Shown here: piece by piece, positions 1 through 64,000 of the stretch
Numbering within the stretch: position 1 is the stretch's first letter
Layout: every line of letters starts with the position of its first letter
From: a virus
Taxonomy: Duplodnaviria; Caudoviricetes
Length of the DNA: 64,000 nucleotides
IMG/VR virus record: IMGVR_UViG_2861773553_000003
Span: 1 to 64,000 of that record
Strand: one strand, 5' to 3'
Program-made: the position numbers and the translations under genes
The notes under the pieces: generated by a model
What the model was told of the DNA's origin: nothing
Databases searched by the model: none
What the model saw: only the letters and a program-made list of their open reading frames with translations

Positions 1-122
1 GGGCCGGATCGGTCTCGGCGTGTCGCGCGCGGCAGCGCGGTGAGCTGCGATGCAAAAAAAGTCCTGTGAAAGCTGCGTGTTCCGCTAGCGCACTAAATCT
101 GATTAGGCTAGGAATGCTTGTC

Positions 123-560
123 ATGAGCGAGAGCAGACGAGGACGCCGCCGCAAGGGCGGTGAGCGCTTGTCCATCCGCTTCTCCGACCGGGAGCTGGTG
201 GCCGAGATCGACGCTTGGTGCAAGGCGCGCGACCTCGCCTTCAGCGACTACGTCGGACAGCTGGTCGGCGACCTGCACGCCGGGCCCGGTCTGCCCCGGC
301 CCGCGACGGCGCAGATCCTGGCCGTGGCCGGGGCCGGTGGCGGCATCGCCCGTAGTGTGCGCTTCGCCGACGCCGCCCTGCTGGCGCAGGTGCGGGAGTT
401 GGCGGCGCAGCTGGGCGTACCCGCGGGCCGCTATGTGGACTACCTCGTCCAGACGCTGCTGCGGCCCGAGGCCGCGCGCCGGGCGATGTCCGTGGTCCCG
501 GCGGGGGTGCAGGACGTTCTCGCCTTCGATGCCCCGACGAAGAAGCAGTCTGCCGCCTGA
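123..560 (+). CDS. Putative DNA-binding protein with two ribbon-helix-helix-like units
   Basis: Duplicated motif (SIRFSDRELVAEI..CKARDLAFSDYVGQLV / SVRFADAALLAQV..AAQLGVPAGRYVDYLV); lies upstream of rep; start codon uncertain (114 or 123). Confidence 0.6.
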   Translation: MSESRRGRRRKGGERLSIRFSDRELVAEIDAWCKARDLAFSDYVGQLVGDLHAGPGLPRPATAQILAVAGAGGGIARSVRFADAALLAQVRELAAQLGVPAGRYVDYLVQTLLRPEAARRAMSVVPAGVQDVLAFDAPTKKQSAA

Positions 561-842
561 CCCGCAGGGTGTAACGGCGCAGATCCGAGGAGTGATGTAG
601 CGACGTAGAAAAGAGAGGAGGCCCGCGTAGCGGGCCATCCCCAGGGCGTTCTGCCCACTGGCTGCCGATGTTGTAACGGACGGTTGAGCAGCCAGTTTTA
701 CCAGTTAGTTATCGCCCCTTCCGGGTGAGGCCTCTTCGCCTGCCAAAGCCGAGGCCCCGCTTGGTCGGAGCATCCACCCGTCGTGGCCGCCTCGTGCCGT
801 AGGGCCCGGTGCGTCCGCTGATGGCGGGCGGTGGTTCCCAGT

Positions 843-888
843 CCCCGAAGGGGCCAGGAGGTTTCCCGGCCCCGAGGGGCCAGGAGGT
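843..888 (+). repeat. Direct repeat CCCCGA(A)GGGGCCAGGAGGT x2 upstream of rep
   Basis: Copies at 843-862 and 870-888; each contains AGGAGGT; the second ends 9 nt before the TTG at 898. Confidence 0.7.
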
Positions 889-897
889 ACTTTTTCG

Positions 898-2175
898 TTG
901 ACTGTAGCATCCGCATGCCCAAATTCCCCAGCGAGCGGAGAAATCCAAGCCCCGTGTCGGGGCGAATACCCCCGTGACCAGGCATTAGACCCAAGCCTCT
1001 CCCCGCGTGTCGTGCTGGCGCCCTCGCGGGCGGACTGGCTGGCCGTCGTCGAGGAGGTGGCGGGGGGCTCGGGGCGGCGCTCCCATTGGCGGCGCGGCCT
1101 GCTGGCCGCCTGCTGGCAGCTGGCCGTCCGGACCGACGAGTATCTGGTGACCACGCCCGCCAAAGGCGCGACCTGGGCGGAGATGGCGGCGGCCGCGCAT
1201 CTGAGCCGGTCCTGCTTCGCCGAGAAGCTGGCCTGGCTGCGCGGCCAGGACCTGCTGCACGTGGTGATGACCGGCTCGATCCCGCGCACCCGGCCGGGCA
1301 CCTGCTTTGGCATGTACGACGACGGGCTGGGCAACCTGGCCGCCGAGTACGCCCTGGTACTGCCGGCGCCGCTGGCGCCCGAGGAGCCGGTCCCGGAGGA
1401 GCCGCTGCCGGACTCGGCGGTGGTGGTCACCGATGAGATGACGCCGTGGCCAGAGGGGGCCACGCTGCTGCGACCCCGTCTCACCGTGGTCAGTGAAACC
1501 GCAGGTCAGAGCCCTGTGGGCGAAAGTCGGACTCCTCATTCTCCAACACTCCCCCTTGCAAACCCTGACCCTACGCGGGCGCGCGAGCTGACCGAATCGG
1601 ATTCGACACCGCAGCTCGCGTGGCCGCTCGATCAAACGCCGAGATCGAGGGCCGACCGGTTGCTGCTGTGCGCGCGGCTGCAGGCCGAGGACGAGCGGCT
1701 GGCGCGCGTGTCGGCTCGGCACCTGCGCTCCCTGCTGCGCCCGCTGCTGATACACGGGGCGAGCGCGCGCGATGTCGAGTACGCGCTGACCTGGACGCCG
1801 GAGCAGACGCGCTTCCCGCGCACCGAGGACCCGCGCTACCTGCCGGGCTGGATCCGGCACCGGGTCGCGGCCTGGGTGGGCGAGGACGGCGCGCTGCGCG
1901 CGCCGCTGCCCTCGCAGGCTCGGGCGGCCGCCGCCGCGCGGCGGCACGAAGAGCAGCAGCGACGACGGGCCGAGCGTGCCGCCCTGCAAGAGCGGCGGGT
2001 GGACGTGCGCGCCCAGGCCGCGCGGGCGCGGGCGGCCTTGGCGGCCGCGAGCCCGGCGGCCGCCAAGACGCTGGCGCTGCGCTCCTCCGCGCCGTCCGGC
2101 CGTCCGGCAGATCCTCCCTGGTCGCCCGAACCGCACGCGCGCGCGAGGGCGGACGAACTACTGTCGGCCGGATGA
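898..2175 (+). CDS. Plasmid replication initiator-like protein (actinobacterial theta-plasmid Rep type)
   Basis: N-terminal HTH (TWAEMAAAAHLSRSCFAEKLAWLR), NLAAEYAL motif, and a C-terminal block (LRSLLRP...DVEYAL...GWIRHRVAAW) resembling Rep proteins of Mycobacterium/Rhodococcus plasmids; SD upstream. Confidence 0.65.
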   Translation: MTVASACPNSPASGEIQAPCRGEYPRDQALDPSLSPRVVLAPSRADWLAVVEEVAGGSGRRSHWRRGLLAACWQLAVRTDEYLVTTPAKGATWAEMAAAAHLSRSCFAEKLAWLRGQDLLHVVMTGSIPRTRPGTCFGMYDDGLGNLAAEYALVLPAPLAPEEPVPEEPLPDSAVVVTDEMTPWPEGATLLRPRLTVVSETAGQSPVGESRTPHSPTLPLANPDPTRARELTESDSTPQLAWPLDQTPRSRADRLLLCARLQAEDERLARVSARHLRSLLRPLLIHGASARDVEYALTWTPEQTRFPRTEDPRYLPGWIRHRVAAWVGEDGALRAPLPSQARAAAAARRHEEQQRRRAERAALQERRVDVRAQAARARAALAAASPAAAKTLALRSSAPSGRPADPPWSPEPHARARADELLSAG

Positions 2176-2193
2176 ACCGGGGCGAAGGAGACG

Positions 2194-2535
2194 ATGATGG
2201 GGATGCAGATGCTCATCGCGCTGCTGGTGCTCCTGGCCGGGCTGGCGTCCGGATACCTCGTGGGGTTCGCGCACGGCCGCGCGCAGGTGCGGCCGCCGGT
2301 GCCCCGGGCGGTGTGCGGCTGCGGACATACGCTCGGCTTCCATCAGGGCGGCACCGGCCCCTGCCACGGCCGGGTCGACCGGCAGGCCCCGTCCTGGGGC
2401 CACGGCCACGGCCACGGGCACGAGCCGGTGCGCGAGCGGTGCACGTGCCGGCTCTATGACGGTCCGGAGCTGCTGGGCCGGGTGATCGCGCCGGAGCTGG
2501 TGGAGCGGGAGGACGGCGATGACCAGGGCGCATGA
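2194..2535 (+). CDS. Small membrane-anchored Cys/His-rich protein
   Basis: N-terminal hydrophobic helix; CGCGH..H..C..CTC motif; GGAG upstream. Confidence 0.65.
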   Translation: MMGMQMLIALLVLLAGLASGYLVGFAHGRAQVRPPVPRAVCGCGHTLGFHQGGTGPCHGRVDRQAPSWGHGHGHGHEPVRERCTCRLYDGPELLGRVIAPELVEREDGDDQGA

Positions 2536-2761
2536 GGTGATCACGGTCGCGCTGACCAAGCGGACGACGCAGGCGCTGGCGCGCGAGCACGAGCGCTCGG
2601 GCGACACGCGCACCGACATCATCAACCGGGCGGTGCAGGTATATGAGGAGGTGGAGGAGGCGCGCCGCCAGGGCAAGATCATCTATCTCTACGATCCCGA
2701 GACGGGCGCGCGGGAGCGGCTGATCATCGGCACCCTGCCGCCCGATGAATCTACAACGTAA
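2519..2761 (+). CDS. CopG/RHH-like small DNA-binding protein
   Basis: ITVALTKRTTQAL...RTDIINRAVQVY pattern. Confidence 0.6.
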   Translation: MTRAHEVITVALTKRTTQALAREHERSGDTRTDIINRAVQVYEEVEEARRQGKIIYLYDPETGARERLIIGTLPPDESTT

Positions 2762-3079
2762 AGCCGCCGGGACCGCACCCCCGCCCGGTGTTGTTCGACG
2801 AACCCGGCCGGCTCCGCCGGCCAACCCCGCACCAGATGCCCGGCCCATGCCGCACTGTCCGGATTACCAGGAGGGGGAGCGCCCGCCGTACGGCGGCCCT
2901 CCCCCCGAGAACGGTCTTCAGACCCGCCTTTACAAAGTAGACCAGAACGTGCGCGGGGGACGGGGCCAGGCCCCTTCTGCCGCAGCAACGGGTCCCCCGG
3001 CGCCGACCCGACCACCCTAGCCGCCGGACCCCCGCGGCTCCGGCACCGCCACGCCCGACACACGCCGAACGGAGCACCC

Positions 3080-3424
3080 ATGCCCACCTACAAGATCGAC
3101 CTGGTGGCCGTCGTCACCCTCGACGTCCAGGCCCCCACCGAGACCGACCTGCGCGCCGCCGTCGCCCGATGCGACAGCATCGAGGACCTCCCCCGCGCCG
3201 ACCTCGGCGGCCTCCCGGCCGAGGTGATCGCCATCGCCCCCCGCACCCTGCTGGAACTCGTCGACGCCCGCGACGCCGACAACCGCCGCCTGCGCCGCGC
3301 CCTGGCCGCCTACCGCACCGCCGCCAGCGACTGCGACAGCCACGCCCTTGGCGCCGACGCCGAGCACGAGGCCGCCCAGAACCTCGCCGACGCCGTCGAA
3401 GCCGCCCTGGACGGCCTACGCTGA
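3080..3424 (+). CDS. Hypothetical protein
   Basis: GGAG SD; GC3-biased frame. Confidence 0.7.
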   Translation: MPTYKIDLVAVVTLDVQAPTETDLRAAVARCDSIEDLPRADLGGLPAEVIAIAPRTLLELVDARDADNRRLRRALAAYRTAASDCDSHALGADAEHEAAQNLADAVEAALDGLR

Positions 3425-3428
3425 GCCC

Positions 3429-3818
3429 ATGCCGCACAGCCGCCGCCTACCGGGCCGGCTCATCCGCGAGCCCGCCCCCGAGCTGACCCCCCTGCCGGGC
3501 GCCACCAGCTACGTCCTGACCGGACAGCGCTGGCGCATCGCCGTCCTGGACGACGCCGGCCCCCTCGGCGGCGCCCCCGGGCGCGGCCTGGCCCTGGTCT
3601 TCGACCTGGTGCTCGCGCCCCAGGACCGCCTGCGCGCCGCCAACCTCCTGTGCCTGGCCGTGGAGGCCGCCCTGGTCCTGGCCGACCACGGCACCCGGCT
3701 GACCCTCGGCACCCTGCTGCCGATCCCCACCAGCTCCGGCACGCACATGAGCCTGCGGGTCTGCGGCACGCTGCCCTCGGCCGAGGACGCCCCCCTGCTG
3801 TCCCTGACCTGTCCCTGA
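3429..3818 (+). CDS. Hypothetical protein
   Basis: Starts 4 nt after the previous stop; GC3-biased frame. Confidence 0.6.
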   Translation: MPHSRRLPGRLIREPAPELTPLPGATSYVLTGQRWRIAVLDDAGPLGGAPGRGLALVFDLVLAPQDRLRAANLLCLAVEAALVLADHGTRLTLGTLLPIPTSSGTHMSLRVCGTLPSAEDAPLLSLTCP

Positions 3819-3865
3819 CCCGGCCCGGCTGACGCGCCCGGCCGTCTTCCCACCAAGGAGCCCCC

Positions 3866-4150
3866 ATGCCCGCCCACCCCCTGCTCGTCCCCGATACCCG
3901 CACGCGCACCTGCGTGCGCTGGCAGCTTCACTGCCCGCGCTGCCACAGCCCCGACCTGGACCGCGAGCCCCCGGGCCCCGACCACCGGGCGGTGACCCTC
4001 CACCCGGACCGGGACGAGTACCACAGCCCCATCGGCACCCGCGGCGGCTACGTCCACATCGCCCTGGCCTGCGCCTACGGGCACGAGTTCGCCGTGGTCC
4101 TGGCCAACCACAAGGGTGCCGAGTACCTCGGACTGGTGGTCGCCCCATGA
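3866..4150 (+). CDS. Small Zn-ribbon-like hypothetical protein
   Basis: CPRC ... CAYGH; AAGGAG SD. Confidence 0.7.
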   Translation: MPAHPLLVPDTRTRTCVRWQLHCPRCHSPDLDREPPGPDHRAVTLHPDRDEYHSPIGTRGGYVHIALACAYGHEFAVVLANHKGAEYLGLVVAP

Positions 4151-4836
4151 CCGAGCCCGACCCCGAGCCCCTGCCCCTGCAGTTGCCCCTGCAGCTGCCC
4201 GCCGGCCCCGGCGGGCCGCACCTGCTGGCCACCGACGGCTCCAGCGGTCCCGACGCCTGCGGGCACACCATCTGTGGGTATGCGGCCGTCCTCGGCGACG
4301 GCCGCGCCATCGCCGGTGCGTTCCGCCGCCCGGCGCCCCGCCGCCCGGAGGGCAGCAGCAGCAACGCCGAGCTGGCCGCCGTCCGGCACGGGCTGCGCCT
4401 GATCGAGACGGGCCCGGTCCGTCTCATGCTCGACGAGGCGGACATCGTGCAGATCGTCCGGGCCTGCGTCCAGCCCGACAGCGACCCCGACCGGCTGCAC
4501 CGCTCCCGGCGGCACCTGTCGGCCGAGGCTCTGCGCGAGATCGCCGACCACGGGCGGCGCCTGCAGATCACCGTCGCCCGCGCCCATGGCGGCGCCCACA
4601 ACCGCCTGCCCGTCCAGCCCGCCGCCCGCGCCGCCCACTGCCTGGCCTGGATGGCCCGCCGCGCCGAGGCCGAGGGGGTGGACCTGACCCCCATGCTGGC
4701 CGACATCGCCCGCGCCGCCACCAGCACCTCCCGGGTGCGCACCCTGGTCCGCCAGCGCTATCGGTCCGTGCTCGCCCGCCACGCGCAGATCGATGCATAC
4801 CTCGACCAGATCGTGCAAGACTGGACCAATCCCTGA
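4147..4836 (+). CDS. RNase H-like domain protein
   Basis: ATDGS, SNAELAAV and MLDE motifs match RNase HI acidic residues; ATGA overlap with the upstream gene. Confidence 0.65.
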   Translation: MTEPDPEPLPLQLPLQLPAGPGGPHLLATDGSSGPDACGHTICGYAAVLGDGRAIAGAFRRPAPRRPEGSSSNAELAAVRHGLRLIETGPVRLMLDEADIVQIVRACVQPDSDPDRLHRSRRHLSAEALREIADHGRRLQITVARAHGGAHNRLPVQPAARAAHCLAWMARRAEAEGVDLTPMLADIARAATSTSRVRTLVRQRYRSVLARHAQIDAYLDQIVQDWTNP

Positions 4837-4886
4837 GGCCGGGATGGCCCGGGGGCGGCCTTGCCGAGGTCGGCCGACCGCCTGTC

Positions 4887-4976
4887 CTGCTCCCCGCGCA
4901 TGCGGGGATGACCCCTTGGCGGTGCCGTGGCCCCACCACGGCCCGGCATGCTCCCCACGTCCGTGGGGGTGAACCC
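4887..4976 (+). CRISPR. Type I-E-like CRISPR mini-array (2 repeats, 1 spacer); no cas genes in the window
   Basis: Repeat 1 CTGCTCCCCGCGCATGCGGGGATGACCCC (4887-4915, 29 bp); 32-bp spacer (4916-4947); repeat 2 ATGCTCCCCACGTCCGTGGGGGTGAACCC (4948-4976, 29 bp). Confidence 0.75.
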
Positions 4977-5242
4977 CGTTCGTCCCGTTCTGGCGGCCGG
5001 CCCCAGCACGGCGTTCGTCCGGGTCCGGCTCACGCGAGCCGGACCCGGACGGCTCAGTGCCGGCCGGGCTCGGCTATCGCCTCGGCGGGGAGGCCGCCGA
5101 CCAGCAGGTGCGGGCTGGCGCAGGGGTCCAGCACCGCCGCGCTGGCGCGGTCGCGGCGCTCACGCAGCATGCGCCGCCGCCAGGACGGGGCGAGCGGGAC
5201 GCCGAGGTAGGCCACGCCGGGCGGGTGCCAGGTGGGGCCCCC

Positions 5243-5276
5243 TAGTCCCGACCTACGCTTAGTCCCGACCTACGCT
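5243..5276 (+). repeat. 17-bp tandem duplication TAGTCCCGACCTACGCT x2
   Basis: Exact copies at 5243-5259 and 5260-5276. Confidence 0.9.
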
Positions 5277-5300
5277 GAGCACTCCAGCGAAGGAGTGCAC

Positions 5301-5738
5301 ATGATCGAGATCCGGATATCGCAGGACGGCGCTCCCCTCACCGCCGAGGGCCCGCACAGCAGCGAGGGCGCCCGGATCATCGCCGCCGGCATCGGCGAGG
5401 CCGTCCGCCTGCTCAATCACGCCACCTGGGGCGGCGCCCACCTGGCCAGCCCCGCCGCCGTCTACAGCATCTACGGCAGCCTGGCGGACGCGGCGCGCAG
5501 ACTCCCGCAGGCGCTGACCCAGATGGAGCAGCACATCGCCGACGCCGTGGCCGACGGGACCGTCCGCGAGGACCCCGACTACGGCTCCCACGGTGGCCAC
5601 GCCCAGGCCGCCGCCGCCGAGACCACCGAGCTGACCCGGCAGGCCTGCGCCGCGGCCGGTGAGCTGTCCCGGCTGCTGGACCGGCTCCAGTCCGCCGTGG
5701 GCGGACTGGCACGGGTCGACCCCGGCCCGGACCGGTGA
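5301..5738 (+). CDS. Hypothetical helical protein
   Basis: AAGGAG SD; GC3-biased frame. Confidence 0.7.
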   Translation: MIEIRISQDGAPLTAEGPHSSEGARIIAAGIGEAVRLLNHATWGGAHLASPAAVYSIYGSLADAARRLPQALTQMEQHIADAVADGTVREDPDYGSHGGHAQAAAAETTELTRQACAAAGELSRLLDRLQSAVGGLARVDPGPDR

Positions 5739-6058
5739 GCACGATCAACCCGTGGCTCGCGCGCGCCGGCCTGGACTTGGACGCGCTGCCCGGCCTGCCC
5801 CTGGTGCGCCTGCGCGGAGCCGGCCACCGCCCCCCGCAGCGCAAGCTCGCGCTCTGGCTGGCCCTGAGCGACGGAACGCTGCGCGCCCTGCTCGCCTGGC
5901 CGGTCCTGGTCGAGACGGTGGGGTTCCAGGTGCGCGGCGAGCCCCTCGTGTGGCTGCTCGGCTGGTACGAGGAGGATGAGCTCGACCCCCTCGACGGGTG
6001 GGCCGAGGCGTACGAGGACGTGCCGGTCCTCGATCCTGAGGGACGACGGGTGCAATAG
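5735..6058 (+). CDS. Hypothetical protein
   Basis: GTGA overlap with the upstream stop. Confidence 0.6.
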   Translation: MSTINPWLARAGLDLDALPGLPLVRLRGAGHRPPQRKLALWLALSDGTLRALLAWPVLVETVGFQVRGEPLVWLLGWYEEDELDPLDGWAEAYEDVPVLDPEGRRVQ

Positions 6059-6144
6059 CGGGCGCGGCGCTCTTCCCCGGCGCCCCGCCGTACATCTGCC
6101 TACACTGGAAAACCGTGACCGCCGTGCATATCCCAGGAGGGGCG

Positions 6145-6438
6145 ATGAGCGTCATCCACCGCTCGCGAGCCGACGTGCCCAGCCTGACCCCCGAGTCCAT
6201 CCTGTCGCACCTGCCGGAGGAGTACCGGAGCGGTTTCCTGGTCGAATACCACGCCGCCCTCAAGCAGGCCTACGACCCCACCCGCTACGACGCCATCGAC
6301 AAGGTGCTGCGCCTGTGGCGGCTGCAGGCCGTGGCCCTCTCCGACCCCACCTACCGGCAGCGGATGGCCGACGCCGAGCGCGGTGAGCCCGGCGTGCCGG
6401 CCGAGGACGTCATCCCCGGCTGGGCCAATCGGTCGTAG
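6145..6438 (+). CDS. DUF6247-like putative antitoxin
   Basis: TPESILSHLPEEYRSGFLVEYHAAL...VLRLWRLQA pattern; AGGAGG SD; precedes a RelE-like gene. Confidence 0.65.
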   Translation: MSVIHRSRADVPSLTPESILSHLPEEYRSGFLVEYHAALKQAYDPTRYDAIDKVLRLWRLQAVALSDPTYRQRMADAERGEPGVPAEDVIPGWANRS

Positions 6439-6444
6439 GCCGCG

Positions 6445-6702
6445 GTGAAATATCAGGTGGAGTTCGCCGCCACCGCGGCGGCCCAGATCCCCGGCCTGCC
6501 CGAGCTGGCCTTCGTCGCCATCGTCTCGGCCCTGGCCGGCATCCGCACCAACCCCTGGCATGGCCTGCCCGTCTACGGTGCGCCGCCGGAGTACCGGATG
6601 GTGACCGTCAGTGACACGCGCGGCGGCGAGGGCCTGATCACCTACCGCGTGGATCAGGAACGCGCGCTCATCCACGTCTTCGACATCACCTGGTTGGACT
6701 AA
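6445..6702 (+). CDS. RelE/ParE-family toxin
   Basis: YQVEFAATAAAQI...NPW...LITYRVD...IHVFDITW; 85 aa. Confidence 0.7.
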   Translation: MKYQVEFAATAAAQIPGLPELAFVAIVSALAGIRTNPWHGLPVYGAPPEYRMVTVSDTRGGEGLITYRVDQERALIHVFDITWLD

Positions 6703-8048
6703 CGCCCCGGCACAGCCGACAGCAGCCGGTCAGCGTCGGCCACCTGGGCATTGCGCCGGTACGGCTGCCAGGCCGCGCGCAGGCGGCGTACCTCCTGCTG
6801 CACCCGCGCCGACCTGATGTCCTGCACCGATCCCAGATCCAGCGCCACCGCCGCCGCGTGATCCACCTCCCCCGCACGCAGCCACGCCTGCGCCGCGCGC
6901 GCGCCGATCAGCGCCCGGGTGCGGCGCTCCACAGAACGACGGCTGGCCATCGAGGCGCTGAAGTGCCGAGCCGCGCCCGCATCGTCGCCGAGTTTGCCCA
7001 GCGCCAACGCGGTGGCGTGTTCTAGCGATTCGCGCCGGAAGTTCCCCGTCCATTCGCTTTGCGGCACCGAGTCGGCCCGCTCCAGCAGCGACTCGGCCTG
7101 ACGCAGCAGGCTCAGCGACGCCCACCGGTCACCCATCCCGCCCTGCGCCTCGCCCTGCATCGCGCGCACCCACGCCCGGGTCCGCGCCGAACCGCCGGCC
7201 CCGAGCGCCGCTGCGGCGGCGTCGGCCAGGTCCCGCGACTGGCGCACGTGACCGAGCTCGGCGGCCTGGGCGGCCATCGAGCGCAGCGCCGTGGCCCGCA
7301 GCACCCGGTCCCCGGCCTGGTCGGCCAGCCGTACCGTGCTGGCGTAGTACCGCTGGGCCAACCCATTGGCCCCGTCGTCGGCCGCCATGTAGGCGGCTAG
7401 GTACGTCAGTTCGCCGGCCGCGACGAACATCTGCGGCTGGGCCCGGCCGCGTGTCCCGCGCAGCAGCGGGACGACCTCGCTCACCAGGTAGGCCGCCACC
7501 GCCGCGCGCGCATGGCCCCCGCCGTACAGGTCGTCCAGGTCGGCGAACACGCGCGTGCTGGCCCGCACCCGTTCCACATCGGCCGAGCCGCCGCGCCGGG
7601 GCGCGGGCGGATGGTCAGGCGGGGGTGGCACGGCGGTCAGTTCGGCCAGCGCGAGCGCGCCCGCGGTCAGCACGGTGCGGCGGTGGAGCATGTCATCCTC
7701 CCCCAGGGCGGCCAGCCGGTCGACCGGGTCGCCCTGCCATAGATCGTGCCCTGGCGCCGCGATCGCCACCAGGGGCCAGCCCAAATCCGCCGAGGTCAGA
7801 TCGGGGCGGCCCAGGCGGCGGCGGAACGCCTCCGTCGCCGCGCATATACCCGCCGGGAGCGGGACGCTCCCGGTCAGCCAGTGGCCGACCGTTGAATGGT
7901 CGTAGCTGAGCTTGACTCCCATCTCTGCGGCGACCGCGTTGACGTTGGCGGCCACGGCGGCTCGCGTCCAGCGGGCCTGGCGGATGAGCGTGTTCAGCGC
8001 CTCGTTGACGATCGGGCGCGTGCGCGGAGGAGTCACCCTGATCCCCAT
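6699..8048 (-). CDS. Actinomycete HTH + TPR-like regulator (NsdA-like family)
   Basis: NEALNTLIRQARWT...YDHSTVGHWLTGSVP, HRRTVL, DDLYGGGH and LAQRYY motifs. Confidence 0.8.
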   Translation of the reverse strand: MGIRVTPPRTRPIVNEALNTLIRQARWTRAAVAANVNAVAAEMGVKLSYDHSTVGHWLTGSVPLPAGICAATEAFRRRLGRPDLTSADLGWPLVAIAAPGHDLWQGDPVDRLAALGEDDMLHRRTVLTAGALALAELTAVPPPPDHPPAPRRGGSADVERVRASTRVFADLDDLYGGGHARAAVAAYLVSEVVPLLRGTRGRAQPQMFVAAGELTYLAAYMAADDGANGLAQRYYASTVRLADQAGDRVLRATALRSMAAQAAELGHVRQSRDLADAAAAALGAGGSARTRAWVRAMQGEAQGGMGDRWASLSLLRQAESLLERADSVPQSEWTGNFRRESLEHATALALGKLGDDAGAARHFSASMASRRSVERRTRALIGARAAQAWLRAGEVDHAAAVALDLGSVQDIRSARVQQEVRRLRAAWQPYRRNAQVADADRLLSAVPGR

Positions 8049-8171
8049 TCACATCGGGTTCACATGCACGCCCCCTCGACCTTGCGCCCTACGCGGTGCA
8101 CCGTCAATAGCACGAGCTGTGACCGTATAGGTGCAGGCCACAACCCGATCACCACCACCCGGAGGAGCGCC

Positions 8172-8813
8172 ATGCGCGTCCTGATCGACGGGCTCGACCT
8201 GACCGGCAAGACCACCCTGGTCCATCACCTGATCACCGAGCTGGGCCAGCGCGGCGTGCCCGCCCGCTCCCACACCTGGATGCTGTCCCCGTACCACCCC
8301 CTGGCCGGGCCGCTGCGGCGCCTGCCGCGCGTGCGCCAGCCCGACTCGGCCCTGCTCACGGCCGCCCTGCTGGGGCCGGGCTACCTGCTCGACGCCCTGC
8401 TGGTGCGGCTGCGCGCCCCCGAGCCGCCCGGCACCGTCCTGATTCAGGACGGCTATGCCGATCGCACGGTTGCGTTCGGAATGGCGGGCGGGCCGTACCT
8501 GGCCGCCTGCCTGGCGCTGCGCTGGCCGCTGTTCGCTCCCTTCGACGCCGCCGTGTACCTGCACGCCCCCCGCCAGGTGCGCGCCGCCCGGCTGGCCGAG
8601 CGCGCCGACCCCGACCCGGGGGACGTGCGCAGCGTCGAGGACGCCAGCTTCGCCGCGACCTTCGAGGCCATGCTCGTGCGCGGGATGGGCCGCCGTCATG
8701 AGCGGCTGCTCGTCTTCGACACCGCCAGCTCATGCCCGGCGGGCATGGCCCGCCAGATCGCCGACCTGCTCGCGCCCCAGCCCGCGCCCGTCGCGGTGGA
8801 GCGCGCCGCGTGA
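8172..8813 (+). CDS. Thymidylate-kinase-like P-loop nucleotide kinase
   Basis: IDGLDLTGKTT Walker A; LIQDGY; AVYLHAP..VRAARL lid; GGAGGAG SD. Confidence 0.75.
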   Translation: MRVLIDGLDLTGKTTLVHHLITELGQRGVPARSHTWMLSPYHPLAGPLRRLPRVRQPDSALLTAALLGPGYLLDALLVRLRAPEPPGTVLIQDGYADRTVAFGMAGGPYLAACLALRWPLFAPFDAAVYLHAPRQVRAARLAERADPDPGDVRSVEDASFAATFEAMLVRGMGRRHERLLVFDTASSCPAGMARQIADLLAPQPAPVAVERAA

Positions 8814-10270
8814 GCACGCCCCTGGACGCCGCGCGGGCCGACGCCGCCGGGCATGAGCTGGCGGCGGCCCTGAACGGCCGCCCGCTCGTCATGGTCGAGC
8901 GCTTCACCGCCGCCGGGCGCACCGGCTACTGCGGACCGGCTCCGCTGCCGATGCTGCGGCCCGCGCTGAGCATCGGCTGCTACCGGTCCTGGGAGCCGGC
9001 CCAGCCCGAGGCCGTCATCGCCGCCGAGGACCTGAGCCGGGTGCGCTCACCCCAGACGCGGCGCGACTGGCTGAACCTGGTCCGCCACCCGGCCGCCGCG
9101 CTCCTGGGCGCGATGGAGCGCTCTGCCGTCATCGCCGCGTGGTACGGCATGCCGCTGCTGCGCGAGCTGGCCGGCCCGGCCGGGACGGTGGCGGCCACCG
9201 CCGGCGAGGTGCGCGCCCGCATCGAGGACAAGATCGCCTTCGACGCGGTCCTGCGCCAGGCCGGCGTGCCCGCGTCCGCGCGCATCCCCTGCGTCCACCT
9301 CGATCGCCTCCCGGCCCTGGCCGAGCTGCGCCGGGCCGTGGGAGGCGAGGTCGTCGTGGTTCAGGCCGCCGGGGTCAGCTCCGGCGGCCGCGGCACCGTC
9401 ATCGTGCGCGAGGCGGCCGACCTGGACCGCGCCGCCGCACTGCGCGGGCCGTACCGGGTGGCCGCCTATATCGACGGCTGGCCGTCCAACACCACGGTGC
9501 TGTCGATCCCTGACGATGACGGCATCCGGGTGTACGTGGACCGGCCCAGCCACAAGAGCGTCGGCGTGGCCGCGCTGGGCATCGGCGAGGCCAAGAGCGC
9601 GGGCAACGACTGGTCGTCGCCCTGGCCGGCGCCGGTGACCGTCCAGCTCATCGACTGCGCCGAGCGCATCGCCGCCTGGGCCTGGCGCGAGCACCGCGCC
9701 TGCGGCCTGTTCGGCCTGGACGCCCTGATCACCGAGGACGGCCGGGTCCACCTCAACGAGATCAACTGGCGCAACCAGGGCACCACCGAGGTGTCCGGCG
9801 TCAACCAGCAGCTTCGGGGATTGCCGCCGTTCCTGGCCGCGCACCTGATCTGCCAGCTCGGCGGCCGGGTCGGCGACTGGCTGGGCGACCCGGATGCGTT
9901 CAACCGCGCCACCGTCGCCCAGGCCGCCGCCGGCGGCGGCCCGTTCTACGTCAAGACCCGGTGGCGCGAAGCGTTCCCGGCCCGCATCGCCCGGGAGAAC
10001 CCCAGTGGCGTCTACCGACTGGAGGAGGACGGGCGGCTGCACTTTGTCCGGCCCGGCGCGCACCCGGCCGACGCCGCGCTCGACCACGGGCAGGTGCTGC
10101 TGGCCAACCTGCCCGCCCCCGACATCACCTGCTTGCCCGGCGCCGAGCTGTGCACCATCGAGGGACAGGCTCGCGTGAGACAGCCCTTCGACGGTCCCGA
10201 CTCGGCCTCGGAGCTCATCCAGCGCGTGCACGCGGCCGTGCACGCGCTGTTCACCCCCCACCCCCACTGA
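8810..10270 (+). CDS. ATP-grasp ligase
   Basis: IEDK, SSGGRGT, GLFGLDALI and LNEINWR motifs; GTGA overlap. Confidence 0.75.
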   Translation: MSTPLDAARADAAGHELAAALNGRPLVMVERFTAAGRTGYCGPAPLPMLRPALSIGCYRSWEPAQPEAVIAAEDLSRVRSPQTRRDWLNLVRHPAAALLGAMERSAVIAAWYGMPLLRELAGPAGTVAATAGEVRARIEDKIAFDAVLRQAGVPASARIPCVHLDRLPALAELRRAVGGEVVVVQAAGVSSGGRGTVIVREAADLDRAAALRGPYRVAAYIDGWPSNTTVLSIPDDDGIRVYVDRPSHKSVGVAALGIGEAKSAGNDWSSPWPAPVTVQLIDCAERIAAWAWREHRACGLFGLDALITEDGRVHLNEINWRNQGTTEVSGVNQQLRGLPPFLAAHLICQLGGRVGDWLGDPDAFNRATVAQAAAGGGPFYVKTRWREAFPARIARENPSGVYRLEEDGRLHFVRPGAHPADAALDHGQVLLANLPAPDITCLPGAELCTIEGQARVRQPFDGPDSASELIQRVHAAVHALFTPHPH

Positions 10271-10282
10271 GGAAGGTCACTC

Positions 10283-11983
10283 ATGCCCCTCGCCCCCGTG
10301 GCGGCCCTTCCGGCCGCCCCGCTCGACTCGGCGCTGCTGGACCAGCTGCGCACCTTGCCCGATGAGGCGTTCACCCGCCTGCAGTACCTCACGCCCGCCG
10401 CCGGCTGCGCCAACCGCTGCGCCTTCTGTAGCCAGGCCGCCGGCCGCGACATCTGGCAATTCACCGCGCCGGGCCTGACCGCCTTCACCCGCGCCTTCGC
10501 CGCCGTGGCGCGCGAGCGCGGGCTGCACATCGCCGGCGGCCGCGCCCACCGGCCCGGGGTGCTGTTCCCCTACCTGGACAACGACATCTTCAGCTACCCG
10601 CACCTGGACGTGCTGTGCGGCCTGGCCCGCGACGTGCTCGACGTGCGGCTGCGCGTCTCCTCGGTCGGCTTCTCCCGGCACAACGCGGACCTGGTGGCGA
10701 TGCACGCCCGGATCGCCGCCGAGCACGGCGCGGTGTTCGACGGGATCCGGCTCTCGCTCACGCCGTACACCATCGGCTGGACCGGGGCCGATCCCGGCAC
10801 CGACCGGTCCGAGTTCATCGCCGACTTCGCCCACGCCCTGGCCACCTACCGGCCGGTATTCGACCAGCTCGGCCACGGCCCGGCCACCGCCGCCGTGGAG
10901 ATGCGATTCGCGCCCCTGCTGGGCCTGGCCGAGCTGGTCGACACCGTGATGGCCGGGCGGCACGTGCTGGGCTGCGGCCCGCACCTGCTCATCGCCTGTG
11001 ACGAGCACGACGGGCAGGGCCTGCCGCTGACCGAGATCGCGCGGCTGGACGAGCGCACCCAGCCGGTGTTCACCGAGCCCGGCCGCCGTTACCTGCACCT
11101 GGTCGGCGACCATCTGGACGTCAGCCCGGCGACGGTGCGCGCGGCGCTGGCCGGGGAGTTGACGGTGCCGCACCGGGCCCGGCACGTGCAGCTGCACCGC
11201 TTCGCCAACGCCGCCGACGGCGACTACTACGCCGCCGACCCCGACTTCCACATCGACGGCACCTTCCGCGCCCTGCACCTGTACCCGGCGACCGAGACCC
11301 GCACCCGCTCGGGCTACACCGACGCCACCCGCTGGCTGCTCAACACGCTGCTCGCCTACAAGGCCGCGCATGACCTGGGACGCCGCGACCCGTTCGCGGC
11401 GGCCACGGCGGGCGACGTGGCCGCCGTCCTGGCCGACCTGGAGGCCACCGCCGCCGCGCTCGCCAGCGGCGTGGACGCACGCGCGGCCGACCACCTGACC
11501 CAGGTGGTCATCCCGATGGCCCGCGGCTACGCCCAGGCGCTGGAGTTGGCGGACTATCCGCCTGCGACGTTCTTCTCCCGCGACTTCTCGGTGGACACCG
11601 GGCAGATCGTCAACCAGGGCCGGGCCATGGGCCTGTTCCGGGGGCTGGTGAGCCTGGACGGCGAGCCGATGACGCCGCGTGAGGAGCGCGGCTTCGGCGC
11701 CGCGTCCCTGTCCAGCGTGCGCGGCCCGATCTGGCGCATCGCCCCCGTGCCGTACGCCGACGGGGGCCAGCTGGCGCCGGCCCTGGCCGGAGGCAAGAAC
11801 AGCGTCGCCGATCGACCCACCGTGGTGATCGAGGAGCTGGACCCCTGCCACCTGCGGCCCGTCATGCGCGGCAGCTGCACCCGGCTGCGCCGCTTCACCG
11901 TCACGGGCGTCGAGGTCGAGCGGGTGAGCCTGGCCCAGGCTCGCGCCGACCTGGGCCTGCCCGGCCTGCTCCCGGTCGCCTGA
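10283..11983 (+). CDS. Radical SAM protein with long uncharacterised C-terminal region
   Basis: N-terminal CxxxCxxC (GCANRCAFC); 566 aa. Confidence 0.75.
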   Translation: MPLAPVAALPAAPLDSALLDQLRTLPDEAFTRLQYLTPAAGCANRCAFCSQAAGRDIWQFTAPGLTAFTRAFAAVARERGLHIAGGRAHRPGVLFPYLDNDIFSYPHLDVLCGLARDVLDVRLRVSSVGFSRHNADLVAMHARIAAEHGAVFDGIRLSLTPYTIGWTGADPGTDRSEFIADFAHALATYRPVFDQLGHGPATAAVEMRFAPLLGLAELVDTVMAGRHVLGCGPHLLIACDEHDGQGLPLTEIARLDERTQPVFTEPGRRYLHLVGDHLDVSPATVRAALAGELTVPHRARHVQLHRFANAADGDYYAADPDFHIDGTFRALHLYPATETRTRSGYTDATRWLLNTLLAYKAAHDLGRRDPFAAATAGDVAAVLADLEATAAALASGVDARAADHLTQVVIPMARGYAQALELADYPPATFFSRDFSVDTGQIVNQGRAMGLFRGLVSLDGEPMTPREERGFGAASLSSVRGPIWRIAPVPYADGGQLAPALAGGKNSVADRPTVVIEELDPCHLRPVMRGSCTRLRRFTVTGVEVERVSLAQARADLGLPGLLPVA

Positions 11984-12055
11984 GACTGGTCCCGGCGCGG
12001 GCGGCGATCACCGATTCACCCGCGATCGCCGCCCGCGCCGGGAATACTGCCCTGC

Positions 12056-12583
12056 ATGAGCCAGCCAGAGCCGTTCTCCCGTATCAAGATCCGGGTCGGC
12101 GCCGTGGTGTTCTGCGGCGACGACGTCGCGCTCATCCGCCGCGACCGACCCACCGGCAGCCACTACACCCCGCCGGGGGGCAACGTCCGCGCCGGCGAGC
12201 CCCTGCCCGATGCCCTGGCCCGGGAGATGTCCGAGGAGCTGCACTTAGACCTGGCCGAGGCCAGCGCGCCCGAGCTGGCCTGGATCTGCGACCAGATGGT
12301 CTCCCGGCCCGGCCCCACCCCGCCGCCCCGCAAGATCCACATGATCTTCCGGTGTCACATCACGCCACAGGTGCGCCAGGGGCTGGCCACCGTGGAGTAC
12401 GACGCCCAGCCCGACGGCTCGGCCGAGCCGGGCGTCATCGAGTGGGTGGACTACCGCAAGGCGGACCGGCTGCCGTTGTTCCCGCTGGTCGGCCAGGCCC
12501 TTGCGGCTCTTGCCCACCCCCGGGCCCCGATCGACGCCGTTCTCCTGCCGGCCGCGACGGATGCGACCTACACCTGGCGCTGA
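12056..12583 (+). CDS. NUDIX hydrolase
   Basis: Nudix box PGGNVRAGEPLPDALAREMSEEL. Confidence 0.85.
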   Translation: MSQPEPFSRIKIRVGAVVFCGDDVALIRRDRPTGSHYTPPGGNVRAGEPLPDALAREMSEELHLDLAEASAPELAWICDQMVSRPGPTPPPRKIHMIFRCHITPQVRQGLATVEYDAQPDGSAEPGVIEWVDYRKADRLPLFPLVGQALAALAHPRAPIDAVLLPAATDATYTWR

Positions 12584-12625
12584 CCGCGTTCCCCTGACCG
12601 CGTTCCCCTGACCGCGTTCCCCTGA
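12580..12625 (+). repeat. 14-bp tandem repeat CTGACCGCGTTCCC x3.3
   Basis: Exact units at 12580, 12594 and 12608; the first overlaps the NUDIX stop codon. Confidence 0.9.
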
Positions 12626-12784
12626 GGGCGAAACTCCCATATCGGAAGTCACGCCCCCCTAGAGTGCTATCGCCGGGACGCGGCACGCCCCTTGCGATCC
12701 TGGGCCCCTCGCAGTCCTCATTCTGAGAACGCGCGGCCCCGTTCCGGCTCCAACGAGCACGGCAGGGCGAAGGAGGACACCCGC

Positions 12785-14023
12785 GTGGCGCGGTGGTGGA
12801 TGGGGATCGACTGGGCCGAGGGCCTGCACGATGTGGCGGTCGTGGACGAGGACGGCCAGGTGGTGGCGCGGGCCCGCATCCGCGAGACCCCCGAGGGGGT
12901 CAAGGAGCTGCTGGCGCTGCTGTCGGGGCTGAGCACCTCCAAACGCCACTCCCGCCGCCAGGTGCCCATCGCGATCGAGACCAGTCGCATCCTGCTGGTG
13001 CACGCCCTGCGCCAGGCCGGCCTGCAGGTCGTGGCGATCAATCCCATGGTCGTCGCCCGATACCGGGGGCGGGTGTCCCCGGCCCGGCGGCGCAAGAGCG
13101 ACCGGGGCGACGCCGAGCTGCTGGCCAACATCATCCGGGTCGACGCCCACCTGCACCGGCCGCTGCCCCGGCCGGGGCTCCAGGCCCAGGTGGTCACCGA
13201 GCTGTCGCGGGCTCAGCGGCACGCGGTGCGCGAGCAGCACCGGCAGCTGGGACGGCTGCGCAGCCTGGTGCGCCTGTACTACCCGGCGGCGTTGTCGGCC
13301 TTCGACGGACGGTCGGGGCTGCTGCGTCCCGAGGCCCGCGCGCTGCTGGCGGCCGCGCCCACGCCGCGCGCCGGGGCCCGGCTGCGGCACCGGCAGATCG
13401 CCGACCTGCTTGTGGCGGCCGGGCGCACCCGCCTGATCGACGAGCAGGCCGCGCGCATCGGGGAGCGGCTGCGCACGCCGCAGTTGCGCCGCGCGCCCGA
13501 GATCGAGGCGGCGATGGGCGAGGCGATGCTGGCCACGCTGGCGCTGACCACCCAGGCGTGCGCGCAGGTGGAGCAGCTGACCGCGCAGATGACGAGCGCG
13601 TTCGAGGCGCATCCGCACGCGCCCCTATATCGCAGCATGCCGGGGGTGGGGCCGGTGATCGGGGCGCGGCTGCTCGGCGAGATCGGTGATGATCTGGACC
13701 GGTTCGCCTCGGCCCGGTCGTTGCGGGCCTACGCCGGGGCGGCGCCGCTGACGTGGGCCAGCGGGAGCACCAGGACGGTGCGGGCGCGCCGCTTCGCGCT
13801 CAACGGGCTGCTGCGGGAGTCCGGGCACCACTGGGCGTTCGCGTCGCTGACCCGGTCGGTGGGAGCGCGGGCGTACTACGACCGGCGGCGGGAGGCGGGG
13901 GACGGGTTCGCCGCCGCGCTGCGCCGCCTGGCCGGGCGGTTGCTGACGTGCCTGTACGGGTGCCTGCGGACGGGGGTCTGCTACCGGGAGGAGATCGCCT
14001 TCCCCTCGATCGCGGCGGCCTGA
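12785..14023 (+). mobile_element. IS110-family transposase/recombinase
   Basis: DEDD motifs GIDWA, IAIET, KSDRGDA; MPGVG; AGAAPLTWASG catalytic-serine motif; AGGAGG SD; element ends not defined. Confidence 0.9.
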
Positions 14024-14330
14024 GTCGGGGGCCTGCGAGCGGGCGGCCGGGGAACACACCTGAGTATCACCCAGGGCGGCGTCGAGCCCTGACGTGGGAT
14101 TGGTGCCCCGGCCGCCGCACGGCTCTCCCGCACTTGTTTGGGCACGTATCAGTCTGTTGCGTATTCGCACGATCTATGCGATACTGGACGTAGCGCGCTC
14201 TTTCTGTGCGCGCGATCATGATCATGGACAGCGTGTCCACTCCGCCGTCCACCCTCCCGGGACCCCCGTCCCGGCTCCCCCTCGGGCGCACGACACCGCG
14301 CCCACCCCCCCGTCGCGAGAGGCACACCCC

Positions 14331-15068
14331 ATGGGCCTGCTGCGTCACCGTGTCCAGACCGCCCTGCTCCAGCTCAACCACCCCACCGACCGCGAGATCG
14401 TCGAGACCGCCGCGTGGGGCGCCACCAGCGTCCTGCACCCGGCCGACCTGCCCCACCAGAGCCGCCTGTACCAGAGGGTCCGCCAGGCCGCCCACGCCGC
14501 CCACGCCCGCGCCCGCGTCCCGGCCGTGCACGGCACCCCCACCCCCGCCGACCTCGGCGCCGAGGCCGCCGACGCCGCCACCCGCGTGATGACCGAGCGC
14601 CTGGCCGACCACCGCGGACTGCTCGCCCGCGCCGCCGTCTCCACCATGCGCGTCTTCCACGGGCCCATCTGGGCCTTCAGCGATCAGCGGCTGTGGCTGC
14701 TGGCCGGATACGTCGCCGACCTGGCCGGCGGCACCTGGCTGCTCACCGACCCCGAAGGGCGCGGCTGCTGGGACCGCGACTACCCGCTGGCCTCACTCCC
14801 GGACGGCACCCCCGTCACGCCGCCGTACCAGTACGGGCCCAACGACGACAGCTACGTCAGCGACCAGCCCGCCGCCCCGACCGCGTACCTGCTCGCCGAC
14901 GACGGCGACCACCCGGCCGAGACCACCGAGCTGTACGGCCACCGCGTCATCCACACCGAGCTGCGCGCCATCCGGCTGCTCGACCTGGAGCCCAGTCACC
15001 CGCTGATGGGTGCCGGCTGGCCGCTGGAGGACCTGGACCGGGCCGCGCGCATGTTCCCGTCGAATTGA
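14331..15068 (+). CDS. Paralogue array member 1 (extra N-terminal domain)
   Basis: C-terminal LAGYVADLAGGTW...YLLAD...GHRVIH..RAIRLL shared with the downstream genes. Confidence 0.7.
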   Translation: MGLLRHRVQTALLQLNHPTDREIVETAAWGATSVLHPADLPHQSRLYQRVRQAAHAAHARARVPAVHGTPTPADLGAEAADAATRVMTERLADHRGLLARAAVSTMRVFHGPIWAFSDQRLWLLAGYVADLAGGTWLLTDPEGRGCWDRDYPLASLPDGTPVTPPYQYGPNDDSYVSDQPAAPTAYLLADDGDHPAETTELYGHRVIHTELRAIRLLDLEPSHPLMGAGWPLEDLDRAARMFPSN

Positions 15069-15136
15069 CAGACCTCCACGGCACAATAGCCGCACGCAAC
15101 GTCGCGTTCGGCGGTCCCTCCCCCGAAAGGATCACC

Positions 15137-15550
15137 ATGCCCCTCACCGTCACCCCCGACCCGACCCTGCGCGGCGAGGCCCTGTACCGCGCCGCCCTCA
15201 AGCACATCGCCCGCCACCCCGACGCCTGGGACCAGTACGTCTACCGCGTCGAGAAGGAGTCCGGCGTCGCCATGTGCCTGGCGGGGTGGGCGGCCACCCT
15301 GGCCGGCGGCACCTGGGCCGATCTCGACTTCTATGGGCGCGTCTGGCTGCACGCCGAGCCGGAGGACGACCCCCATGACATCGCCGAGGCGGGAGACCTG
15401 CGCCTCGTCAACGTCCACGAGCGGGCCAGGCGCCTGCTCGGCCTGACCGCGACTCAGGCCGAGCAGGCGTTCAGCGGGTGGAACACCTGGGAGGACCTGG
15501 CCCACCTGGCCGACGCCTACTACGGGCCGAGCCGTACCGCCCGGGACTGA
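15137..15550 (+). CDS. Paralogue array member 2
   Basis: LRGEAL..HIARHPDAWDQ..MCLAGWAATLAGGTW; AAAGGA SD. Confidence 0.75.
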   Translation: MPLTVTPDPTLRGEALYRAALKHIARHPDAWDQYVYRVEKESGVAMCLAGWAATLAGGTWADLDFYGRVWLHAEPEDDPHDIAEAGDLRLVNVHERARRLLGLTATQAEQAFSGWNTWEDLAHLADAYYGPSRTARD

Positions 15551-15555
15551 CGGCC

Positions 15556-15912
15556 ATGCCCGTCTACCATCTGGACCCGCTCACCGGCGGCATCAAGGTC
15601 CACGCCCCGGGCCAGCGCGCACGCACGCTCAAGTGGGGCCTGTGCGGGGAGCGCACCCGCCGCGTCGTGGACCTCCTCAACGAGTCCGCCGACCACGGCG
15701 CGCAGCACGGGCTGGCCGCCGACGGCCTGCCCTGGATGACCTACGAAGCCTCCGGCGACCAGGTGCGCGCCCGTGTCGGCGGCGGCGCCCCCGACGTGAT
15801 CGCCCAAAACCTGGAGCTCTGGCTGGCCGTGAGCCTGGCCCACGAGCTCACCCGCGCCTACGCGGCGGCCGCGGCGGCCGCCGCCACCTCATCGGAATGG
15901 AGCCTGCCATGA
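15556..15912 (+). CDS. Hypothetical protein inserted in the array
   Basis: GC3-biased frame; coupled to its neighbours; lacks the array motif. Confidence 0.65.
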   Translation: MPVYHLDPLTGGIKVHAPGQRARTLKWGLCGERTRRVVDLLNESADHGAQHGLAADGLPWMTYEASGDQVRARVGGGAPDVIAQNLELWLAVSLAHELTRAYAAAAAAAATSSEWSLP

Positions 15913-16376
15913 CCACACCCACCCTCGCCCCTGTATCGTCGCCGCCGCTGCGCGGCCACGCCCTGGCCCTGGCCACGCTGGAGGCCATCCGCGCCAACCC
16001 CGAGGAGTTCGACCCCGCCGTCTGGCGGGACACGTACTCCAAGTGCTTCGCCGGCTGGGCGTGTGACCTCGCCGGGGGCCGCTGGCTCGTCGTCCCCGAC
16101 GAGGACGGCGAGCTGTACCTCCCGAACGGGGGCTGGACCGACGACGAGGAGGCGCTGGGCTACCTGCTGGCCGACGAGATCGACCCGCCCGACCTCGTCA
16201 CCGAGCGGGAGGGCCACCGGGTGGTCCACATCATGGATCGCGCCCCGCTCGTGCTGGGCCTCGACCCGAGCTCCGTCCACCTGTCGTCGGGCACGCGCCT
16301 GTTCCACCGGGACAACACGCCCGACACGCTCGCCCGCCTGATCGAGGCGGCCTACGACGGGGGGTCGGACGCATGA
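15909..16376 (+). CDS. Paralogue array member 3
   Basis: LRGHALA..IRANPEEFDP..CFAGWACDLAGGRW; ATGA overlap. Confidence 0.8.
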   Translation: MTTPTLAPVSSPPLRGHALALATLEAIRANPEEFDPAVWRDTYSKCFAGWACDLAGGRWLVVPDEDGELYLPNGGWTDDEEALGYLLADEIDPPDLVTEREGHRVVHIMDRAPLVLGLDPSSVHLSSGTRLFHRDNTPDTLARLIEAAYDGGSDA

Positions 16377-16828
16377 CCGGCACCCCGCTGCGCGGGCATG
16401 CCCTGGCACTGGCCGCACTGGAGGCCATCCGCGAGGACCCCGGCGGATTCGACCCCACCTCCTGGCGGTGCGGCTCGACGATGTGCTTCGGCGGCTGGGC
16501 CGCCACGCTCGCCGGGGGCCGCTGGCTGGTCACCCCCGATGAGGACGGCGACCTGCGACTGCTGCCCAACGGGGAATACGCGAGCGGCGCGAGCTTCTAC
16601 GCGCAGCACCTCCTGCTGGCCGACTCGGAGATCGACCCGGAGAGGTACATCACCTCCGAGTACGGCTATCGGGTCATCCACGTTGGCGAGCGGGCCGCGA
16701 TCACGCTGGGCCTCGACCCCGATCTCGACCACGTGTACGAGGCGTCGCGCCTGTTCCACCCCGACAACACGTTCTGGACGCTCGCCCGCCTGATCGAGGC
16801 GGCCTACACCGAGAGGGCTGAGGCGTGA
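16373..16828 (+). CDS. Paralogue array member 4
   Basis: LRGHALA..FDPTSWRCGSTMCFGGWAATLAGGRW. Confidence 0.8.
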   Translation: MTGTPLRGHALALAALEAIREDPGGFDPTSWRCGSTMCFGGWAATLAGGRWLVTPDEDGDLRLLPNGEYASGASFYAQHLLLADSEIDPERYITSEYGYRVIHVGERAAITLGLDPDLDHVYEASRLFHPDNTFWTLARLIEAAYTERAEA

Positions 16829-17268
16829 GCACCACCGAACTGCGCGGACGCGCCCTGGCCGAGGCCACCCTGGAGGCCATCCGCCGGGAGCCGCACCGCT
16901 TCGACCCCACCGCCTGGCGCTACGACGCCACGATGTGCTTCGGCGCCTGGGCCGCCGACCTCGCGGGCGGCCGCTGGCTGGCCACCCCTGATGACCACGG
17001 TGTGCTCTGCCTGCCCGACGGCCGCAGGGCGATGAGCTTCGAGTCGTCCCTGCTGCTGGCCGAGCCCGCGATCGACCCGCCCGTCTGGATCACCCACTGG
17101 GAGGGCCACCCGGTCGTCCACGTGCAGCGGCGCGCCGCGCTGCTGCTGCATCTCAATCCCGCCGTCTGCCACATGCAGGGGGGCACGTTGCTGTTCGGGG
17201 ACCGCAACACGCCCGACACGCTCGCCGGCCTGATCGAGGCGGCCTACGACGGGGGGTCGGACGCATGA
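16825..17268 (+). CDS. Paralogue array member 5
   Basis: LRGRALA..FDPTAWR..MCFGAWAADLAGGRW. Confidence 0.8.
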   Translation: MSTTELRGRALAEATLEAIRREPHRFDPTAWRYDATMCFGAWAADLAGGRWLATPDDHGVLCLPDGRRAMSFESSLLLAEPAIDPPVWITHWEGHPVVHVQRRAALLLHLNPAVCHMQGGTLLFGDRNTPDTLAGLIEAAYDGGSDA

Positions 17269-17735
17269 CCGGCACCCCGCTGCGCGGCCCCGCCCTGGCG
17301 GTGGCCGCCATCACCCACATCGCCCACAACCCCGACACCTGGGACCAGAACGACTGGCGCTGCCGGACCTCGATGTGCCTGGCCGGGCACATCGCCGAGC
17401 TCAGCGGAGGCCGCTGGCTGGCGCACTGGGACCCCGATCGCTCCGGCTGGTACGTCGGCTCCGAGCGGCTCGACTTCTTCCGGGAGGCCTTGCCGTACGG
17501 CCCCCTGGCGTACCTGCACGCCGAACCGGACGACAGCCCGGACCACATCCGCCGCTACGAAGACATCCCGGTGGTGTCCGTGCCGGACCGCGCCAACCGC
17601 CTGCTGGGGCGCACCGACCACGGCCTGTTCGATGCCGATCTCGACCTGTACATGCTGTGGTACATGATCGGCGAGCTGTGGCCCGAGGAGGTGCCCGACG
17701 GGCCCCTGCCCGGCCCGCCGCCCCCGCTGTCGTAG
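17265..17735 (+). CDS. Paralogue array member 6
   Basis: LRGPALA..NPDTWDQNDWRCRTSMCLAGHIAELSGGRW. Confidence 0.8.
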   Translation: MTGTPLRGPALAVAAITHIAHNPDTWDQNDWRCRTSMCLAGHIAELSGGRWLAHWDPDRSGWYVGSERLDFFREALPYGPLAYLHAEPDDSPDHIRRYEDIPVVSVPDRANRLLGRTDHGLFDADLDLYMLWYMIGELWPEEVPDGPLPGPPPPLS

Positions 17736-18004
17736 GGGCCGTATCCCGCACCTCAGCGCATCTCACGTGGCTCCGTCCCCAGACCTCGGGGGCAGGGACG
17801 GAGCCACCCATCGCGGCCGGCCGACACGGGGTCCCGGGACCCGAACTCGTCCCGGGGTCGGCGGCCGTCGCGAGGCTGCGACGCGGACCTGGGTGGGGGA
17901 CCCGTCCGCGCCGCAGCCTCGCCCCCCACGCTCCTCCGCACCCCCCTGACGGGAGAGGACATGGATCTACGTACGAGCGGCCGCCACCCCGCGGCCGCGC
18001 GGCC

Positions 18005-18613
18005 GTGAGCACGCGCCCGCCGGGCTCCGGGCCCGGCCGCCGCCCACGGCCGCGTGCCCAGCGCCTGGCCCCCTGCACGCTGTGCGGCGGGTCCGGCGCA
18101 GCCGAGATGGTCACCACGAACGTGGAGCTGGCCAGCGCGGCGTTCGGCCAGTCCGAGAAACCACAGCCGCCCCGCCTGGCCCTGATGCTCGATGAGCACC
18201 TGGCCGTCGACTCGCACCGGTCGGCCGTCGTCGGACTGGCGAGCCACCTGTGGTGGCCGGATCTCACACCGCCGGACGGGCAGGTGACGGCGACGGCGGC
18301 GATCGACGCCATACCCCAGAGCGTCATCGACCTCCTCCGCGCCCGACTGGGGCGCCAGCAGCGCGTCCTGGGGGCGATGTTCGTCATCAGCTACGGGCCG
18401 GCCGAGTTCGACCCGCTGGAGAGCCTGCTCGGCGATGCCGACGGCGTCCTCGTCGTCGGGGCGAGCGTCTGCGGCCACGTGCTCATGATCAATCAGCCCT
18501 ACCGAGAAGAGGACCCCGCCGAGGTTCTCAGCATCACCCTCGGCGACCAGGACCTCGGCATGCCCAACGCCCTGCGTCGCCTCGCCCGACGCTTCGACAC
18601 CCCCGCACCGTAA
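18005..18613 (+). CDS. Hypothetical protein with CxxC
   Basis: CTLCGGSG; protein-like 3' part of the long ORF; start uncertain. Confidence 0.55.
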   Translation: MSTRPPGSGPGRRPRPRAQRLAPCTLCGGSGAAEMVTTNVELASAAFGQSEKPQPPRLALMLDEHLAVDSHRSAVVGLASHLWWPDLTPPDGQVTATAAIDAIPQSVIDLLRARLGRQQRVLGAMFVISYGPAEFDPLESLLGDADGVLVVGASVCGHVLMINQPYREEDPAEVLSITLGDQDLGMPNALRRLARRFDTPAP

Positions 18614-18647
18614 CCACCCCGAAAGAACCACCCCGAAAGGACTCCAC

Positions 18648-19901
18648 ATGGACGTCAACGCGGCCTTCCTGGCCGAGAAGCGGGACCAGCTCGCGCGCCA
18701 GCGCGAGGCCCGGGACGCGGCCATCGCCGCCGAGGCCGACAAGGCCGCCTGGATCGAGTCGCAGGTGGCCGCCGGCCGCATGCAACAGATCGGCCCCGAC
18801 CGGTACCGCGTCCTGACCGGATGGGACGCCGGGGAGGTGTTCACCGTCCGCCGCGTCGGCGACCAGGTCGAGGTGGTCGCCCAGCACGGGCTGGACACCA
18901 GCACCGGCGGCGTCGCCCTCTACACCCGCCGCCCCGAGTGGCACAACGTCGGCACCGTGATCCCGGACGGGCTGACCAGCATCGAGTCGGTCCTGCGGGC
19001 CGCGCGGATCGACTGGCGCGCGACCAAGAAGCGCCTGCGGTACACCACCCTGGCCGACGACGACCCGGCGCTGTCCACCCTGTCGGCCGCCGACCTGCGC
19101 GTCTCGCCCGATGACTACGTGGTGATCCGGGAGGACACCGGCGCGCGCCTGGGCCGCGTCGGCGGCCTGTACGAGGTGATCCAGCAGCGGGACATGTTCC
19201 GCTTCCTGGAGGACCTGACCGAGAGCGGCGACGTCGTGTGGGAGACCGCCGGGGCCTTGCGGGGCGGCCGGAAGGTCTTCGTCACCGCGCAGATCCCCGA
19301 GTCGATCATCGTGGACCGGGGCGGGCTGGACGACGAGATCCAGCTCTACCTGGCCGTCATCAACTCCCACGACGGCCGCTCCGGCGCCGAGGCCGTCGTC
19401 ACCCCGTGGCGCATCGCCTGCAGCAATACCGAACGCTTCGCCGTCCGCGACGCCCGCACCCGCTGGAAGATCCGGCACACCCCCAACGCGCTGCAGCGCG
19501 TGGCGCAGGCGCGGGACACGCTGGGGCTGACCCTGAAGTACGCCCAGCAGTGGGAGCAGGAGGAGACCCAGCTCGCCCGCACCGACATCCTCCTGGACGA
19601 GGTGCGGGGCCTGATCGACGAGCTGTGGCCGCTCAAGGACGACGCCGACGCGTCCGCTCGCACCCGGCACCACACCAGGGCCGACCACATCATGGCCCTG
19701 TTCGAGGGGGAGAGTCAGCGCCTGGGCCGCTCGGCGTACGCCGCGGAGCGGACCATGACCGACTTCCTCGACCACTACCAGCCCCGGGGCAGCCGGACCA
19801 TGAGCGAGGAGGTGGCCCGCGCCACCGCGCTCTTGGAGGGCGCCGACGACGAGCGCAAGTCCACCGTGCACCGCCGGCTCATGCGCCTGGTGCGCGCCTG
19901 A
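18648..19901 (+). CDS. DUF932-domain phage/plasmid protein
   Basis: WHNVG, YEVIQ, WETAGALRGGRKVF, NSHDG and RIACSNT motifs. Confidence 0.85.
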   Translation: MDVNAAFLAEKRDQLARQREARDAAIAAEADKAAWIESQVAAGRMQQIGPDRYRVLTGWDAGEVFTVRRVGDQVEVVAQHGLDTSTGGVALYTRRPEWHNVGTVIPDGLTSIESVLRAARIDWRATKKRLRYTTLADDDPALSTLSAADLRVSPDDYVVIREDTGARLGRVGGLYEVIQQRDMFRFLEDLTESGDVVWETAGALRGGRKVFVTAQIPESIIVDRGGLDDEIQLYLAVINSHDGRSGAEAVVTPWRIACSNTERFAVRDARTRWKIRHTPNALQRVAQARDTLGLTLKYAQQWEQEETQLARTDILLDEVRGLIDELWPLKDDADASARTRHHTRADHIMALFEGESQRLGRSAYAAERTMTDFLDHYQPRGSRTMSEEVARATALLEGADDERKSTVHRRLMRLVRA

Positions 19902-19966
19902 CCGATCAATCCCGGGCGCGGCCGGGGTGGGCCCCGGCCGCGCCCCCCATGGAGGGTGGTGGAGGA

Positions 19967-20212
19967 ATGGAGATCGACGACGAGGTCGTCGCCGACTTTG
20001 TCGGCGCCTTCGACGCGCAACCGGCGGACGCGCTGGCGGCCAGTCTCACGTGCACCGAGCTCGACATCCTGGCGCGGCTGTTCCGGGCGATGGGCCGGCC
20101 GGACCTGGCCGAGGTGTGGACCGAGTGCCACGCCGACCAGGACGACCAGGGAGACGCGCACTACATCGGAGGCGGCCAGGACGGTGAGGAAGGCGACCGT
20201 GCGCCGCAGTGA
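19967..20212 (+). CDS. Small acidic hypothetical protein
   Basis: LTCTELDILARL...H..D..GDAH; GGAGG upstream. Confidence 0.6.
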   Translation: MEIDDEVVADFVGAFDAQPADALAASLTCTELDILARLFRAMGRPDLAEVWTECHADQDDQGDAHYIGGGQDGEEGDRAPQ

Positions 20213-20699
20213 CATCGATGCCGCCCTGCGGGCCATCTACGACCAGATCCCCGAGGTGGGCTGCGTCGGCCGGTGCGCCGACGTCTGCGGGCCGATCGAG
20301 ATGCATCCCCGCGAGCGGCAGCGCATCGCCCAGGCGGGGGTGCCGATCCCGCCGTGGCAGGAGCAACTCGACGTCCTGGCCCGCACCGGGGACTACAGCT
20401 GCCCGGCCCTGATCGAGGGCCGATGCAGCGTGTACGAGCTGCGCCCGGTCATCTGCCGGCTCTGGGGGGCGGCCCAGACGCTGGTGTGCCCGTACGGCTG
20501 CCGCCCGGCCCAGGGCGGCCTGCTCAGCGACGAGGACGCCTACGGACTGTTGGCCCAGGCGCTGGCGATCGCCAACCCCCAGCTCGACGACGGCGCGATC
20601 GACCGGCTGCGGCGCAGTCTGGCCAATCCCGCGACGCGCGTGACGATGCGCCAGTACGTCACCCGCACCCGGCTGGGGCGGCCGCCCCTCCCCGGCTAG
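20199..20699 (+). CDS. YkgJ-like cysteine-cluster protein
   Basis: CVGRCADVCGP...CPAL..GRCSVYELRPVICRLWG. Confidence 0.75.
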   Translation: MRRSDIDAALRAIYDQIPEVGCVGRCADVCGPIEMHPRERQRIAQAGVPIPPWQEQLDVLARTGDYSCPALIEGRCSVYELRPVICRLWGAAQTLVCPYGCRPAQGGLLSDEDAYGLLAQALAIANPQLDDGAIDRLRRSLANPATRVTMRQYVTRTRLGRPPLPG

Positions 20700-20712
20700 G
20701 CCGTCGTCGCGG

Positions 20713-20794
20713 TGTCTCACGCGTGAGACATCTGGACGTCGCCTCACCGGCCGCAGGTCCGGGGCTACGGCTCTCCTGTCTCACGCGTGAGACG
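20713..20794. repeat. parS-like palindrome TGTCTCACGCGTGAGACA, distal pair
   Basis: 20713-20730 perfect; 20777-20794 one terminal mismatch. Confidence 0.75.
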
Positions 20795-21069
20795 CCGTCC
20801 TCGCGGCCCTCGCGCCGGGGCGAGCGCCTTGCGGGCATCCCCCCGGGGAGGTGTCGATCCCGCCTCGCACCGTCGCCACCCCCTGTCAGTAATCGCTTTC
20901 GCGGCGCGCGAAAAGGTTTCACGCGTCGCGAAAGCGCAACCTGGGAGGCATTGGAGACCCGTGATAATCCGGCTTATCACGGGTCCTGGTGCCTCACCCG
21001 CCTGGGCGGAAACCCCAGGCCAGCAGCCATATTCGTCCCCCGACCCCTCTGCCGAGAGGACCGACGACC

Positions 21070-21315
21070 ATGCCCATCTTTTACCGTCCCCGCCTCGTAC
21101 CCGATCTCCCCGCCTTTCCCCGCCAGCTCCTCCTGTCGCACGACGGGGAGCTCGCCTGCCGCTGCGGCAACATGCCCCACATCGAGGGCTTCGCCTACGC
21201 GGCCGCCGACGGAACCGTACTGGACGAGCCCACCGATGACTGGGAGGCCGGCCTCTACCACTGCTCGAACCCCGCGTGCGGGATCTACATCGACTGTCGC
21301 GACCCGCAGCGATGA
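21070..21315 (+). CDS. Small Zn-ribbon-like protein
   Basis: CRCGN...EGF...CSNPACG; GAGG SD. Confidence 0.6.
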   Translation: MPIFYRPRLVPDLPAFPRQLLLSHDGELACRCGNMPHIEGFAYAAADGTVLDEPTDDWEAGLYHCSNPACGIYIDCRDPQR

Positions 21316-21630
21316 ACCCCGTGCCGTACCGCGACCGCACCATATGAGGCGAAAACGATGCCTGCGCCCGTGAACGGGGCCACACTGGTGCTGACCTACC
21401 GCCGGCCCGGCGGCGAGGTTCTCACGGTTCGCGTCGCCGCCGACGGGGACCTTCCCTGCGCGCTCTGCCCGGCCTGCCGGGCCGAGACCGTCTAGGCCGA
21501 ACGCGTCGTGGTGCTACGCCCGTCGCGCTCGCCGGCCAGGCCGTCAAGTTCGGTGGCCGCCCGGGGATCCGGCTCGTCTGCCGGGCCCCGGGCTGCCCGA
21601 TGGAACCCTCACCCGTTCTGGAGAGATGCC

Positions 21631-21990
21631 ATGAGCCGCCCCAGCCCGCCCTCATCCGCCAAGCTGATACAGCTGCTGGATCTCGGGGTTGAGACCCTCG
21701 AAGCGTACGGCCGCGCCGAGCTGGCGGCGGAGGACTGCGAGGTGATCCCGGCCAAGGGCCTGAGCGACGAGGCGCTGACCGAGCTCGGGTTCACCCTTGG
21801 GCCCGTCGATCCCGTCGATCCGCTGTTCCGTGAGGCGACCCTGCCCCGGGGATGGCAACGCCGTCTCGATCCGGAAGACTCCCGGAGCGTTCTGGTGTAC
21901 GACCGCGCCGGGCAGCGGCGGCTGCGCCTGTGGTACAAGGCCGCTCCGTACGACCGGGACGCGCGCATCTCAATCGAGTACCGCCCGTAG
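21631..21990 (+). CDS. Hypothetical phage-type protein
   Basis: LGF..G..DPLFREATLPRGW...YKAAPYDRDA; GGAG SD. Confidence 0.7.
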   Translation: MSRPSPPSSAKLIQLLDLGVETLEAYGRAELAAEDCEVIPAKGLSDEALTELGFTLGPVDPVDPLFREATLPRGWQRRLDPEDSRSVLVYDRAGQRRLRLWYKAAPYDRDARISIEYRP

Positions 21991-22122
21991 CCGCATCGGG
22001 CGGACGTGCGTCCGCCCTGCGGCCCCTCCCGAGTCCGGCCAAAGCGAGGGATCGGCTCTTGTCCATCTGTAGTGAGTGAAGGGCCCGACCGGGGGTCACC
22101 CACCGCAGTGCAGGGAGACGTC

Positions 22123-23217
22123 ATGAGCCAAGACGCGTACCGGTTCGCCGCCCTCGACCCTCGCCCCGTCCCCGAGGCGCGGGAGCACAACGCGGCGGTG
22201 ATCGTCCAGCCCGCCCTGGGCATCAAGGTCACCGCGCCCCAGGTCGCGGCCGCATGCGACCTGGGGACCATCGGCCCCGAGGATCAGGACGAGGGCACCG
22301 GCACGGTCGCGATCGAGTCGGCGCTGACCTGCCCCCTGCCGCCGGCGGGGACGACCCTGGTCACGGCCGACCCGGACGCGGGCAGCCTCGGCGCGATGGC
22401 CGTGCTGGCGCTGCGTGCGGCCAAACGACCGCTCGACGCTGGCGTACTCGACCGGGTCCGCCTGATCGCGGCGGCCGACGCCGCGGCGGCCGCCCCGTGG
22501 CCGGGACCGCAGCCGACGTCTACGCCCGAGGACCTGGTAGGCCCGGCCACGCCCGTGTTCCATGCGGCCGCCGACCCCGCCCGGTCCGTGGCCGAGCGCG
22601 TCGACCTGCTCGCCGACTGGCTGCGGGGGCGGCCGGCGGCGGAGGAGGCCATGGCCGGCTATCGCGCCCGCGCCCTGGATGAGGCCCGCACGGCTCTGGC
22701 CGACCTCCGGATCCGTGTGCACGGGCCCATCGCCGTGGTCATCGGCACCAGCCGCGCGGCGCTCACCCTCGGCCACCGTAGTGCGCCGATGGCGCTGCAC
22801 ACCGACGCGGGACTCCCGGCCGCAGGCGGGAAGCTCCAGCACACCCTGGCCCGGTGGAATCGGCACACCCAGTCCTACCTGGGATGGCCTGAGCTGAGGG
22901 AGGATCTCAACGCCGCCGACCCGGTCGTCACCGCCGCCGCGAGCTGGGGCGGCTCGGCGAGCACCCTGAGGTCACCCCACGGCGTCGGTTCCGGCCTCAG
23001 TACCGAGGACGTCCTGGCGATCGTGCGCGAGCACCTGGCCGACGGGATGGAGCATCGCGGCTACGACCTCGTCCTGTACGCCGAGTACTACGCGGGCATG
23101 GCCGAGCGGGAGCTGCCGTACGACGAGGATGACGCCACACAGGTCGAGGAGGCCCTGCGGCAGCTCGCCAGGGACCGGGCGGCCCTGCGGGCCTGGGACG
23201 ACACCGCGCGGGAGTGA
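22123..23217 (+). CDS. Hypothetical protein, possibly a degenerate DHH-like fold
   Basis: LVTADPDAGSLGAMAVL and WGGS motifs; GGAG SD. Confidence 0.6.
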   Translation: MSQDAYRFAALDPRPVPEAREHNAAVIVQPALGIKVTAPQVAAACDLGTIGPEDQDEGTGTVAIESALTCPLPPAGTTLVTADPDAGSLGAMAVLALRAAKRPLDAGVLDRVRLIAAADAAAAAPWPGPQPTSTPEDLVGPATPVFHAAADPARSVAERVDLLADWLRGRPAAEEAMAGYRARALDEARTALADLRIRVHGPIAVVIGTSRAALTLGHRSAPMALHTDAGLPAAGGKLQHTLARWNRHTQSYLGWPELREDLNAADPVVTAAASWGGSASTLRSPHGVGSGLSTEDVLAIVREHLADGMEHRGYDLVLYAEYYAGMAERELPYDEDDATQVEEALRQLARDRAALRAWDDTARE

Positions 23218-23436
23218 GCGGAGGCCACCATCAGGAATCACCCCGGGCGGGCGATGGTGTAGCGTGCCGTACGGCTCGCGCACAGCCCGCCCAGTCCGAC
23301 CCCGCCTACGCCGGGGACCGGGCGCCGACGGCGAAGGTCCCGAGCGGACCGCGCACCCCTCAGACGTTCACGCCCGCACGGGCACTGGGTTCTCCTCTGG
23401 GCGGGGTGCGTAGGGCTCCGCCCGGAAGGACGCTCC

Positions 23437-24432
23437 ATGCCCCGGCATGCCGACCGCAAGCAGCACACACGCGAGTACGCCACCCGCAACGGCCTGACCT
23501 ACCAGCGGGCCGAAGCCCAGCTCCGCGCGCGCCGGGCCGACCCCGAACATGATCGGGTCCGCCGCTACGTGCTCTCCGGCGAGGTCGCGGCCATCCTGGC
23601 CGGAGAGGGGCTGCGCGGCGTGGCCCAGGTCGAGCCCGCGGACGCGTGGCTGGCGCGTCGCACTCCGCGCTACGAGTGCGACGTGTGCCACCGGGAGGGC
23701 GACGCCCGGATCGAGGACACCACACTGGGCCTCGTCATGGCCGCCTACGACCCCGACATCAGCCCGGTCACCGGCATGATCAGCTCCCGGCGCCAGCACG
23801 CCGCCTGCGGCGGCTGCTGGGTGCACTGGGCCTACAACGTCGAGATCCCGCAGGGACCCACGTTCCTGTCGCTGCCGGCGATCGCCGAGCCGGATCTGGC
23901 GGCGGAGCTGTCGGTCGAGGTGCACCCGATCCTGCTGCCCGACGGGGAAGGGGAGCAGCAGCCGGCGTTGATGACCACCGTCCAGGTCACCAAGGACGCG
24001 GGCGCGGGCGCGGCGGCGTGGCTGTCGCAGCTTGAGCTCATGCTGCGCGAGGCCGGCTTCGGCACCCTGGACGACCCCGGCGAGGCCGAGGGGTGGAGCG
24101 TTCGCGTGGTCGAGCACTATCCCGCGTCGTACACCGCGCAGTGGGTGGCGGTCCGGGCCACGCCTGCGCGGGACGGGGTCGCGCCGGACCACGTGTACCT
24201 GGGGGCCTGGTCGCCGTCGTGGGAATGGCTGGCCGCCGTCGGCCGATCCCGGCACATCCTGCTGATCGTGGGCCCGGTGAGCGTCGCCGGGGAGGTGCCT
24301 GACCCGCCGGACCCCGGGAACGTCGAAGCGCTGTGGGAGCTGGACGAGGAGGGTGCCCTGCTCGCCGCCCAGGTGCCGTTCGAGCTGGACGACATGTCCG
24401 ATCGCGTTCCCCGGCCCGAACGGCCGGAGTGA
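23437..24432 (+). CDS. Hypothetical protein
   Basis: AAGGA SD; N-terminal RKQHTREYATRNGLTYQRA; CDVC..HAAC. Confidence 0.7.
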   Translation: MPRHADRKQHTREYATRNGLTYQRAEAQLRARRADPEHDRVRRYVLSGEVAAILAGEGLRGVAQVEPADAWLARRTPRYECDVCHREGDARIEDTTLGLVMAAYDPDISPVTGMISSRRQHAACGGCWVHWAYNVEIPQGPTFLSLPAIAEPDLAAELSVEVHPILLPDGEGEQQPALMTTVQVTKDAGAGAAAWLSQLELMLREAGFGTLDDPGEAEGWSVRVVEHYPASYTAQWVAVRATPARDGVAPDHVYLGAWSPSWEWLAAVGRSRHILLIVGPVSVAGEVPDPPDPGNVEALWELDEEGALLAAQVPFELDDMSDRVPRPERPE

Positions 24433-24438
24433 GCGAGG

Positions 24439-24539
24439 TGTCTCACGCGTGAGACAGACACGGGACCATGTCTCACGCGTGAGACAGTCCTCGTCTCTCA
24501 CGCGTGAGACAGACGCGCGGGTGTCTCACGCGTGAGACA
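24439..24539. repeat. parS-like palindrome cluster (4 copies)
   Basis: TGTCTCACGCGTGAGACA at 24439, 24469 and 24522; one-mismatch copy at 24494; immediately downstream of the parA operon. Confidence 0.8.
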
Positions 24540-24552
24540 CCTTGCGACGGGG

Positions 24553-25557
24553 CTACTGTCCCGACTCCAGCTCACGGGTGCGCCGCTGGACGACCTCGTC
24601 CAGGATGTCCTCGGGAACGTCGGCCTCCAGCTCAGTGGTCAGATCCTGCAGGGCCTGCAGGATCCGCCGTGTATCCAGCAGCAGGGCGGCCGCGCCTTCG
24701 GGGTAGTACTCGACCAGGTCGCGCAGCTTCTTGCGCCGGGCGTCGTCGCTGATCGCCATGGACTCGGCGGCCTGGGTCGCGGTCCGCACGGCCACCTCAT
24801 ATCGCTGGTAGGTCGAGCGCACCCGTTTCGGTGCCTCGCCGGTGAACTGCTCCAGCTGCTTGGGCTCGCCCAGCCCCAGCACCGTGCGCGCCCTCTTCAA
24901 GCCGGCTTCGCCGATGTCGCCCTCGGCGTTCGCCAGGTCGAAGACGGCGCGCGCCTTGTCGGGCCCATGCTTTTTAATCAGCGGGCCCAGGATGCTGGTT
25001 TGCCGGAACGACCAGTCGAGCTCCAGGTCGGGCCAGGTGCGCACGACCCGGCCGTACTCGATCAGGCGGTAGGCGTGCGCGCGCTTGTACCCGAACCGCT
25101 CCTCGGCGTAGACCTCGAAGTTGGGCACCAGGCCGTGCTCTTGGATGTGCGCGAGCGCACCCCCGATCGAGGCGGCGATGTACCGGCGCATGTACCGGTC
25201 CGTCAGCTGCTTGTGCTCGGCCGCGTCCCGGATCGCCCGCTCGCAGGCGGCCAGCTGCTCGGCCGGGGTGCCCTCGGGTTCGTCGAAGGTGGGCAGCAGA
25301 GCGAAGTAGTTCTGCAGCGCCTTCTCCGGCGTGTCCGGCAGGGCCGGCGGTGCGGGCGCGGGACGGGACGTGGGCGCCCACTCGGCGTCGGCCTGAGGCG
25401 AGACCGGTTCGGAGAACTCCACCTTGTCCAGCGCGGCCGTGCCGCCGCCGATCGTCCGGCGGCCGCGCGGTGCCCGGCGGCGGGGCGCCGTGACGGAGTC
25501 CTCGGCCTGGGCGGCCGGCTCCGCCCCGGCGGCGGCGGTATCGGTCTCGGCGCTCAT
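24553..25557 (-). CDS. Putative partition adaptor / centromere-binding protein (ParA partner)
   Basis: Overlaps the parA stop; HTH-like segment NFEVYAEERFGYKRAHAYRLI; no ParB CTPase motif seen. Confidence 0.6.
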   Translation of the reverse strand: MSAETDTAAAGAEPAAQAEDSVTAPRRRAPRGRRTIGGGTAALDKVEFSEPVSPQADAEWAPTSRPAPAPPALPDTPEKALQNYFALLPTFDEPEGTPAEQLAACERAIRDAAEHKQLTDRYMRRYIAASIGGALAHIQEHGLVPNFEVYAEERFGYKRAHAYRLIEYGRVVRTWPDLELDWSFRQTSILGPLIKKHGPDKARAVFDLANAEGDIGEAGLKRARTVLGLGEPKQLEQFTGEAPKRVRSTYQRYEVAVRTATQAAESMAISDDARRKKLRDLVEYYPEGAAALLLDTRRILQALQDLTTELEADVPEDILDEVVQRRTRELESGQ

Positions 25558-26261
25558 GCGGCGTCCTCATCGTAGGGGGCGACCAGCTCGTCGCCGACGT
25601 CCTCGTACTCGGCCAGGTCGTGCAGCGGGTTCTCGCTGTGGATGGCCTGGCGGTACCACTTCCAGTTCGTCGCCTGCGCCTGGAACGCCTCGAAGTCGTG
25701 CCGGCCGAGCCAGGCGCGGGCGTCGCGCCCCTCGTTCGAGGGCGGGGAAGGCACCTTGGTGAGCAGGACCCGGACCCCGATCTCGTGCGCCACGTCCTGG
25801 GCGGCCTCCTCGGCCGCCTTGAACGTCGGCGGCACGCGCTCCAGCTCGCCGGGGGTGGGCGCGACCGCGATGACCAGCTCGTGCGACTTGCGCAGCGCCG
25901 CCTTGAAGATGTCGGGGCTCTCGCCGCCGGTATCGACGATGATCACGTCATAGGCGCCCTGCTCGACGTGGTCGTCGATGCAGTCGTCCACGTGCGGGCT
26001 GGGGAAGGTGACCAGGGTGAAGGGGAGCTCGACCCCGCGGCGCTTGAGGTTGCGGTACCAGGAGTAGCAGGTCTGGGACAGCGGGTCGGCGTCGACGACG
26101 AGCACGCGCAGGCCGTACACCTTGGCGAAGAACACCGCGAGGAAGAACGTGCTGGTGCTCTTGCCCGCGCCTCCCTTCAGGATCCCGACCGTGATGACCA
26201 GCGGCCGGGGAAGGCGAAGTCTGCGCTCGCTCCGGGCGGGGCGTGCGGCGGTGATGGACAT
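25554..26261 (-). CDS. parA: ParA-family partition ATPase
   Basis: Deviant Walker A KGGAGKST, VLVVDADP and IIVDTG motifs. Confidence 0.9.
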   Translation of the reverse strand: MSITAARPARSERRLRLPRPLVITVGILKGGAGKSTSTFFLAVFFAKVYGLRVLVVDADPLSQTCYSWYRNLKRRGVELPFTLVTFPSPHVDDCIDDHVEQGAYDVIIVDTGGESPDIFKAALRKSHELVIAVAPTPGELERVPPTFKAAEEAAQDVAHEIGVRVLLTKVPSPPSNEGRDARAWLGRHDFEAFQAQATNWKWYRQAIHSENPLHDLAEYEDVGDELVAPYDEDAA

Positions 26262-26342
26262 GGGCGGTACCTCCTGCGACGGAACGCCCGCCGTGAGGAG
26301 GGCGCAAGCGACATCCTAGAGAGGCGTTTCGGTGCGAGCACG

Positions 26343-26381
26343 GCGAAAGGCCGTCCGGCGCTGAGCCGGGACGGCCTTTCG
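26343..26381. terminator. Hairpin between the RHH gene and parA
   Basis: GCGAAAGGCCGTCC ... GGACGGCCTTTCGC inverted repeat. Confidence 0.55.
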
Positions 26382-26424
26382 CACCCCGTCGCAGGGGATG
26401 TGCCCAGCCTACGCCAGGAGCCGC

Positions 26425-26970
26425 TCAGTCTTCGGCGGCATCATCCTCGGGTGGGTCGTCGGGGATGCCGAGGGCGTCGAAATAGTGCTCCAGGGCCTCG
26501 ATCCCCAGGTACTTGGGCATGGTGCCGGTGCGGTCCCAGGCGAGCTTGAGCCGATCCCGGGTGCGGTGCAGCAGCCAGACGGTGACGGGGTAGTCATGGA
26601 CCCAGACGGGCGGGGAGGTCCGCGGGGTGGGTGTGCGGGTGGGAGCGGCCGCCTGGACCTCTTCGGGGGTGGGCTCGGCGGGGATCTGCAGTTCGTCGAA
26701 CAGACGGTTCAGCGCGGCCTCGATGATGTCCTGGCGGCCGTCGCCGGTGCGCCGGCAGGCGACGGTGAGCCGGCGGTTGAGGGTCTCGTCGAGCCGGAAC
26801 TGGATGCGCTTGCGTTCGGCCGCGGCACGGGCGGCGCGGGCGCGCACGCGCTTGCGACGGGGCGCGGCGGCGCTGGCGGGTGGGGCCGGGGCCGGCGGGG
26901 TGGGCGCGTCAGGCAGGGGCGGCTGGAACAGCGCCTCGGGCACCTCGCGCCGCGGGGGCTGTTCGGGCAT
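26425..26970 (-). CDS. Tandem RHH-like DNA-binding protein
   Basis: IQFRLDETLNRRL..RQDIIEAALNRL and VTVWL..TRDRL..LGIEALEHYF. Confidence 0.6.
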   Translation of the reverse strand: MPEQPPRREVPEALFQPPLPDAPTPPAPAPPASAAAPRRKRVRARAARAAAERKRIQFRLDETLNRRLTVACRRTGDGRQDIIEAALNRLFDELQIPAEPTPEEVQAAAPTRTPTPRTSPPVWVHDYPVTVWLLHRTRDRLKLAWDRTGTMPKYLGIEALEHYFDALGIPDDPPEDDAAED

Positions 26971-27108
26971 GCGGATCTCCCGGGGTTCGGTCCGGCGGGG
27001 GTGTCTCTAATGGGTCTCACGTTTTGGGTTTTTTCGCAAGCTGGGGTTCTTGGGCGTGGCGGGGACCTGGCGGTCCCCAACCGAATTGTTTGACTTAGAT
27101 ACAAGCTG

Positions 27109-27137
27109 TTGCGATATCACTACAGATATGTTAGAAT
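27109..27137 (+). promoter_or_regulatory. Putative housekeeping-sigma promoter
   Basis: TTGCGA-N17-TAGAAT in an AT-rich divergent intergenic region. Confidence 0.55.
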
Positions 27138-27297
27138 GAGAGGAAGCTAGCAGGACTGCGCGCACTTGCGATCTTGAGGGGGCCGGGTCTCCTTTCGCCG
27201 CCCCGCCCGCCGCGCGCGCCCGCCCTGCCCACCTCCGTCGCCGCATCGGCACGTACCCCCCTAGCCGCACGCACGAACGCGTGCAGAAAGGAAGGCC

Positions 27298-27612
27298 ATG
27301 GTGCATCCCCTGTGCTCGAAGGATCCGCTGGGAGACGCCGTCGCCTGGCTGTACGAGCGCCGCTATCCGTCCGACCCGATGCTGGACTACCCGTGGGGCC
27401 TGGAGGACGCCGTCCGCGCGGTGGCCGAGACCTATCGAACCCTGGGCCCGGGGCCGGAGTACCAGCGGCTGGCCTGGAACGCGCTGCACGGCGAGCGGGC
27501 CTGCACCAGCTCGGCGCTGACCGGCTTCACCGCCAGCGCCGAGCTGCGTGAGCTGACCGCGCGCGTGGACGCGTTGGTCCACCTCGTCACCAGCGATGAT
27601 GACGAGTGGTGA
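27298..27612 (+). CDS. Hypothetical protein
   Basis: AGGAAGG SD; first gene of a long coupled operon. Confidence 0.65.
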   Translation: MVHPLCSKDPLGDAVAWLYERRYPSDPMLDYPWGLEDAVRAVAETYRTLGPGPEYQRLAWNALHGERACTSSALTGFTASAELRELTARVDALVHLVTSDDDEW

Positions 27613-27859
27613 GCTGGACTGGCTCGACGGGGCCAACGCCCTCCTGGGCTCGGTGCACGGCATCTGGTGGGCACGGGAGTACGCCCGCAACGCCGGCCTG
27701 CGCCGCTGGTTCGGGCGCGTGATCGTCCCCAGCTACGGCCCGACGCTGGCCGCCCTCGTCGCCGCGCTCTTGGTGGTCTTTTGGTGGCACGTGCTCCTGC
27801 TGGCCTGGATCGCCTTCGGCACCCCCGAAGACCCCCCCGAGGACCCCTCTACCCGCTGA
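27596..27859 (+). CDS. Small membrane protein
   Basis: Hydrophobic LAALVAALLVVFWWHVLLLAWIAF segment. Confidence 0.55.
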   Translation: MMTSGELDWLDGANALLGSVHGIWWAREYARNAGLRRWFGRVIVPSYGPTLAALVAALLVVFWWHVLLLAWIAFGTPEDPPEDPSTR

Positions 27860-27878
27860 CCCCCACGGAGGCAGCACC

Positions 27879-28697
27879 ATGTACGGCTACTACGCCGACC
27901 CGGCCGGCACCCTCGCCCTGGCCGCCCAGATCGCCGAGCATCTGGATGAGGGCTTCACCGCCCAGATGTGGCACGACGAGCAGGACGCCGCGCAGGTGGT
28001 CCTGCTGGTCAGCGGCCCGCTGCGCATCGCCGTCTACCACCGCACCGCCGCCGCCTTCCGCAACGGCCGGCTCACCTGTACCGGGGTCTCCCCGACGGAC
28101 ACGCTCCGGGCGTACGCCCGGCCGTACGGGCATTCCATCGAGGTCGCGATGGGACGGTCGGCCAAGTCCATCGCCGCCGACATCACCCGCAAGCTGCTAC
28201 CCGCCTACTGCCGCCAGATCGCCCGGGAACTGGAGTTCAGCGAACGGCGCGAGCGTCAGGAGGCCGCCGAGCGCGCCGAGGGCGACCGCCTGGCCGCGCG
28301 GCTGCCGCACGCCCGCCGAACCGCGCCCGACCGGCTCGACCTGGGCCTGGCCCGGCTCGACGTGCACAGCGACACGGACGGGCTGGCCTACACCCTCCAC
28401 CTGCGCCCCGGGGCCGACCTGATCGACCCGCTGGCCACGCTGCTGGCCGCCGCCCACGATCCCCCCGCGCCCGCCGTACTCGGCGACCTGGAGAACGGCG
28501 TCCTGGACGGCACCGCCGGCCTCGACGCCACCGCGGCCTATCTCGGCGCCGCACATCGGCACGAGCGCGACCGGGTCCTGCGGCTGCTGCGCGAGGGGAT
28601 CCCCGAGGACCCGGCCGCCGGACTGTCGCCCGACCAGCGCGCCGCCGTCCAGGCGTCCCTGGAGCGCTACGCCCGGGATCAGGGGTGGATCCCGTGA
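27879..28697 (+). CDS. Hypothetical protein
   Basis: GGAGG SD; GC3-biased frame. Confidence 0.7.
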   Translation: MYGYYADPAGTLALAAQIAEHLDEGFTAQMWHDEQDAAQVVLLVSGPLRIAVYHRTAAAFRNGRLTCTGVSPTDTLRAYARPYGHSIEVAMGRSAKSIAADITRKLLPAYCRQIARELEFSERRERQEAAERAEGDRLAARLPHARRTAPDRLDLGLARLDVHSDTDGLAYTLHLRPGADLIDPLATLLAAAHDPPAPAVLGDLENGVLDGTAGLDATAAYLGAAHRHERDRVLRLLREGIPEDPAAGLSPDQRAAVQASLERYARDQGWIP

Positions 28698-28987
28698 TCG
28701 GCCGCGCCCCCGTCATCGCCGGGGTGCGGGGCACCCGGCGCACCCGCCGGATCTTGACCGCCCTGCTCGTCCCGGCCTCGGCCCCGACCGTCCAGACGCT
28801 GGCACGCCTGGCCCAGGTCCGAAGCGACACCGCCTTCGGGATCTTGTCCAAGCTTCGCCACGCGCAATGGGTCCGCTGCGAGCACCAGCCCGCCCTGAAC
28901 GGAGCTCGTGCCCGCACCTACTACCAGCTCACCACGCATGGCCGCACGCACGCCCGCGTGCTGCTCGGCCTGACGGAGGTCCCATGA
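28694..28987 (+). CDS. PadR-like winged-helix protein
   Basis: LARLAQVRSDTAFGILSKL..WV..RTYYQLTTHGR. Confidence 0.65.
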   Translation: MIGRAPVIAGVRGTRRTRRILTALLVPASAPTVQTLARLAQVRSDTAFGILSKLRHAQWVRCEHQPALNGARARTYYQLTTHGRTHARVLLGLTEVP

Positions 28988-29051
28988 TCGCCGTCCGCGA
29001 CGCTCGTCGTGGCGCCCCGGCGCCGCACCCGCCCACCCCAGCGAGGCCACG

Positions 29052-29519
29052 ATGACCACCCCCTGCCCCATGTCCTATTTCGATGCCCTGCCGTGCGGGG
29101 CGCCGACCGTGGCCACGGTCGGCGCTGGCTGCGTCCACGAGCATGTGGACACCCTGCCGCTGTGCGCCGACTGCCTGGCCCTGCTGGAGGCCGGCGAGGT
29201 CATGTGCGGCCCGTGCGGCCGGGCCGGCCACACCTGCCCGATCCAGCCCTTGCCCGCATCCGGATCCCACCGACCCCTTGAGGGAGACGTCATGCCCCAC
29301 CCTGCCCCACCACCGCCGCTGCCCGGCGGCGTGAGCGCCGCCCACCTGGCGGCCGCCGTCGCCGAGGGCGAGCGCGCCCTGTGGGAGGCGGTCCGCCGCC
29401 ACTTTCCCGCCATCACCGGCGGGGATCTGCCCCCGGAGCTCGTCGTCGAGCTCGACCAGGCCCTCACCCGCGCCGTCGCGGCCTGGGTGCGGTGGAACGC
29501 CGACCCGGGGGGCGCCTGA
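29052..29519 (+). CDS. Cys-rich hypothetical protein (possibly two genes)
   Basis: GCVHEH..CADC..CGPC; an internal GGAG+ATG suggests a second start. Confidence 0.55.
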   Translation: MTTPCPMSYFDALPCGAPTVATVGAGCVHEHVDTLPLCADCLALLEAGEVMCGPCGRAGHTCPIQPLPASGSHRPLEGDVMPHPAPPPPLPGGVSAAHLAAAVAEGERALWEAVRRHFPAITGGDLPPELVVELDQALTRAVAAWVRWNADPGGA

Positions 29520-29740
29520 TGAACGCCTCGGCCTGCCAGGTCTGCGGCTGCCCCTGGGGCCGATACCCGATCCGGGTCGGCTGCGAGCACGAGCACCTGC
29601 AGACCCTGTCCGCCTGCAGGTGCTGCGTGCATCACCTGCGCGAGAACGACGAGGTCCTGTGCCAGCCCTGCCTGGAGGCACCGGAGCCGTACACCCACCC
29701 TTGCCGCCTGAGCCTGCTGGAGGAGCTGGCCCATGACTGA
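29519..29740 (+). CDS. Cys-rich small protein, paralogue of the previous N-terminus
   Basis: GCEHEH..CRCC..CQPC..HPC; TGATG overlap. Confidence 0.65.
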   Translation: MNASACQVCGCPWGRYPIRVGCEHEHLQTLSACRCCVHHLRENDEVLCQPCLEAPEPYTHPCRLSLLEELAHD

Positions 29741-30686
29741 GGGCCCCCCGCCCCCGGGCCGGCCGGACCTGCATCACAGCTTCGCGCTGGATGAGGCCGT
29801 ACGGCAGCTGATCGACGACGTCGCCGCCGTGTTCCAGTCCGGGCATCTGTCCGTGGCCCCGTCCCGTGCGCTGACCGAGCGGTTCGGGCGGCTGCGCGGC
29901 GACGTGCGGGACCTGCCCTACCAGACGCTCGACGTGCTGGCCGGGCACATCCTGGCCACCGATCCCCCCGCTCATCAGCTGGAGGAAGGCACGGTCGGCG
30001 TCTGCTGCGCCTGCATCCTGGCCCGGACCCGGCTGCCGTCCCACGAGGTGGCGGCGTGGCTGCTGCCCCACGGAGCGCTGATCGCGGCGTGCCTGGACCT
30101 GCACCACCTGGCGCGGCTGCGCGGCGAGTCCGTCCCCGACGAGCTGGCCGCCCTGGCCGCCGGGGACGAGAGGTTCGTGCAGGTCCTGCTGCCGCTGCTC
30201 ACCGTGGTCGCCGCCTACGCCCGGCACAGCGACGCGGCCCGGGCGCCAGCCTCGGGGCACCCCGACCAGCGGTGGAGTGAGCACGCCCCGCTCATCGCCG
30301 CCGTCACCTTCGCCGAGGATCTGGTGGCCCAGCTGCGCACCACCCCCCGGGCGGCGCCCTGGCACGACTCCGATGACGCGGCGATGAGGACGGCCACGGC
30401 CGTGCTGCACGAGCACGGCATCGGCGCCCTCACCTTCGGAATCTGGCATCTGGCCGGGTGGGTGAGCGAGCGGGCGGCGCCCGAGCATCGGCGCCGCGAC
30501 GGCCGGCCCGACCTGCGCGCGCTGACCCCGGTCACGCCGCGGTGCTGCGCCGCCTGCGCGCGTGCTCTGCGCCGGGCCGAGGCCTTCCTGGCGGGCGACC
30601 AGGCGGCCATACCCACTCCCGCCACCTACGTCCTGCTGGCCCAGGCGGCCAGCGCGATCCCCCTCCCGGAGGAACCCTCGCCATGA
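29733..30686 (+). CDS. Hypothetical protein
   Basis: Coupled to its neighbours; CCAC and CCAAC motifs. Confidence 0.65.
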   Translation: MTEGPPPPGRPDLHHSFALDEAVRQLIDDVAAVFQSGHLSVAPSRALTERFGRLRGDVRDLPYQTLDVLAGHILATDPPAHQLEEGTVGVCCACILARTRLPSHEVAAWLLPHGALIAACLDLHHLARLRGESVPDELAALAAGDERFVQVLLPLLTVVAAYARHSDAARAPASGHPDQRWSEHAPLIAAVTFAEDLVAQLRTTPRAAPWHDSDDAAMRTATAVLHEHGIGALTFGIWHLAGWVSERAAPEHRRRDGRPDLRALTPVTPRCCAACARALRRAEAFLAGDQAAIPTPATYVLLAQAASAIPLPEEPSP

Positions 30687-31174
30687 CCGCACCCGAACCG
30701 ACCGAATCCACCGAATCCACCGAACCCGCCGCGCCCGACGTCCTGGACCGCGCACGCACGCTGATCGCCACCAATGGCCTGTACAAGGGGCCCTTCGTGG
30801 ACCGGGATCAGCACCGCGCCGACGGACGGCCCTGGCGCGCGTGCGCGCTGTGCCCGGCCGGGGCCATCGCACTGGTCTGCGGCCTGGACCCGTGGGACTG
30901 GGTCCATCTGGGCCCGCCCGACCCCGCCCAGCGTGCCGCCGCCACGGCCCTGCTGCTCCTGCTGGAGCACCTGCAGCGCCGGGGACAGATCCCGGTGGTC
31001 GAGACCCACCCGCTGCGCCTGGTGGGCGAGTGGACCGACGCGCCGCAGCGTACGGCCACCGACGTCCTCATCGAGCTGCGCCTGGCGGCCGAGTACGGCC
31101 GCGAGCAGCCCGTGCCCGACCCCGACGACCTGGAGCGGCCGGCCCCGCCCCAGTCCGATCCCACGGAGGAATGA
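30683..31174 (+). CDS. DUF6197-like protein (paralogue 1 of 3)
   Basis: VLDRARTLIATNGLYKG...CPAGAI...WTD..RTATDV. Confidence 0.65.
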   Translation: MTAPEPTESTESTEPAAPDVLDRARTLIATNGLYKGPFVDRDQHRADGRPWRACALCPAGAIALVCGLDPWDWVHLGPPDPAQRAAATALLLLLEHLQRRGQIPVVETHPLRLVGEWTDAPQRTATDVLIELRLAAEYGREQPVPDPDDLERPAPPQSDPTEE

Positions 31175-31617
31175 TGGACCGCACCCCGCAGGCGGTGCTC
31201 ACGAGCGCCCTCGATGTGCTGCGCACCCAGGGTCTGGTGTGCGGCGCGTACTACGATCGCGATCAGGACGACCTCCCACCGGCCCGGCGGCGAGTCTGCC
31301 CGATGGGCGCCATCGCCGTGGCCTGCGGCCACGAGCCGGACCTGTGGCTGGACCTGGACCCCGACAAGCGCGAGCTGTGGGAGAACGAGCCCTCCATCCG
31401 GGCCGCGTTCGGCGCCGCCTGGGCCCTGGTCCGCGAGCTGCGGGATCGTGATCGTCTCGCCGCGCCGGTGCGAACCCGGGGCGAGATCCACGTGACGGTG
31501 ATCCACTGGGTGGACTACGTCGCGCAGAGCAAGGGCGAGATCCTGGAGGTGATGCGGGCCGCCGCGCGGCGCACCGACGACCAGGGCCTCCCGCTGCTGT
31601 GGCGGGAGGCGGCGTGA
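31171..31617 (+). CDS. DUF6197-like protein (paralogue 2 of 3)
   Basis: VLTSALDVLRTQGLVCG...CPMGAI...WVD...MRAAA. Confidence 0.65.
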   Translation: MMDRTPQAVLTSALDVLRTQGLVCGAYYDRDQDDLPPARRRVCPMGAIAVACGHEPDLWLDLDPDKRELWENEPSIRAAFGAAWALVRELRDRDRLAAPVRTRGEIHVTVIHWVDYVAQSKGEILEVMRAAARRTDDQGLPLLWREAA

Positions 31618-32018
31618 GCGGCGATCTCGTCCTGGACTCCACCGCCGTCCTGCAGCGCGCCGCCGATCATCTGGACCGGTACGGGATGGTCTACTTCCTG
31701 TACACCTCGCCCTTGGGGGCCACGCGATTGGCCGAGCAGAGCATGTGCCCGGTGGGGGCGATCCGGCACTCCAGCGGCCTGCACCCGGACCCCGACCACC
31801 CCGGGGCCGACGAGGATCCGCAGCGGCTGATCCTGGCCGAGACCGCCGTGCGCCGCCTGGCGGCGTGCGCACCGGTGCCCATGCGCCGCGACCCGGTCAA
31901 GGCCGTGCTGGCGTGGGTGGACCGTCGCCTGCCCAGCCGGGCGGAGGTCGTGTCCTACCTGCGGCAGGCCGCCGCCGACCCGTCTCCTCCCGGCCCCGTG
32001 CCGATCGTCCCGGTCTGA
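31614..32018 (+). CDS. DUF6197-like protein (paralogue 3 of 3)
   Basis: VLQRAADHLDRYG...CPVGAI...WVD...LRQAA. Confidence 0.65.
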   Translation: MSGDLVLDSTAVLQRAADHLDRYGMVYFLYTSPLGATRLAEQSMCPVGAIRHSSGLHPDPDHPGADEDPQRLILAETAVRRLAACAPVPMRRDPVKAVLAWVDRRLPSRAEVVSYLRQAAADPSPPGPVPIVPV

Positions 32019-32040
32019 CCGGGTGCGACCTACCATGGAG

Positions 32041-32062
32041 CCGCACGCGTCCGTGCGTGCGG
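32041..32062. promoter_or_regulatory. Dispersed palindrome CCGCACGC-N6-GCGTGCGG (representative copy)
   Basis: Perfect copies start at 32041, 39135, 47726, 56712, 59845, 60825 and 63545; one-mismatch copies at 3898, 15090, 27265, 28942 and 46744. Confidence 0.75.
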
Positions 32063-32095
32063 CTCCATGTGCGAATATTCGGGGAGGCCGGGGAG

Positions 32096-32782
32096 ATGGC
32101 CGAGTGCGCGCGACCGCGCTGCCGTATCGAGGGGGAACCGCGGGCGGCCGAGCCGCCGGCCGTGCTGTGCCGGGTGTGCGTCGCCCGGCTGCGGCGCGAT
32201 CTGGATTGCATGGGGGCGCTGGGGAACTGGCTGGCCGCGCATGTGGCCGCCGGGGGCCGGCGCGGTGCCCGCGAGTACGTCTCCGGCTCCCAGGAGCCGG
32301 GCCTGCCGGTACGGCCGGAGGTGCTGTCGGCGCTGCTGCCCGGAGCGCCCGGCCCGGTCCAGGATCCCTATGGGGATCAGTGCGGCCCGCCGTCCTTCCC
32401 CGGGACCCTCGCCTCCTGGGCCCAGCTGGTGGCCGGGGAGCGCCAGGTGCATCCGCCCGGATCGGCCGACCTGCGCGAGCTGGGCAGCTGGCTGGCCGGT
32501 CACCTGGACTGGAGCATCACCCGGCCCTGGGCGGGGGACTACGCCGGCGAGCTGGACACGCTGCGGCACACCGCGTACGGGATCGAGCCGTGGGGGCTGC
32601 ACGTGCAGCCCAAGGTCGGCCCCTGTCCCGGCTGTGATCGGCGGTCGCTGATCCGGGTGGCCGGGGAACGTTACATCGAGTGCTCCGAGCTCCTCGGCGG
32701 CTGCGCGGCGCTGTGGACCGAGGCGGAGTACCACCGCCGGGTCGCGGCGCTGGTGACCACGGGAGGGGGTGACCTACAGTGA
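32096..32782 (+). CDS. Actinophage-type Zn-finger protein (possible transcription regulator)
   Basis: C..C..LCRVC at the N-terminus; WLAGHLDW; GPCPGC...IEC...C..W at the C-terminus. Confidence 0.6.
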   Translation: MAECARPRCRIEGEPRAAEPPAVLCRVCVARLRRDLDCMGALGNWLAAHVAAGGRRGAREYVSGSQEPGLPVRPEVLSALLPGAPGPVQDPYGDQCGPPSFPGTLASWAQLVAGERQVHPPGSADLRELGSWLAGHLDWSITRPWAGDYAGELDTLRHTAYGIEPWGLHVQPKVGPCPGCDRRSLIRVAGERYIECSELLGGCAALWTEAEYHRRVAALVTTGGGDLQ

Positions 32783-33198
32783 GCATCATGACCGATTCGC
32801 CGTCCACACGGTCTGTGGTGGAACCAGAACAGCTACGGGTGGACGGGGTGCGGCGGCTCATCGCCTCCGCCACGGCCTTCCATGAGGCGCTCGCCTTCCC
32901 GCTACGGGACCCGCAGACCGGCGATCCGGTGTGGGCCACCGCGTCCATGGCCGAGATCGTGCGCGGCTCGCACCTGGCCTTCGCGCGGCTGCTGCCTGCC
33001 GACCGTGCCGAGCAGGCCTCGGCCCGGCTGGAGCGGGCCACCCGGGAGCTGTACACCACGGTCCGCGAGCTCGCCCAGGTGCTGCCCGGCGCCAAGCAGG
33101 CCTGGATCGTGCCGATCCGCCGGATGTCGGAGATCACCGGGCTGACGGTGCACACTTTGCGGCAGATCGCGCTGTCCGACAGCGGCCCGCCGGCGTGA
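32779..33198 (+). CDS. Hypothetical protein with possible C-terminal HTH
   Basis: GTGA overlap; PIRRMSEITGLTVHTLRQI. Confidence 0.55.
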   Translation: MSIMTDSPSTRSVVEPEQLRVDGVRRLIASATAFHEALAFPLRDPQTGDPVWATASMAEIVRGSHLAFARLLPADRAEQASARLERATRELYTTVRELAQVLPGAKQAWIVPIRRMSEITGLTVHTLRQIALSDSGPPA

Positions 33199-33202
33199 CC
33201 GG

Positions 33203-33706
33203 TCAGGCCACGTCGAGGGCGGCGGCCTGGTCGAGGTCGGCCCAGGTCCGCAGACCCGGGGGCACGCAGCCGCAATACCCCCAGGCGGAGCTGAGCGCCG
33301 AGACCAGGTGCAGACCGGCGCCGTGCCCCAGCTGCGGGAAGTCGGTGTGCGGGCGGAGGACGGGGACCTGATCGGCGCCGGCGTCGTGCACCTCGATGCG
33401 CACGCCGCGCCGCAGCCGCCACAGCAGCACCGCGATCTGCCCGCCGAGGCGGGCGGTACGGCTGTGGCGCAGGCTGTTGGTCCACAGCTCGCTGACGATC
33501 AGGCGCGCGTCCGCGGCGAGGGCGGCGGGATAGCCCGCGCGGCGCAGGACCTGATCCACGAGGGCGCGCAGGTCCCCCAGCGCGGCGGCCTCGGCGCGGG
33601 TGGAGGCGCCGGTGAGCATCGCCACCGCCGGCGCCCGGCCGTGCCAATCGACCAGGTGCTCCATCGCCACGGCCGGCCCGGCCGGGCCGGTACGGACGGT
33701 GCTCAC
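33203..33706 (-). CDS. ATP-binding protein (HATPase_c-like, anti-sigma type)
   Basis: LIVSELWTNSLRH, IEVHDAG, GAGLHLVSALSSAWG. Confidence 0.85.
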   Translation of the reverse strand: MSTVRTGPAGPAVAMEHLVDWHGRAPAVAMLTGASTRAEAAALGDLRALVDQVLRRAGYPAALAADARLIVSELWTNSLRHSRTARLGGQIAVLLWRLRRGVRIEVHDAGADQVPVLRPHTDFPQLGHGAGLHLVSALSSAWGYCGCVPPGLRTWADLDQAAALDVA

Positions 33707-33936
33707 GAGCCGGCCCCGGATTCGGCGGAGCCGTCGAGCGCGTGGTCGGTGACGGGACGGGCGGGCAGGTCCTCGGGGAACGGGTGGGGAAGGCGCATGA
33801 CCTCCGCCAGCGTGGGAAGCTCGGGGGCGCGGACGACGCACCCGCCGCCGAAGCCGAGCCGCAGGCCATTGCCCAGGACGTCCGGGCGCGCGCCGCGAGG
33901 ACGCGCCGGAACGTGTGCGTAGTGGTCGGTGAGCAT
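33703..33936 (-). CDS. Small hypothetical protein
   Basis: GGGAG SD; GTGA overlap with the next gene. Confidence 0.45.
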   Translation of the reverse strand: MLTDHYAHVPARPRGARPDVLGNGLRLGFGGGCVVRAPELPTLAEVMRLPHPFPEDLPARPVTDHALDGSAESGAGS

Positions 33937-34489
33937 CGGAACTCTCCCAAGGTGAGCGGGATGTGGGGCCAGGGTCCGGCCGGGTCCGGCGCCGAGGGCC
34001 TCGGCGCCGGACGGCCCAGGAGGTGGGGCGGGGCTCGCGCCCAGGGCAACCGTCCGCACCCTCGCGGGCGCGAGCCCCGCGTGCGGCCGCATCGGGGGGC
34101 CCGGCACTGCCCTGGCCGGGGGAAGGTGCGGCCGCGCGCGGTCATGCGATGTGGGAAGACCCGCCGTCCTCGGGGCGAAGGCCGCGTCCACACGCGCACG
34201 ACCGAACTCAAGGGGGATCAGGGCGGGGGCCGGGGCGGCGGGGACCCGGCCTTGGTCGCCGCACGCAGCCGTGCGAGCGCCGCGCGGGCCATGGCGGCCG
34301 ACTGCCGCGCCATCTGCCGGCGCGTCCGCTCCAGATCCTCAGGGCCCGAGGCGGGTGACGGGCGGGGCGTGGCCGGGCCGCTCGTCGCGGGAACCGAATA
34401 CCCGTCACCCGCCGGGGGCGGCGACGGCGCGGCGGCCGAGCCGCACGCCGGGGAGTCAGTGAGCGGCATCGTCCCGCGCCGTCGCCGGA

Positions 34490-34735
34490 TCATGGGGTCA
34501 CCTCCCAGAGGTCGTCCAGCAGCCGCTCGCGCGCCGCCAGCACCGCGCGCATCTCGGCGACGCTGCCCGCGTCGGCGGTGGCCTTGCCCCCGCGCTGACG
34601 CTCCTGGACGGTCAGGCCGCGACGCAGCACCGCCCACAATCGCCCGTTTTTGTAGGTGCGGATGTGCCAGCGCGGGTGATCACGACATAGCGCGACAAAT
34701 GTGTCCGTCGTCATCACATGATCACGTCCCGTCAC
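34490..34735 (-). CDS. Small hypothetical protein
   Basis: HPRWHI..WAV...ATADAGSVAEM; divergent from the Xre gene. Confidence 0.55.
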   Translation of the reverse strand: MTGRDHVMTTDTFVALCRDHPRWHIRTYKNGRLWAVLRRGLTVQERQRGGKATADAGSVAEMRAVLAARERLLDDLWEVTP

Positions 34736-34898
34736 GGGTGGGGAGCGGGTCGAGCTGCCAAAGGTGACGCTGTGGTGATGGACCCATACTGGACTCTCGC
34801 ATAGAGGTTTTCAATGCGCGGTCCGCAATATGACGATTCTGTTCTAGCGCGTTGGGGCCGCGTAGGATTCAGTCGCACATCCAGCCAGGAGGAATGGC

Positions 34899-35792
34899 AT
34901 GCCCTCGTTCAGTCCGCCCGGGCCGCTGCTGCTGCGGCTGAGCATGGAGCTGCGCCGGGTGCGACTGGAGTCCGCCGAAGACAACCCCGCCCTGCGCAAT
35001 GTCACGGACGTGGAGAAGGCGCTCCGGTGGGGACGTGGCCGGCTGGCGGCCTGGGAGCGGGGCCAGTGGCAACGCCCGGACTACACGCTGATCACCGTCC
35101 TGCTGGACCACTACGGCACCGCCGATCCCGACCGCCAGCTGATCTTGACGCTGGTCGACGAGGCGCGGCGCACCCCCTGGTACAACAAGTACAAGGACGC
35201 CTTCCGCTCGGCCTATCCCGGCTTCGAGGCGGCCGCCTCCCAGCTGCGCTTGATCGAGCTGATGCGCGTGCCGGGCTTGTTCCAGACCGCCGAGTACGCC
35301 GCCCACATGGTCCGCAGTGGACAGGCACTGAGTGACGATGTGGTGCAGCAGCGGGTCGAGGCACGCCTGGCCCGCCAGAACGCCATTCTCAACCGAGAGG
35401 AGCCGCCCCAGATATCGGTAGTGATCGACGAATCAGCGCTGCGTAAACGGGTGGGCGGACCCAAGGTGATGGCCGATCAGGCTCGGCATTTGTTCGAGCT
35501 GAGCGTGCGGGGCCATATCCAGCTGCAGGTCCTCCCCGACGAGTCCGGCCCGTACCTGGCCATGCACTCCAGCTTCGTGATGCTGGACTTCCCGTACGGC
35601 ATGCCGCCGAGCATGGTGTTCGTGGAATTGGCCAGTCACGACCTCTACCTCGACGGGCCGTCCGAGGTTCAAAGGCATACCCTCGTATTCAATCAGGCCA
35701 GTCTGCTGGCGCTGACGCCCGAGCAGACGCGCGCATGGCTGGCCACGCGTGTAGACCAACTCGAACAACGTAAGGGCGATCATGGACCGTAG
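34899..35792 (+). CDS. Xre-HTH + DUF5753 regulator (WhiJ/Scr1-like)
   Basis: ELRRVR..WERG, VPGLFQTAEYA, RLARQ, VIDESALR, IQLQVLP. Confidence 0.85.
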   Translation: MPSFSPPGPLLLRLSMELRRVRLESAEDNPALRNVTDVEKALRWGRGRLAAWERGQWQRPDYTLITVLLDHYGTADPDRQLILTLVDEARRTPWYNKYKDAFRSAYPGFEAAASQLRLIELMRVPGLFQTAEYAAHMVRSGQALSDDVVQQRVEARLARQNAILNREEPPQISVVIDESALRKRVGGPKVMADQARHLFELSVRGHIQLQVLPDESGPYLAMHSSFVMLDFPYGMPPSMVFVELASHDLYLDGPSEVQRHTLVFNQASLLALTPEQTRAWLATRVDQLEQRKGDHGP

Positions 35793-35997
35793 CACGTCCC
35801 ACGATCAGCTCCGCTGGCGCAAGAGCCGCTACAGCGGAGACGCATCCAACTGCGTGGAACTGGCCCCGAGCACCGACGGTAGCGGCGCGGTGCACGTCCG
35901 GGACAGCAAGAATCCCACCGGGCCGGCCCTGCGCTTCGGCGCGGGCTCCTGGGCGTCGTTCGTCCGGAGCGTCAAGAACGGCGACTTCGACCGGTAA
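35782..35997 (+). CDS. DUF397 protein
   Basis: WRKSRYS..NCVELA..VRDSKNP.GPAL.F..W..F. Confidence 0.9.
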   Translation: MDRSTSHDQLRWRKSRYSGDASNCVELAPSTDGSGAVHVRDSKNPTGPALRFGAGSWASFVRSVKNGDFDR

Positions 35998-36014
35998 CGA
36001 CGGGTTCGCAAGGT

Positions 36015-36043
36015 TCAGGCCCCCCACGACGTGGGGGGCCTGA
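36015..36043. terminator. Hairpin after DUF397
   Basis: TCAGGCCCCCCACG-A-CGTGGGGGGCCTGA. Confidence 0.65.
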
Positions 36044-36220
36044 GGACCGTAGCTCTGTCAGGATATGCCCGGCGCTACTGTCGGGACGAGGGTTGACAGG
36101 CGCGGCAGGAGCGCCGCCGCAGCTCACCGCCCGAACGCCGACTCAACGATGCATTACAACCTCGTCGCGATCAGTGAAATTTACAGGGCGTGCCCCTACC
36201 GGGCAGTCACAATCGCGTGC

Positions 36221-37060
36221 ATGGCGCGCATTTCCCCGCCCGAATTGGCCCGTGAACTCGGGGAACTCCTGCGCAGCCTGCGCCGGGCGCAGAATCTGAC
36301 GATGACGCAGGTGGCGCATCGGACCGGTGTCAGCGCCGCCAAGCTCAGCCGCATCGAGACGGCCACGTTCCGGCCGCAGCGGGACGTCGTCGAGGCCGTC
36401 CTTGCGGTGTACGGCGCGGATGAGGAGACCCGCCGGCACTGCGTCGCCCTGACCGACGGAGCCCTGGCCGAGCCGTGGTGGGCGCCCTACAAGGCGGTGC
36501 TGCCGGGCCGGTTCGCGGCCCTGGAGACCGCCGCGGTGCGGATCTGCACCTGGCAGCCGCTGCTGCTGCCGGGGCTGGTCCAGACCCCGGACTACACCCG
36601 GGCGGTCTTCGCCGCCGCCGGTTCCCCGCCCCAGGTGACCGAGCTGGCGGTGACCGCGCGGCAGATGCGTCAGCGCGTGCAGCTGAGCGGGCCGGACGCG
36701 CTGCGGCTGCGCATGGTGCTGTGGGAGCCGCTGCTGCGGCGCCGGATCCTGCCCTCGCCGCTGTGGGCCGCGCAGTTGTCCGCCCTGGCCGAGTGCGCGA
36801 GCCGGCCGAACCTCAGCGTGCGGGTACTGCCCGAGCGCCCGCATGGGCATCCGGGCCTGGAGGGCGGCTTCTCGGTGCTGGAGCTGCCTCATGATCGGCG
36901 TGTCGTGCACACCGAGGGGGGTCCGGCCGAGTCGATCATCGATACGATCCCCTCCGTTGCTGAGTTCGACCGGCGATACCGGTGGCTGGAAGCGCACGCG
37001 CTCCCTACGGGGGAGTCGGCGGTACTGATCGCCAAGATCGCGAGGGAGATCAGGTGCTGA
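36221..37060 (+). CDS. Second Xre-HTH + DUF5753 regulator
   Basis: LRSLRR..SAAKLSRIET, LPGLVQTPDY, RQMRQ. Confidence 0.85.
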   Translation: MARISPPELARELGELLRSLRRAQNLTMTQVAHRTGVSAAKLSRIETATFRPQRDVVEAVLAVYGADEETRRHCVALTDGALAEPWWAPYKAVLPGRFAALETAAVRICTWQPLLLPGLVQTPDYTRAVFAAAGSPPQVTELAVTARQMRQRVQLSGPDALRLRMVLWEPLLRRRILPSPLWAAQLSALAECASRPNLSVRVLPERPHGHPGLEGGFSVLELPHDRRVVHTEGGPAESIIDTIPSVAEFDRRYRWLEAHALPTGESAVLIAKIAREIRC

Positions 37061-37239
37061 CACACGACTGGCTCACCGCCTCCGACGTCGGGACGGGCTG
37101 CCTGCAGGCCCGCCTCGACGAGCACGGGCGGGTGCTGGTGCGCAACACCACAGGCGGCCCGTCCGTGGTGGCGACGGCGCCCGAGTGGCGGGTGTTCGTC
37201 CGCGAGGTCAAGACGGGGGCGTTCGACCTGCCGTCCTAA
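37054..37239 (+). CDS. Divergent DUF397-like protein
   Basis: W...C...VLVRNT..P....EWRVFVREVKTGAFD. Confidence 0.65.
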   Translation: MLTHDWLTASDVGTGCLQARLDEHGRVLVRNTTGGPSVVATAPEWRVFVREVKTGAFDLPS

Positions 37240-37289
37240 CGAGCCCCGGTCCCGCCGGCCCGCTGGCGGGACCGGGGACCAGTCGCAGA

Positions 37290-37529
37290 TCAGCGCAGGT
37301 CGGCGCCGTGCTTCAGTCCGAGCTCATAGGCCTGGCGCACGGACTGGGCGCGGGCGAGCAGCGAGTACATGGCCAGTACCGCGGCCAGGTTCGCGCACGC
37401 CGAGAACAGCGCCAGGGGCAGGTGGCGGGACTCCCACCACCCATTGATCGCGATATCGAGGATGAGGATCGCGACCGCAGCCGAGGCGGCAACCACCGCC
37501 AGAGCCCCCGTGAGCGTGGACCGACTCAT
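37290..37529 (-). CDS. Small two-helix membrane protein
   Basis: Two hydrophobic segments; lies downstream of the repressor. Confidence 0.5.
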   Translation of the reverse strand: MSRSTLTGALAVVAASAAVAILILDIAINGWWESRHLPLALFSACANLAAVLAMYSLLARAQSVRQAYELGLKHGADLR

Positions 37530-37638
37530 GAGCGCACCCTTCTGGCCTTCTGGAACGGTTGACGTGCCCCCGAAAGTCCTCACTGTGGCATTAGTGAAAA
37601 TTGCACGTCCAACCGTAACCGCCCATGTTGACAGATCG

Positions 37639-38169
37639 TTATGGTCCCGCTGGGTTTTCCCCGGGGTCCGTCGCCACGGGCGGCCGCTTATGCGCCAGGC
37701 GGATCTGGGTGAGCTGGGCGTCGACGGCCGCCCCGGTGAATTGCAACAGGGCCTGGAACATTTGCTCGTGCTCGCGGGCACTGCCGGGCAACCCCCGGAT
37801 CTCCTGCTCGGCACGCCAGAGTTTTTCGACGATGTCCTGATGGGTGATGGTGCGGGCCTGCTCGGCGAGCCGTTTCTGGGCCCAGGCCTCGATGGCTTCG
37901 GCGAGCTTGCGGGCGGCCTGGGGGCGGCCGGCGCGGTCGAGCTGCTCGGGCACGGCGCGCACGACCTGGGCCATGGCGACCAATTGCTTGTCAGTCGCGC
38001 GGGCCGCGCCCTTTTCGATGTTGGACCAGGTGGTGTTGCTGAAGGGCTGGTCGGTGTATTTGGCCAGTTCGCGGGCGGCGGCACGGACCGACAGTTCCAA
38101 GCTGGTGCGGCGGTCGGCGATGAGGACCGCTTCAGGGGGCGGGGAAGAGGCTGAGAGGCTGGACGCCAC
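37639..38169 (-). CDS. Xre-family HTH repressor (cI-like)
   Basis: IADRRTSLELSVRAAA..FSNTTWSNIEKG; divergent from the excisionase-like gene. Confidence 0.65.
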   Translation of the reverse strand: MASSLSASSPPPEAVLIADRRTSLELSVRAAARELAKYTDQPFSNTTWSNIEKGAARATDKQLVAMAQVVRAVPEQLDRAGRPQAARKLAEAIEAWAQKRLAEQARTITHQDIVEKLWRAEQEIRGLPGSAREHEQMFQALLQFTGAAVDAQLTQIRLAHKRPPVATDPGENPAGP

Positions 38170-38270
38170 AGTCTTCTCCTTCGTCGTGCGCTTTTCCGCC
38201 GAGGCGGGAAATTCGGGGTGGCTCTTGCTGCCACGGTAGCAGCCAGGTACGCGCTGGCTAGCGGAACTAT

Positions 38271-38359
38271 GCGAAGATTTGCCACGCTTCGCACCGTAGC
38301 GCGAAATTTTGCAAAGGTTTGCGTGAAAATGTTGACTTTCGCAAAATTGAGCGTAGCGT
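38271..38359. promoter_or_regulatory. AT-rich switch region with repeated operator-like boxes
   Basis: GCGAAGATTTGC (38271), GCGAAATTTTGC (38301), GCAAAGGTTTGC (38311), GCAAAATTGAGC (38341); TTGACT-N16-TAGCGT. Confidence 0.55.
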
Positions 38360-38366
38360 GGAGGTT

Positions 38367-38678
38367 ATGACGGACCTCGCGGAGCTTGAGCACCTCAGCG
38401 TCCGGCAAGCGGGCGAACTGCTGCGCACCGCCGCCGATACGGTCTTGGCCAAGCTGGCCGCCGGCGACTATCGCACCTGGGAGCCGCTGCCGTGGATGAG
38501 CGTGACTCAGGTCGCCGAGATGTTCGACTGCAGTGACTCCACGGTCATGAGCCTGATCCACCGGAAGGAGCTTCCGGCCGTGCGCGTGGGCCGTCGCTGC
38601 TACCGCATCCTACGTCCGCACGCCGTGGCCCACCTTGCCTCCCGCCTGACCGTGGAACCCGGCCTCACCCCGCACTGA
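38367..38678 (+). CDS. Excisionase/Cro-like HTH_17 protein
   Basis: MSVTQVAEMFDCSDSTVMSLIHRKELPAVRVGRRCYRI. Confidence 0.8.
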   Translation: MTDLAELEHLSVRQAGELLRTAADTVLAKLAAGDYRTWEPLPWMSVTQVAEMFDCSDSTVMSLIHRKELPAVRVGRRCYRILRPHAVAHLASRLTVEPGLTPH

Positions 38679-38722
38679 TCCCCCGTGCCACCCCTGGCCC
38701 CACCCCCTGCGGAGACACCGCC

Positions 38723-39070
38723 GTGACTCGCCTGGACTTCACCACGCGCACCCTGCGCACCCCCCGCGGCACCTGGACCATCGTCCAGCAGGCCCCGACC
38801 CCCGACGGGTCGGTGGAGGTCCTGCTGCGCCGCACCCCCGCCGATGGCGGAGAGCCGATCTACACCGCCTACCGCGCCACCCCCAGCGGCTGGCGCCAGC
38901 TGCGAGGCAGCTGGTATCGCCTGGAGGTGGCGTCGGAGGCCGCTCCGCACGCCGCGCCCGACAACCACGTCTGCCACCCGCCGCTGGTCGCCCTGCTCAA
39001 CCTCGCCCGGCCGGTGCCGACCACCCGCCCCGCCCGTCGCCGCCGCCGCGCGTCGGCGGCCCTGATCTGA
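38723..39070 (+). CDS. Hypothetical protein
   Basis: GGAG SD; GC3-biased frame. Confidence 0.55.
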   Translation: MTRLDFTTRTLRTPRGTWTIVQQAPTPDGSVEVLLRRTPADGGEPIYTAYRATPSGWRQLRGSWYRLEVASEAAPHAAPDNHVCHPPLVALLNLARPVPTTRPARRRRRASAALI

Positions 39071-39236
39071 CGGCGGGGGAGCCGATGACCACCTGCCCCA
39101 CGCGGGGCCCCGCCTCCTGTGATGATCGAAATAGCCGCACGCAAAACCGCGTGCGGCACAATGGGGCGACCATGAGAACGCCGCGACGACCCTCCCCGCC
39201 CATGGTCGTCGCGGCCGCGCGGGCGCGGGGGAGCCG

Positions 39237-40307
39237 ATGAGCACGGACGACACGCACGGTCCGGCGGGAGCGACCCCGGACCCGGCCGAGCTCGTCCAGG
39301 ACCCGGCCCCCCGCGTCCCGCCCTATCACCCGTGCCCGAGCTGCGGGGAGCGGGTCAAGGTCAACGCCGACGGGCGGCTGTCCAAGCACCCCCGCCGCGT
39401 GCCGCTGCCCTGCCCCGGCTCCTACGTCCCGGTCGGGCCGGCCCGCATCCCCAAGCGGGGCGGCGACGGCTGGTACCGCGACCCGGTCACCGGGCAGCGG
39501 CTGCGCTCGGTCACCACCACCCTCAACCAGGGGTCGGCCAAGGAAGCGCTGACGTTCTGGGCCGCCAAGATCGTGGCCGAGCTGGCGCTCGACCAGGTCC
39601 CAGACCTGGTCCGGGCCGCCCGCAACCCGGCCGAACGCACCGAGATGATCGACTGGCTGCGCGCCGAGCCGATCCGCCGCCGCGACGACCGCGGCGACGT
39701 CGGCAAGGCCGTGCACCGCGTCATCGAGGCGCGCATCCTGGGCGAGACCGTCCCCCCGTCCCTGCTGGCCGACGGCAGCCTGCGTCCCTACCTGCGGCAC
39801 TTCTTCGCCTTCGTGGCCGACTGGCAGGTCGAGTTCGAGGCCAGCGAGATGGTGGTGGCCCACTACGCCCACCAGTACGCCGGAACGCTGGACTACCTGT
39901 TCTACTCCGCCCCCTTGGCCGCCCGCCTGGGCGTGCCGACCGGCACGCTCTTCGCCGGGGACACCAAGACCGGCGGCGAGCTGGACCAGATCACCTACGG
40001 CGGGCACCGCCGCGGCGTCTACCCCGAGGCCGGCCTGCAGATGGCCGCCTACCGGGCCGCCCCCTACGGGTGGCTGCGCAGCGGGGAGCGCATCGCGATG
40101 CCGCCCCGCCACGAGGTCGGCGTCGTGCTGCACCTGCGACCCGGCGGCTACCGGCTGATCCCGGTGCGGTGCGGCGACGCCGAGTACGCGGTCTTCCGGC
40201 ACATCCAGGCCGTGGCCGCCTGGTCCACCGGGGCGGCCAAGACCGTCATCGGGCAGCCCCTGGCGCCGCCCGACCCACCCACCACACCCATCCGGCAGGC
40301 AGCATGA
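39237..40307 (+). CDS. PD-(D/E)XK exonuclease (phage RecB/Cas4-like)
   Basis: SVTTTL, GKAVH, YAGTLD, GDTKTG, LQMAAY; N-terminal CPSC Zn ribbon. Confidence 0.8.
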   Translation: MSTDDTHGPAGATPDPAELVQDPAPRVPPYHPCPSCGERVKVNADGRLSKHPRRVPLPCPGSYVPVGPARIPKRGGDGWYRDPVTGQRLRSVTTTLNQGSAKEALTFWAAKIVAELALDQVPDLVRAARNPAERTEMIDWLRAEPIRRRDDRGDVGKAVHRVIEARILGETVPPSLLADGSLRPYLRHFFAFVADWQVEFEASEMVVAHYAHQYAGTLDYLFYSAPLAARLGVPTGTLFAGDTKTGGELDQITYGGHRRGVYPEAGLQMAAYRAAPYGWLRSGERIAMPPRHEVGVVLHLRPGGYRLIPVRCGDAEYAVFRHIQAVAAWSTGAAKTVIGQPLAPPDPPTTPIRQAA

Positions 40308-41869
40308 CCTCTATCCCGCGCGGTCCCCGGATCAAGGACCTGCAGCACACCACCCGCACCCTGGGCAAGATCCGCGCCGGGGTGTACGAGGGCCGCCCCA
40401 AGTCCTCCGAGACGTTCGTCATCACCAGCGAGTTCGAGCACCTGGTGGCGGCCGCCGCCGAGATGTACGGCGGGCTGGCCGAACCCTATGACCCGCAAGG
40501 CCCCGGCCCCACCCAATGGCGGGTGGTGACCGACGAGGTCGCCCTCGACGCGCTGCTGCCCCCCGGCCCGAAGGACCCGGTCAGCCAGCACTACGAGTTC
40601 TGGACCCGGGGCGGCCTGCAGCGCCGCTGCGACGGTCAGGTGCTCGACCGCACCGGCAAACGCTGCTTCTGCAAGGCCCAGTGGGGGCCGTACTTCCTGG
40701 ACGCCGACACCGGCAACCAGGCGTGCCAGATGATCACCCGCGTCAACGTCGCACTGCCCGACGTCCCCGACGTGGGCCTGTTCTTGTTCGAGACGCACTC
40801 GCGCAACGCCGCGCGCGAGCTCCCGGCGATCGTGGACCTGTTGCGGGCTGCCTACGGGATCGACGTCGCGGTGCCGATCCAGTTGCTGCTCACCCAGCGC
40901 AGCAAGATGATCGGCGGCAGGGTCAAGCACTACCAGGTGCCCGTCCTCAAGCCGCGCCACCAGCTCAGCTTCGGCGCCGTGGCCGCAGCGCAGATCCCCG
41001 CCGGCCCGCCCGGCACGCCCGCTCTGGAGGCCGGTGGCGAACGCCCGGCCCTGGCCGCCGCGCCCGGACCGGACTACGCCGAGCTCATCCGCCGCGCGGC
41101 CGATCGGGAGCAGGCCGCGCGCATCTGGTCCGAGGCGTACGCCGAGCTACGCCACCGCCCCGACGCCACCGCGGTGCTCAGCCACATCAAAGAGCAGGCC
41201 GATGTGCGGCTGGAGGAACTGGAGGACGTCGGCCCGCTGTGGGAGCACATCGTCGCCCGGTTCGACGGCACCGCCGCCGAGCTGAACGAGGCCGTCGAGC
41301 AGGCCTGCGGGCACCCCTGCGAGCACGCCACCCTGGCCGAGTTGCGGGCTTTCGCCGCCACGCTGCCGCCCGCCCCGGCCGCGCAGGAGTCGGCGAACGC
41401 CAGCGAGGGGCAGGTCCGCCGCATCCACGCCCAGCTGCGCGCCCTGGGCATCACCACCCGCGCCGCCCGGCTGGCCTACTTCCAGAACGTCATCGGCCAC
41501 CAGGTGGACTCCACCATGGCGCTGACAGGCGAGCAGGCCAGCCGAGTGCTGGACCGGCTGGAGGCCGCCCTGCGGGACCGCGAGGCCGACAAGGCCCGCG
41601 AGGGCATCGACACCGGCTCCGGCATCGCCCCGCCCTCGGCATCGGCACCCGAGCCCGAGCCGACCGCCTCGGCCGAGCCGGCCGAGGCCGACAGGCTCGA
41701 AGCCAACATCCGCACCGAGGCCGCGGCCCGCGGCCTGGACGCCGACGCGCTGGAGGCGGCGTTCCTCGCCGTCACCGGCGACCGGCTCGACCGAGCCGAC
41801 GAGCCCACCCTTGACACCTTCCTGGCCCGGCTCACGGCCGGCCACATCGCCCCCGAGGACCCCGCATGA
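40304..41869 (+). CDS. Gp3-like / recombination-directionality-factor-like phage recombination protein
   Basis: GKIRAG..TFVITS, W...GLQRRCDG, C...TRVNVALP..GLFLFETHSRNAARELP; follows the exonuclease. Confidence 0.7.
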   Translation: MTSIPRGPRIKDLQHTTRTLGKIRAGVYEGRPKSSETFVITSEFEHLVAAAAEMYGGLAEPYDPQGPGPTQWRVVTDEVALDALLPPGPKDPVSQHYEFWTRGGLQRRCDGQVLDRTGKRCFCKAQWGPYFLDADTGNQACQMITRVNVALPDVPDVGLFLFETHSRNAARELPAIVDLLRAAYGIDVAVPIQLLLTQRSKMIGGRVKHYQVPVLKPRHQLSFGAVAAAQIPAGPPGTPALEAGGERPALAAAPGPDYAELIRRAADREQAARIWSEAYAELRHRPDATAVLSHIKEQADVRLEELEDVGPLWEHIVARFDGTAAELNEAVEQACGHPCEHATLAELRAFAATLPPAPAAQESANASEGQVRRIHAQLRALGITTRAARLAYFQNVIGHQVDSTMALTGEQASRVLDRLEAALRDREADKAREGIDTGSGIAPPSASAPEPEPTASAEPAEADRLEANIRTEAAARGLDADALEAAFLAVTGDRLDRADEPTLDTFLARLTAGHIAPEDPA

Positions 41870-42147
41870 CCGACCCGACCCCGCCCCCCTGGACTCCCGC
41901 CACCAGGAACTACCGCACGGCGCGCGAGCGCCTGCGCACCTCCTGCAGCTACGACTACCGGTCTGCGGACCGGGCCGGTCTCGAAGCCCAGCGGGCGCTG
42001 GCCGCAGCCACCCTCGCGGTGGCCGACGCGCTCGTCCTGCTGGCCACCACGCTCGCCCGATCGTCCTCCACCCCGCTGGACGACCCCGCCGCCCGGGACT
42101 GGCGGCGGGTCACCGGGCTGGAATCCGACCCCTCCAAGGAGAACTGA
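41866..42147 (+). CDS. Hypothetical protein
   Basis: ATGA overlap. Confidence 0.6.
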   Translation: MTDPTPPPWTPATRNYRTARERLRTSCSYDYRSADRAGLEAQRALAAATLAVADALVLLATTLARSSSTPLDDPAARDWRRVTGLESDPSKEN

Positions 42148-42626
42148 TGCCCCGCACCCCCCAGCGCGACAGCGAACCCGCCCCGGCGCCCGACCACCCC
42201 CCGCTGCCCGACCACGCCCGCAAGACCCTGCTGGACACCCTCTACGGCCAGCACACCGAGTACGGCAGCCAGGCGCGGACCCACGAGTACACCGGGCTGC
42301 AAGCGCGCGCCGAGATCGACCGGCTGCAGCGGCTGCTCGCCAACGCCACGCACATGGCCGAGGAGGCCGAACGGCTGGCCCGGCTCGCCCGGGAGAAGGA
42401 GGCGGCCTTCGCCGCCGACCTGGAGCGCAACGGCCAGCCCCGCCCGGACCCGGCCCCCACCCCGTCCCTGGAGGACCCCAAGCCGGGATGGCCGCTGAGC
42501 AAAGCGCAGCCGATCGAGCGCGCGGCCGAGAAGGCCGTCCACGAAGTCACCTGGTTCGGCTCACCGCCCTCGCCGCCGCCGGCCCCCGCACCCACCCGGC
42601 CCCTGCCGCAGGTGCCCGCCACCTGA
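42147..42626 (+). CDS. Hypothetical coiled-coil protein
   Basis: AAGGAG SD; TGATG overlap. Confidence 0.6.
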   Translation: MPRTPQRDSEPAPAPDHPPLPDHARKTLLDTLYGQHTEYGSQARTHEYTGLQARAEIDRLQRLLANATHMAEEAERLARLAREKEAAFAADLERNGQPRPDPAPTPSLEDPKPGWPLSKAQPIERAAEKAVHEVTWFGSPPSPPPAPAPTRPLPQVPAT

Positions 42627-42686
42627 ACACACCGCCTGCGCCCGGGGCCGCCCGCTCCGGGCGCGGGCCTGAGCAAAGGACTCCCC

Positions 42687-42989
42687 ATGGACCCCGACGT
42701 ACGGCGCCGCTTGCGCCTGGCGGTCACCGCCTGGACCGACGCGGGCGGGCCGATCGACGACCTCGAAGACCGACTGTCGGCCGAAGGCCTCACGCTGGCG
42801 GCCGCGCCCCAGCACCACGACGCGGTGGACGCCTGGCTGCACGCCCACCGCGACGCGCACCCGGTCCTGTCCTCGGGCTGGCGCGCGGTCCAGGACCTGA
42901 TCGAGGACTACCACCGCCGCAGCCGGGCCGGCATCGCCCTGCTCGACCCCATGCCGGGCCCAGCGCCGGGCGGGGGAGCGCGGACATGA
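42687..42989 (+). CDS. Hypothetical protein
   Basis: AAAGGA SD; DAVDAWL motif. Confidence 0.6.
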   Translation: MDPDVRRRLRLAVTAWTDAGGPIDDLEDRLSAEGLTLAAAPQHHDAVDAWLHAHRDAHPVLSSGWRAVQDLIEDYHRRSRAGIALLDPMPGPAPGGGART

Positions 42990-43531
42990 GCCCGCGGGTG
43001 CTCGCCCTCGACCTGGCGGCCGAGTGCAGCGGGGTCGCCTACCCCGGCGGCACGATGATCCTGCGCGCGCCCGCCCCGGCCGGCCGCACCCGGACCCTGG
43101 CCGACAATCTGCGTCGGCTCGACCATATCGACACCCAGGTCGCCGCGCTGATCCGCCTCTACCGACCCCAGGTGGCGCTCGTGGAGGACTACGCGCGCCG
43201 GGTGCGCAGCGGCGCCGCCCACACCCTGGCCGAGATCGGCGGCGCGGTACGGCTGGCGCTGTGGCGAGCGGCGGTGCCGTTCGCCGTGGTGAACATCGAC
43301 CACCTCAAGAAGTACGCCACCGGGGACACCGGCGCGGACAAGACCGCCCTGGCGCTGGCCGCCTTCAAGCGGGCCGGGGTGGAGTTCGCCAGCCACGACG
43401 AGTGCGACGCCTGGTGGCTCTACTGCATGGGGGCCGACGTGCTCGGTCAGCCCGTGGTCCGCGTCCCGGCCGCACAGCGCGCGGTCCTGTCCCGGCTGAC
43501 GTGGTCGGCACCGATCGGAGCGCCACCGTGA
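42986..43531 (+). CDS. RuvC-like Holliday junction resolvase
   Basis: VLALDL..SGVA, ALVED, LKKYATG..GADK, HDECDA. Confidence 0.8.
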   Translation: MSPRVLALDLAAECSGVAYPGGTMILRAPAPAGRTRTLADNLRRLDHIDTQVAALIRLYRPQVALVEDYARRVRSGAAHTLAEIGGAVRLALWRAAVPFAVVNIDHLKKYATGDTGADKTALALAAFKRAGVEFASHDECDAWWLYCMGADVLGQPVVRVPAAQRAVLSRLTWSAPIGAPP

Positions 43532-43890
43532 GCCTGCAGGAGCGCTACCTCGATCGCTGCCGCCGCTGTGGCGCCGACATCGTCTGGGCCCGGCTGGGCC
43601 GGCACGAGGTGCCCGTGGAGCCCACCGACGACCTCCAGGCCGACCTGGCCTACAGCTGGGAGCAGGGGCCGCTGCGGCGCGCCCTGCTGCTCGTGATCGG
43701 GATCAGCCCGATCGCGGCCCGCCCGCTGGGCCCCGGCACCTTCCCCCCTGCCCCCTGGGAGCACCTCGGGCGCGACCACCGCAGCGCCTGCCTCCCCCGA
43801 CCGCGCCGCCGCCACCGTGGCGCGACCCGTAGTGGCGATGTCGTGCCGCTCGATGAGGCACGGCGCCGCAGACAAGGAGACATCACGTGA
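43528..43890 (+). CDS. Hypothetical phage Zn-binding protein
   Basis: CRRCGADIVW...H...C. Confidence 0.6.
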   Translation: MSLQERYLDRCRRCGADIVWARLGRHEVPVEPTDDLQADLAYSWEQGPLRRALLLVIGISPIAARPLGPGTFPPAPWEHLGRDHRSACLPRPRRRHRGATRSGDVVPLDEARRRRQGDIT

Positions 43891-43975
43891 TCCCCCCTGC
43901 CCCGTCCCCAGGCGCCCGGCCCCTCGACGCCCGCCGGCCTGCACCCCGGACCGCGCGAGCCGTCGGGAGGAGGTC

Positions 43976-45304
43976 ATGACCCGGCGCGGCGACAACGAGA
44001 AGGCCATCAAGGAGGCCGCCGCCCAGGCCGGCCTCACGGTCATCAACGCCGGTGGGGGATGGCACATCGTGCACCCGGTGACCGGTCACGTCATCGCGCA
44101 GTGCAGCAACAACGCCACCAGCCGCCACGTGAGGAACACCGTGGCGCGCATCAAACGCGCCGCCAAGCAGTACCAGCCCGCAGCGGATGCGACCGGCGAC
44201 ACCCCGCAGCCGGACTCGCCCCCGGACCGCAGGCGGCAGGAGGGCGGGCGCCAGGACCGCCTGCAGAGCGAGCAGTGGCCGCTCGCCGCCCTGCTGAACT
44301 ACGCCCACAGCCTGGGCGTGCGCCTGAGTCTCAGTCACGACAAGGACGACGTGCGCATCACCGCACCCCGTGGCGGTGACGCCCTGGCCGTCGCCGAAGT
44401 CCTGCGCCGCCGCAGCGACGAGGTCCGCGCCCACCTGGCCGCGCTGTCCGCCCCGGCAGCGCCCGCAGCCCCGCCGACTCCTCATCCCCCAGACGAAGGA
44501 GCATCCCCCGTGGCACCCCCGTCCCTACCCGCGCCGAGCACCGTCACCGGCGCCCGTCAACTGTGGCACGTCCTGCGCGAGGAGGCTCGCAGGCAAGGCG
44601 ACCTTCTGGCCAGCACCCCCGAGGTGTCCGGGGTGCGATGGGAGGGTGCGCTCAAGCACCTGGCCCATCAGCGGTTCCCCGACTGGCCTCCCCACCGCTA
44701 CAACACCGTGCGCACCTACCTGGTAGACACCCGGCATCTGGCGCTGGCCAGCCAGTACCACCATCCCCACCCCCTGTGGGTGGTCGCCAAGGAGTGGCAC
44801 GACACGCCGGTCACCCTCACGCACACCAGCAACGGGCACGGCCGGCCCACGCCGGCCGACATCGCCCGTCTGAAGGAGTCGCAGCCCAAGCCCGCCGCCC
44901 CGGCGCAGGCCGCGCCCGCGCCTGCGAGGCCCGCGGCCACCGCGCCCGCGGCCCCCGTCCCCGTGCGCTCGACGTCGCTCACCTCCCGCCCGCCCGCGCC
45001 CGAGCGGGTGCTCGAACCCACCTCGGTCGCGCTGCCCGCAGACCCGCTGGAGGTGATCGATCTGATCAACGCCCAGATCCGAGCCGCCAAGGCCGAGGCC
45101 GCCGAGGCCCGCGAATGGGCCCGCGAATGCGAGGCGCGCGCCGCCCAGGCCGAAGACGCCCTGGCCGAGCTGCGCCGCGACCACCAGAACGACCTGCAGG
45201 CGCTGCGCGCCGAGCGCGACGAGGCCCGCGCCGAGCTGGCGCGCTACCAGCAGAGCCTGTCGGGCCTGGCCGCCCTCATCCAGCCCGCCGACCCTCAGGA
45301 CTGA
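43976..45304 (+). CDS. Multidomain hypothetical protein with C-terminal coiled coil
   Basis: GGAGG SD; Pro/Ala linkers. Confidence 0.6.
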   Translation: MTRRGDNEKAIKEAAAQAGLTVINAGGGWHIVHPVTGHVIAQCSNNATSRHVRNTVARIKRAAKQYQPAADATGDTPQPDSPPDRRRQEGGRQDRLQSEQWPLAALLNYAHSLGVRLSLSHDKDDVRITAPRGGDALAVAEVLRRRSDEVRAHLAALSAPAAPAAPPTPHPPDEGASPVAPPSLPAPSTVTGARQLWHVLREEARRQGDLLASTPEVSGVRWEGALKHLAHQRFPDWPPHRYNTVRTYLVDTRHLALASQYHHPHPLWVVAKEWHDTPVTLTHTSNGHGRPTPADIARLKESQPKPAAPAQAAPAPARPAATAPAAPVPVRSTSLTSRPPAPERVLEPTSVALPADPLEVIDLINAQIRAAKAEAAEAREWARECEARAAQAEDALAELRRDHQNDLQALRAERDEARAELARYQQSLSGLAALIQPADPQD

Positions 45305-45329
45305 GACGGACCGAGAAGGAACCAGACGC

Positions 45330-45719
45330 ATGCGCGACCGCTTCCGCCTGCTCTACACCGGAGCCCGCGACCTCGACCGCCCCGGGGACCGGGACACCAT
45401 CTGGGCCGACCTGGACGGCATCTACGCCCGGCGCGGCCCGCTGCTGCTCGTGCACGGCAGCTGCTCCCGGGGCGGCGACGCCCACGCCGAGGCCTGGAGG
45501 GCCCACGCCGCCGAGCGCGGCCTGGACGTGGCCATCGAACGCCACCCCGCCCCCTGGTCCGCCCTCGGCCGCGCCGCCGGCCCCTACCGTGACGGCTACA
45601 TGCTCGGGCGCGGGGCCGACGGCGTCCTGGCCCACGTCACCGCCGCCTCCCAGGGCGCGCGCAACACCGCCGCCTACGCCCAGCACCTGGGCATCCCCCT
45701 GATACGCCGCCAGCGCTGA
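45330..45719 (+). CDS. DUF2493 / SLOG-superfamily protein
   Basis: TGARD, LVHGSCSRGGD, W...GRAAGPYRD..M, GARNT. Confidence 0.75.
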   Translation: MRDRFRLLYTGARDLDRPGDRDTIWADLDGIYARRGPLLLVHGSCSRGGDAHAEAWRAHAAERGLDVAIERHPAPWSALGRAAGPYRDGYMLGRGADGVLAHVTAASQGARNTAAYAQHLGIPLIRRQR

Positions 45720-45863
45720 GCGGCACGCCGTACGCCGCACGCTGGCCGGCCGGGGAGCCAGGCGTCGCCGTACGGCAGCAAGCGCCACGCACGACCGGGC
45801 CTCGCGTGCCCGCCCCCTCACCGGCACGACCTGCAGCACCCCACGCACCACGGAAAGAGGGAC

Positions 45864-46271
45864 ATGAGCGCGCGGCTCGTCGGCGACGTGGCCATCTGGC
45901 TGGACACCCCGGCCGCACTTGGCCTCACCCCGGCCGAGCGGCTGGTCTTGATGATCATCGCCGAGCGGGCCAACGAACAGTCCCGCCGCATGTGGCGGTA
46001 CCGCTCGGACGAGAGCACGCTGCACGACCTGCTCGCCCGCCGCGTCGGCGTCAGCAGCGGGCAGCTGACCCGCATCCTGGGCCGCCTGTCCCGCCGCGGG
46101 CTGGAGGTGCGGGTGCCGCTGAAGTACGACCGGCGCGGCCGGCCCGTCTACGGCCGGCGCGGGCACGCCTGCGACTTCCAGCTGCCTGAACTGCCCACCA
46201 CCGTCACCCTGCCGCCCCGCGCGAACCCCTGTGGACAACCGGGTCCGGACGTCCCCGGCGGGAGTCGATAA
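45864..46271 (+). CDS. Phage replication-initiator-like HTH protein (apparently frameshifted)
   Basis: LTPAERLVLMIIAERAN..LARRVGVS..LTRILGRL; a plausible continuation lies in another frame from 46231. Confidence 0.55.
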   Translation: MSARLVGDVAIWLDTPAALGLTPAERLVLMIIAERANEQSRRMWRYRSDESTLHDLLARRVGVSSGQLTRILGRLSRRGLEVRVPLKYDRRGRPVYGRRGHACDFQLPELPTTVTLPPRANPCGQPGPDVPGGSR

Positions 46272-46483
46272 GGGTGGCCTCCAGGCCAGGCTTTCGACCG
46301 CAAAGACCGGCCTGGAGGCCAGGCATTACGCCACAGAGACCGGCCTGGAGGCCACCCCCATCCCTATAGGGACCTTCCCTATCAACCCCTATCCCTACGG
46401 CTGTGGTCGGCCCTCTGCCACCTTGAGGTGGAAGGGAGGCCGGCCGCGCCGTCCGCCTGTGGAAACCCGAGGAACAAAGATCG

Positions 46484-46738
46484 ATGGACGACACGCACTC
46501 CGACGACCCCCAGGGGCACTGGGAACGGCTGCTGCGCACCCTGTACACCCGGCTGCGCGCCCACCTGCCCCCCGAAACGGCCTGGACGATCGCCTACCAC
46601 TTCCGCCAGGACCTGTCCGATCGCGGCTGGACGCCGCCCCGCTCCCCGCTGCCCACCTGGAAAGAGCTGCAGCTCAACCGGCGCGGGCCCCTGCCCATCC
46701 CGCCGCGCCCGCCGGACGAGGACGACCCGCAGCAGTAG
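46484..46738 (+). CDS. Hypothetical protein
   Basis: GAGG upstream; GC3-biased frame. Confidence 0.55.
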   Translation: MDDTHSDDPQGHWERLLRTLYTRLRAHLPPETAWTIAYHFRQDLSDRGWTPPRSPLPTWKELQLNRRGPLPIPPRPPDEDDPQQ

Positions 46739-47089
46739 GCGGCCCGCACGCACGGCCGCGTGCGCCGACGCACAAGATCGGCGACTGCAAAGTGATCATT
46801 GTCCGCACCCCGCCCCGAGGGCGGGCAGGCCCCGGCTGTGCCGGGGGCCTGCCCGCTGGCGGTCTGCCTGATGGCCCACCGCCAGCTACACCGGGTAGTC
46901 GGCAGCGCCGACTACCCGGTGTGATCATGCGCCGCATCCGGCGCATGATCTTCCCGCCCTGGGGCCGGATGCGGACCGGGAAGCGATCTCCGATCTCTGT
47001 GTTTCCGCAGCTCAGAAGCGCTCTCATGGTAACCGTGCTGTATCCAAACGGACCGTTGTGCATTTGGAACGGTGTGCTGGAATGGAGGT

Positions 47090-48016
47090 ATGCGAGAGCG
47101 ACGGTCAGGTTTGGAGATCGCTGGGTACACGGCGGGCGCGCTCGCGGCTGCCGCTATGGTCGTCCCCGGCGTGATCACCGGCGTCCGCGCCCGCGCGAGC
47201 GTCCCGGCGCAGACGATCATCGGCCCGCCCACGACGCCCACGACGCCCGCGCCCCCGTGCACGTGCCCGACGCCGACAACGATCATGCCGACCGTCACCG
47301 TCACGGAGAAGATCACCGAAACGGTGATCCCGCCCCCGGTCACGGCCACGGTCACGGCCACGGTCACGATCAAGGTCACCACCACGGCCACCACGACCGA
47401 GCGGGTGACCCTGCCCCCGGCCGCCGCGCCGCCGCCCGCCGCGCCTCCGGCTCCGGCCCCGGCTCCGCAGGCCCCGCCTGCCGCGCCCCCGGCCGCCGCG
47501 CAGCCCCCCGCCGCGCCTGCCGCGCCCCCGGCCGCGCCGCCGCCTGCCGCGCCCGCCCGGCCCCCTCAGGAGGACCCCAAGGCCCCTGACGCGCCCGCGC
47601 AGCCTCCGGCCGCTGCGCCGCCGCCTGCCGCGCCTGGCGCACCGCAGGCTCCCGCACAGCCGCCCGCAGGCGCGGCGGTCCCGTCCGCGCTGGGCCTGCC
47701 TGCGGCCGACTCGCCGTCCGCACAGCCGCACGCAAGCCCGCGTGCGGCAGGGCCGCAGTCCGGGCCGCCCGTGTCTCCGTGGTCTGCCATCCCTGCGGCA
47801 GCGGCCGTGATCTCCGCGCTGTGGGCCTGGCGTGCGCTGCGCGCCCGCAGGGCCGCCGCGCAGCAGGCCGCGCAGCAGGCCGCGCAGCAGGCCGCGCCGG
47901 AGTCCACTCCGGCCCCGGCGGGCGCGGACGCGCCCGCCCCCACGACGCCGGACGCGGCACGGCCCGCGCCCGGTCCCACACCCGCCGACGCGCCGCAGCA
48001 GGGCGACGCGTCATGA
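47090..48016 (+). CDS. Pro/Ala/Thr-rich surface or membrane protein
   Basis: Signal-like N-terminus, TVT and PAAPP repeats, C-terminal TM helix plus basic residues, AAQQ x3 (47855-47890). Confidence 0.65.
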   Translation: MRERRSGLEIAGYTAGALAAAAMVVPGVITGVRARASVPAQTIIGPPTTPTTPAPPCTCPTPTTIMPTVTVTEKITETVIPPPVTATVTATVTIKVTTTATTTERVTLPPAAAPPPAAPPAPAPAPQAPPAAPPAAAQPPAAPAAPPAAPPPAAPARPPQEDPKAPDAPAQPPAAAPPPAAPGAPQAPAQPPAGAAVPSALGLPAADSPSAQPHASPRAAGPQSGPPVSPWSAIPAAAAVISALWAWRALRARRAAAQQAAQQAAQQAAPESTPAPAGADAPAPTTPDAARPAPGPTPADAPQQGDAS

Positions 48017-48036
48017 TCCCGGAAGGGAAAGATCAC

Positions 48037-48552
48037 ATGTCCGACAACACCGCCGACATGGTCGCCGCCGTCGAAAGCGCGGGTGAGGCCATCCTCACCG
48101 CGCTTGAGCGGTGGGTGGACACCGACGGCAAGGACGAGAAGAAGCTCGCCCGCGCCGCCGCGTGGCGACCCCCGCTCACGGTCGTGATGTCCTACGCGGA
48201 CGCCGGGGAGCTGACCCCCGAGACGTTCCCCCGGGAGGGGATCATCCCGGCCGACGCGCGCGACCTCCCCGAGGCGATCATGGACCGCAACGGGACCAAG
48301 GTCGTGCTCCGGTCCGACCGGGGCCGCGCGCTGCTGGGCCGCATCAGCCCGACGCACGAGTGGAACCAGTACGCCAAGCTCACCCCCAACATGATCCGGC
48401 AGACCGCCGAGGCGTACCGGGCCGCGCAGCGTGAGCGCGCCAAGGACGCGGAGATCGCGCGGCTTCGCGCGGAGCTGGCCGCCAAGAGCGGCGAGCCCAA
48501 GCCGGAGTCCGCGCCCAAGCCCGCGCCCAAGCCCGCCACGGCGCGTAGGTAG
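48037..48552 (+). CDS. Hypothetical protein
   Basis: GC3-biased frame; start 48013 or 48037. Confidence 0.65.
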   Translation: MSDNTADMVAAVESAGEAILTALERWVDTDGKDEKKLARAAAWRPPLTVVMSYADAGELTPETFPREGIIPADARDLPEAIMDRNGTKVVLRSDRGRALLGRISPTHEWNQYAKLTPNMIRQTAEAYRAAQRERAKDAEIARLRAELAAKSGEPKPESAPKPAPKPATARR

Positions 48553-48621
48553 GTCCACCCCTGGGGGGCGCTGCGGGGAGCGCCCCCCTTCCCCGTTCCC
48601 AGACCAGAGCAAGGACCGATC

Positions 48622-49254
48622 ATGGAACTCCCGATCAACCTCCCGAAGTCCCTGATCCACAACGCCCAGCTCCACAACGTCAACATCCGGGAAGCCGTGA
48701 CCGAGGCGTTGGAGCGCGCGACCCGGTTGCACGAGATCGCCGGGCGCGAGGTCTACGACGTGCACGAGCAGGCCGACGCCGATGGTGAGTGCGCCTTGGC
48801 TCACGAGTCCCTGGAGGGGGACCTGAGGTACGCCATCGCCCGCGCCCGCGCCCTGCTCGTCATGGCGGGGCTCGACCCCGAGGACGTCTGCCGGTCCGTG
48901 GACGTGACCACGTGCCCGATGACCGGGCACGTGATCGTCGATGCGAACCCCGCCGTACTCCACGACGCCGTGTCCGTGATCGAAAAGGAGCTGATCAACC
49001 ACGACCTCGACCGGCGCGTGGCGCTGGCCGTGATCCGCAGCGTGGGTGAGCTGTGGGCGGCTACCGCCGCCGTCGAGCCGCAGGACCTGCGCGCCGTCCG
49101 GCGCGAGGTCCACCGGATCGCGGACCTGTCGGCCGTGTACGGCGCGCGGGACCTGTCCATCGTCGTGAACGCGCTGGCCTACGCGCTCACGTCGGCCGTG
49201 CACGTCACGGTCGTGGAGGTCGTGGACAACAGCGGCCTCCCGAACCTGAACTAG
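48622..49254 (+). CDS. Hypothetical protein
   Basis: AAGGA SD; GC3-biased frame. Confidence 0.65.
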   Translation: MELPINLPKSLIHNAQLHNVNIREAVTEALERATRLHEIAGREVYDVHEQADADGECALAHESLEGDLRYAIARARALLVMAGLDPEDVCRSVDVTTCPMTGHVIVDANPAVLHDAVSVIEKELINHDLDRRVALAVIRSVGELWAATAAVEPQDLRAVRREVHRIADLSAVYGARDLSIVVNALAYALTSAVHVTVVEVVDNSGLPNLN

Positions 49255-49362
49255 GCGCGCTGCGGTCCGCGTGCGCCTTCCCTGCACCCCGCACGCGGAC
49301 CGCACGGCCCCGAGCGCGCGCCGGGCCTCGTGCACACCCCGGCCCGCTGCGCCGGGGCCACC

Positions 49363-49398
49363 GGCCCCCGGCTCGTCCCTGACGAGCCGGGGGCCTTT
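49363..49398 (+). terminator. Intrinsic terminator-like hairpin
   Basis: GGCCCCCGGCTCGTC-CCT-GACGAGCCGGGGGCC followed by TTT. Confidence 0.65.
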
Positions 49399-49685
49399 CT
49401 CATGCCCGCGCGGATGCTGGCATGGCACATGCTGGCGGGCGGATCGGCCGCCAGCACGTGCCAGCACGCGCCAGCGCGACGCGTGCTGGCACGTGCCCGG
49501 CGTAGGCGTGCTGGCGCGCGGGCCTGGGCGCTGTGCGCGCCGACACCGAACGGGGCGCGTCAGCGCCCCGTTCGGGGCGTTCGATCCACCCCACCCCCGC
49601 CGCGCCGATCACGGGGCGGCGATCAACTCGCGGTCGCTCGCCCGGTTGGGTTTCGGGGATCGGGCGGGGGCCGAAGGAGGGGCTC

Positions 49686-50057
49686 CTAGTCGGGGGTGCC
49701 CATGGCGCGCAAGACGCGGTCACGGCGGTCGAGCGCGGCGCGCAGCGCGATGATCGATCCGGCGAGCGCCATCGCGCTGGGCCCGGCCAGGATGATGGCG
49801 GGCAGCGGCGTGGTCATGGACCGGCTCACCCAGTCGGCGGCGTCACTGACCTCGTGTGTCGCCCGCTCGGCCAAGGACGCCTGGAGCGCGGCCAGGGCGA
49901 CGGGGAACTCCTCGGTGCCCAGCGCCTGGATCTGCTCATGGGTGGGGGCCGGCCCCCCGGCCTCGCCCGTCAGGATGTCGATGACGTCATCGCTGACGTT
50001 GCACAGCTGATGCCACACGAGGGCGAGTTCGGCGAGCTCGTCGGGGCTGGCGTCCAT
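49686..50057 (-). CDS. Hypothetical protein
   Basis: GC3-biased frame. Confidence 0.5.
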   Translation of the reverse strand: MDASPDELAELALVWHQLCNVSDDVIDILTGEAGGPAPTHEQIQALGTEEFPVALAALQASLAERATHEVSDAADWVSRSMTTPLPAIILAGPSAMALAGSIIALRAALDRRDRVLRAMGTPD

Positions 50058-50104
50058 GGGGGCATCCTGACACGGGTCGGCCCGCCGTCAAGGGGGTTCG
50101 GTGG

Positions 50105-50308
50105 TCAGCGGGTGCCGCCGATGAGGAGCCAGAGCTTGCGGGCGCGCAGCGAGTCGAACTCGTGGCGGGCGGCCTGGTCCCGCAGGTCGTCGTAGGTGAG
50201 CCCGAGGTCGTCCAGGGCGGCCTGGACGGCGGCGGCGAACTCGGCCTCGGTCACCACGATGACGTCCTCGGGCTCGGCAGGGGTGTCCATGTCGGAAGGG
50301 GTGTCCAT
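50105..50308 (-). CDS. Small hypothetical protein
   Basis: ALDDLGLTYDDL; GGAG SD. Confidence 0.55.
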   Translation of the reverse strand: MDTPSDMDTPAEPEDVIVVTEAEFAAAVQAALDDLGLTYDDLRDQAARHEFDSLRARKLWLLIGGTR

Positions 50309-50442
50309 GGGGCGTTCTCCAGGGATTCGGCTGCGCCGAGATGGGCGGGTTTGTAGGGTAGGCAGTGCGTTCGAGATCACGAGTCTGGGAATGGGGCGGA
50401 CCGGCACAGGCCGGTCCGCCCCTTTTCGTGCCGGGGGGTGCG

Positions 50443-50724
50443 GTGGTCTGGGTGGATCTGGACACGGCGGCGCGGTGGGCCGCCGTGTCGCGCAAGACGG
50501 TCGAGCGGTGGGTCCGCGAGCGGCGACTGGTGTCGCGGCCCGGCCCCGGGGGCCGGCAGGTGCGCTTGGAGCGGGTGATGGCGGTGGAGTCCGAGCGGCG
50601 GGCGTCGCGACGGCGGGGCCGGCCGGGGGCGCGTCCGGGGGGCGGCCTGATATCCGGCCCGGAGGCGGGCCCGGCCGCTAGCGTGAGCGAAAGGTCGGTG
50701 TCGAGCGAGGGGGAGGCGCCGTGA
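50443..50724 (+). CDS. HTH DNA-binding protein
   Basis: DTAARWAAVSRKTVERWVRERRL. Confidence 0.55.
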   Translation: MVWVDLDTAARWAAVSRKTVERWVRERRLVSRPGPGGRQVRLERVMAVESERRASRRRGRPGARPGGGLISGPEAGPAASVSERSVSSEGEAP

Positions 50725-51347
50725 TCATCATGGTGGCGGGGATGCGGGGCGGGTCGGGCCGGACCACGACCGCCTATGGATTGGCGGCCGCGGCCGCCCT
50801 CATGGGCCAGACGGTGCGGCTCATCTTGGTCGACGGGGTCGGGATCGCCGACGGAGCCGGTGGCGGGGACTGGAAGTCCTGGCCCATCTCGATCCACACC
50901 GGCCACGCCGAGGACGTGCCCGGCTGGCTGGCCGCGCGGACCGCGCCGGATGAGGTGGTGATCGTGGACCTGCCGCCGGGCCGCCACGCCTCGCTGGAGC
51001 ACGCGGACGTGATCGTGGTGCCGGTGCATCATCGGGCGTGCATGCCCAGGCCGTCCGCCGGCGCCGAGACGGGACCGCTGAGGCTGCTCGGCGTGGAGCA
51101 CCTGATCACGGCGGGCAGGCCCCTGGTCGTGGTGCCCTGCCGGGTGCTGCCGAGGGAACGGGCCGACGAGCTGCGCGCGGCCGGCCGGGACGGCGGCGTG
51201 TACGTCGCCGAGGCCGAGATCGGCGAGACCAAGGCGCTGCGCATGGCGATCACGCCGTACGCCGTGGCGTGGGCGGCGCTGGCGCCTCTGCACCTGCCGC
51301 TGTGGCAGGAGGTCGCGCACCAGGCCGAGGCGCGCACCGTCCGCTGA
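50721..51347 (+). CDS. Degenerate ParA-like protein
   Basis: MRGGSGRTTTA, LILVD, VIVDLPPG, ADVIVVPV. Confidence 0.7.
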   Translation: MIIMVAGMRGGSGRTTTAYGLAAAAALMGQTVRLILVDGVGIADGAGGGDWKSWPISIHTGHAEDVPGWLAARTAPDEVVIVDLPPGRHASLEHADVIVVPVHHRACMPRPSAGAETGPLRLLGVEHLITAGRPLVVVPCRVLPRERADELRAAGRDGGVYVAEAEIGETKALRMAITPYAVAWAALAPLHLPLWQEVAHQAEARTVR

Positions 51348-51579
51348 CCCCCGGGGCGTTCAGATTCGTCTCCTTTCGTTCGGGTGCGTTCACCCGGTTG
51401 CGCCCGCGCGTGCGGGTGAGGCACGGTGAGAGGGCGTCCTTTCCCTTGGTCTGGGGAACGCAGGTGTGATCCCTTGTTGGCCCAGGCGGTGACCACCGGA
51501 ACGAGGCCCTCCGGTTCCCGGGGGGCCTCGTTCACGTGCGGCAGGCATCCGTCGCCGCGCCTGGGCCGGGCCCCCGCGG

Positions 51580-51966
51580 CTACCCCCGGTCGTCGCCGCG
51601 GACGACCTGCTCCAGAGCCGCAAGGCGCTGGCTCAGCTCGGCCACGACGCGGCGCAGGTCGGCGAGCTGGCGTCCCAGGTCGTCGCCGGCCTCGGACGCG
51701 GCACTGGCATGGTCGCCGACGAAGACGCCTTTGCCCTGCTGTCCGATGAGGCGTCCCTCGGCCCGCAGGAGGCGCACGGCCGCCTTCACCACGCCCAGGG
51801 ACGTGCCGTACCGCGCGGCGAGCTGGGCGGTGGAGGGCAAGGCCTGGCCGGGCCGCAGCTCGCCCCGGCCGATCCTGCTCCGCAGGTCGTCGGCGATCTG
51901 GAGGTAGCCGGGCCGTCCTGTCCACGTGATCGCGGTGTCCCGCTCGGGCTCCGGCGTCCTCGACAT
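51580..51966 (-). CDS. GntR-family winged-helix regulator
   Basis: YLQIADDLRSRI..GELRPGQALPST..L...GKGVFV. Confidence 0.85.
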   Translation of the reverse strand: MSRTPEPERDTAITWTGRPGYLQIADDLRSRIGRGELRPGQALPSTAQLAARYGTSLGVVKAAVRLLRAEGRLIGQQGKGVFVGDHASAASEAGDDLGRQLADLRRVVAELSQRLAALEQVVRGDDRG

Positions 51967-52040
51967 GCACACCCTCCTGCGCTCCCCGCCAACGTAGACG
52001 ACTAAGAGCCTGTTTCCTGTTCCGAACCCCGCAGATCGTC

Positions 52041-52115
52041 GCGCTGCCCAACGGATAGCCGTTTCAGGCACCGGGATAAACCGGACATCGGAAACGGCTA
52101 TCCGTTGGGCAGCGC
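52041..52115. repeat. Perfect 25-bp inverted repeat with 25-nt loop
   Basis: GCGCTGCCCAACGGATAGCCGTTTC (52041-52065) and its reverse complement (52091-52115). Confidence 0.9.
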
Positions 52116-52127
52116 CGAGGCGGGGTC

Positions 52128-52718
52128 TCACCCCGTGAAGGAGGGGCCGGACCCGCGTGGATCGAGCGCCGGTTCGAGCGCCGTGGTGAACGCCAGCAGC
52201 AGCACGGACCGCTGCCGGTCGTCCATCAGATCCAGGTGGAACTCATTGCCGCCCAGGGCGATGGCGGCGTCGAGCACGCCGCGCTGCGCCGTGGAGTGCG
52301 GGATGGAGCCGCCGTTCAGCGCCAGGCGCGCGGCGTCCCAGTTGATGACGGCATAGCCGTCGGCGCGGAACACACAGGCGGCGACGAATTCCTCGTGGGC
52401 GAGCCAGAACCCGTCCTCGATCAGCAGGTTCACGGCGGCGGCGAGGTGGGGGCGGCCCTCACGCGTGACCCCGGCACGCAGTTCGGCGATCAGCTCGGGG
52501 TCCGGGGCGCGGCGGTCCTCCTCCTGTCGCAGCAGGTCCCGCGCCCGGGTGATCTCCTCGGCCGGGCGGCGGCTCAGCTCCGCGTCCAGGTGTCCCAGCA
52601 GTCCCGAGATGCGCAGGAGCGGGCGATCGTCCATCCGGGCAGCCTGGGCGAGCAGCATCAGGTGGGCGGTGGCCACCGCGGCGAACGGCCGGGGGTCCGG
52701 GGTGGTGCGTTCAGCCAT
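52128..52718 (-). CDS. Hypothetical protein
   Basis: AAVNLLI...W...INWDA; GAGG SD. Confidence 0.65.
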   Translation of the reverse strand: MAERTTPDPRPFAAVATAHLMLLAQAARMDDRPLLRISGLLGHLDAELSRRPAEEITRARDLLRQEEDRRAPDPELIAELRAGVTREGRPHLAAAVNLLIEDGFWLAHEEFVAACVFRADGYAVINWDAARLALNGGSIPHSTAQRGVLDAAIALGGNEFHLDLMDDRQRSVLLLAFTTALEPALDPRGSGPSFTG

Positions 52719-52734
52719 GGGTCCTCATCGGGCG

Positions 52735-53220
52735 TCAGCGGGCAGGGGTGTCGGACTGCGTCGCCGTGTACTCGGCCATCGCGCGCATCGTGGGCCCGAA
52801 GTTCTGCCCCGGCCTGGTGGTGGCGTTGCCGGCATGGGCCAGGGCGGCTGCCGCCACGTGCAGGTACACCCGCGTGTCGGCGGCGAGCCGGGTCGCCGCC
52901 TCCATGTCACCGCGGCCGTAGGCGTCCAGGGCCTCCAGCGCCGCCAGCTCCTGGGCGGGGTCGAGCACCTGGGCCAGCAGGGGCGCCATGGCCGCGCGCA
53001 CCTGCTCGCGGTTGACGCCCTCACACGTCCAGACCTGCGGGGACAGGCAGTTCACGGCCACCACGGGGATCATCGCGGTGGCCAGATGCAGGGCCTGCGG
53101 ATGCTGGGCCATGCCGACGTCGAGCTGACGGGCCAGCTCGACGTCGGGAAGCGCGTAGGCGGCGACCAGCCCGAGGGTGAGTGCGGCGGGGCCCCATGCG
53201 GACGGGGAGGGCGGCTCCAC
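52735..53220 (-). CDS. Hypothetical protein
   Basis: AAAGGA SD before GTG; GC3-biased frame. Confidence 0.6.
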   Translation of the reverse strand: MEPPSPSAWGPAALTLGLVAAYALPDVELARQLDVGMAQHPQALHLATAMIPVVAVNCLSPQVWTCEGVNREQVRAAMAPLLAQVLDPAQELAALEALDAYGRGDMEAATRLAADTRVYLHVAAAALAHAGNATTRPGQNFGPTMRAMAEYTATQSDTPAR

Positions 53221-53818
53221 GGACGTTCCTTTCTCCGGCGGGCTCGGGTTTTCGCCATCATCGCGGTTTACGCTCCTGGCCGCAGGTGGAACGGCGCTGT
53301 CGGGGCCGTGCGGGGCTTGCGGACTTGACCTAGGGTGCGCCATGATCTCCCTTTGATAGGGCGCGTCTACCCGGGACCCTGGGGTGGGGCCGGTGACGCG
53401 AGCGACGCGCCCCGCACCCCCGATCCCGTACCCGGCGCACCCTGGTTGGTTGCTCACGGCCGGGCGGATGTGGGGGGAGCGCTGCGACCGTGGGGGGATC
53501 CACAGACGTCGGCCTCAGGGCGGGCGTCACGGTCGCATGCGCGCGTTTCGGGTGCCCGTGGCCGGGATGGTGGTGGCTCAGAGTCCCGGTCACGGGCCCC
53601 CGTCCAGGATCTGCCGCAGGTGCTCCTCGATCCAGTCCCCGGTGAGGTGGCACCGGGCGAGGTCGTCGAGCAGGTGCAGGTAGGCCGCCGACAGGGCCGC
53701 CAAGGCCGCGTCCTCGTCCCCGTGCGGGGTCATCGGCTCCTCCTCAGGGGGCGGGGCTGGGTCCATACCCGCGTCATCTCCTTCGGCCCGGCCGGCCGTA
53801 CACCGGCGGGTGCATCTT

Positions 53819-54394
53819 TCAGGACTGGCCGAGCCGGCGGGGCTGCGGGAGCAGCGTCGCCGCCGCCAGCTCCTGGCCGGGCGGGGACAGGTCGAACAGC
53901 CGCCGCGGGGGCCGGCCGGGTTCGGGCTCGGTGAACGCCGTCACCCAGCCGCACCCCTGGAGGTAGGTGAGCATGCGGGAGGCCTGCCGGTAAGGCACGC
54001 GGGCGCGTGAGGCGAGCTGGCAGGCGTCGTCCGGGCCCAGCGCCAGGGCGGCCAGCATCGCCCGATGCACGCGGTCGGCCCCGGCGTCCGGGTCGGCCCT
54101 CTCGCGCCGCCACCAGCGGCGGCGGTGCCGCTCCGACAGGTGGAGGAAGGCGGCCGCCTTGAGCCGGCCGCCCTCGGTCAGCCCGATCTGGGGCGCGCCC
54201 TCCTCGCCGCGCGAGGCCACCACCCAGTCGACGGCGCGGAGCGCGTTGATGGCGACCATGACCGGCGTGGAGGCCTCCACCGCCGCCGCGAGCGGAACCG
54301 GGGCCGACAGCAGCGTCTTCAGCGCCGCACGGAGCGCGGGGTCATCGCCGAGGCCGTCGGCGCGCAGCGGGAGACGGGAGCGGAACAGGGGCAT
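53819..54394 (-). CDS. PadR-like winged-helix protein
   Basis: LASRARVP..ML..L...GWV..GRPPRRLFDLSPPG. Confidence 0.65.
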   Translation of the reverse strand: MPLFRSRLPLRADGLGDDPALRAALKTLLSAPVPLAAAVEASTPVMVAINALRAVDWVVASRGEEGAPQIGLTEGGRLKAAAFLHLSERHRRRWWRRERADPDAGADRVHRAMLAALALGPDDACQLASRARVPYRQASRMLTYLQGCGWVTAFTEPEPGRPPRRLFDLSPPGQELAAATLLPQPRRLGQS

Positions 54395-54397
54395 GGG

Positions 54398-54886
54398 TCA
54401 CTCCGGGGAGATCAGCAGGGGGGACGGGGCACGGCCCAGGGCGTAGTCGACGAGGGTGTCCATCTCGTCGCTCTCGCCGAGGGACGCCAGGGCCGCGATG
54501 ACGATGAGGCGCTCGACGGCCTCGGGCGCGGTGCCGGGCGGCAGCCCGAGCGCGACGGCGTTGACGACGCAGGCCGCCTCGTAGCAGACCCGGCGGTTGC
54601 GCGCGGTGTTCGCCGTGTACGGCACGAGCACGACGTAGTCCATGTCGTCAGGGTGGTGGATGTGCCGCCAGTGGTCGTGATCGCACTGGCCGGCCTCGGG
54701 CTCGTCCTCCAGGGAGACCAACTCCCAGTCGGCGTGGGCCCTCAGGTGCTCGCTGAGCTGGGCGGGGCCGGCGGTGAACGGCACGACGGCGAGGAGGCCG
54801 GTGCCGGGCAGGCGCCGCAGGGCCCCGTGGACGCGGGCCAGGGTGGCTTCGTCGAGCAGGTCGTATCCGTCGGGCAGGGAGGGCAC
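54398..54886 (-). CDS. Hypothetical protein (paralogue of 54898-55407)
   Basis: Shared VVPFTA.P.QL.EHL...ADW, C.E.A.V.NA.ALGLPP and GRAPSPLLI.PE motifs. Confidence 0.7.
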   Translation of the reverse strand: MPSLPDGYDLLDEATLARVHGALRRLPGTGLLAVVPFTAGPAQLSEHLRAHADWELVSLEDEPEAGQCDHDHWRHIHHPDDMDYVVLVPYTANTARNRRVCYEAACVVNAVALGLPPGTAPEAVERLIVIAALASLGESDEMDTLVDYALGRAPSPLLISPE

Positions 54887-54897
54887 GGGGTCCCCTT

Positions 54898-55407
54898 TCA
54901 CTCGGGAGGGATCAGCAGGGGGGACGGCGCCCGACCCATGGCGACGGCGAAGACGGCGGCCATCTCGGGGATCTCGTCCATGGTCGCGGCCGACAGCGCC
55001 GCGATGACGGTCAGGCGCTCGAACGTCTCGTCGCTGGCGATGGGCGGCAGTCCCAGCGCCAGCGCGTTGATGACGTAGGCGGTCTCCAGGCAAGCCCGCC
55101 GGTCGTCGTCGGTGACGGCCAGCCCGGCCGGGATGGACACGATGTACTCATCGGCGTACTCGCTGTCCACCGCGTGCCTGCGGTGCTGGAAATACAGGTG
55201 TCCGGGCAGCGGTCCGATCAGCGGGTCCGGGTCGGGCACGAAGGTCCAGTCCGCGTCCGCCATCAGATGCTCATAGAGCTGGTCGGGGCGCGCGGTGAAC
55301 GGCACCACGGGGTGGGTGTCGGCCAAGCGCTTCAGCGCCTGGCGCACGGCCGCCAGGAACGCGCGGTCGTCGTCGTCGAACTGCTCGGGCAGGGGCGGCT
55401 CACTCAT
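54898..55407 (-). CDS. Hypothetical protein (paralogue of 54398-54886)
   Basis: Same shared motifs. Confidence 0.7.
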   Translation of the reverse strand: MSEPPLPEQFDDDDRAFLAAVRQALKRLADTHPVVPFTARPDQLYEHLMADADWTFVPDPDPLIGPLPGHLYFQHRRHAVDSEYADEYIVSIPAGLAVTDDDRRACLETAYVINALALGLPPIASDETFERLTVIAALSAATMDEIPEMAAVFAVAMGRAPSPLLIPPE

Positions 55408-55419
55408 CGGCGGGCTGCA

Positions 55420-55755
55420 TCACGCCGGCTCGGGGGGCAGGGAGCCCGGGGAGTCCGGCACCGATAGTTCCTCGCCCACCAGCTCCGGGCCCAGCAGGTC
55501 GATGGACATGAGCATGAACACGTCCGCGATCGCGCCACTGGGGAACTTGGACTCACTCAGCGCCGCGGCCATCGCCGACAGCGCGACCAGGAAGCGGCCC
55601 ATCTGCGCTTCGGTGAGTCCCGTGGGCGGGTTCGCGCGCAGCCCGTCGGCGAATCGCCCCGCCGCCCGACGTTCGTTTTCGAGCCGGGCACCGTCCCTGT
55701 GCAGGGCCTGCAGGACCTGCTGCAGGGCGGTGCGCTCGCGTGGGGTGAGGCTCAT
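55420..55755 (-). CDS. Hypothetical protein
   Basis: GGAG SD; overlap with the upstream stop. Confidence 0.6.
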   Translation of the reverse strand: MSLTPRERTALQQVLQALHRDGARLENERRAAGRFADGLRANPPTGLTEAQMGRFLVALSAMAAALSESKFPSGAIADVFMLMSIDLLGPELVGEELSVPDSPGSLPPEPA

Positions 55756-56099
55756 GTCGTGGCTCCATCGTCGTAGACCGCGTTCCAGCCCAGCCGAACG
55801 GACTGGGCGTTGAGGAGGTACCGCCAGCCGGCCGGGCGGGCCTGGCCCGCCGGATTGCGCCAGGTGATCCCCAGCCGCTCGGCGTCGGACCTGAGGAGGT
55901 CGAGGACCGCGCTCAGCCCGGACCGGTCGCGGCCGTCGCCGACGGCGTCGCGGGTGCGCAGCGTCCCCTCGGTCGAGCCGGCCGCCAGATCGGGCTGGGG
56001 GCTGACGAACCAGCCCTCGTCGTTGAACTGCACCCGGCCCCGCCATCCTGCGCCGTCGTGCCAGACGCTGATGCCGCTGGCCCACCAGTGGCCGATCAC
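55752..56099 (-). CDS. Hypothetical protein
   Basis: AGGAG SD then GTG; forms the 3' part of the listed 55752-56684 ORF. Confidence 0.55.
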   Translation of the reverse strand: MIGHWWASGISVWHDGAGWRGRVQFNDEGWFVSPQPDLAAGSTEGTLRTRDAVGDGRDRSGLSAVLDLLRSDAERLGITWRNPAGQARPAGWRYLLNAQSVRLGWNAVYDDGATT

Positions 56100-56684
56100 G
56101 ACCGCTCCTGCGGGGTCGCGGACACGAGGGACTCGGCCACGTCCGCGAGTCGGTCGATCAGGACGTCGCACAGATCCGGGGGCACGTCCTCGATGGCCCC
56201 CGGCGTCGATCCCCAGCTCGTCCATCAGCGCGGCGGCCGTGCGCCGCAGATCGCAGGCGCCGCCGGGCGTGGCCTGGCCGGGGTCCAGCCGGGCCCGCAG
56301 GCTGGCCGTCATGGCCTCCAGCACGTCGCTCAGCGGGGCGCCGGCCTCGCGCGCGTGCCGGGCGATCTGGGCCGGCGGGGGAAGCCATCCGGCCGGGATC
56401 GCCTGCGCCGGGTGCGTGCCGGTGCGCACGGCGGCGAGGTCGGTGAGGGTGACCCCGGTGATCGTGACGCGCCCGCCGTACGGGGCGCTCAGCAGGGTCC
56501 GGAACAGGTCCTCGACCCGGTATGGGTCGCCCAGGTCCGTGGACAGGTGCCGGGTCATGCGCCACCCGTCCGCCGTGGGGGCGATGCCCATCTCGGACAG
56601 GGCGTCACGCTCGTCGGGGGTGAAATCGGGCTCGACGCGGAAATCCGTCAGCACGCGCCAGGCGTACTGCAGCCGGATACTCAC
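56096..56684 (-). pseudogene. Hypothetical gene with an apparent +1 frameshift in a homopolymer
   Basis: Removing one base from the C5 run at 56197-56201 gives ...AIEDVPPDLCDVLIDRLADVAESLVSATPQERS* with a GTGA overlap. Confidence 0.55.
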
Positions 56685-56759
56685 AAACGGGTCTCCTTAC
56701 CAGGGACGCAGCCGCACGCGGTATCGCGTGCGGCTGGCAGCGGATCGAACGAGCAGGGA

Positions 56760-57014
56760 TCAGCGGATCGGGGTCGCGGTGGCCTCCACGCACTCGGCCT
56801 GCGGGAAGACCTGCCGCAGGAGTTGGCTGAACAGGGCCACGGACTGGGTCTCATCCGCGTGCCAGGCGATATGGCCGACCAGTTGCCAGGTGCGGCCGTC
56901 GCCGGTGGGCGTGAACCCGAACTTGGACAGGTCCTCGTGCTCGGCGGGGGACAGCGTCCGGTCCGGGACGAAGACCAGCCGCACGTGCCAGGCGGGGAGT
57001 CGGCGTCCGGTCAT
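56760..57014 (-). CDS. Small hypothetical protein
   Basis: ATGA overlap; WHVRLVF..LSPAE..L...G. Confidence 0.6.
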   Translation of the reverse strand: MTGRRLPAWHVRLVFVPDRTLSPAEHEDLSKFGFTPTGDGRTWQLVGHIAWHADETQSVALFSQLLRQVFPQAECVEATATPIR

Positions 57015-57673
57015 GGCTGGGGCCCGTCGGGGTGGGTGCACCGGTCGCAGCCGCAGGAGGGGTCGCAGCCCGGGTCGGGTGCGGGCGGGTCCGGCGGATC
57101 TGCGGCCCGCGCGGTCAGCTCGGAGAGGAAGGTGTCCTCGCCGGGCAGGTCCGACAGCCCCCAGCGGCCGACCCGCTTGACGGGGTAGTAGGCGCCCACG
57201 TGGTGCGGGGGAGACGGTCTGCCGGCGAAGCGTCCTTCGGCGTGCGGCCGCCGCTGGAAGCCTCGGTAGACCTCGAACGCGGCGGCGTCGAGGTCGATGA
57301 GGTAGCCCCACTCGCAGTCCAGCGAGTCGGCGGGGAAGTCGCGGGCGTCCTCGATGACACCCGCCGCGAGCATGAGTTCGGGCCGGCCTTGCGTCCGCCG
57401 CAGCAGGACGTACCAGTCGTCCAGCCGCCCGGTGCTCACGCGCTGGAACGCGAACTCCTTCAGGGCCTCGATGTCCTCGGCGCCGGGGCGGGTGCCCGGA
57501 TCGACGACGCGCAGGGCACGCACCCGTCGGCGCAGCTCGCCGAGGTCGGCGGCGGCGAGGCGCAGCCAGGACAGGACGCTCGCGCCCACGCCGCCGGGGT
57601 AGCTGTCCGCGTGGACGTAGGCGATCTTCTCGTGGCCATCGATCACGAAGCCGATGAAGCCGCGCGTGCCCAT
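57011..57673 (-). CDS. Conserved phage-type protein
   Basis: MGTRG..YVHADSYP.G.G...DSLDCEWGYLIDLD..FEVY. Confidence 0.75.
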   Translation of the reverse strand: MGTRGFIGFVIDGHEKIAYVHADSYPGGVGASVLSWLRLAAADLGELRRRVRALRVVDPGTRPGAEDIEALKEFAFQRVSTGRLDDWYVLLRRTQGRPELMLAAGVIEDARDFPADSLDCEWGYLIDLDAAAFEVYRGFQRRPHAEGRFAGRPSPPHHVGAYYPVKRVGRWGLSDLPGEDTFLSELTARAADPPDPPAPDPGCDPSCGCDRCTHPDGPQP

Positions 57674-57720
57674 CAGCCCGCGTCCGGGTCATGGTCATGG
57701 TTATGGTCGGTCATGGTGGG

Positions 57721-58011
57721 TCACTCCCGGTTCTCGGCGAGGCGCATGATGCAGTCGTGGTGCGCCAGCAGCACCCGGGCCATGCCGTGGAACTGGTGCG
57801 GCACCAGCCCCAGGCGGCGCAGGAACGGCCGCAGGCCCGGACCGGCGAACTTGTAGCGCCACACCAGCGTGTCCATGTAATGGTGGGCGCGGCAGCAGGC
57901 GGTGCAGTAGAGGTACATCCGCCCGGTGACGGTGTCCAGGACCTGCTCGAACAGCATGTCCTCGGCGCCGCCCCAGGGGCGGCGCCGAGGCGCGGGGCGG
58001 TCGGCGCTCAC
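57721..58011 (-). CDS. Small Cys/His protein
   Basis: CTACC..H..C; GTGA overlap. Confidence 0.55.
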   Translation of the reverse strand: MSADRPAPRRRPWGGAEDMLFEQVLDTVTGRMYLYCTACCRAHHYMDTLVWRYKFAGPGLRPFLRRLGLVPHQFHGMARVLLAHHDCIMRLAENRE

Positions 58012-58505
58012 CGCAGGCCCGCCGGCGGGGGGAAGTAGGTCCCGGCCTCGGGGGTGACCGGCTGGGCGCTGACCCAGCGGTCGTGGTCCACGCCCCGCAG
58101 GTAGCGGCCGGGGCCGAGCTCGACGAGGTCCTGGGGGCAGGGCGGCCCGGGGGTCAGCGCCTCCTCGTCCTGCGGGGTGAGCTCGTCGTATCCGACCAGG
58201 GTCAGGCCCTGGCGCGGCAGGTGCGTCATGTGGTGGCAGTGGTAGCTGCGCAGGGCGTAGTCGGCGGCCTCGGCCAGCACGTGGGCGGACGGGCACTCCG
58301 CCTCGATGCGGGACTCGATGAGCCAGGCCAGTCCCAGGGCGGCGTCCTGCGGGTCGATCAGGCCCGCGTGGGTGTGCTCCAGGTGGGCGAGGGCGGCGCG
58401 GACGGCCACCTCGCGCAGCTCCTCGGGGCGGCCGGAGGTGGCCTCGCGGACGGCCTGTCCGGGGGTGGGCAGGTCCGGGGCGAGCAGGTCGCGGGTGCAG
58501 TGCAT
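58008..58505 (-). CDS. Hypothetical protein
   Basis: AGGAG SD. Confidence 0.65.
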   Translation of the reverse strand: MHCTRDLLAPDLPTPGQAVREATSGRPEELREVAVRAALAHLEHTHAGLIDPQDAALGLAWLIESRIEAECPSAHVLAEAADYALRSYHCHHMTHLPRQGLTLVGYDELTPQDEEALTPGPPCPQDLVELGPGRYLRGVDHDRWVSAQPVTPEAGTYFPPPAGLR

Positions 58506-58520
58506 CGGGGTCTCCTGTGG

Positions 58521-58907
58521 TCAGACGTGGGGGACGGGATCGGCGTCGGCGTTCCAGTGGTAGGCGAAGTACGTCCAGCCGGCGTCGGAGGGGATCGGGT
58601 CGTACTCGGGCCGGCCGTGCGGCCACACCTGGACCTCCACCTCGGTCGCACGCTCGGCGCCGAGGTCGTGGTGCAGTGTCCGCAGCGCCCGCTGTGAGGC
58701 GTGTTCCTTGGTAGGGGCGTCGAGGATGAGCGAGATCCGCCACCGGCCCGAGGAGTGGCCCCTGATGCCCAGAAGGGCGCGCTCTTCTGCGGTGACCTCC
58801 GGGTCGGCGGTGAAGATCAGGCGGATGTCCCATCGGGGGTCCCGCTGAACCTCGGGCAGGGCCTGGGTCCAGCGGACGGCGAGGACGTCGGGGGCTTCGT
58901 GCGGCAT
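58521..58907 (-). CDS. Hypothetical protein
   Basis: AAGG SD; WDIRLIF..EVTAEE motif. Confidence 0.6.
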   Translation of the reverse strand: MPHEAPDVLAVRWTQALPEVQRDPRWDIRLIFTADPEVTAEERALLGIRGHSSGRWRISLILDAPTKEHASQRALRTLHHDLGAERATEVEVQVWPHGRPEYDPIPSDAGWTYFAYHWNADADPVPHV

Positions 58908-58924
58908 GGCGGATTGCCTTCGGG

Positions 58925-59620
58925 TCAGGACTCGGCGGTCAGGGCGGAGTCGAAGTCGGTGTCGGCGGGGTCGGCGGAGCGCAGGCGCGGTCGCGTGAGC
59001 AGCCGGAGGGCGTCTGCGGCGACCTGGTCGGGGGGCGGCAGGACGGTGTCGCCCAGCGGGAGCCCGTCCTCGACCGCGTCCCAGATGGTGCCGCCGTGGG
59101 GGGCGTAGACCCAGCCGCGCTCCTCCGTCCAGCACAACCGGACGGTGACCTCGATGGGGTCGCCGCAGACGAGGACGCCGCTGCGGGGCCAGGTGCCCAG
59201 GTGCGAGGACAGCCGTACCGCGACCCCGGCGGCGCCGACGGCCTGGGCGCAGCGGGCGATGTAGCCCTCGTGGGCCGTGCGCTGGTCCCAAGGGGGTTGG
59301 ATCGGCTCGGCCGGGCCGTCCGCGGCGGCGCGGCTGCGCAGCACCTCGGCGAGCCGGGCGTTGCCGAAGCGCTCCTGGTAGTGGCGGAGCCGGGACGTGA
59401 TGTCCCAGCAGCAGGTGCGATCGCCGCAGGAGGTCAGGTCCGCATCGAGCGCCTGGAGTGCCTCGGAGGCCCACGCGATGTCGTTCACGTCGGCGGGGGC
59501 CACTTCGTAGGCGGCGTCACGGAGGGCGTTGGACGCGGCCGGCGGGTCCTGTCCGGTGAGCAGGTCGGCGGTGCGGAGCAGGATCTGCCCCACGGGGGTG
59601 GGCATGTGGTGCTCGGGCAT
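58925..59620 (-). CDS. Hypothetical protein with DUF6292-like C-terminus
   Basis: HEGYIARCAQAV...LCWTEERGW...LPPPDQVA. Confidence 0.6.
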   Translation of the reverse strand: MPEHHMPTPVGQILLRTADLLTGQDPPAASNALRDAAYEVAPADVNDIAWASEALQALDADLTSCGDRTCCWDITSRLRHYQERFGNARLAEVLRSRAAADGPAEPIQPPWDQRTAHEGYIARCAQAVGAAGVAVRLSSHLGTWPRSGVLVCGDPIEVTVRLCWTEERGWVYAPHGGTIWDAVEDGLPLGDTVLPPPDQVAADALRLLTRPRLRSADPADTDFDSALTAES

Positions 59621-60104
59621 GGCTTCGCCCTTCGAGGATGGGGGGTGGGGGGCGACCATCGGGGGTCGCGCGGAGCGCGGAGATCACCAATTCCATGATC
59701 AATCCGATGTCCGCTCCTCTCCTCATTTTACGCGTGGACAGCGCAAAGCACGAGGTCAGACGCATGATCCGTACGCAGATGTAGACGTGGGGCTAGCGCT
59801 GCCGCGCGACGGCGGAGCACGCTCCGAAGACCCCCATTCTCTCGCCGCACGCGCTCCCGCGTGCGGTAAATAGCCCCAAATTCCAGACACCGGCGGAATC
59901 GCCCGGCTAGGGTGGGATCGCCGTCCCGACGAGCCGGCGAGCGTGCGGCGCTCGTGGGTGATGTGTGCGGATGGTTGGTGTGGTCCGGAAGGGTGGTCCC
60001 GTTCCGGCCGGACAATCTCCCCCGGCCGGAACGGTCCTCCTTTCGCGCACACGCAAAAGCAAATCGAGCGCGCGAGGAAAAATGCGCTTCTACGCTCACG
60101 GCCT

Positions 60105-60824
60105 ATGAGTCATTCGGTCATCGTATTCGACGGCGACGACACCCTTTGGGAATGCCAGCGCCATTTCGACGAGGCGCGGGCGGCCGTGGCCGACTACGTG
60201 TCCGGCCTCGGGCTGGACGCCGACCTGTGGCGACAGCTGCAGCACGACCTGGACCTGGACCTGGTCGCCACGCGCGGTATGGACCGCCGGCGCTTCCCGC
60301 TGTCATGTGAGCTGGCCTTGGAGCAGGTCAGTCACCAGGTCGGCCGCCTGGTGCGTGACCAGGACCGGTACCGGGTGGGCGAGCTCGCCGACCGCGCGCA
60401 CATCGCGCCGGTCCAGCTGCTTCCGGGCGTGGCCGAGGCGCTGGCCCGCGCCGCGCAGTCCGCGCCGCTGATGTTGCTCACCTGCGCCGACCCCACGGTG
60501 CAGCGCCGCCGAATCTACAACTCCGGCCTCATGCGCCATTTCCAGGGCGTGCGCATCTGCCCGGATAAACACGCCGGCATCTTCGCCTCCCTGATGCACG
60601 ATCTCCAGGCCGACCGCGCCCATTCGTGGTCGATCGGCAATAGCGAGGCCAGCGACATCGTCCCCGCCCTGCAGGCGGGCATGAACGCGGCCTGGGTGCC
60701 GCGCGGCACCTGGGCCCACGACCTGCGGCCACCCGCGTACCGCCCGACCGCTCCGGCCGGGCTGTCCCTGCGGGCCGAGGACCTGTCGGCCGCCGTGGAC
60801 CTGGTCCTGGAGCGGCTGGGCTGA
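60105..60824 (+). CDS. HAD-superfamily hydrolase
   Basis: IVFDGDDTLW, LLPGV, SIGNSEASDIVPA. Confidence 0.85.
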   Translation: MSHSVIVFDGDDTLWECQRHFDEARAAVADYVSGLGLDADLWRQLQHDLDLDLVATRGMDRRRFPLSCELALEQVSHQVGRLVRDQDRYRVGELADRAHIAPVQLLPGVAEALARAAQSAPLMLLTCADPTVQRRRIYNSGLMRHFQGVRICPDKHAGIFASLMHDLQADRAHSWSIGNSEASDIVPALQAGMNAAWVPRGTWAHDLRPPAYRPTAPAGLSLRAEDLSAAVDLVLERLG

Positions 60825-60846
60825 CCGCACGCGCCTACGCGTGCGG

Positions 60847-61608
60847 TCACGATCCGCCCATCACCGCCGCCCGCAGGGCCGAGGCGCCCTCCCGCAGCAG
60901 GCCCACGTCCGATCCCACGGTGATGAGCCGGGTGCCGGCGGCCACCTCGGCTCGCGCGGCGGCCGGCGTGGCGCAGAAGATGCCCAGCGGCATCGTGGCC
61001 CGCGCGCAGGCGCCGCGCACTCGCGCGATCGCCTCGACCACCGCGGGGTGTCCGAGCTGGCCGAGGACCCCCAGGCTGCCGGACAGGTCATAGGGGCCGA
61101 TGTAGACGGCGGCCAGGCCCGGTGTGGCCACGATCTGGTCGATCTGCGCCACGGCGGCGGCGTCCTCCACCTGCGCGATGACGCTCACGCCGGCGTTGGC
61201 GCCTTTCAGGTACGGCGCCAGGTCCGCGCCGTAGCCGTGCGCGCGGGCGATGCCCACGCTGCGCCGCCCCTCGGGGGGATAGGACGCGGCGGCCACGGCG
61301 GCCGCCGCGTCCCGGCCGCTGGTCACGTGCGGCACGATCACGCCGTCGGCGCCGGCGTCCAGGGCGCGCGCGATCAGGACCGGGTCGTTGGACGGCACCC
61401 GCACCACCGCGTGGGCCTGCGGCTGCAGGACCTCCAGCAGACGCTGCACGGCCGAGGAGGTCAGCAGCGGTGAGTGCTCCTGGTCCAGGAAGTACCAGGA
61501 AAGCCCAGCCACGCGCAGCACGGCGGCGCTCTCGGGGCTGTCCAGCGTGAGCAGCGTCCCGATCAGCGGCGGGCCGTCGTCACCGAGGCGCTCTTTGAGG
61601 GTCGGCAT
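60847..61608 (-). CDS. HpcH/HpaI aldolase family protein
   Basis: LDQEHS, LDAGADGVIVPHV, YPPEGRRS, AQVE, IGPYDLS. Confidence 0.9.
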   Translation of the reverse strand: MPTLKERLGDDGPPLIGTLLTLDSPESAAVLRVAGLSWYFLDQEHSPLLTSSAVQRLLEVLQPQAHAVVRVPSNDPVLIARALDAGADGVIVPHVTSGRDAAAAVAAASYPPEGRRSVGIARAHGYGADLAPYLKGANAGVSVIAQVEDAAAVAQIDQIVATPGLAAVYIGPYDLSGSLGVLGQLGHPAVVEAIARVRGACARATMPLGIFCATPAAARAEVAAGTRLITVGSDVGLLREGASALRAAVMGGS

Positions 61609-61990
61609 GAGATCACTCCCTTCGCGTGGCGCATCCTCGCACCCGCCCACGGGGGCGGCCAAGCGCCGCGACGCGATCCGTATCGGTCAGGGCGTGCGGT
61701 CCTGGCGGAGCGGGCTCAGGGCCGCTTGCGGCTCAGCGCCCATCCGGCGACGTGGCTCAGCCGGTCGGTCGCGGCGACCAGCTCGACGAGCTGGTCGGGA
61801 GGCAAGGGCTCCAGCAGATCGGCCAGCCGGGGCAGGTCGTCCCGGTGCGCCAGCGTGATGGCCCGCTGGGCGACCAGGGTGCGCGGCAGATCGTCGACGA
61901 TCACTTGCAGATCCTGGCCGCACGGCGCGGCAGGTTCACGGGACACAGGGCAACCCTTCGCGGCGTGGGTACGGGGGAGAGGGGTGTGCG

Positions 61991-62764
61991 ATCAGACCGC
62001 CCTTCCAGTATTACGGCAGTAAGGGACGGTTGGCGCCGCACATCGTGTCGCTGCTGCCGTCCCACGCGGCCTACGTCGAGCCGTTCGCCGGGTCCGCGGC
62101 CGTGTTCTTCGCCAAAGCCCCGGTGCCGATCGAGGTGCTCAACGACGTCAACGGCGATCTGATCGCCTTTCTGCGGACCCTGCGCGACCGGCCGGGGGAG
62201 CTGGAGCGCCTGATCGCGCTGACGCCGTACGCGCGCACCGAGCACGCCGCCGCCCGCCTGGGCGACGCGGCGGCCGCCGACGTCGAGCGGGCCCGGCGCT
62301 GGTGGATCCAGTGCATGCAGTCACGCTCGGGCGAGGCCGGCGGGTCCTGGCGGCGGCCCACGCACGCCATCGGCAGCTCCAACGCCCACACCGCCAAGCG
62401 CCAGGCGGCGCTGATGCACGCCTACGCCGACCGGCTGCGGGACGCCTACATCGAGTGCTGCGACGCCGTAGAGCTGATCGGCCGGATGGACGCCCCTGCC
62501 ACCGCCTTCTACGTCGACCCGCCCTACCTGCGCCAGGTCCGGACCCCCTCGGGGCGGTACGTGGCCGAGCTGGAGGACGAGGCCGGCCACCGGCGCCTGC
62601 TGGCGGCCCTGTCGGCCTGCGCCGGGACGGTGGTGCTGTCCGGCTACTGCTCGCCGCTGTATGAGGAGCTGCTGCGCGGCTGGGTGCGCCTGGACTATCG
62701 GGTCCGCAACGCCGCCTCGGACCTACGCCGCCACGCGGTGGAGTCGGTGTGGATCAACCGCTGA
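61991..62764 (+). CDS. DNA adenine methyltransferase (Dam/D12-like)
   Basis: RPPFQYYGSK, YVEPFAGSAAV, EVLNDVNG, FYVDPPY, ESVWIN; the conserved N-terminus begins at ATC 61991. Confidence 0.85.
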   Translation: MRPPFQYYGSKGRLAPHIVSLLPSHAAYVEPFAGSAAVFFAKAPVPIEVLNDVNGDLIAFLRTLRDRPGELERLIALTPYARTEHAAARLGDAAAADVERARRWWIQCMQSRSGEAGGSWRRPTHAIGSSNAHTAKRQAALMHAYADRLRDAYIECCDAVELIGRMDAPATAFYVDPPYLRQVRTPSGRYVAELEDEAGHRRLLAALSACAGTVVLSGYCSPLYEELLRGWVRLDYRVRNAASDLRRHAVESVWINR

Positions 62765-62820
62765 CCTGCAGGCCGGCCCCGCCGGGCCGCCGCTCACCAC
62801 ACGCAAGGGGGAGGGAGCCG

Positions 62821-63537
62821 GTGGCCGAGGTGCTGCCGCAGGAGTACGTGCTGGTGCCGACCGAGCAACTGGAGCCGCATCCGGACAACCCGCATCGCGG
62901 GGATGTGGGCCTGATCGGCGAGTCGATCGAGCGCAACGGCTGGTACGGCGCCACGCTGGTGCAGCGCTCGCGGATGCGCATCATCGCCGGGGAGCACCGC
63001 TGGCGGGCCGCGCAGGCCAAGGGCCTGGCGATGACCCCGGCGCTGCTGCTGGACGTGGACGACGATCAGGCGCTGCGCATCATGCTGGCCGACAACCGGA
63101 TCAGCGACTACGGCCACTACGACGACCCGGCGCTGGCGGCGTTGCTGGCCTCGCTGCCGGATCTGGCCGGCACCGGGTGGACGCCCGACGACCTGGCCGA
63201 CCTGGACGCCGCGCTGCCGGCCTGGGTGGAGGTCGTCGGCCAGGAGCGCCCCGAGCGTGCCGAGCCGCCGGCCGCCGTACGCGCACCGGAGGAGGAGGCC
63301 GGGGCCGCGCGCGGCCCGCACCCGAGTGCCTCGTCGGCCGCCGAGGCCGCGGCGCCGGGGCCCGCGGCGCCGCTGACGCCGGCGTCGGCCTCCAGCGGCC
63401 GGGCCGAACTGCTGGTGGTCTTCGCGCCAGAGGAGCACGCCGAGGCCATCGCCCTGATCCGGGCGATCCGTGACCGCGACGGCGAGACCAGCGTGGGCCG
63501 CATCGTGCTGGCCGCGCTGCGCGCGCACGCGACCTGA
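62821..63537 (+). CDS. ParB/Srx N-terminal-domain phage protein
   Basis: LEPHPDNP..GD..I.ESIERNG..IIAGEHRWRAA..LADNR. Confidence 0.8.
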   Translation: MAEVLPQEYVLVPTEQLEPHPDNPHRGDVGLIGESIERNGWYGATLVQRSRMRIIAGEHRWRAAQAKGLAMTPALLLDVDDDQALRIMLADNRISDYGHYDDPALAALLASLPDLAGTGWTPDDLADLDAALPAWVEVVGQERPERAEPPAAVRAPEEEAGAARGPHPSASSAAEAAAPGPAAPLTPASASSGRAELLVVFAPEEHAEAIALIRAIRDRDGETSVGRIVLAALRAHAT

Positions 63538-63590
63538 TCTTCTCCCGCACGCGCACACGCGTGCGGCCCGTCCGGTCCCGGGGGGTGTGT

Positions 63591-64000
63591 GTGACCGTCT
63601 CCAAGGCCCGCCAGGTGCAGATCGCCCAGCGCCGCACGCGCGCGGTGCAGATGCGCCTGGCCGGAGTCTCCTACGCCGTCATCGCCGACCAGCTCGGCTA
63701 CGCCAGCGCCGGGGCGGCGAACAAGGACGTGACCAGGGCGCTGGCGGCCACCATGAAGGACCAGCACGAGTCCTCCGAGCAACTGCTGCGGCTGGAACTG
63801 GACCGGCTGGACCGGCTCATGGCCGGGGTGTGGACGCGGGCCTGCGGCGGCGACGTGAAGTCCGTCGAAGCCGCCGAGCGCCTCATCATGCGCCGCTGCG
63901 CGCTGCTGGGCCTGGACCTGATCCACCGCAACGGCGCCGGGGACGGGGACGTGGCCTCGCTGCTGGGGTCGCTGTTCACCGCGCTGCAGACGCGGCACGC
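63591..64000 (+). CDS. Terminase-small-subunit-like HTH protein (runs off the window)
   Basis: RRTRAVQMRLAGVSYAVIADQLGY..LELDRLDRL..W..GDVKSV..RRCALLGLD; open to the window end, so absent from the ORF track. Confidence 0.65.
   Translation, partial: MTVSKARQVQIAQRRTRAVQMRLAGVSYAVIADQLGYASAGAANKDVTRALAATMKDQHESSEQLLRLELDRLDRLMAGVWTRACGGDVKSVEAAERLIMRRCALLGLDLIHRNGAGDGDVASLLGSLFTALQTRH

Follow-up and report, generated by a model that had tools for sequence, protein, structure and literature searches.

A CRISPR-derived unit joining two type I-E repeat families on a probable plasmid of a bacterium without detectable cas genes

Plasmids that lack cas genes but bear CRISPR arrays form an established class, with 150 such arrays counted in 11,805 plasmids (Bernheim et al. 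2019, PMC7145637), and according to that study such plasmid CRISPRs often match the cas subtype of the chromosome. Repeats are also carried by mobile elements as mimics: type I-E RNA anti-CRISPRs (Racrs) have been validated and SRUs reported on 90 plasmids (Camara-Wilpert et al. 2023, PMC10651486), and one validated Racr is encoded 11 nt behind an acr gene, in the same transcript. Cracr mini-arrays of type I-E exist as well, with 16 candidates from plasmids and some from Actinomycetota, according to a preprint (10.1101/2024.10.29.618823). Hybrid units with repeats of two families are undescribed in the literature gathered on Racrs, Streptomyces orphan arrays and BP phages, in a search that was not aimed at such units.

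The locus analyzed here lies in a window of 64,000 nt (the whole stretch of DNA that was studied), corresponding to positions 1-64000 of contig C20 in an assembly of 8.99 Mb and 62 contigs that is 100% complete by markers. The unit and its immediate surroundings comprise the following features.

4147-4836, + strand: RNase H-like gene, GC3 0.94, with a product of 229 aa that is extended by helices at its C terminus; its stop lies 50 nt before repeat 1
4837-4886, + strand: GC-rich gap of 50 nt from the stop codon to repeat 1, without leader sequence
4887-4915, + strand: repeat 1 (R1), CTGCTCCCCGCGCATGCGGGGATGACCCC, I-E family A; stem CCCCGC/GCGGGG, handle ATGACCCC
4916-4947, + strand: spacer, TTGGCGGTGCCGTGGCCCCACCACGGCCCGGC, 32 nt, 81% G+C, with an internal 7-bp hairpin
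4948-4976, + strand: repeat 2 (R2), ATGCTCCCCACGTCCGTGGGGGTGAACCC, I-E family B; stem CCCCAC/GTGGGG, handle GTGAACCC
5016-5051: perfect 16-bp inverted repeat (100% complementary) with a 4-nt loop, 40 nt after R2; candidate terminator without a U tail

The starts of R1 and R2 are 61 nt apart, and the 29-32-29 geometry that a sequence-only reading of the window had reported for this stretch is exact. As in type I-E arrays, there are at least two repeats of ~29 nt with a stem-loop and an 8-nt handle, a spacer in the 32-33 nt range and a 61-nt period; a leader with a promoter directly upstream of R1, and cognate cas genes in cis or in trans, were both absent. In each repeat, a stem of six perfect base pairs closes a loop of 4 nt. 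The two repeats agree at 21 of 29 positions, and the pair G10-C17 of R1 is A10-T17 in R2. Allowing up to 3 mismatches, R1 was found at one site in the window and at none in 100 shuffles. The MFE fold of 4837-5065 contained both repeat hairpins together with the spacer's own hairpin, which had likewise been recognized from the letters, and none of 200 shuffles was as stable (z = -3.7); the 5016-5051 hairpin was present in both the MFE and the centroid folds. The Rfam scan of 4600-5400 returned neither CRISPR nor any other credible family. The unit at 4887-4976 was confirmed as real and CRISPR-derived.

Comparison with arrays from other genomes placed the two repeats in different families, A (R1 type) and B (R2 type). 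R1 matched the consensus repeat of the other arrays of its own genome at 26 of 29 positions and, by inspection, a repeat on plasmid pSMg1-2 of Streptomyces sp. Mg1 at 28 of 29. Arrays of the R1 type were found in the family genomes G067 and G015 (both at 97% match) as well as G087, and those of G087 adjoin a full cas operon. On the 135-kb plasmid pSMg1-2 (L027) there are two leader-bearing I-E arrays, one of 3 and one of 13 repeats, the repeats of which end in ATGACCCC, and the repeat of the 3-repeat array is one base from R1; no annotated cas gene was present in the 6 kb of this plasmid that were inspected.

Family B was searched by scanning one genome per species for the stem pattern CTCCCCAC-NNNN-GTGGGGGTGAACCC, which yielded 15 stretches, ten of which were parsed (the other five are the MAG loci L044, L048, L051, L053 and L057). 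Nine of the ten parsed loci were regular 61-nt arrays or array fragments with the repeat CTGCTCCCCACGCCCGTGGGGGTGAACCG or a close variant, and came from Actinomadura pelletieri, A. meridiana, Acrocarpospora catenulata, Streptosporangium, Rhizohabitans, two Frankia species (three loci) and one MAG; the remaining one, from A. macrocephala, was a solitary copy. Long arrays of family B, with a CCCCAC/GTGGGG stem and a GTGAACC handle, are formed in Actinomadura, Acrocarpospora, Streptosporangium and Frankia. In genome G114, from the host's own family, arrays matching R2 at 97% are located on the same contig as Cas7e. The agreement of R2 with one A. pelletieri array repeat was 27 of 29 positions by inspection, including a shared GTCC loop, the two differing at the first and last base only. 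Judged by these sequence comparisons, R2 is a near-canonical member of a second natural I-E family and not a decayed copy of R1. The proposal that R2 had diverged from R1 while keeping its hairpin through a compensatory pair was thus not borne out: since each repeat matches a living repeat family, the "compensatory pair" is a between-family difference.

The succession of an A-type and a B-type repeat was also found outside the window. Junctions, searched as an A-type repeat followed by a B-stem repeat 38-40 nt later, were detected in G028 and G082, out of 400 other family genomes, and in one metagenome record (L058), and in none of the viral contigs searched. In all three, the pair formed the intact end of a short, leader-bearing array (4, 4 and 3 repeats), in which the last intact repeat carries CCCCAC/GTGGGG and the preceding repeats CCCCGC/GCGGGG (L075, L074 and L058). 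In G082 (L075, G082:C60), G10A and C17T are the sole differences between the terminal repeat and its three neighbours, and in the 3-repeat metagenome array the junction pair is followed by a third, degenerate repeat. In G028 (L074, G028:C1) a strong hairpin lies ~45 nt after the terminal repeat, compared with 40 nt in the unit, a likeness of architecture and not of sequence. Terminal repeats may preserve an older stem variant. Because the stem exchange separates the two families and recurs at array ends, it gives no evidence of selection at 4887-4976; of the covariation originally claimed, the exchange of G10-C17 for A10-T17 is there to be seen, and the selection read into it did not stand.

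Seven other I-E-type array loci, with the consensus repeat CTGCTCCCCGCGCACGCGGGGATGGTCCC, were present in the same genome.

C9:97274-97788: array of 9 repeats
C9:120089-120177, minus strand: array of 2 repeats
C9:120461-120611, + strand: array of 3 repeats
C11:23334-23545: array of 4 repeats
C11:31819-32030: array of 4 repeats and a decayed one
C11:37133-37527: array of 7 repeats
C19:83087-83237: array of 3 repeats, just behind a TrwC relaxase gene

A common conserved leader of ~100 nt, ending in ..GACAAACCTGCAGGTCGCGGAGT, precedes the six + strand arrays. Repeats are perfectly identical within several of the genome's other orphan arrays, and the terminal repeats of arrays C11b, C11c and C19 are decayed, with broken stems. 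Array C9a has identical spacers 4 and 5 (C9:97485-97577), and its repeats mostly carry a G-U wobble in the stem (CCCCGT/GCGGGG), one of them an A-C mismatch. The two C9 mini-arrays at 120089-120177 (-) and 120461-120611 (+) diverge from a shared stretch of ~290 nt, a layout such as the deletion of a cas operon lying between two leaders would be expected to leave; when the divergent arrays were compared with the loci of relatives, repeat matches dominated the comparison. On an 11.7-kb contig (C33:649-727), two I-E-like hairpins ~49 nt apart were observed ~55 nt downstream of the ORF 103-594, their orientation being ambiguous because the stems are nearly palindromic.

As the sequence-only reading had stated, there are no cas genes in the window, and none were found in the whole assembly either. 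The Pfam models for Cas6e, Cas7e, Cse1 and Cas1 gave no matches in the genome; three of these four models match only one of 14 control genomes, but the Cas7e model is sensitive in this group, since it finds 42 of the family's 121 genomes. Likewise, tblastn with seven Cas proteins from the I-E operon of a family relative (G057) returned nothing below E 0.07, the best matches to the genome being translated repeats, and its positive control was found at 100%. The ORFs beside the other arrays of the genome included no cas genes, and the searches covered all but 2,222 assembly bases, a remainder too small for an operon. With no Cas6e or Cascade in the host, no crRNA can be made there. The expectation of a type I-E host therefore holds for the lineage, where Cas7e occurs in 42 of 121 family genomes, and fails for the host assembly itself; hijacking of Cascade, gene repression and Racr activity, the roles first put forward for the unit, would be possible only in another, Cas-bearing host.

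Location on a mobile element, also part of the initial description, agrees with the properties of contig C20. Its first 63 nt are identical to its last 63 nt, giving a circle of ~84.8 kb (about 84,785 bp); end overlaps of any kind were found in four of the 62 contigs (47 nt in the 18.3-kb contig C30). The recognizable genes of C20 encode two ParA-type ATPases, a ParB_N protein, DUF932, GntR, DUF6197, DUF397/DUF5753 pairs, a D12 methyltransferase and an IS110 transposase; most of its genes are of unknown function, and none was recognized as a replication or transfer gene. From the end overlap and the partition genes, it is a well-supported inference that C20 is a plasmid. No close relatives of it were found. 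At the DNA level, 3860-5740 had no flank homologue in the 400 family genomes (tallies that take in genome G124, on which no conclusion depends), where only arrays matching the repeats were hit, and the plasmid collection gave array-type matches only for the unit itself. Weak matches of neighbouring genes were obtained on Actinomadura and Streptomyces plasmids, and those two loci are without repeats. Further along the contig, two perfect direct copies of 17 nt in tandem (TAGTCCCGACCTACGCT) occupy 5243-5276, just upstream of an RBS and the ATG at 5301, and could be an operator or iteron.

One array of the genome holds a spacer that matches the plasmid.

11213-11244, + strand: protospacer identical (32/32) to spacer 3 of the chromosomal array C11:37133-37527 (spacer at C11:37284-37315), inside the ORF 10283-11983

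Among the 25 spacers of the genome that were tested, only one, other than that of the unit, has a second match, and BLAST of 543 unique spacers of the fetched loci against the plasmid gave nothing convincing except the genome's own spacer. The protospacer is flanked by GCC on the 5' side and CTT on the 3' side. In Streptomyces avermitilis, the type I-E PAM is AAG upstream, with rare inversely inserted spacers showing CTT downstream (PMC4762764); by analogy, the CTT flank at 11213-11244 fits an inversely inserted spacer taken beside an AAG PAM. The identical spacer would record contact of the array's adaptation machinery with this plasmid or a relative, although an inversely inserted spacer might not have licensed interference. 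Its match to a resident plasmid is a case of self-targeting that is tolerated in a genome without cas genes.

The spacer of the unit is an outlier in self-structure. With an MFE of -19.6 kcal/mol, it was equalled in stability by four of 540 natural spacers from related arrays and by one of the 118 spacers with GC >= 0.72, and its self-structure exceeds that of 99% of natural spacers; among random 32-mers of the plasmid, 1.2% were as stable. Neither a second copy nor a near match of it was present in the own genome, and the collections gave no significant match, the best E being 0.2 among 72,556 plasmids and 3 among 50,697 phage records. Partial matches in the fetched loci, which included the cas operons of two relatives, numbered 9 compared with 0-16 in 20 shuffles; the cas loci in this comparison were few, and none was of B type with its promoter. 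The search of phages, plasmids and cas operon regions for a target, as recommended at the outset, therefore yielded none, and the match to related mobile elements that would mark a mobile-element mini-array was not found. Natural spacers mostly have no known match.

The unit lies directly behind a same-strand gene (4147-4836), as had been pointed out, and the RNase H fold assigned to its product was confirmed, the family signal being weak but consistent. The product itself had no Pfam match and no close relative. The ESM Atlas placed it with RNase H on the basis of both features (0.91) and structure (TM 0.60-0.65), and an exhaustive search yielded 25 remote homologues. Pfam RNase_H was matched by 8 of 25 aligned family members (the query and 24 of the 25 remote homologues), and the best PDB matches of the family profile were RNase H domains (E 1e-3). 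The single-sequence AF2 model had a pLDDT of 44 and was replaced by an alignment-based model (pLDDT 91), the top Foldseek PDB matches of which were all RNase HI or RT RNase H. The acidic catalytic residues expected of this fold appear to be in place, the motifs DGS, NAELAA and LDEAD having been read by eye. On the strength of these several lines of evidence, the assignment of the gene as RNase H-like is supported. Among 400 other genomes of the order, 7 contain homologues of it, at 13 loci in all, and I-E-like hairpins were found within ~1.5 kb of none of the 13, so that the repeat-spacer-repeat geometry is not conserved beside the gene in relatives. Tandem paralogues, two or three in number, were observed at L061/L067/L070 (G130:C52), L062/L069 (G565:C32) and L063/L068 (G212:C47). 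Downstream of the unit, a small ORF on the minus strand (5054-5215, 53 aa, with a coding-like GC3 of 0.94) converges on the RNase H-like gene, with the 5016-5051 hairpin between them. A scan of 3000-6500 for consensus promoters and terminators returned nothing, being tuned to sigma-70 promoters and T-tailed terminators and uninformative at high GC.

Taken together, we regard it as on balance probable that the unit is the stranded tail of a type I-E array, inert in its Cas-less host. R1 would be the last regular repeat, followed by the last spacer and by R2 as the terminal repeat, the three having been left on the circular plasmid of ~84.8 kb; R2 would keep an older or alternative stem variant, as terminal repeats do in short arrays of the bacterial family. 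The stranding would have come about by a leader-proximal deletion or rearrangement, or by capture from another array. The unit would be transcribed within the 3' end of the mRNA of the RNase H-like gene, to which it would add at most a stable hairpin stack ahead of the 16-bp terminator-like hairpin. This reading is preferred mainly because A-to-B junctions recur at array ends, and also because there is no leader, no cas gene and no spacer target, and because none of the 13 RNase H-like loci has repeats. Moreover, the exact 61-nt spacing and near-canonical repeats are what is expected of a real Cas1-Cas2 integration product, and the seven other orphan I-E loci indicate that CRISPR debris is common in this genome.

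Several observations count against an array tail. Both stems of the unit are perfect, whereas the terminal repeats of the genome's own arrays are broken, and R2 is of B type in stem, loop and handle, whereas the terminal repeat of G082 is so in the stem only. A stop codon on one side and a strong hairpin on the other closely frame the unit, an arrangement also known for the validated Racr behind an acr gene (PMC10651486). In addition, I-E adaptation machinery has sampled the plasmid, so an anti-CRISPR would have been useful to it, and the exceptional self-structure of the spacer is odd for a genuine guide.

These points lead to a distinctly less probable reading, in which the unit would be a Racr-like or Cracr-like decoy or regulator, co-transcribed with the RNase H-like gene and acting in Cas-bearing hosts. 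Its hairpins would mimic the repeats of both families that circulate among the host's relatives and bind Cas6e and Cascade subunits, or load Cascade with a useless or repressing guide, thereby shielding the plasmid. Such a role would suit an intergenic unit on a circular plasmid-like replicon, without a leader of its own but on the strand of the upstream gene and 50 nt away from it, with intact stems and with repeats that are near-canonical for two different families, each known beside a cas operon (A in G087, B in G114). The 32/32 match of a host array spacer to the plasmid points in the same direction, and precedents are available in the Racrs and SRUs (PMC10651486) and in the Cracrs (10.1101/2024.10.29.618823), and further in stretches of I-E-like repeats in BP phages (see below). 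Nevertheless, the assembly contains no Cas protein on which a decoy could act, the exact 32-nt spacing speaks for an array origin and not for a designed decoy, and partial matches of the spacer to the cas operons of relatives stayed at chance level. The absence of the unit beside all 13 loci with upstream-gene homologues and the finding that each of the other three A-to-B junctions closes an ordinary array weigh in the same way, as does the breach of the "solitary" rule of SRUFinder (PMC10651486). A more specific version, which we consider unlikely, is that of a bivalent decoy with one repeat per I-E family, which would titrate or mis-load the Cas6e and Cascade of either variant; a Cas-less host with an anti-plasmid spacer would then represent a late stage of the conflict.

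Little credence is given to a role in RNA that is independent of CRISPR, in which the repeat hairpins and the 16-bp hairpin would stabilize or terminate the RNase H-like transcript. The stop codon is indeed followed by four consecutive stable hairpins, in a region that folds better than 200 of 200 shuffles, and the possible convergent ORF 5054-5215 would make 5016-5051 a candidate two-way terminator; however, such hairpins are lacking at all 13 homologous RNase H-like loci, and any GC-rich hairpin would serve, which leaves the identity of the repeats unexplained. Even less is to be said for a working one-spacer mini-array that would, in a I-E host, produce a crRNA with a 5' handle from R1 and a 3' hairpin from R2, directed against another element or a host gene. 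The 29-32-29 geometry, the intact hairpins and an orientation matching that of the upstream gene would allow it, and so would the frequent match between Cas-less plasmid CRISPRs and the chromosomal cas subtype (PMC7145637), but neither the own genome nor the 72,556 plasmids and 50,697 phage records held a protospacer, the self-structure of the spacer would hinder guiding, and both Cas proteins in the host and a leader at the unit are lacking. Finally, chance resemblance was rejected, being practically ruled out by the repeat matches (R1 26/29 and 28/29, R2 27/29), the 61-nt spacing and the lack of any R1-like site in 100 shuffles, even though short palindromes abound in high-GC genomes and a loose form of the stem pattern occurred 1.6 times per window in shuffles.

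Overall, the interpretation first given to the unit is partly supported. Of the three results named beforehand as refuting it, two were obtained, the host assembly having no I-E system and the geometry not being conserved beside any of the 13 homologous genes. If the unit is an array tail, it carries a caution, namely that a mini-array repeat that looks "covarying" is no sure sign of selection at its locus, given that the second repeat can show an alternative stem shared by terminal repeats and a sister family. The genome also offers a compact picture of CRISPR decay, with seven orphan I-E loci, no cas genes and a spacer against a resident plasmid. If instead the unit is a decoy, it would be a plasmid-borne RNA anti-CRISPR directed at two families in Actinomycetota, with a bearing on how large actinomycete plasmids spread among hosts that have different I-E variants.

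A related arrangement was detected in phages. In eight Streptomyces cluster BP phages (16 records), an unannotated intergenic stretch matches the unit; their hairpins were read in phage Piccadilly only, the other seven being known by the matching sequence. In Piccadilly, the intergenic region between genes 53 and 54 (L028, 1379-1680) contains six diverged I-E-like hairpins spaced by 49-61 nt. In the BP phage genome announcement (PMC9583777), a term search found neither "CRISPR" nor "repeat". From its sequence, the Piccadilly cluster is a candidate multi-copy RNA anti-CRISPR locus. It resembles the unit in its diverged I-E-type hairpins, its mixed ATGG and GTGG handles and one copy with the GCAT loop of R1, and differs from it in having six copies with irregular spacing, the unit being single.

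With respect to the described systems, the unit is closest in build to the ends of type I-E arrays in Actinomycetota, with which it shares 29-nt repeats, a stem of 6-7 bp, an 8-nt handle, a 32-nt spacer and a variant last repeat. It departs from them in lacking a leader, additional repeats and any cas genes in the assembly, in being plasmid-borne and directly behind a protein-coding gene, and in an R2 that is of B type in loop and handle too. Like the orphan plasmid arrays of PMC7145637, it is a CRISPR on a plasmid without a cas cluster; those arrays, however, have on average 16 repeats, and about half of them are accompanied by a chromosomal cas cluster, compared with two repeats and no cas genes here. 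Racrs and SRUs (PMC10651486) share with it the character of an intergenic repeat mimic on a mobile element without cas genes, but the SRUFinder rule set out there, of no full or partial second repeat within 100 bp, is violated by R2, which starts 61 nt downstream, and ~90% of SRU-carrying viruses infect hosts with CRISPR-Cas, whereas the host of the unit has no matching Cas system. Cracrs and the unit are alike as mini-arrays of repeat-like, spacer-like and repeat-like elements on a mobile element, yet according to the preprint (10.1101/2024.10.29.618823) Cracr spacers match promoters of cas or toxin genes over the PAM-proximal bases, and for the spacer of the unit no such match was present in the loci available. 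Plasmid CRISPRs without cas genes and repeat mimics on mobile elements are thus already known, and the twist of this locus is the presence of two families in one unit.

Follow-up and report, generated by a model that had tools for sequence, protein, structure and literature searches.

A mobile gene cassette around a predicted radical-SAM enzyme of an unannotated family, with a possible role in making a non-canonical nucleotide

Within the window, the whole 64,000-nt stretch of DNA analysed here, four densely packed + strand genes for a thymidylate-kinase-like (Tmk-like) protein, an ATP-grasp ligase, a radical-SAM enzyme and a NUDIX hydrolase are divergent from a gene encoding an NsdA-family regulator (Table 1). 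We tentatively propose, with somewhat less than even confidence, that this operon is a self-contained mobile module for the synthesis and subsequent trimming of a non-canonical nucleotide, probably serving in conflict or stress. No published description of the cassette was found. The five-gene arrangement reported in a preliminary description of this DNA was confirmed, the gene identities and coordinates being borne out by the positions of the open reading frames, by GC3 frame plots, which backed each frame, and by family or profile matches. The remainder of its interpretation, in which the operon served defence, signalling or DNA modification and NUDIX was an off-switch and not a pathway step, went beyond what our analysis supports, apart from the coupling, co-occurrence and nucleotide theme treated below.

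Table 1. Coordinates of the cassette features in the window
Feature	Coordinates	Strand	Basis
NsdA-family HTH/TPR-like regulator	6699..8048	-	NCBIfam NF053720
Divergent intergenic region, 123 bp, presumed promoters	8049..8171	.	sequence read
Thymidylate-kinase-like P-loop kinase, 213 aa	8172..8813	+	profile A3 vs solved thymidylate kinases
Divergent ATP-grasp ligase, 486 aa	8810..10270	+	PF02222 below cut-off; profile match
Radical-SAM-fold protein, 566 aa, barrel + ~220-residue insert	10283..11983	+	CxxxCxxC, AF2 model
NUDIX hydrolase, 175 aa, intact Nudix box	12056..12583	+	PF00293

The regulator matched NF053720 ('NsdA family TPR-like regulatory protein') with an E value of 1.7e-95 and 321 bits (cut-off 75), and its divergent orientation was as first described. 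NsdA, the namesake of the family, represses sporulation and antibiotic production. Of 72 genome loci, 20 have an NsdA-like gene near the radical-SAM enzyme, often with an identity of only ~30%. A sigma-70 consensus scan of the divergent intergenic region gave no match, a negative that carries no information in an actinomycete with 73% G+C. The span from 6699 to 12583 contains no gene for a transporter or precursor peptide, as had been stated.

The true start of the kinase is ATG 8172, preceded by a GGAGGAG ribosome-binding site, rather than the start of the 305-aa ORF from 7896. The protein carries the P-loop GLDLTGKTT and, as a single sequence, gave weak family matches only; a profile of 13 kinase sequences (A3) matched solved thymidylate kinases full length (E 2.9e-16, positions 2-188 of 202), and homologues at other loci matched PF02223, up to 1e-21 to 1.7e-22. 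The ATP-grasp gene starts at GTG 8810 and overlaps the kinase stop codon as GTGA (giving 486 aa instead of 512), so that the two genes are translationally coupled, in line with the preliminary description. Its product matched PF02222 slightly below the cut-off of 27 (E 1.4e-5, 25.3 bits) and matched no PADLOC model; eight of the 13 members of its family gave a PF02222 match. The family profile matched D-Ala-D-Ala ligase (7.4e-7), then biotin carboxylase, PurT and PurK, and an NEINxR motif and K140 were invariant in the family alignment. Because an NsdA-like and ATP-grasp pair occurs without the kinase, radical-SAM enzyme or NUDIX in three genomes of the host's family, the ligase may have a separate role. 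The NUDIX protein matched PF00293 (E 9.2e-11, 42.3 bits; cut-off 21.1), and the Nudix-box residues G41, G42, E48, R56, E57, E60 and E61 were invariant among 13 sequences.

The 566-aa protein had no family match in Pfam, NCBIfam or PADLOC, and nothing reaching E 0.01 was obtained with Pfam Radical_SAM. Its AF2 model (pLDDT 93.6, pTM 0.91) forms a radical-SAM barrel, and in a structure comparison (VIA) against 48,161 chains the best 43 rows were all radical-SAM enzymes, with Z up to 12.9. The CxxxCxxC cysteines C42, C46 and C49 were invariant in an alignment of 27 sequences. Judged by its predicted structure, the protein is a radical-SAM enzyme of an unannotated family. These three are the only invariant cysteines, indicating that a SPASM or twitch auxiliary cluster is absent. 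Since the structural alignments to radical-SAM enzymes span residues ~28 to ~543, the long unfamiliar part, previously placed at the C-terminus, is mainly an internal insert of ~220 residues (about residues 210-430; own model pLDDT 96.1) and not only a tail. Structure prediction with Foldseek recovered the radical-SAM fold, and the insert had no clear solved relative in the PDB structure search. The closest structural rows were peptide-modifying enzymes (EpeE, Z 12.9; SkfB, 11.6), and nucleotide-acting enzymes were also among the best fold matches (viperin, 11.5; BlsE, 10.3; MoaA, 9.3; QueE, 8.8; OxsB, 7.8). EpeE and SkfB score about 1.4 Z units or less above viperin, and the fold is therefore no pointer to a nucleotide substrate in particular.

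At 22 of 72 other genome loci, the radical-SAM gene is flanked by those for Tmk-like, ATP-grasp and NUDIX proteins, and the window's gene order is kept in every case except one; with stricter flanks, the three partners are found at 20 of 52 loci. This arrangement is far beyond chance, and the co-occurrence elsewhere on which the preliminary description had made its reading depend was found. Moreover, Saccharibacteria and Berkelbacteria (L027, L028 and L035) combine the ATP-grasp, radical-SAM and NUDIX genes. Among 80 well-flanked loci (52 genomic and 28 metagenomic), within 2.6 kb of the enzyme 50 had a Tmk-like gene, 54 NUDIX or NADAR, 67 any listed partner and 13 none; these counts overstate independence, since the partner HMMs were derived from the loci being counted and near-duplicates are numerous among those of Bacillota and metagenomes.

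The partners are swapped between loci. The ligase beside the enzyme takes three unrelated forms, namely ATP-grasp, AlaRS-like (a 374-aa AlaRS-catalytic-domain protein at L033 and L034) and AsnB/PP-loop-like (L129 and L141), a recurring ligation step that is compatible with the earlier idea of an 'aminoacylated' product. Hydrolases were found fused to the enzyme: a scan of 14 long relatives revealed a C-terminal NUDIX in three, an N-terminal NADAR in three and a C-terminal NADAR in one, and two further fusions involve NUDIX (L039) and NADAR (L041), so that NUDIX fusions comprise P0124, P0112, P0106 and L039. NADAR is linked to NAD/ADP-ribose. Additional partners in other phyla include CYTH or DHH phosphohydrolases, NADAR-DHH fusions and PRPP-synthetase-like genes. 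With partners across phyla mostly nucleotide-handling, the nucleotide theme of the preliminary description held.

Of the 80 well-flanked loci, 27 encode a GreA/GreB-like protein next to the enzyme. It aligns to E. coli GreB over most of its length and to GreA over the tip and C-terminal domain, retains the acidic tip motif and, in each of the three genomes tested, is additional to a better-scoring Gre copy. A divergent WYL regulator was present at four of five tested Gre-like loci and also at L041. The window's own cassette carries no GreA-like, WYL, TIR, NADAR or CYTH gene, and the links to transcription and conflict are therefore borrowed from relatives that are 30-60% identical.

The family profile reached only 216 representatives among 1.84 billion proteins, with no apparent spill-over into other families. 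The enzyme was present in three of 401 genomes of the host's family, one copy being split, and the cassette is frequently broken or truncated. The cassette occurs in Streptomyces, Kitasatospora and Nonomuraea, and the enzyme also in small-genome Saccharibacteria and gut Bacillota of 1.3-1.5 Mb; the family was found neither among 50,697 phage records nor in IMG/VR. An IS110 transposase lies directly downstream of the window's cassette, and ParA and DUF932 are encoded elsewhere in the window. The actinomycete flanks have no conserved gene in common; relaxases, an integrase, NERD and AbiEii are among those present. The Bacillota and candidate-phyla flanks are mostly housekeeping (MutS, UvrA, RuvB, RpoB, tRNA synthetases, pyruvate kinase and AsnB), and no defence-island signal appeared in those examined. 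The cassette is thus self-contained and horizontally mobile, and the contexts in which it lies vary and are in some cases mobile themselves.

Because the radical-SAM enzyme adjoins a nucleotide kinase, a ligase and a nucleotide hydrolase, a modified nucleotide is probably made. In the substrate class, order of steps, product and physiological role that we infer, the Tmk-like kinase would phosphorylate a nucleoside monophosphate, and the radical-SAM enzyme would alter the sugar or base of the phosphorylated nucleotide via a 5'-deoxyadenosyl radical. The ATP-grasp ligase might then join a carboxylate and an amine on the nucleotide, for example by adding an amino acid, and NUDIX would cleave the polyphosphate, freeing the final monophosphate or nucleoside or limiting the pool. 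The NsdA-like regulator would hold the operon off until a signal comes. Inside the cell, the most likely target of the product would be nucleic-acid synthesis, and chiefly transcription, during stress or a conflict with phages or other invaders.

Alternatively, the genes could form a small biosynthetic cluster whose nucleoside-type natural product, an antibiotic or a signal, is secreted; the NsdA-like regulator would switch the cluster on in differentiation, and NUDIX would perform a final dephosphorylation as TubG does in tubercidin synthesis. We consider this unlikely. The actinomycete host, the NsdA-family regulator and the horizontal spread of a self-contained cassette among the three actinomycete genera suit it, as do two precedents that also favour our main proposal. 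In the synthesis of oxetanocin A, the radical-SAM enzyme OxsB and the phosphohydrolase OxsA act on phosphorylated deoxyadenosine (dAMP/dADP/dATP) to give a nucleoside analogue (PMC7074753), and OxsB (5ul2) is one of the structural matches listed above. However, OxsB is cobalamin-dependent, whereas no cobalamin-binding family was matched here, and the OxsA/OxsB pair relies on an HD-domain hydrolase instead of NUDIX and has no kinase or ATP-grasp. In the actinomycete pathway for tubercidin and toyocamycin, the radical-SAM enzyme TubB acts earlier and the Nudix enzyme TubG catalyses the last hydrolysis, which is the last tailoring step (PMC6112128). Those clusters have GTP cyclohydrolase I, CPH4 synthase, PRPP transferase, UbiD and an MFS transporter, none of which was found here, and their radical-SAM enzyme is listed at 139 aa (PMC6112128), in contrast to 566 aa. 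Furthermore, the cassette has no conserved neighbour for transport, resistance or further tailoring, Saccharibacteria and the small-genome gut Bacillota are not typical antibiotic producers, and the GreA-like, WYL and TIR-STAND partners elsewhere point to intracellular action.

Less probable still is housekeeping damage control or salvage, in which the enzyme and hydrolase would deal with a damaged nucleotide or cofactor intermediate by repairing, recycling or pre-empting it, with no 'weapon' involved, much like NADAR/YbiA, which acts on riboflavin intermediates. NUDIX and NADAR are classic sanitising enzymes, a 'house-cleaning' role being ascribed to Nudix (PMC6112128). Housekeeping genes flank the Bacillota and candidate-phyla copies, the cassette is found in reduced, salvage-dependent genomes, and an extra NUDIX, a PRPP synthetase, a purine/uridine phosphorylase-family gene (PNP_UDP_1) or a queuosine-salvage gene lies near some loci. 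Nevertheless, the extreme patchiness within the host's family and the frequent breakage are unlike a needed housekeeping function, the dedicated NsdA, WYL or LysR regulators indicate tight control, and the TIR-STAND association also argues against salvage.

It is very unlikely that the enzyme modifies nucleic acid (tRNA, rRNA or DNA) instead of a free nucleotide, the ligase adding an amino acid to a base in the manner of lysidine or archaeosine. The AlaRS-like partner, the tRNA synthetases and SpoU methylase near some candidate-phyla loci, and the RNA/DNA-acting structural neighbours (spore photoproduct lyase, MiaB, RimO, Cfr and TYW1) would fit such an activity. However, no nucleic-acid-binding domain was recognisable, the insert being without a clear match, and the isoelectric points of ten family members, 6.2 to 9.7, were not consistently basic. 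The kinase, NUDIX, NADAR, CYTH and DHH partners better suit small phosphorylated substrates. DNA hypermodification predicts phage copies, which were absent from the phage records and IMG/VR searched, and no DNA-handling gene recurs beside the enzyme. RiPP-like modification of a small peptide by the radical-SAM and ATP-grasp enzymes is hardly probable at all: although the top fold matches (EpeE, SkfB, SuiB and CteB) are peptide-modifying and graspetides are made by ATP-grasp enzymes, no precursor ORF, protease or transporter was found in the span or conserved alongside, the SPASM/twitch cluster is lacking, and the tally of recurrent partners comprises nucleotide enzymes, the Gre-like factor, TIR genes and regulators but no peptide-handling gene.

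The proposed nucleotide-making module resembles several known systems. Like the cassettes of prokaryotic viperins (pVips), it is compact and of sporadic distribution, its radical-SAM enzyme being accompanied by an NMP-kinase-type gene, and the viperin fold (5vsl) aligned over 210 residues, with a Foldseek probability of 0.94-0.99 over ~186 columns. Identity as a viperin was rejected, since no PADLOC model matched, the enzyme is 566 aa long and viperins lack the ~220-residue insert; the ATP-grasp and NUDIX partners also differ from pVips. Ophion, a three-gene anti-phage system (OpnA, radical SAM; OpnB, PHP; OpnC, PRTase) proposed to interfere with phage transcription, likewise joins a radical-SAM enzyme to nucleotide-metabolism enzymes (bioRxiv 10.1101/2025.09.30.679545). 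Its PHP and PRTase partners, its restriction to Gammaproteobacteria and the described relation of OpnA to viperin (bioRxiv 10.1101/2025.09.30.679545) set it apart.

A further likeness is to TIR-STAND (NLR-like) systems. Nudix is among the NAD/ADP-ribose-linked domains of conflict systems of this type, and the only radical-SAM domain mentioned in the same paper belongs to another, peptide-linked system (PMC7159879). The enzyme lies directly downstream of TIR-EAD1 and TIR-NB-ARC-TPR genes at L014 and L016, only two of the 72 genome loci and not the window. In a quick tree, the enzymes of these two loci nest within the actinomycete cassette clade.

The cassette in the window (G+C about 73%) comprises one minus-strand gene for an NsdA-like regulator and four plus-strand genes, encoding a thymidylate kinase (Tmk)-like P-loop kinase, an ATP-grasp protein, a 566-aa protein with a radical-SAM fold (hereafter the enzyme) and a NUDIX hydrolase, and the frames of all five are backed by third-position GC. 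The stop codon of the kinase gene and the GTG start of the ATP-grasp gene overlap as GTGA, which indicates translational coupling of the two genes. On its right-hand side, the cassette is bounded by an IS110-family transposase gene. No further supported ORF, transporter or short precursor gene was found in the cassette span, and a promoter and terminator scan returned nothing with a sigma-70 consensus that is uninformative for an actinomycete of 73% G+C. The regulator scored far under the cut-offs of the equivalog models for NsdA and NsdB proper. An IS110-type transposase likewise adjoins the enzyme in L050, one of the numbered loci with enzyme homologues.

Coordinates of features in the window and at other loci carrying enzyme homologues (L numbers)
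Feature	Position	Strand	Remarks
DUF6247	6115-6438		upstream of cassette
NsdA-family TPR-like regulator	6699-8048	-	NF053720, E 1.7e-95, 321 bits vs cut-off 75, residues 17-440
Divergent gap	123 bp		between regulator and kinase genes
P-loop kinase, 213 aa	start ATG 8172	+	GGAGGAG upstream of start
ATP-grasp	8810-10270	+	end 12 bases from 566-aa gene
566-aa enzyme	10283-11983	+	
NUDIX	12056-12583	+	72 bases past 566-aa gene
IS110-family transposase	12692-14023	+	NF033542, E 1.4e-49; directly 3' of NUDIX gene
DUF932	18648-19901		
ParA-like	25554-26261		
DUF6197	31599-32018		
HATPase_c_2 anti-sigma-like gene	33203-33841		
WhiJ-like HTH+DUF5753 genes, two	34899-35792, 36065-37060		
WYL regulators	L102:4900-5790, L110:4903-5823, L114:4896-5786, L132:4967-5914, L041:6475-7422		divergent from enzyme
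GreA/GreB paralogue	L047:10046-10516, L102:8275-8775 and relatives		beside enzyme; many non-actinomycete loci
TIR / TIR-NB-ARC-TPR genes	L014:4151-7759, L016:3916-7762		directly upstream of enzyme
Bacillota Tmk-like genes with GSGTST	L047:7330-7941, L045:2455-3042, L053:7360-7929, L065:7366-7926		
Extra NUDIX genes	L011:619-1179, L017:11613-12167, L028:99-704, L035:10546-11070, L042:5255-5956, L063:4311-4748		
Tc-toxin/hemopexin ORF	L001:13018-17637	-	Nonomuraea

The enzyme matched no Pfam, NCBIfam or PADLOC family at E <= 0.01 and did not reach the curated threshold of PF04055; one of 14 relatives (the long relative P0134) gave a sub-threshold PF04055 match (E 1.1e-4, 22.9 bits vs 29.5). Three cysteines (C42, C46 and C49, CxxxCxxC) were invariant in 27 sequences 35-74% identical to the window's protein, as were many Arg, Lys, Tyr and Asp residues and a DTGQIVNQGRA motif, and no GGE-type SAM motif was spotted by eye in the alignment. 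A word-indexed search found 117 clusters, all named 'hypothetical' or (in UniRef) 'radical SAM protein', of which only two, both NUDIX fusions, carried a precomputed Pfam domain. When 1.84 billion representatives were searched with the 27-member profile, only 216 proteins were recovered at E <= 0.001, indicating that the family is small and sharply bounded. Against PDB sequences the family profile returned two rows only, both at chance level, and the ESM Atlas held nothing beyond the family itself and generic radical-SAM/SPASM clusters. The enzyme is single-copy in the window's genome.

The AlphaFold model of the enzyme had a pLDDT of 93.6 and a pTM of 0.91. Foldseek gave no match to the whole model at E <= 0.001, and its list included radical-SAM cores (viperin, spore photoproduct lyase, DesII and OxsB) with probabilities of at most 0.99 over about 190 columns. 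In an exhaustive structural comparison (VIA, 48,161 chains), the best 43 rows were radical-SAM enzymes with Z from 12.9 to 5.6, a class taken mainly from entry titles and, for a few of these rows, presumed by us. They included EpeE (12.9), SkfB (11.6), viperin (11.5), BlsE (10.3), MoaA (9.3), QueE (8.8) and OxsB (7.8), the last aligning only over the barrel. For a cobalamin-binding domain of the OxsB type, the general Pfam search with the enzyme gave no match. A partial or full (beta/alpha) radical-SAM barrel core is accordingly present in the predicted structure. The alignments covered about 160-230 residues scattered between residues ~28 and ~543, which indicates that unfamiliar sequence breaks into the barrel and does not just come after it. 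Modelled alone, the insert (residues 210-432) formed a beta-rich body with a helical hairpin (pLDDT 96.1); it had no Foldseek match at E <= 0.001 and no clear solved relative, its best Z being 6.5 on the 55-residue helical hairpin and 5.0 on the beta part. The absence of a structural match for the insert does not establish that its fold is new.

The P-loop of the kinase reads GLDLTGKTT. Its sequence alone was too divergent to reach PF02223; a 13-sequence profile (A3) matched solved thymidylate kinases at E 2.9e-16 over positions 2-188 of 202, and relatives adjoining the same enzyme in other phyla matched PF02223 directly (1e-21 and 1.7e-22). Full-length profile and P-loop together indicate membership of the thymidylate kinase family. 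At the position of the Tmk 'DRY' motif, the actinomycete clade has DGY, so the specificity of the kinase may differ. In Bacillota, the Tmk-like partners have GSGTST where the window's kinase has GKTT; lacking the Walker-A lysine, they may bind nucleotides without being kinases. The ATP-grasp protein matched PF02222 just under the cut-off (E 1.4e-5); PF02222 had matches in 8 of 13 family members, and the family profile found D-Ala-D-Ala ligase (7.4e-7), then biotin carboxylase, PurT and PurK. K140, E316 and N318, presumably the ATP/Mg residues, were invariant, and the protein is a probable, divergent ligase of the ATP-grasp superfamily with a family of about 132 mostly unnamed clusters. The NUDIX protein scored 42.3 bits against PF00293 (cut-off 21.1) and resembles MutT-type and NadM-Nudix proteins, with no specific assignment. 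Its box is intact, and the Nudix-box residues (GX5EX7REUXEEXGU as given in PMC6112128) were invariant in 13 sequences.

A genome scan with one genome per species identified 77 loci, of which 5 held only a C-terminal piece of the enzyme and 72 were counted. Partners were sought within 2.6 kb of the enzyme using HMMs built from these same loci; since many loci are also near relatives, the partner counts are descriptive only. A NUDIX or NADAR gene was present in 57/72 loci, a Tmk-like gene in 41/72, an ATP-grasp gene in 32/72 and an NsdA-like gene in 20/72, and 8/72 had no partner. The Tmk-like, ATP-grasp and NUDIX genes occurred together in 22/72 loci, all 22 from actinomycetes and 21 with the window's gene order, the exception (L026) having the kinase downstream. 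Additionally, ATP-grasp, enzyme and NUDIX were found together in Saccharibacteria and Berkelbacteria (L027, L028 and L035). The preliminary description had proposed that the operon makes a modified nucleotide, an idea that was to fall if the four genes kept company nowhere else; given the 22 loci and the candidate-phyla trios, it withstands that test. In a stricter set requiring at least 420 matched residues and 1.5 kb on both sides (52 genomic and 28 metagenomic loci), 50 of the 80 loci had a Tmk-like gene, 54 NUDIX or NADAR, 27 a GreA-like gene and 67 any listed partner.

A quick maximum-likelihood tree of 65 of the 77 loci, built without the window's own protein, interleaved Nonomuraea and Streptomyces sequences and placed candidate-phyla and Bacillota sequences in separate groups that matched cassette type. 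The five C-terminal pieces (L052, L068, L070, L071 and L074) lie directly 5' of the NUDIX gene, four beginning near residue 400 and one at residue 315. In PLSDB, the only two enzyme matches were fragments on the Streptomyces megaplasmids NZ_CP030864.1 and NZ_CP095012.1, both the same ~160-aa C-terminal piece (residues 403-562). Such pieces reflect a deletion held in common or, alternatively, a short version of the enzyme.

Partners are exchanged in other lineages. Gut and rumen Bacillota loci combine the enzyme with Tmk-like, NADAR and GreA/GreB-like proteins and a weak CYTH match, and three loci have LysR, the enzyme and a NADAR-DHH fusion. The metagenome scan (68 loci) added a frequent type consisting of enzyme, Tmk-like and GreA-like genes, with a divergent WYL regulator in 4 of the 5 loci tested. 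A second protein of ~335 aa and unrecognised kind pairs with the WYL gene in L102, L110, L114 and L132. Among 14 long relatives scanned, the enzyme was fused to NUDIX at the C-terminus in three and to NADAR at the N-terminus in three and at the C-terminus in one; two further fusions were found in L039 and L041. Several loci have additional stand-alone NUDIX genes no more than a few kb from the enzyme. Ligases of three unrelated types recur, namely ATP-grasp, a 374-aa AlaRS catalytic-domain protein (L033 and L034) and AsnB/PP-loop-like proteins (L129 and L141).

The GreA-like partner aligned with E. coli GreB over most of its length (E 1.5e-5) and with GreA over the tip and C-terminal domain, and the acidic tip motif is kept (DLRENPEF vs DLKENAEY in GreA). 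All three Bacillota genomes tested carry another, stronger-scoring Gre gene elsewhere, so the copy in the cassette is an additional paralogue. In L014 and L016, whose enzymes nest inside the actinomycete kinase-ligase-NUDIX clade of the quick tree, the enzyme is directly 3' of a TIR(-EAD1) gene and a TIR-NB-ARC-TPR STAND gene. Downstream of it is a conserved protein (424 and 468 aa, 39% identity between the two) in which we read a putative nucleotidyltransferase-like GS...D[LI]D motif. By hhalign, the ATP-grasp profile showed no relation to the neighbours at L014:9685-10959 and L039:6651-7913.

Viperin and pVip are compact single-domain enzymes of about 300 aa, and their products are 3'-deoxy-3',4'-didehydro nucleotides. 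In contrast, the enzyme is 566 aa long, contains an insert of ~220 residues that was modelled with confidence, and matched no viperin/pVip model of PADLOC; a strict viperin homologue was therefore rejected. PADLOC-DB v2 gave only weak matches, of the kinase to PDC-M51B (2e-4) and of NUDIX to PDC-S07 (4.6e-6), and none for enzyme, ATP-grasp or regulator. The cassette has analogues in Ophion, viperin-kinase pairs, OxsAB and the tubercidin cluster, none of which is the same system. Ophion is judged here from its description (bioRxiv 10.1101/2025.09.30.679545), in which OpnA is related to viperin. The literature search found no description of the enzyme family or of the gene combination.

We class the cassette as one for radical-SAM nucleotide tailoring whose core belongs to an enzyme family that lacks annotation. 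It most likely forms a short pathway on a phosphorylated nucleotide, in which the kinase would activate the nucleotide, the radical-SAM enzyme would alter it, the ligase would decorate it and a polyphosphate or N-glycoside hydrolase would trim or limit the product. The enzyme-hydrolase fusions argue that both handle the same molecule. The hydrolase might be a product finisher, as TubG (PMC6112128) and OxsA (PMC7074753) are, or a safety valve, and the fusions would fit either. Our best single guess, offered at somewhat under even confidence, is an inducible, intracellular, polymerase-directed product, considering the dedicated regulators, the rarity and frequent decay of the cassette, the TIR-STAND link and the extra GreA paralogue. 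The rivals to such a product are a secreted nucleoside, nucleotide sanitation or salvage, nucleic-acid modification and peptide modification. With regard to nucleic acids, a phage-type DNA hypermodification cluster was rejected because no phage relatives were found: 50,697 phage records and IMG/VR contained none of the enzyme. With regard to peptides, a RiPP cluster was rejected because the span has neither precursor nor transporter gene.

A bolder reading is a second, viperin-independent lineage of radical-SAM 'antiviral nucleotide synthases', which we consider improbable. The system would be induced via NsdA-, WYL- or LysR-type regulators or act below TIR-STAND sensors, and kinase and enzyme would yield a nucleotide that poisons polymerases. 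Self-protection would fall to the variable partners, with NUDIX, NADAR, CYTH or DHH hydrolases clearing the pool and, in many lineages, a dedicated GreA paralogue cutting the analogue out of stalled host RNA polymerase; neither the hydrolase nor the GreA protection would be available to phage polymerases. An amino-acid-type group would be attached by the ATP-grasp, AlaRS-like and AsnB-like ligases, and the product would belong to an undescribed class of nucleotide.

Radical-SAM enzymes acting on nucleotides are the source of antiviral chain terminators, in the case of viperin, and of nucleoside drugs, in the case of oxetanocin. The present family is named by no database and combines a confident model, including a large insert of unrecognised fold, with very consistent nucleotide-handling partners across soil actinomycetes, candidate phyla and gut Bacillota. 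The finding lends itself directly to testing, since expression of the four genes can be followed by a readout of nucleotide pools. A new nucleotide analogue would mean new chemistry for bacterial conflict or stress biology and could account for the second GreA-like factor that accompanies the enzyme in many lineages; if the cassette serves nucleotide sanitation, an unannotated enzyme family still gains a function.

Among 401 genomes of the window's host family, the enzyme was found in three, one copy being split across two frames, and the ATP-grasp gene in five. Three of these five (L084, L085 and L086, in genomes G187, G324 and G395, respectively) have ATP-grasp without kinase, enzyme or NUDIX. 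An NsdA-like regulator divergently adjoins it in L084 and L085, and the L086 contig ends at the gene; the NsdA-like genes of the ATP-grasp-only loci are 59-65% identical to the window's regulator. Beyond the cassette, the region 14000-40000 resembles a plasmid or ICE and contains numerous small ORFs that lack annotation. No conserved gene was common to the flanks compared among actinomycete loci, which vary from relaxases, integrase, NERD/Prim-Pol and AbiEii through to plain housekeeping genes, and the Bacillota and candidate-phyla flanks are mostly housekeeping. Bacillota and candidate phyla thus show no defence-island signature, and in actinomycetes it is no more than suggestive. The Nonomuraea locus L001 has, about 3 kb from the cassette and probably unrelated to it, a large ORF that encodes both a Tc-toxin TcA TcB-binding domain and a hemopexin repeat.
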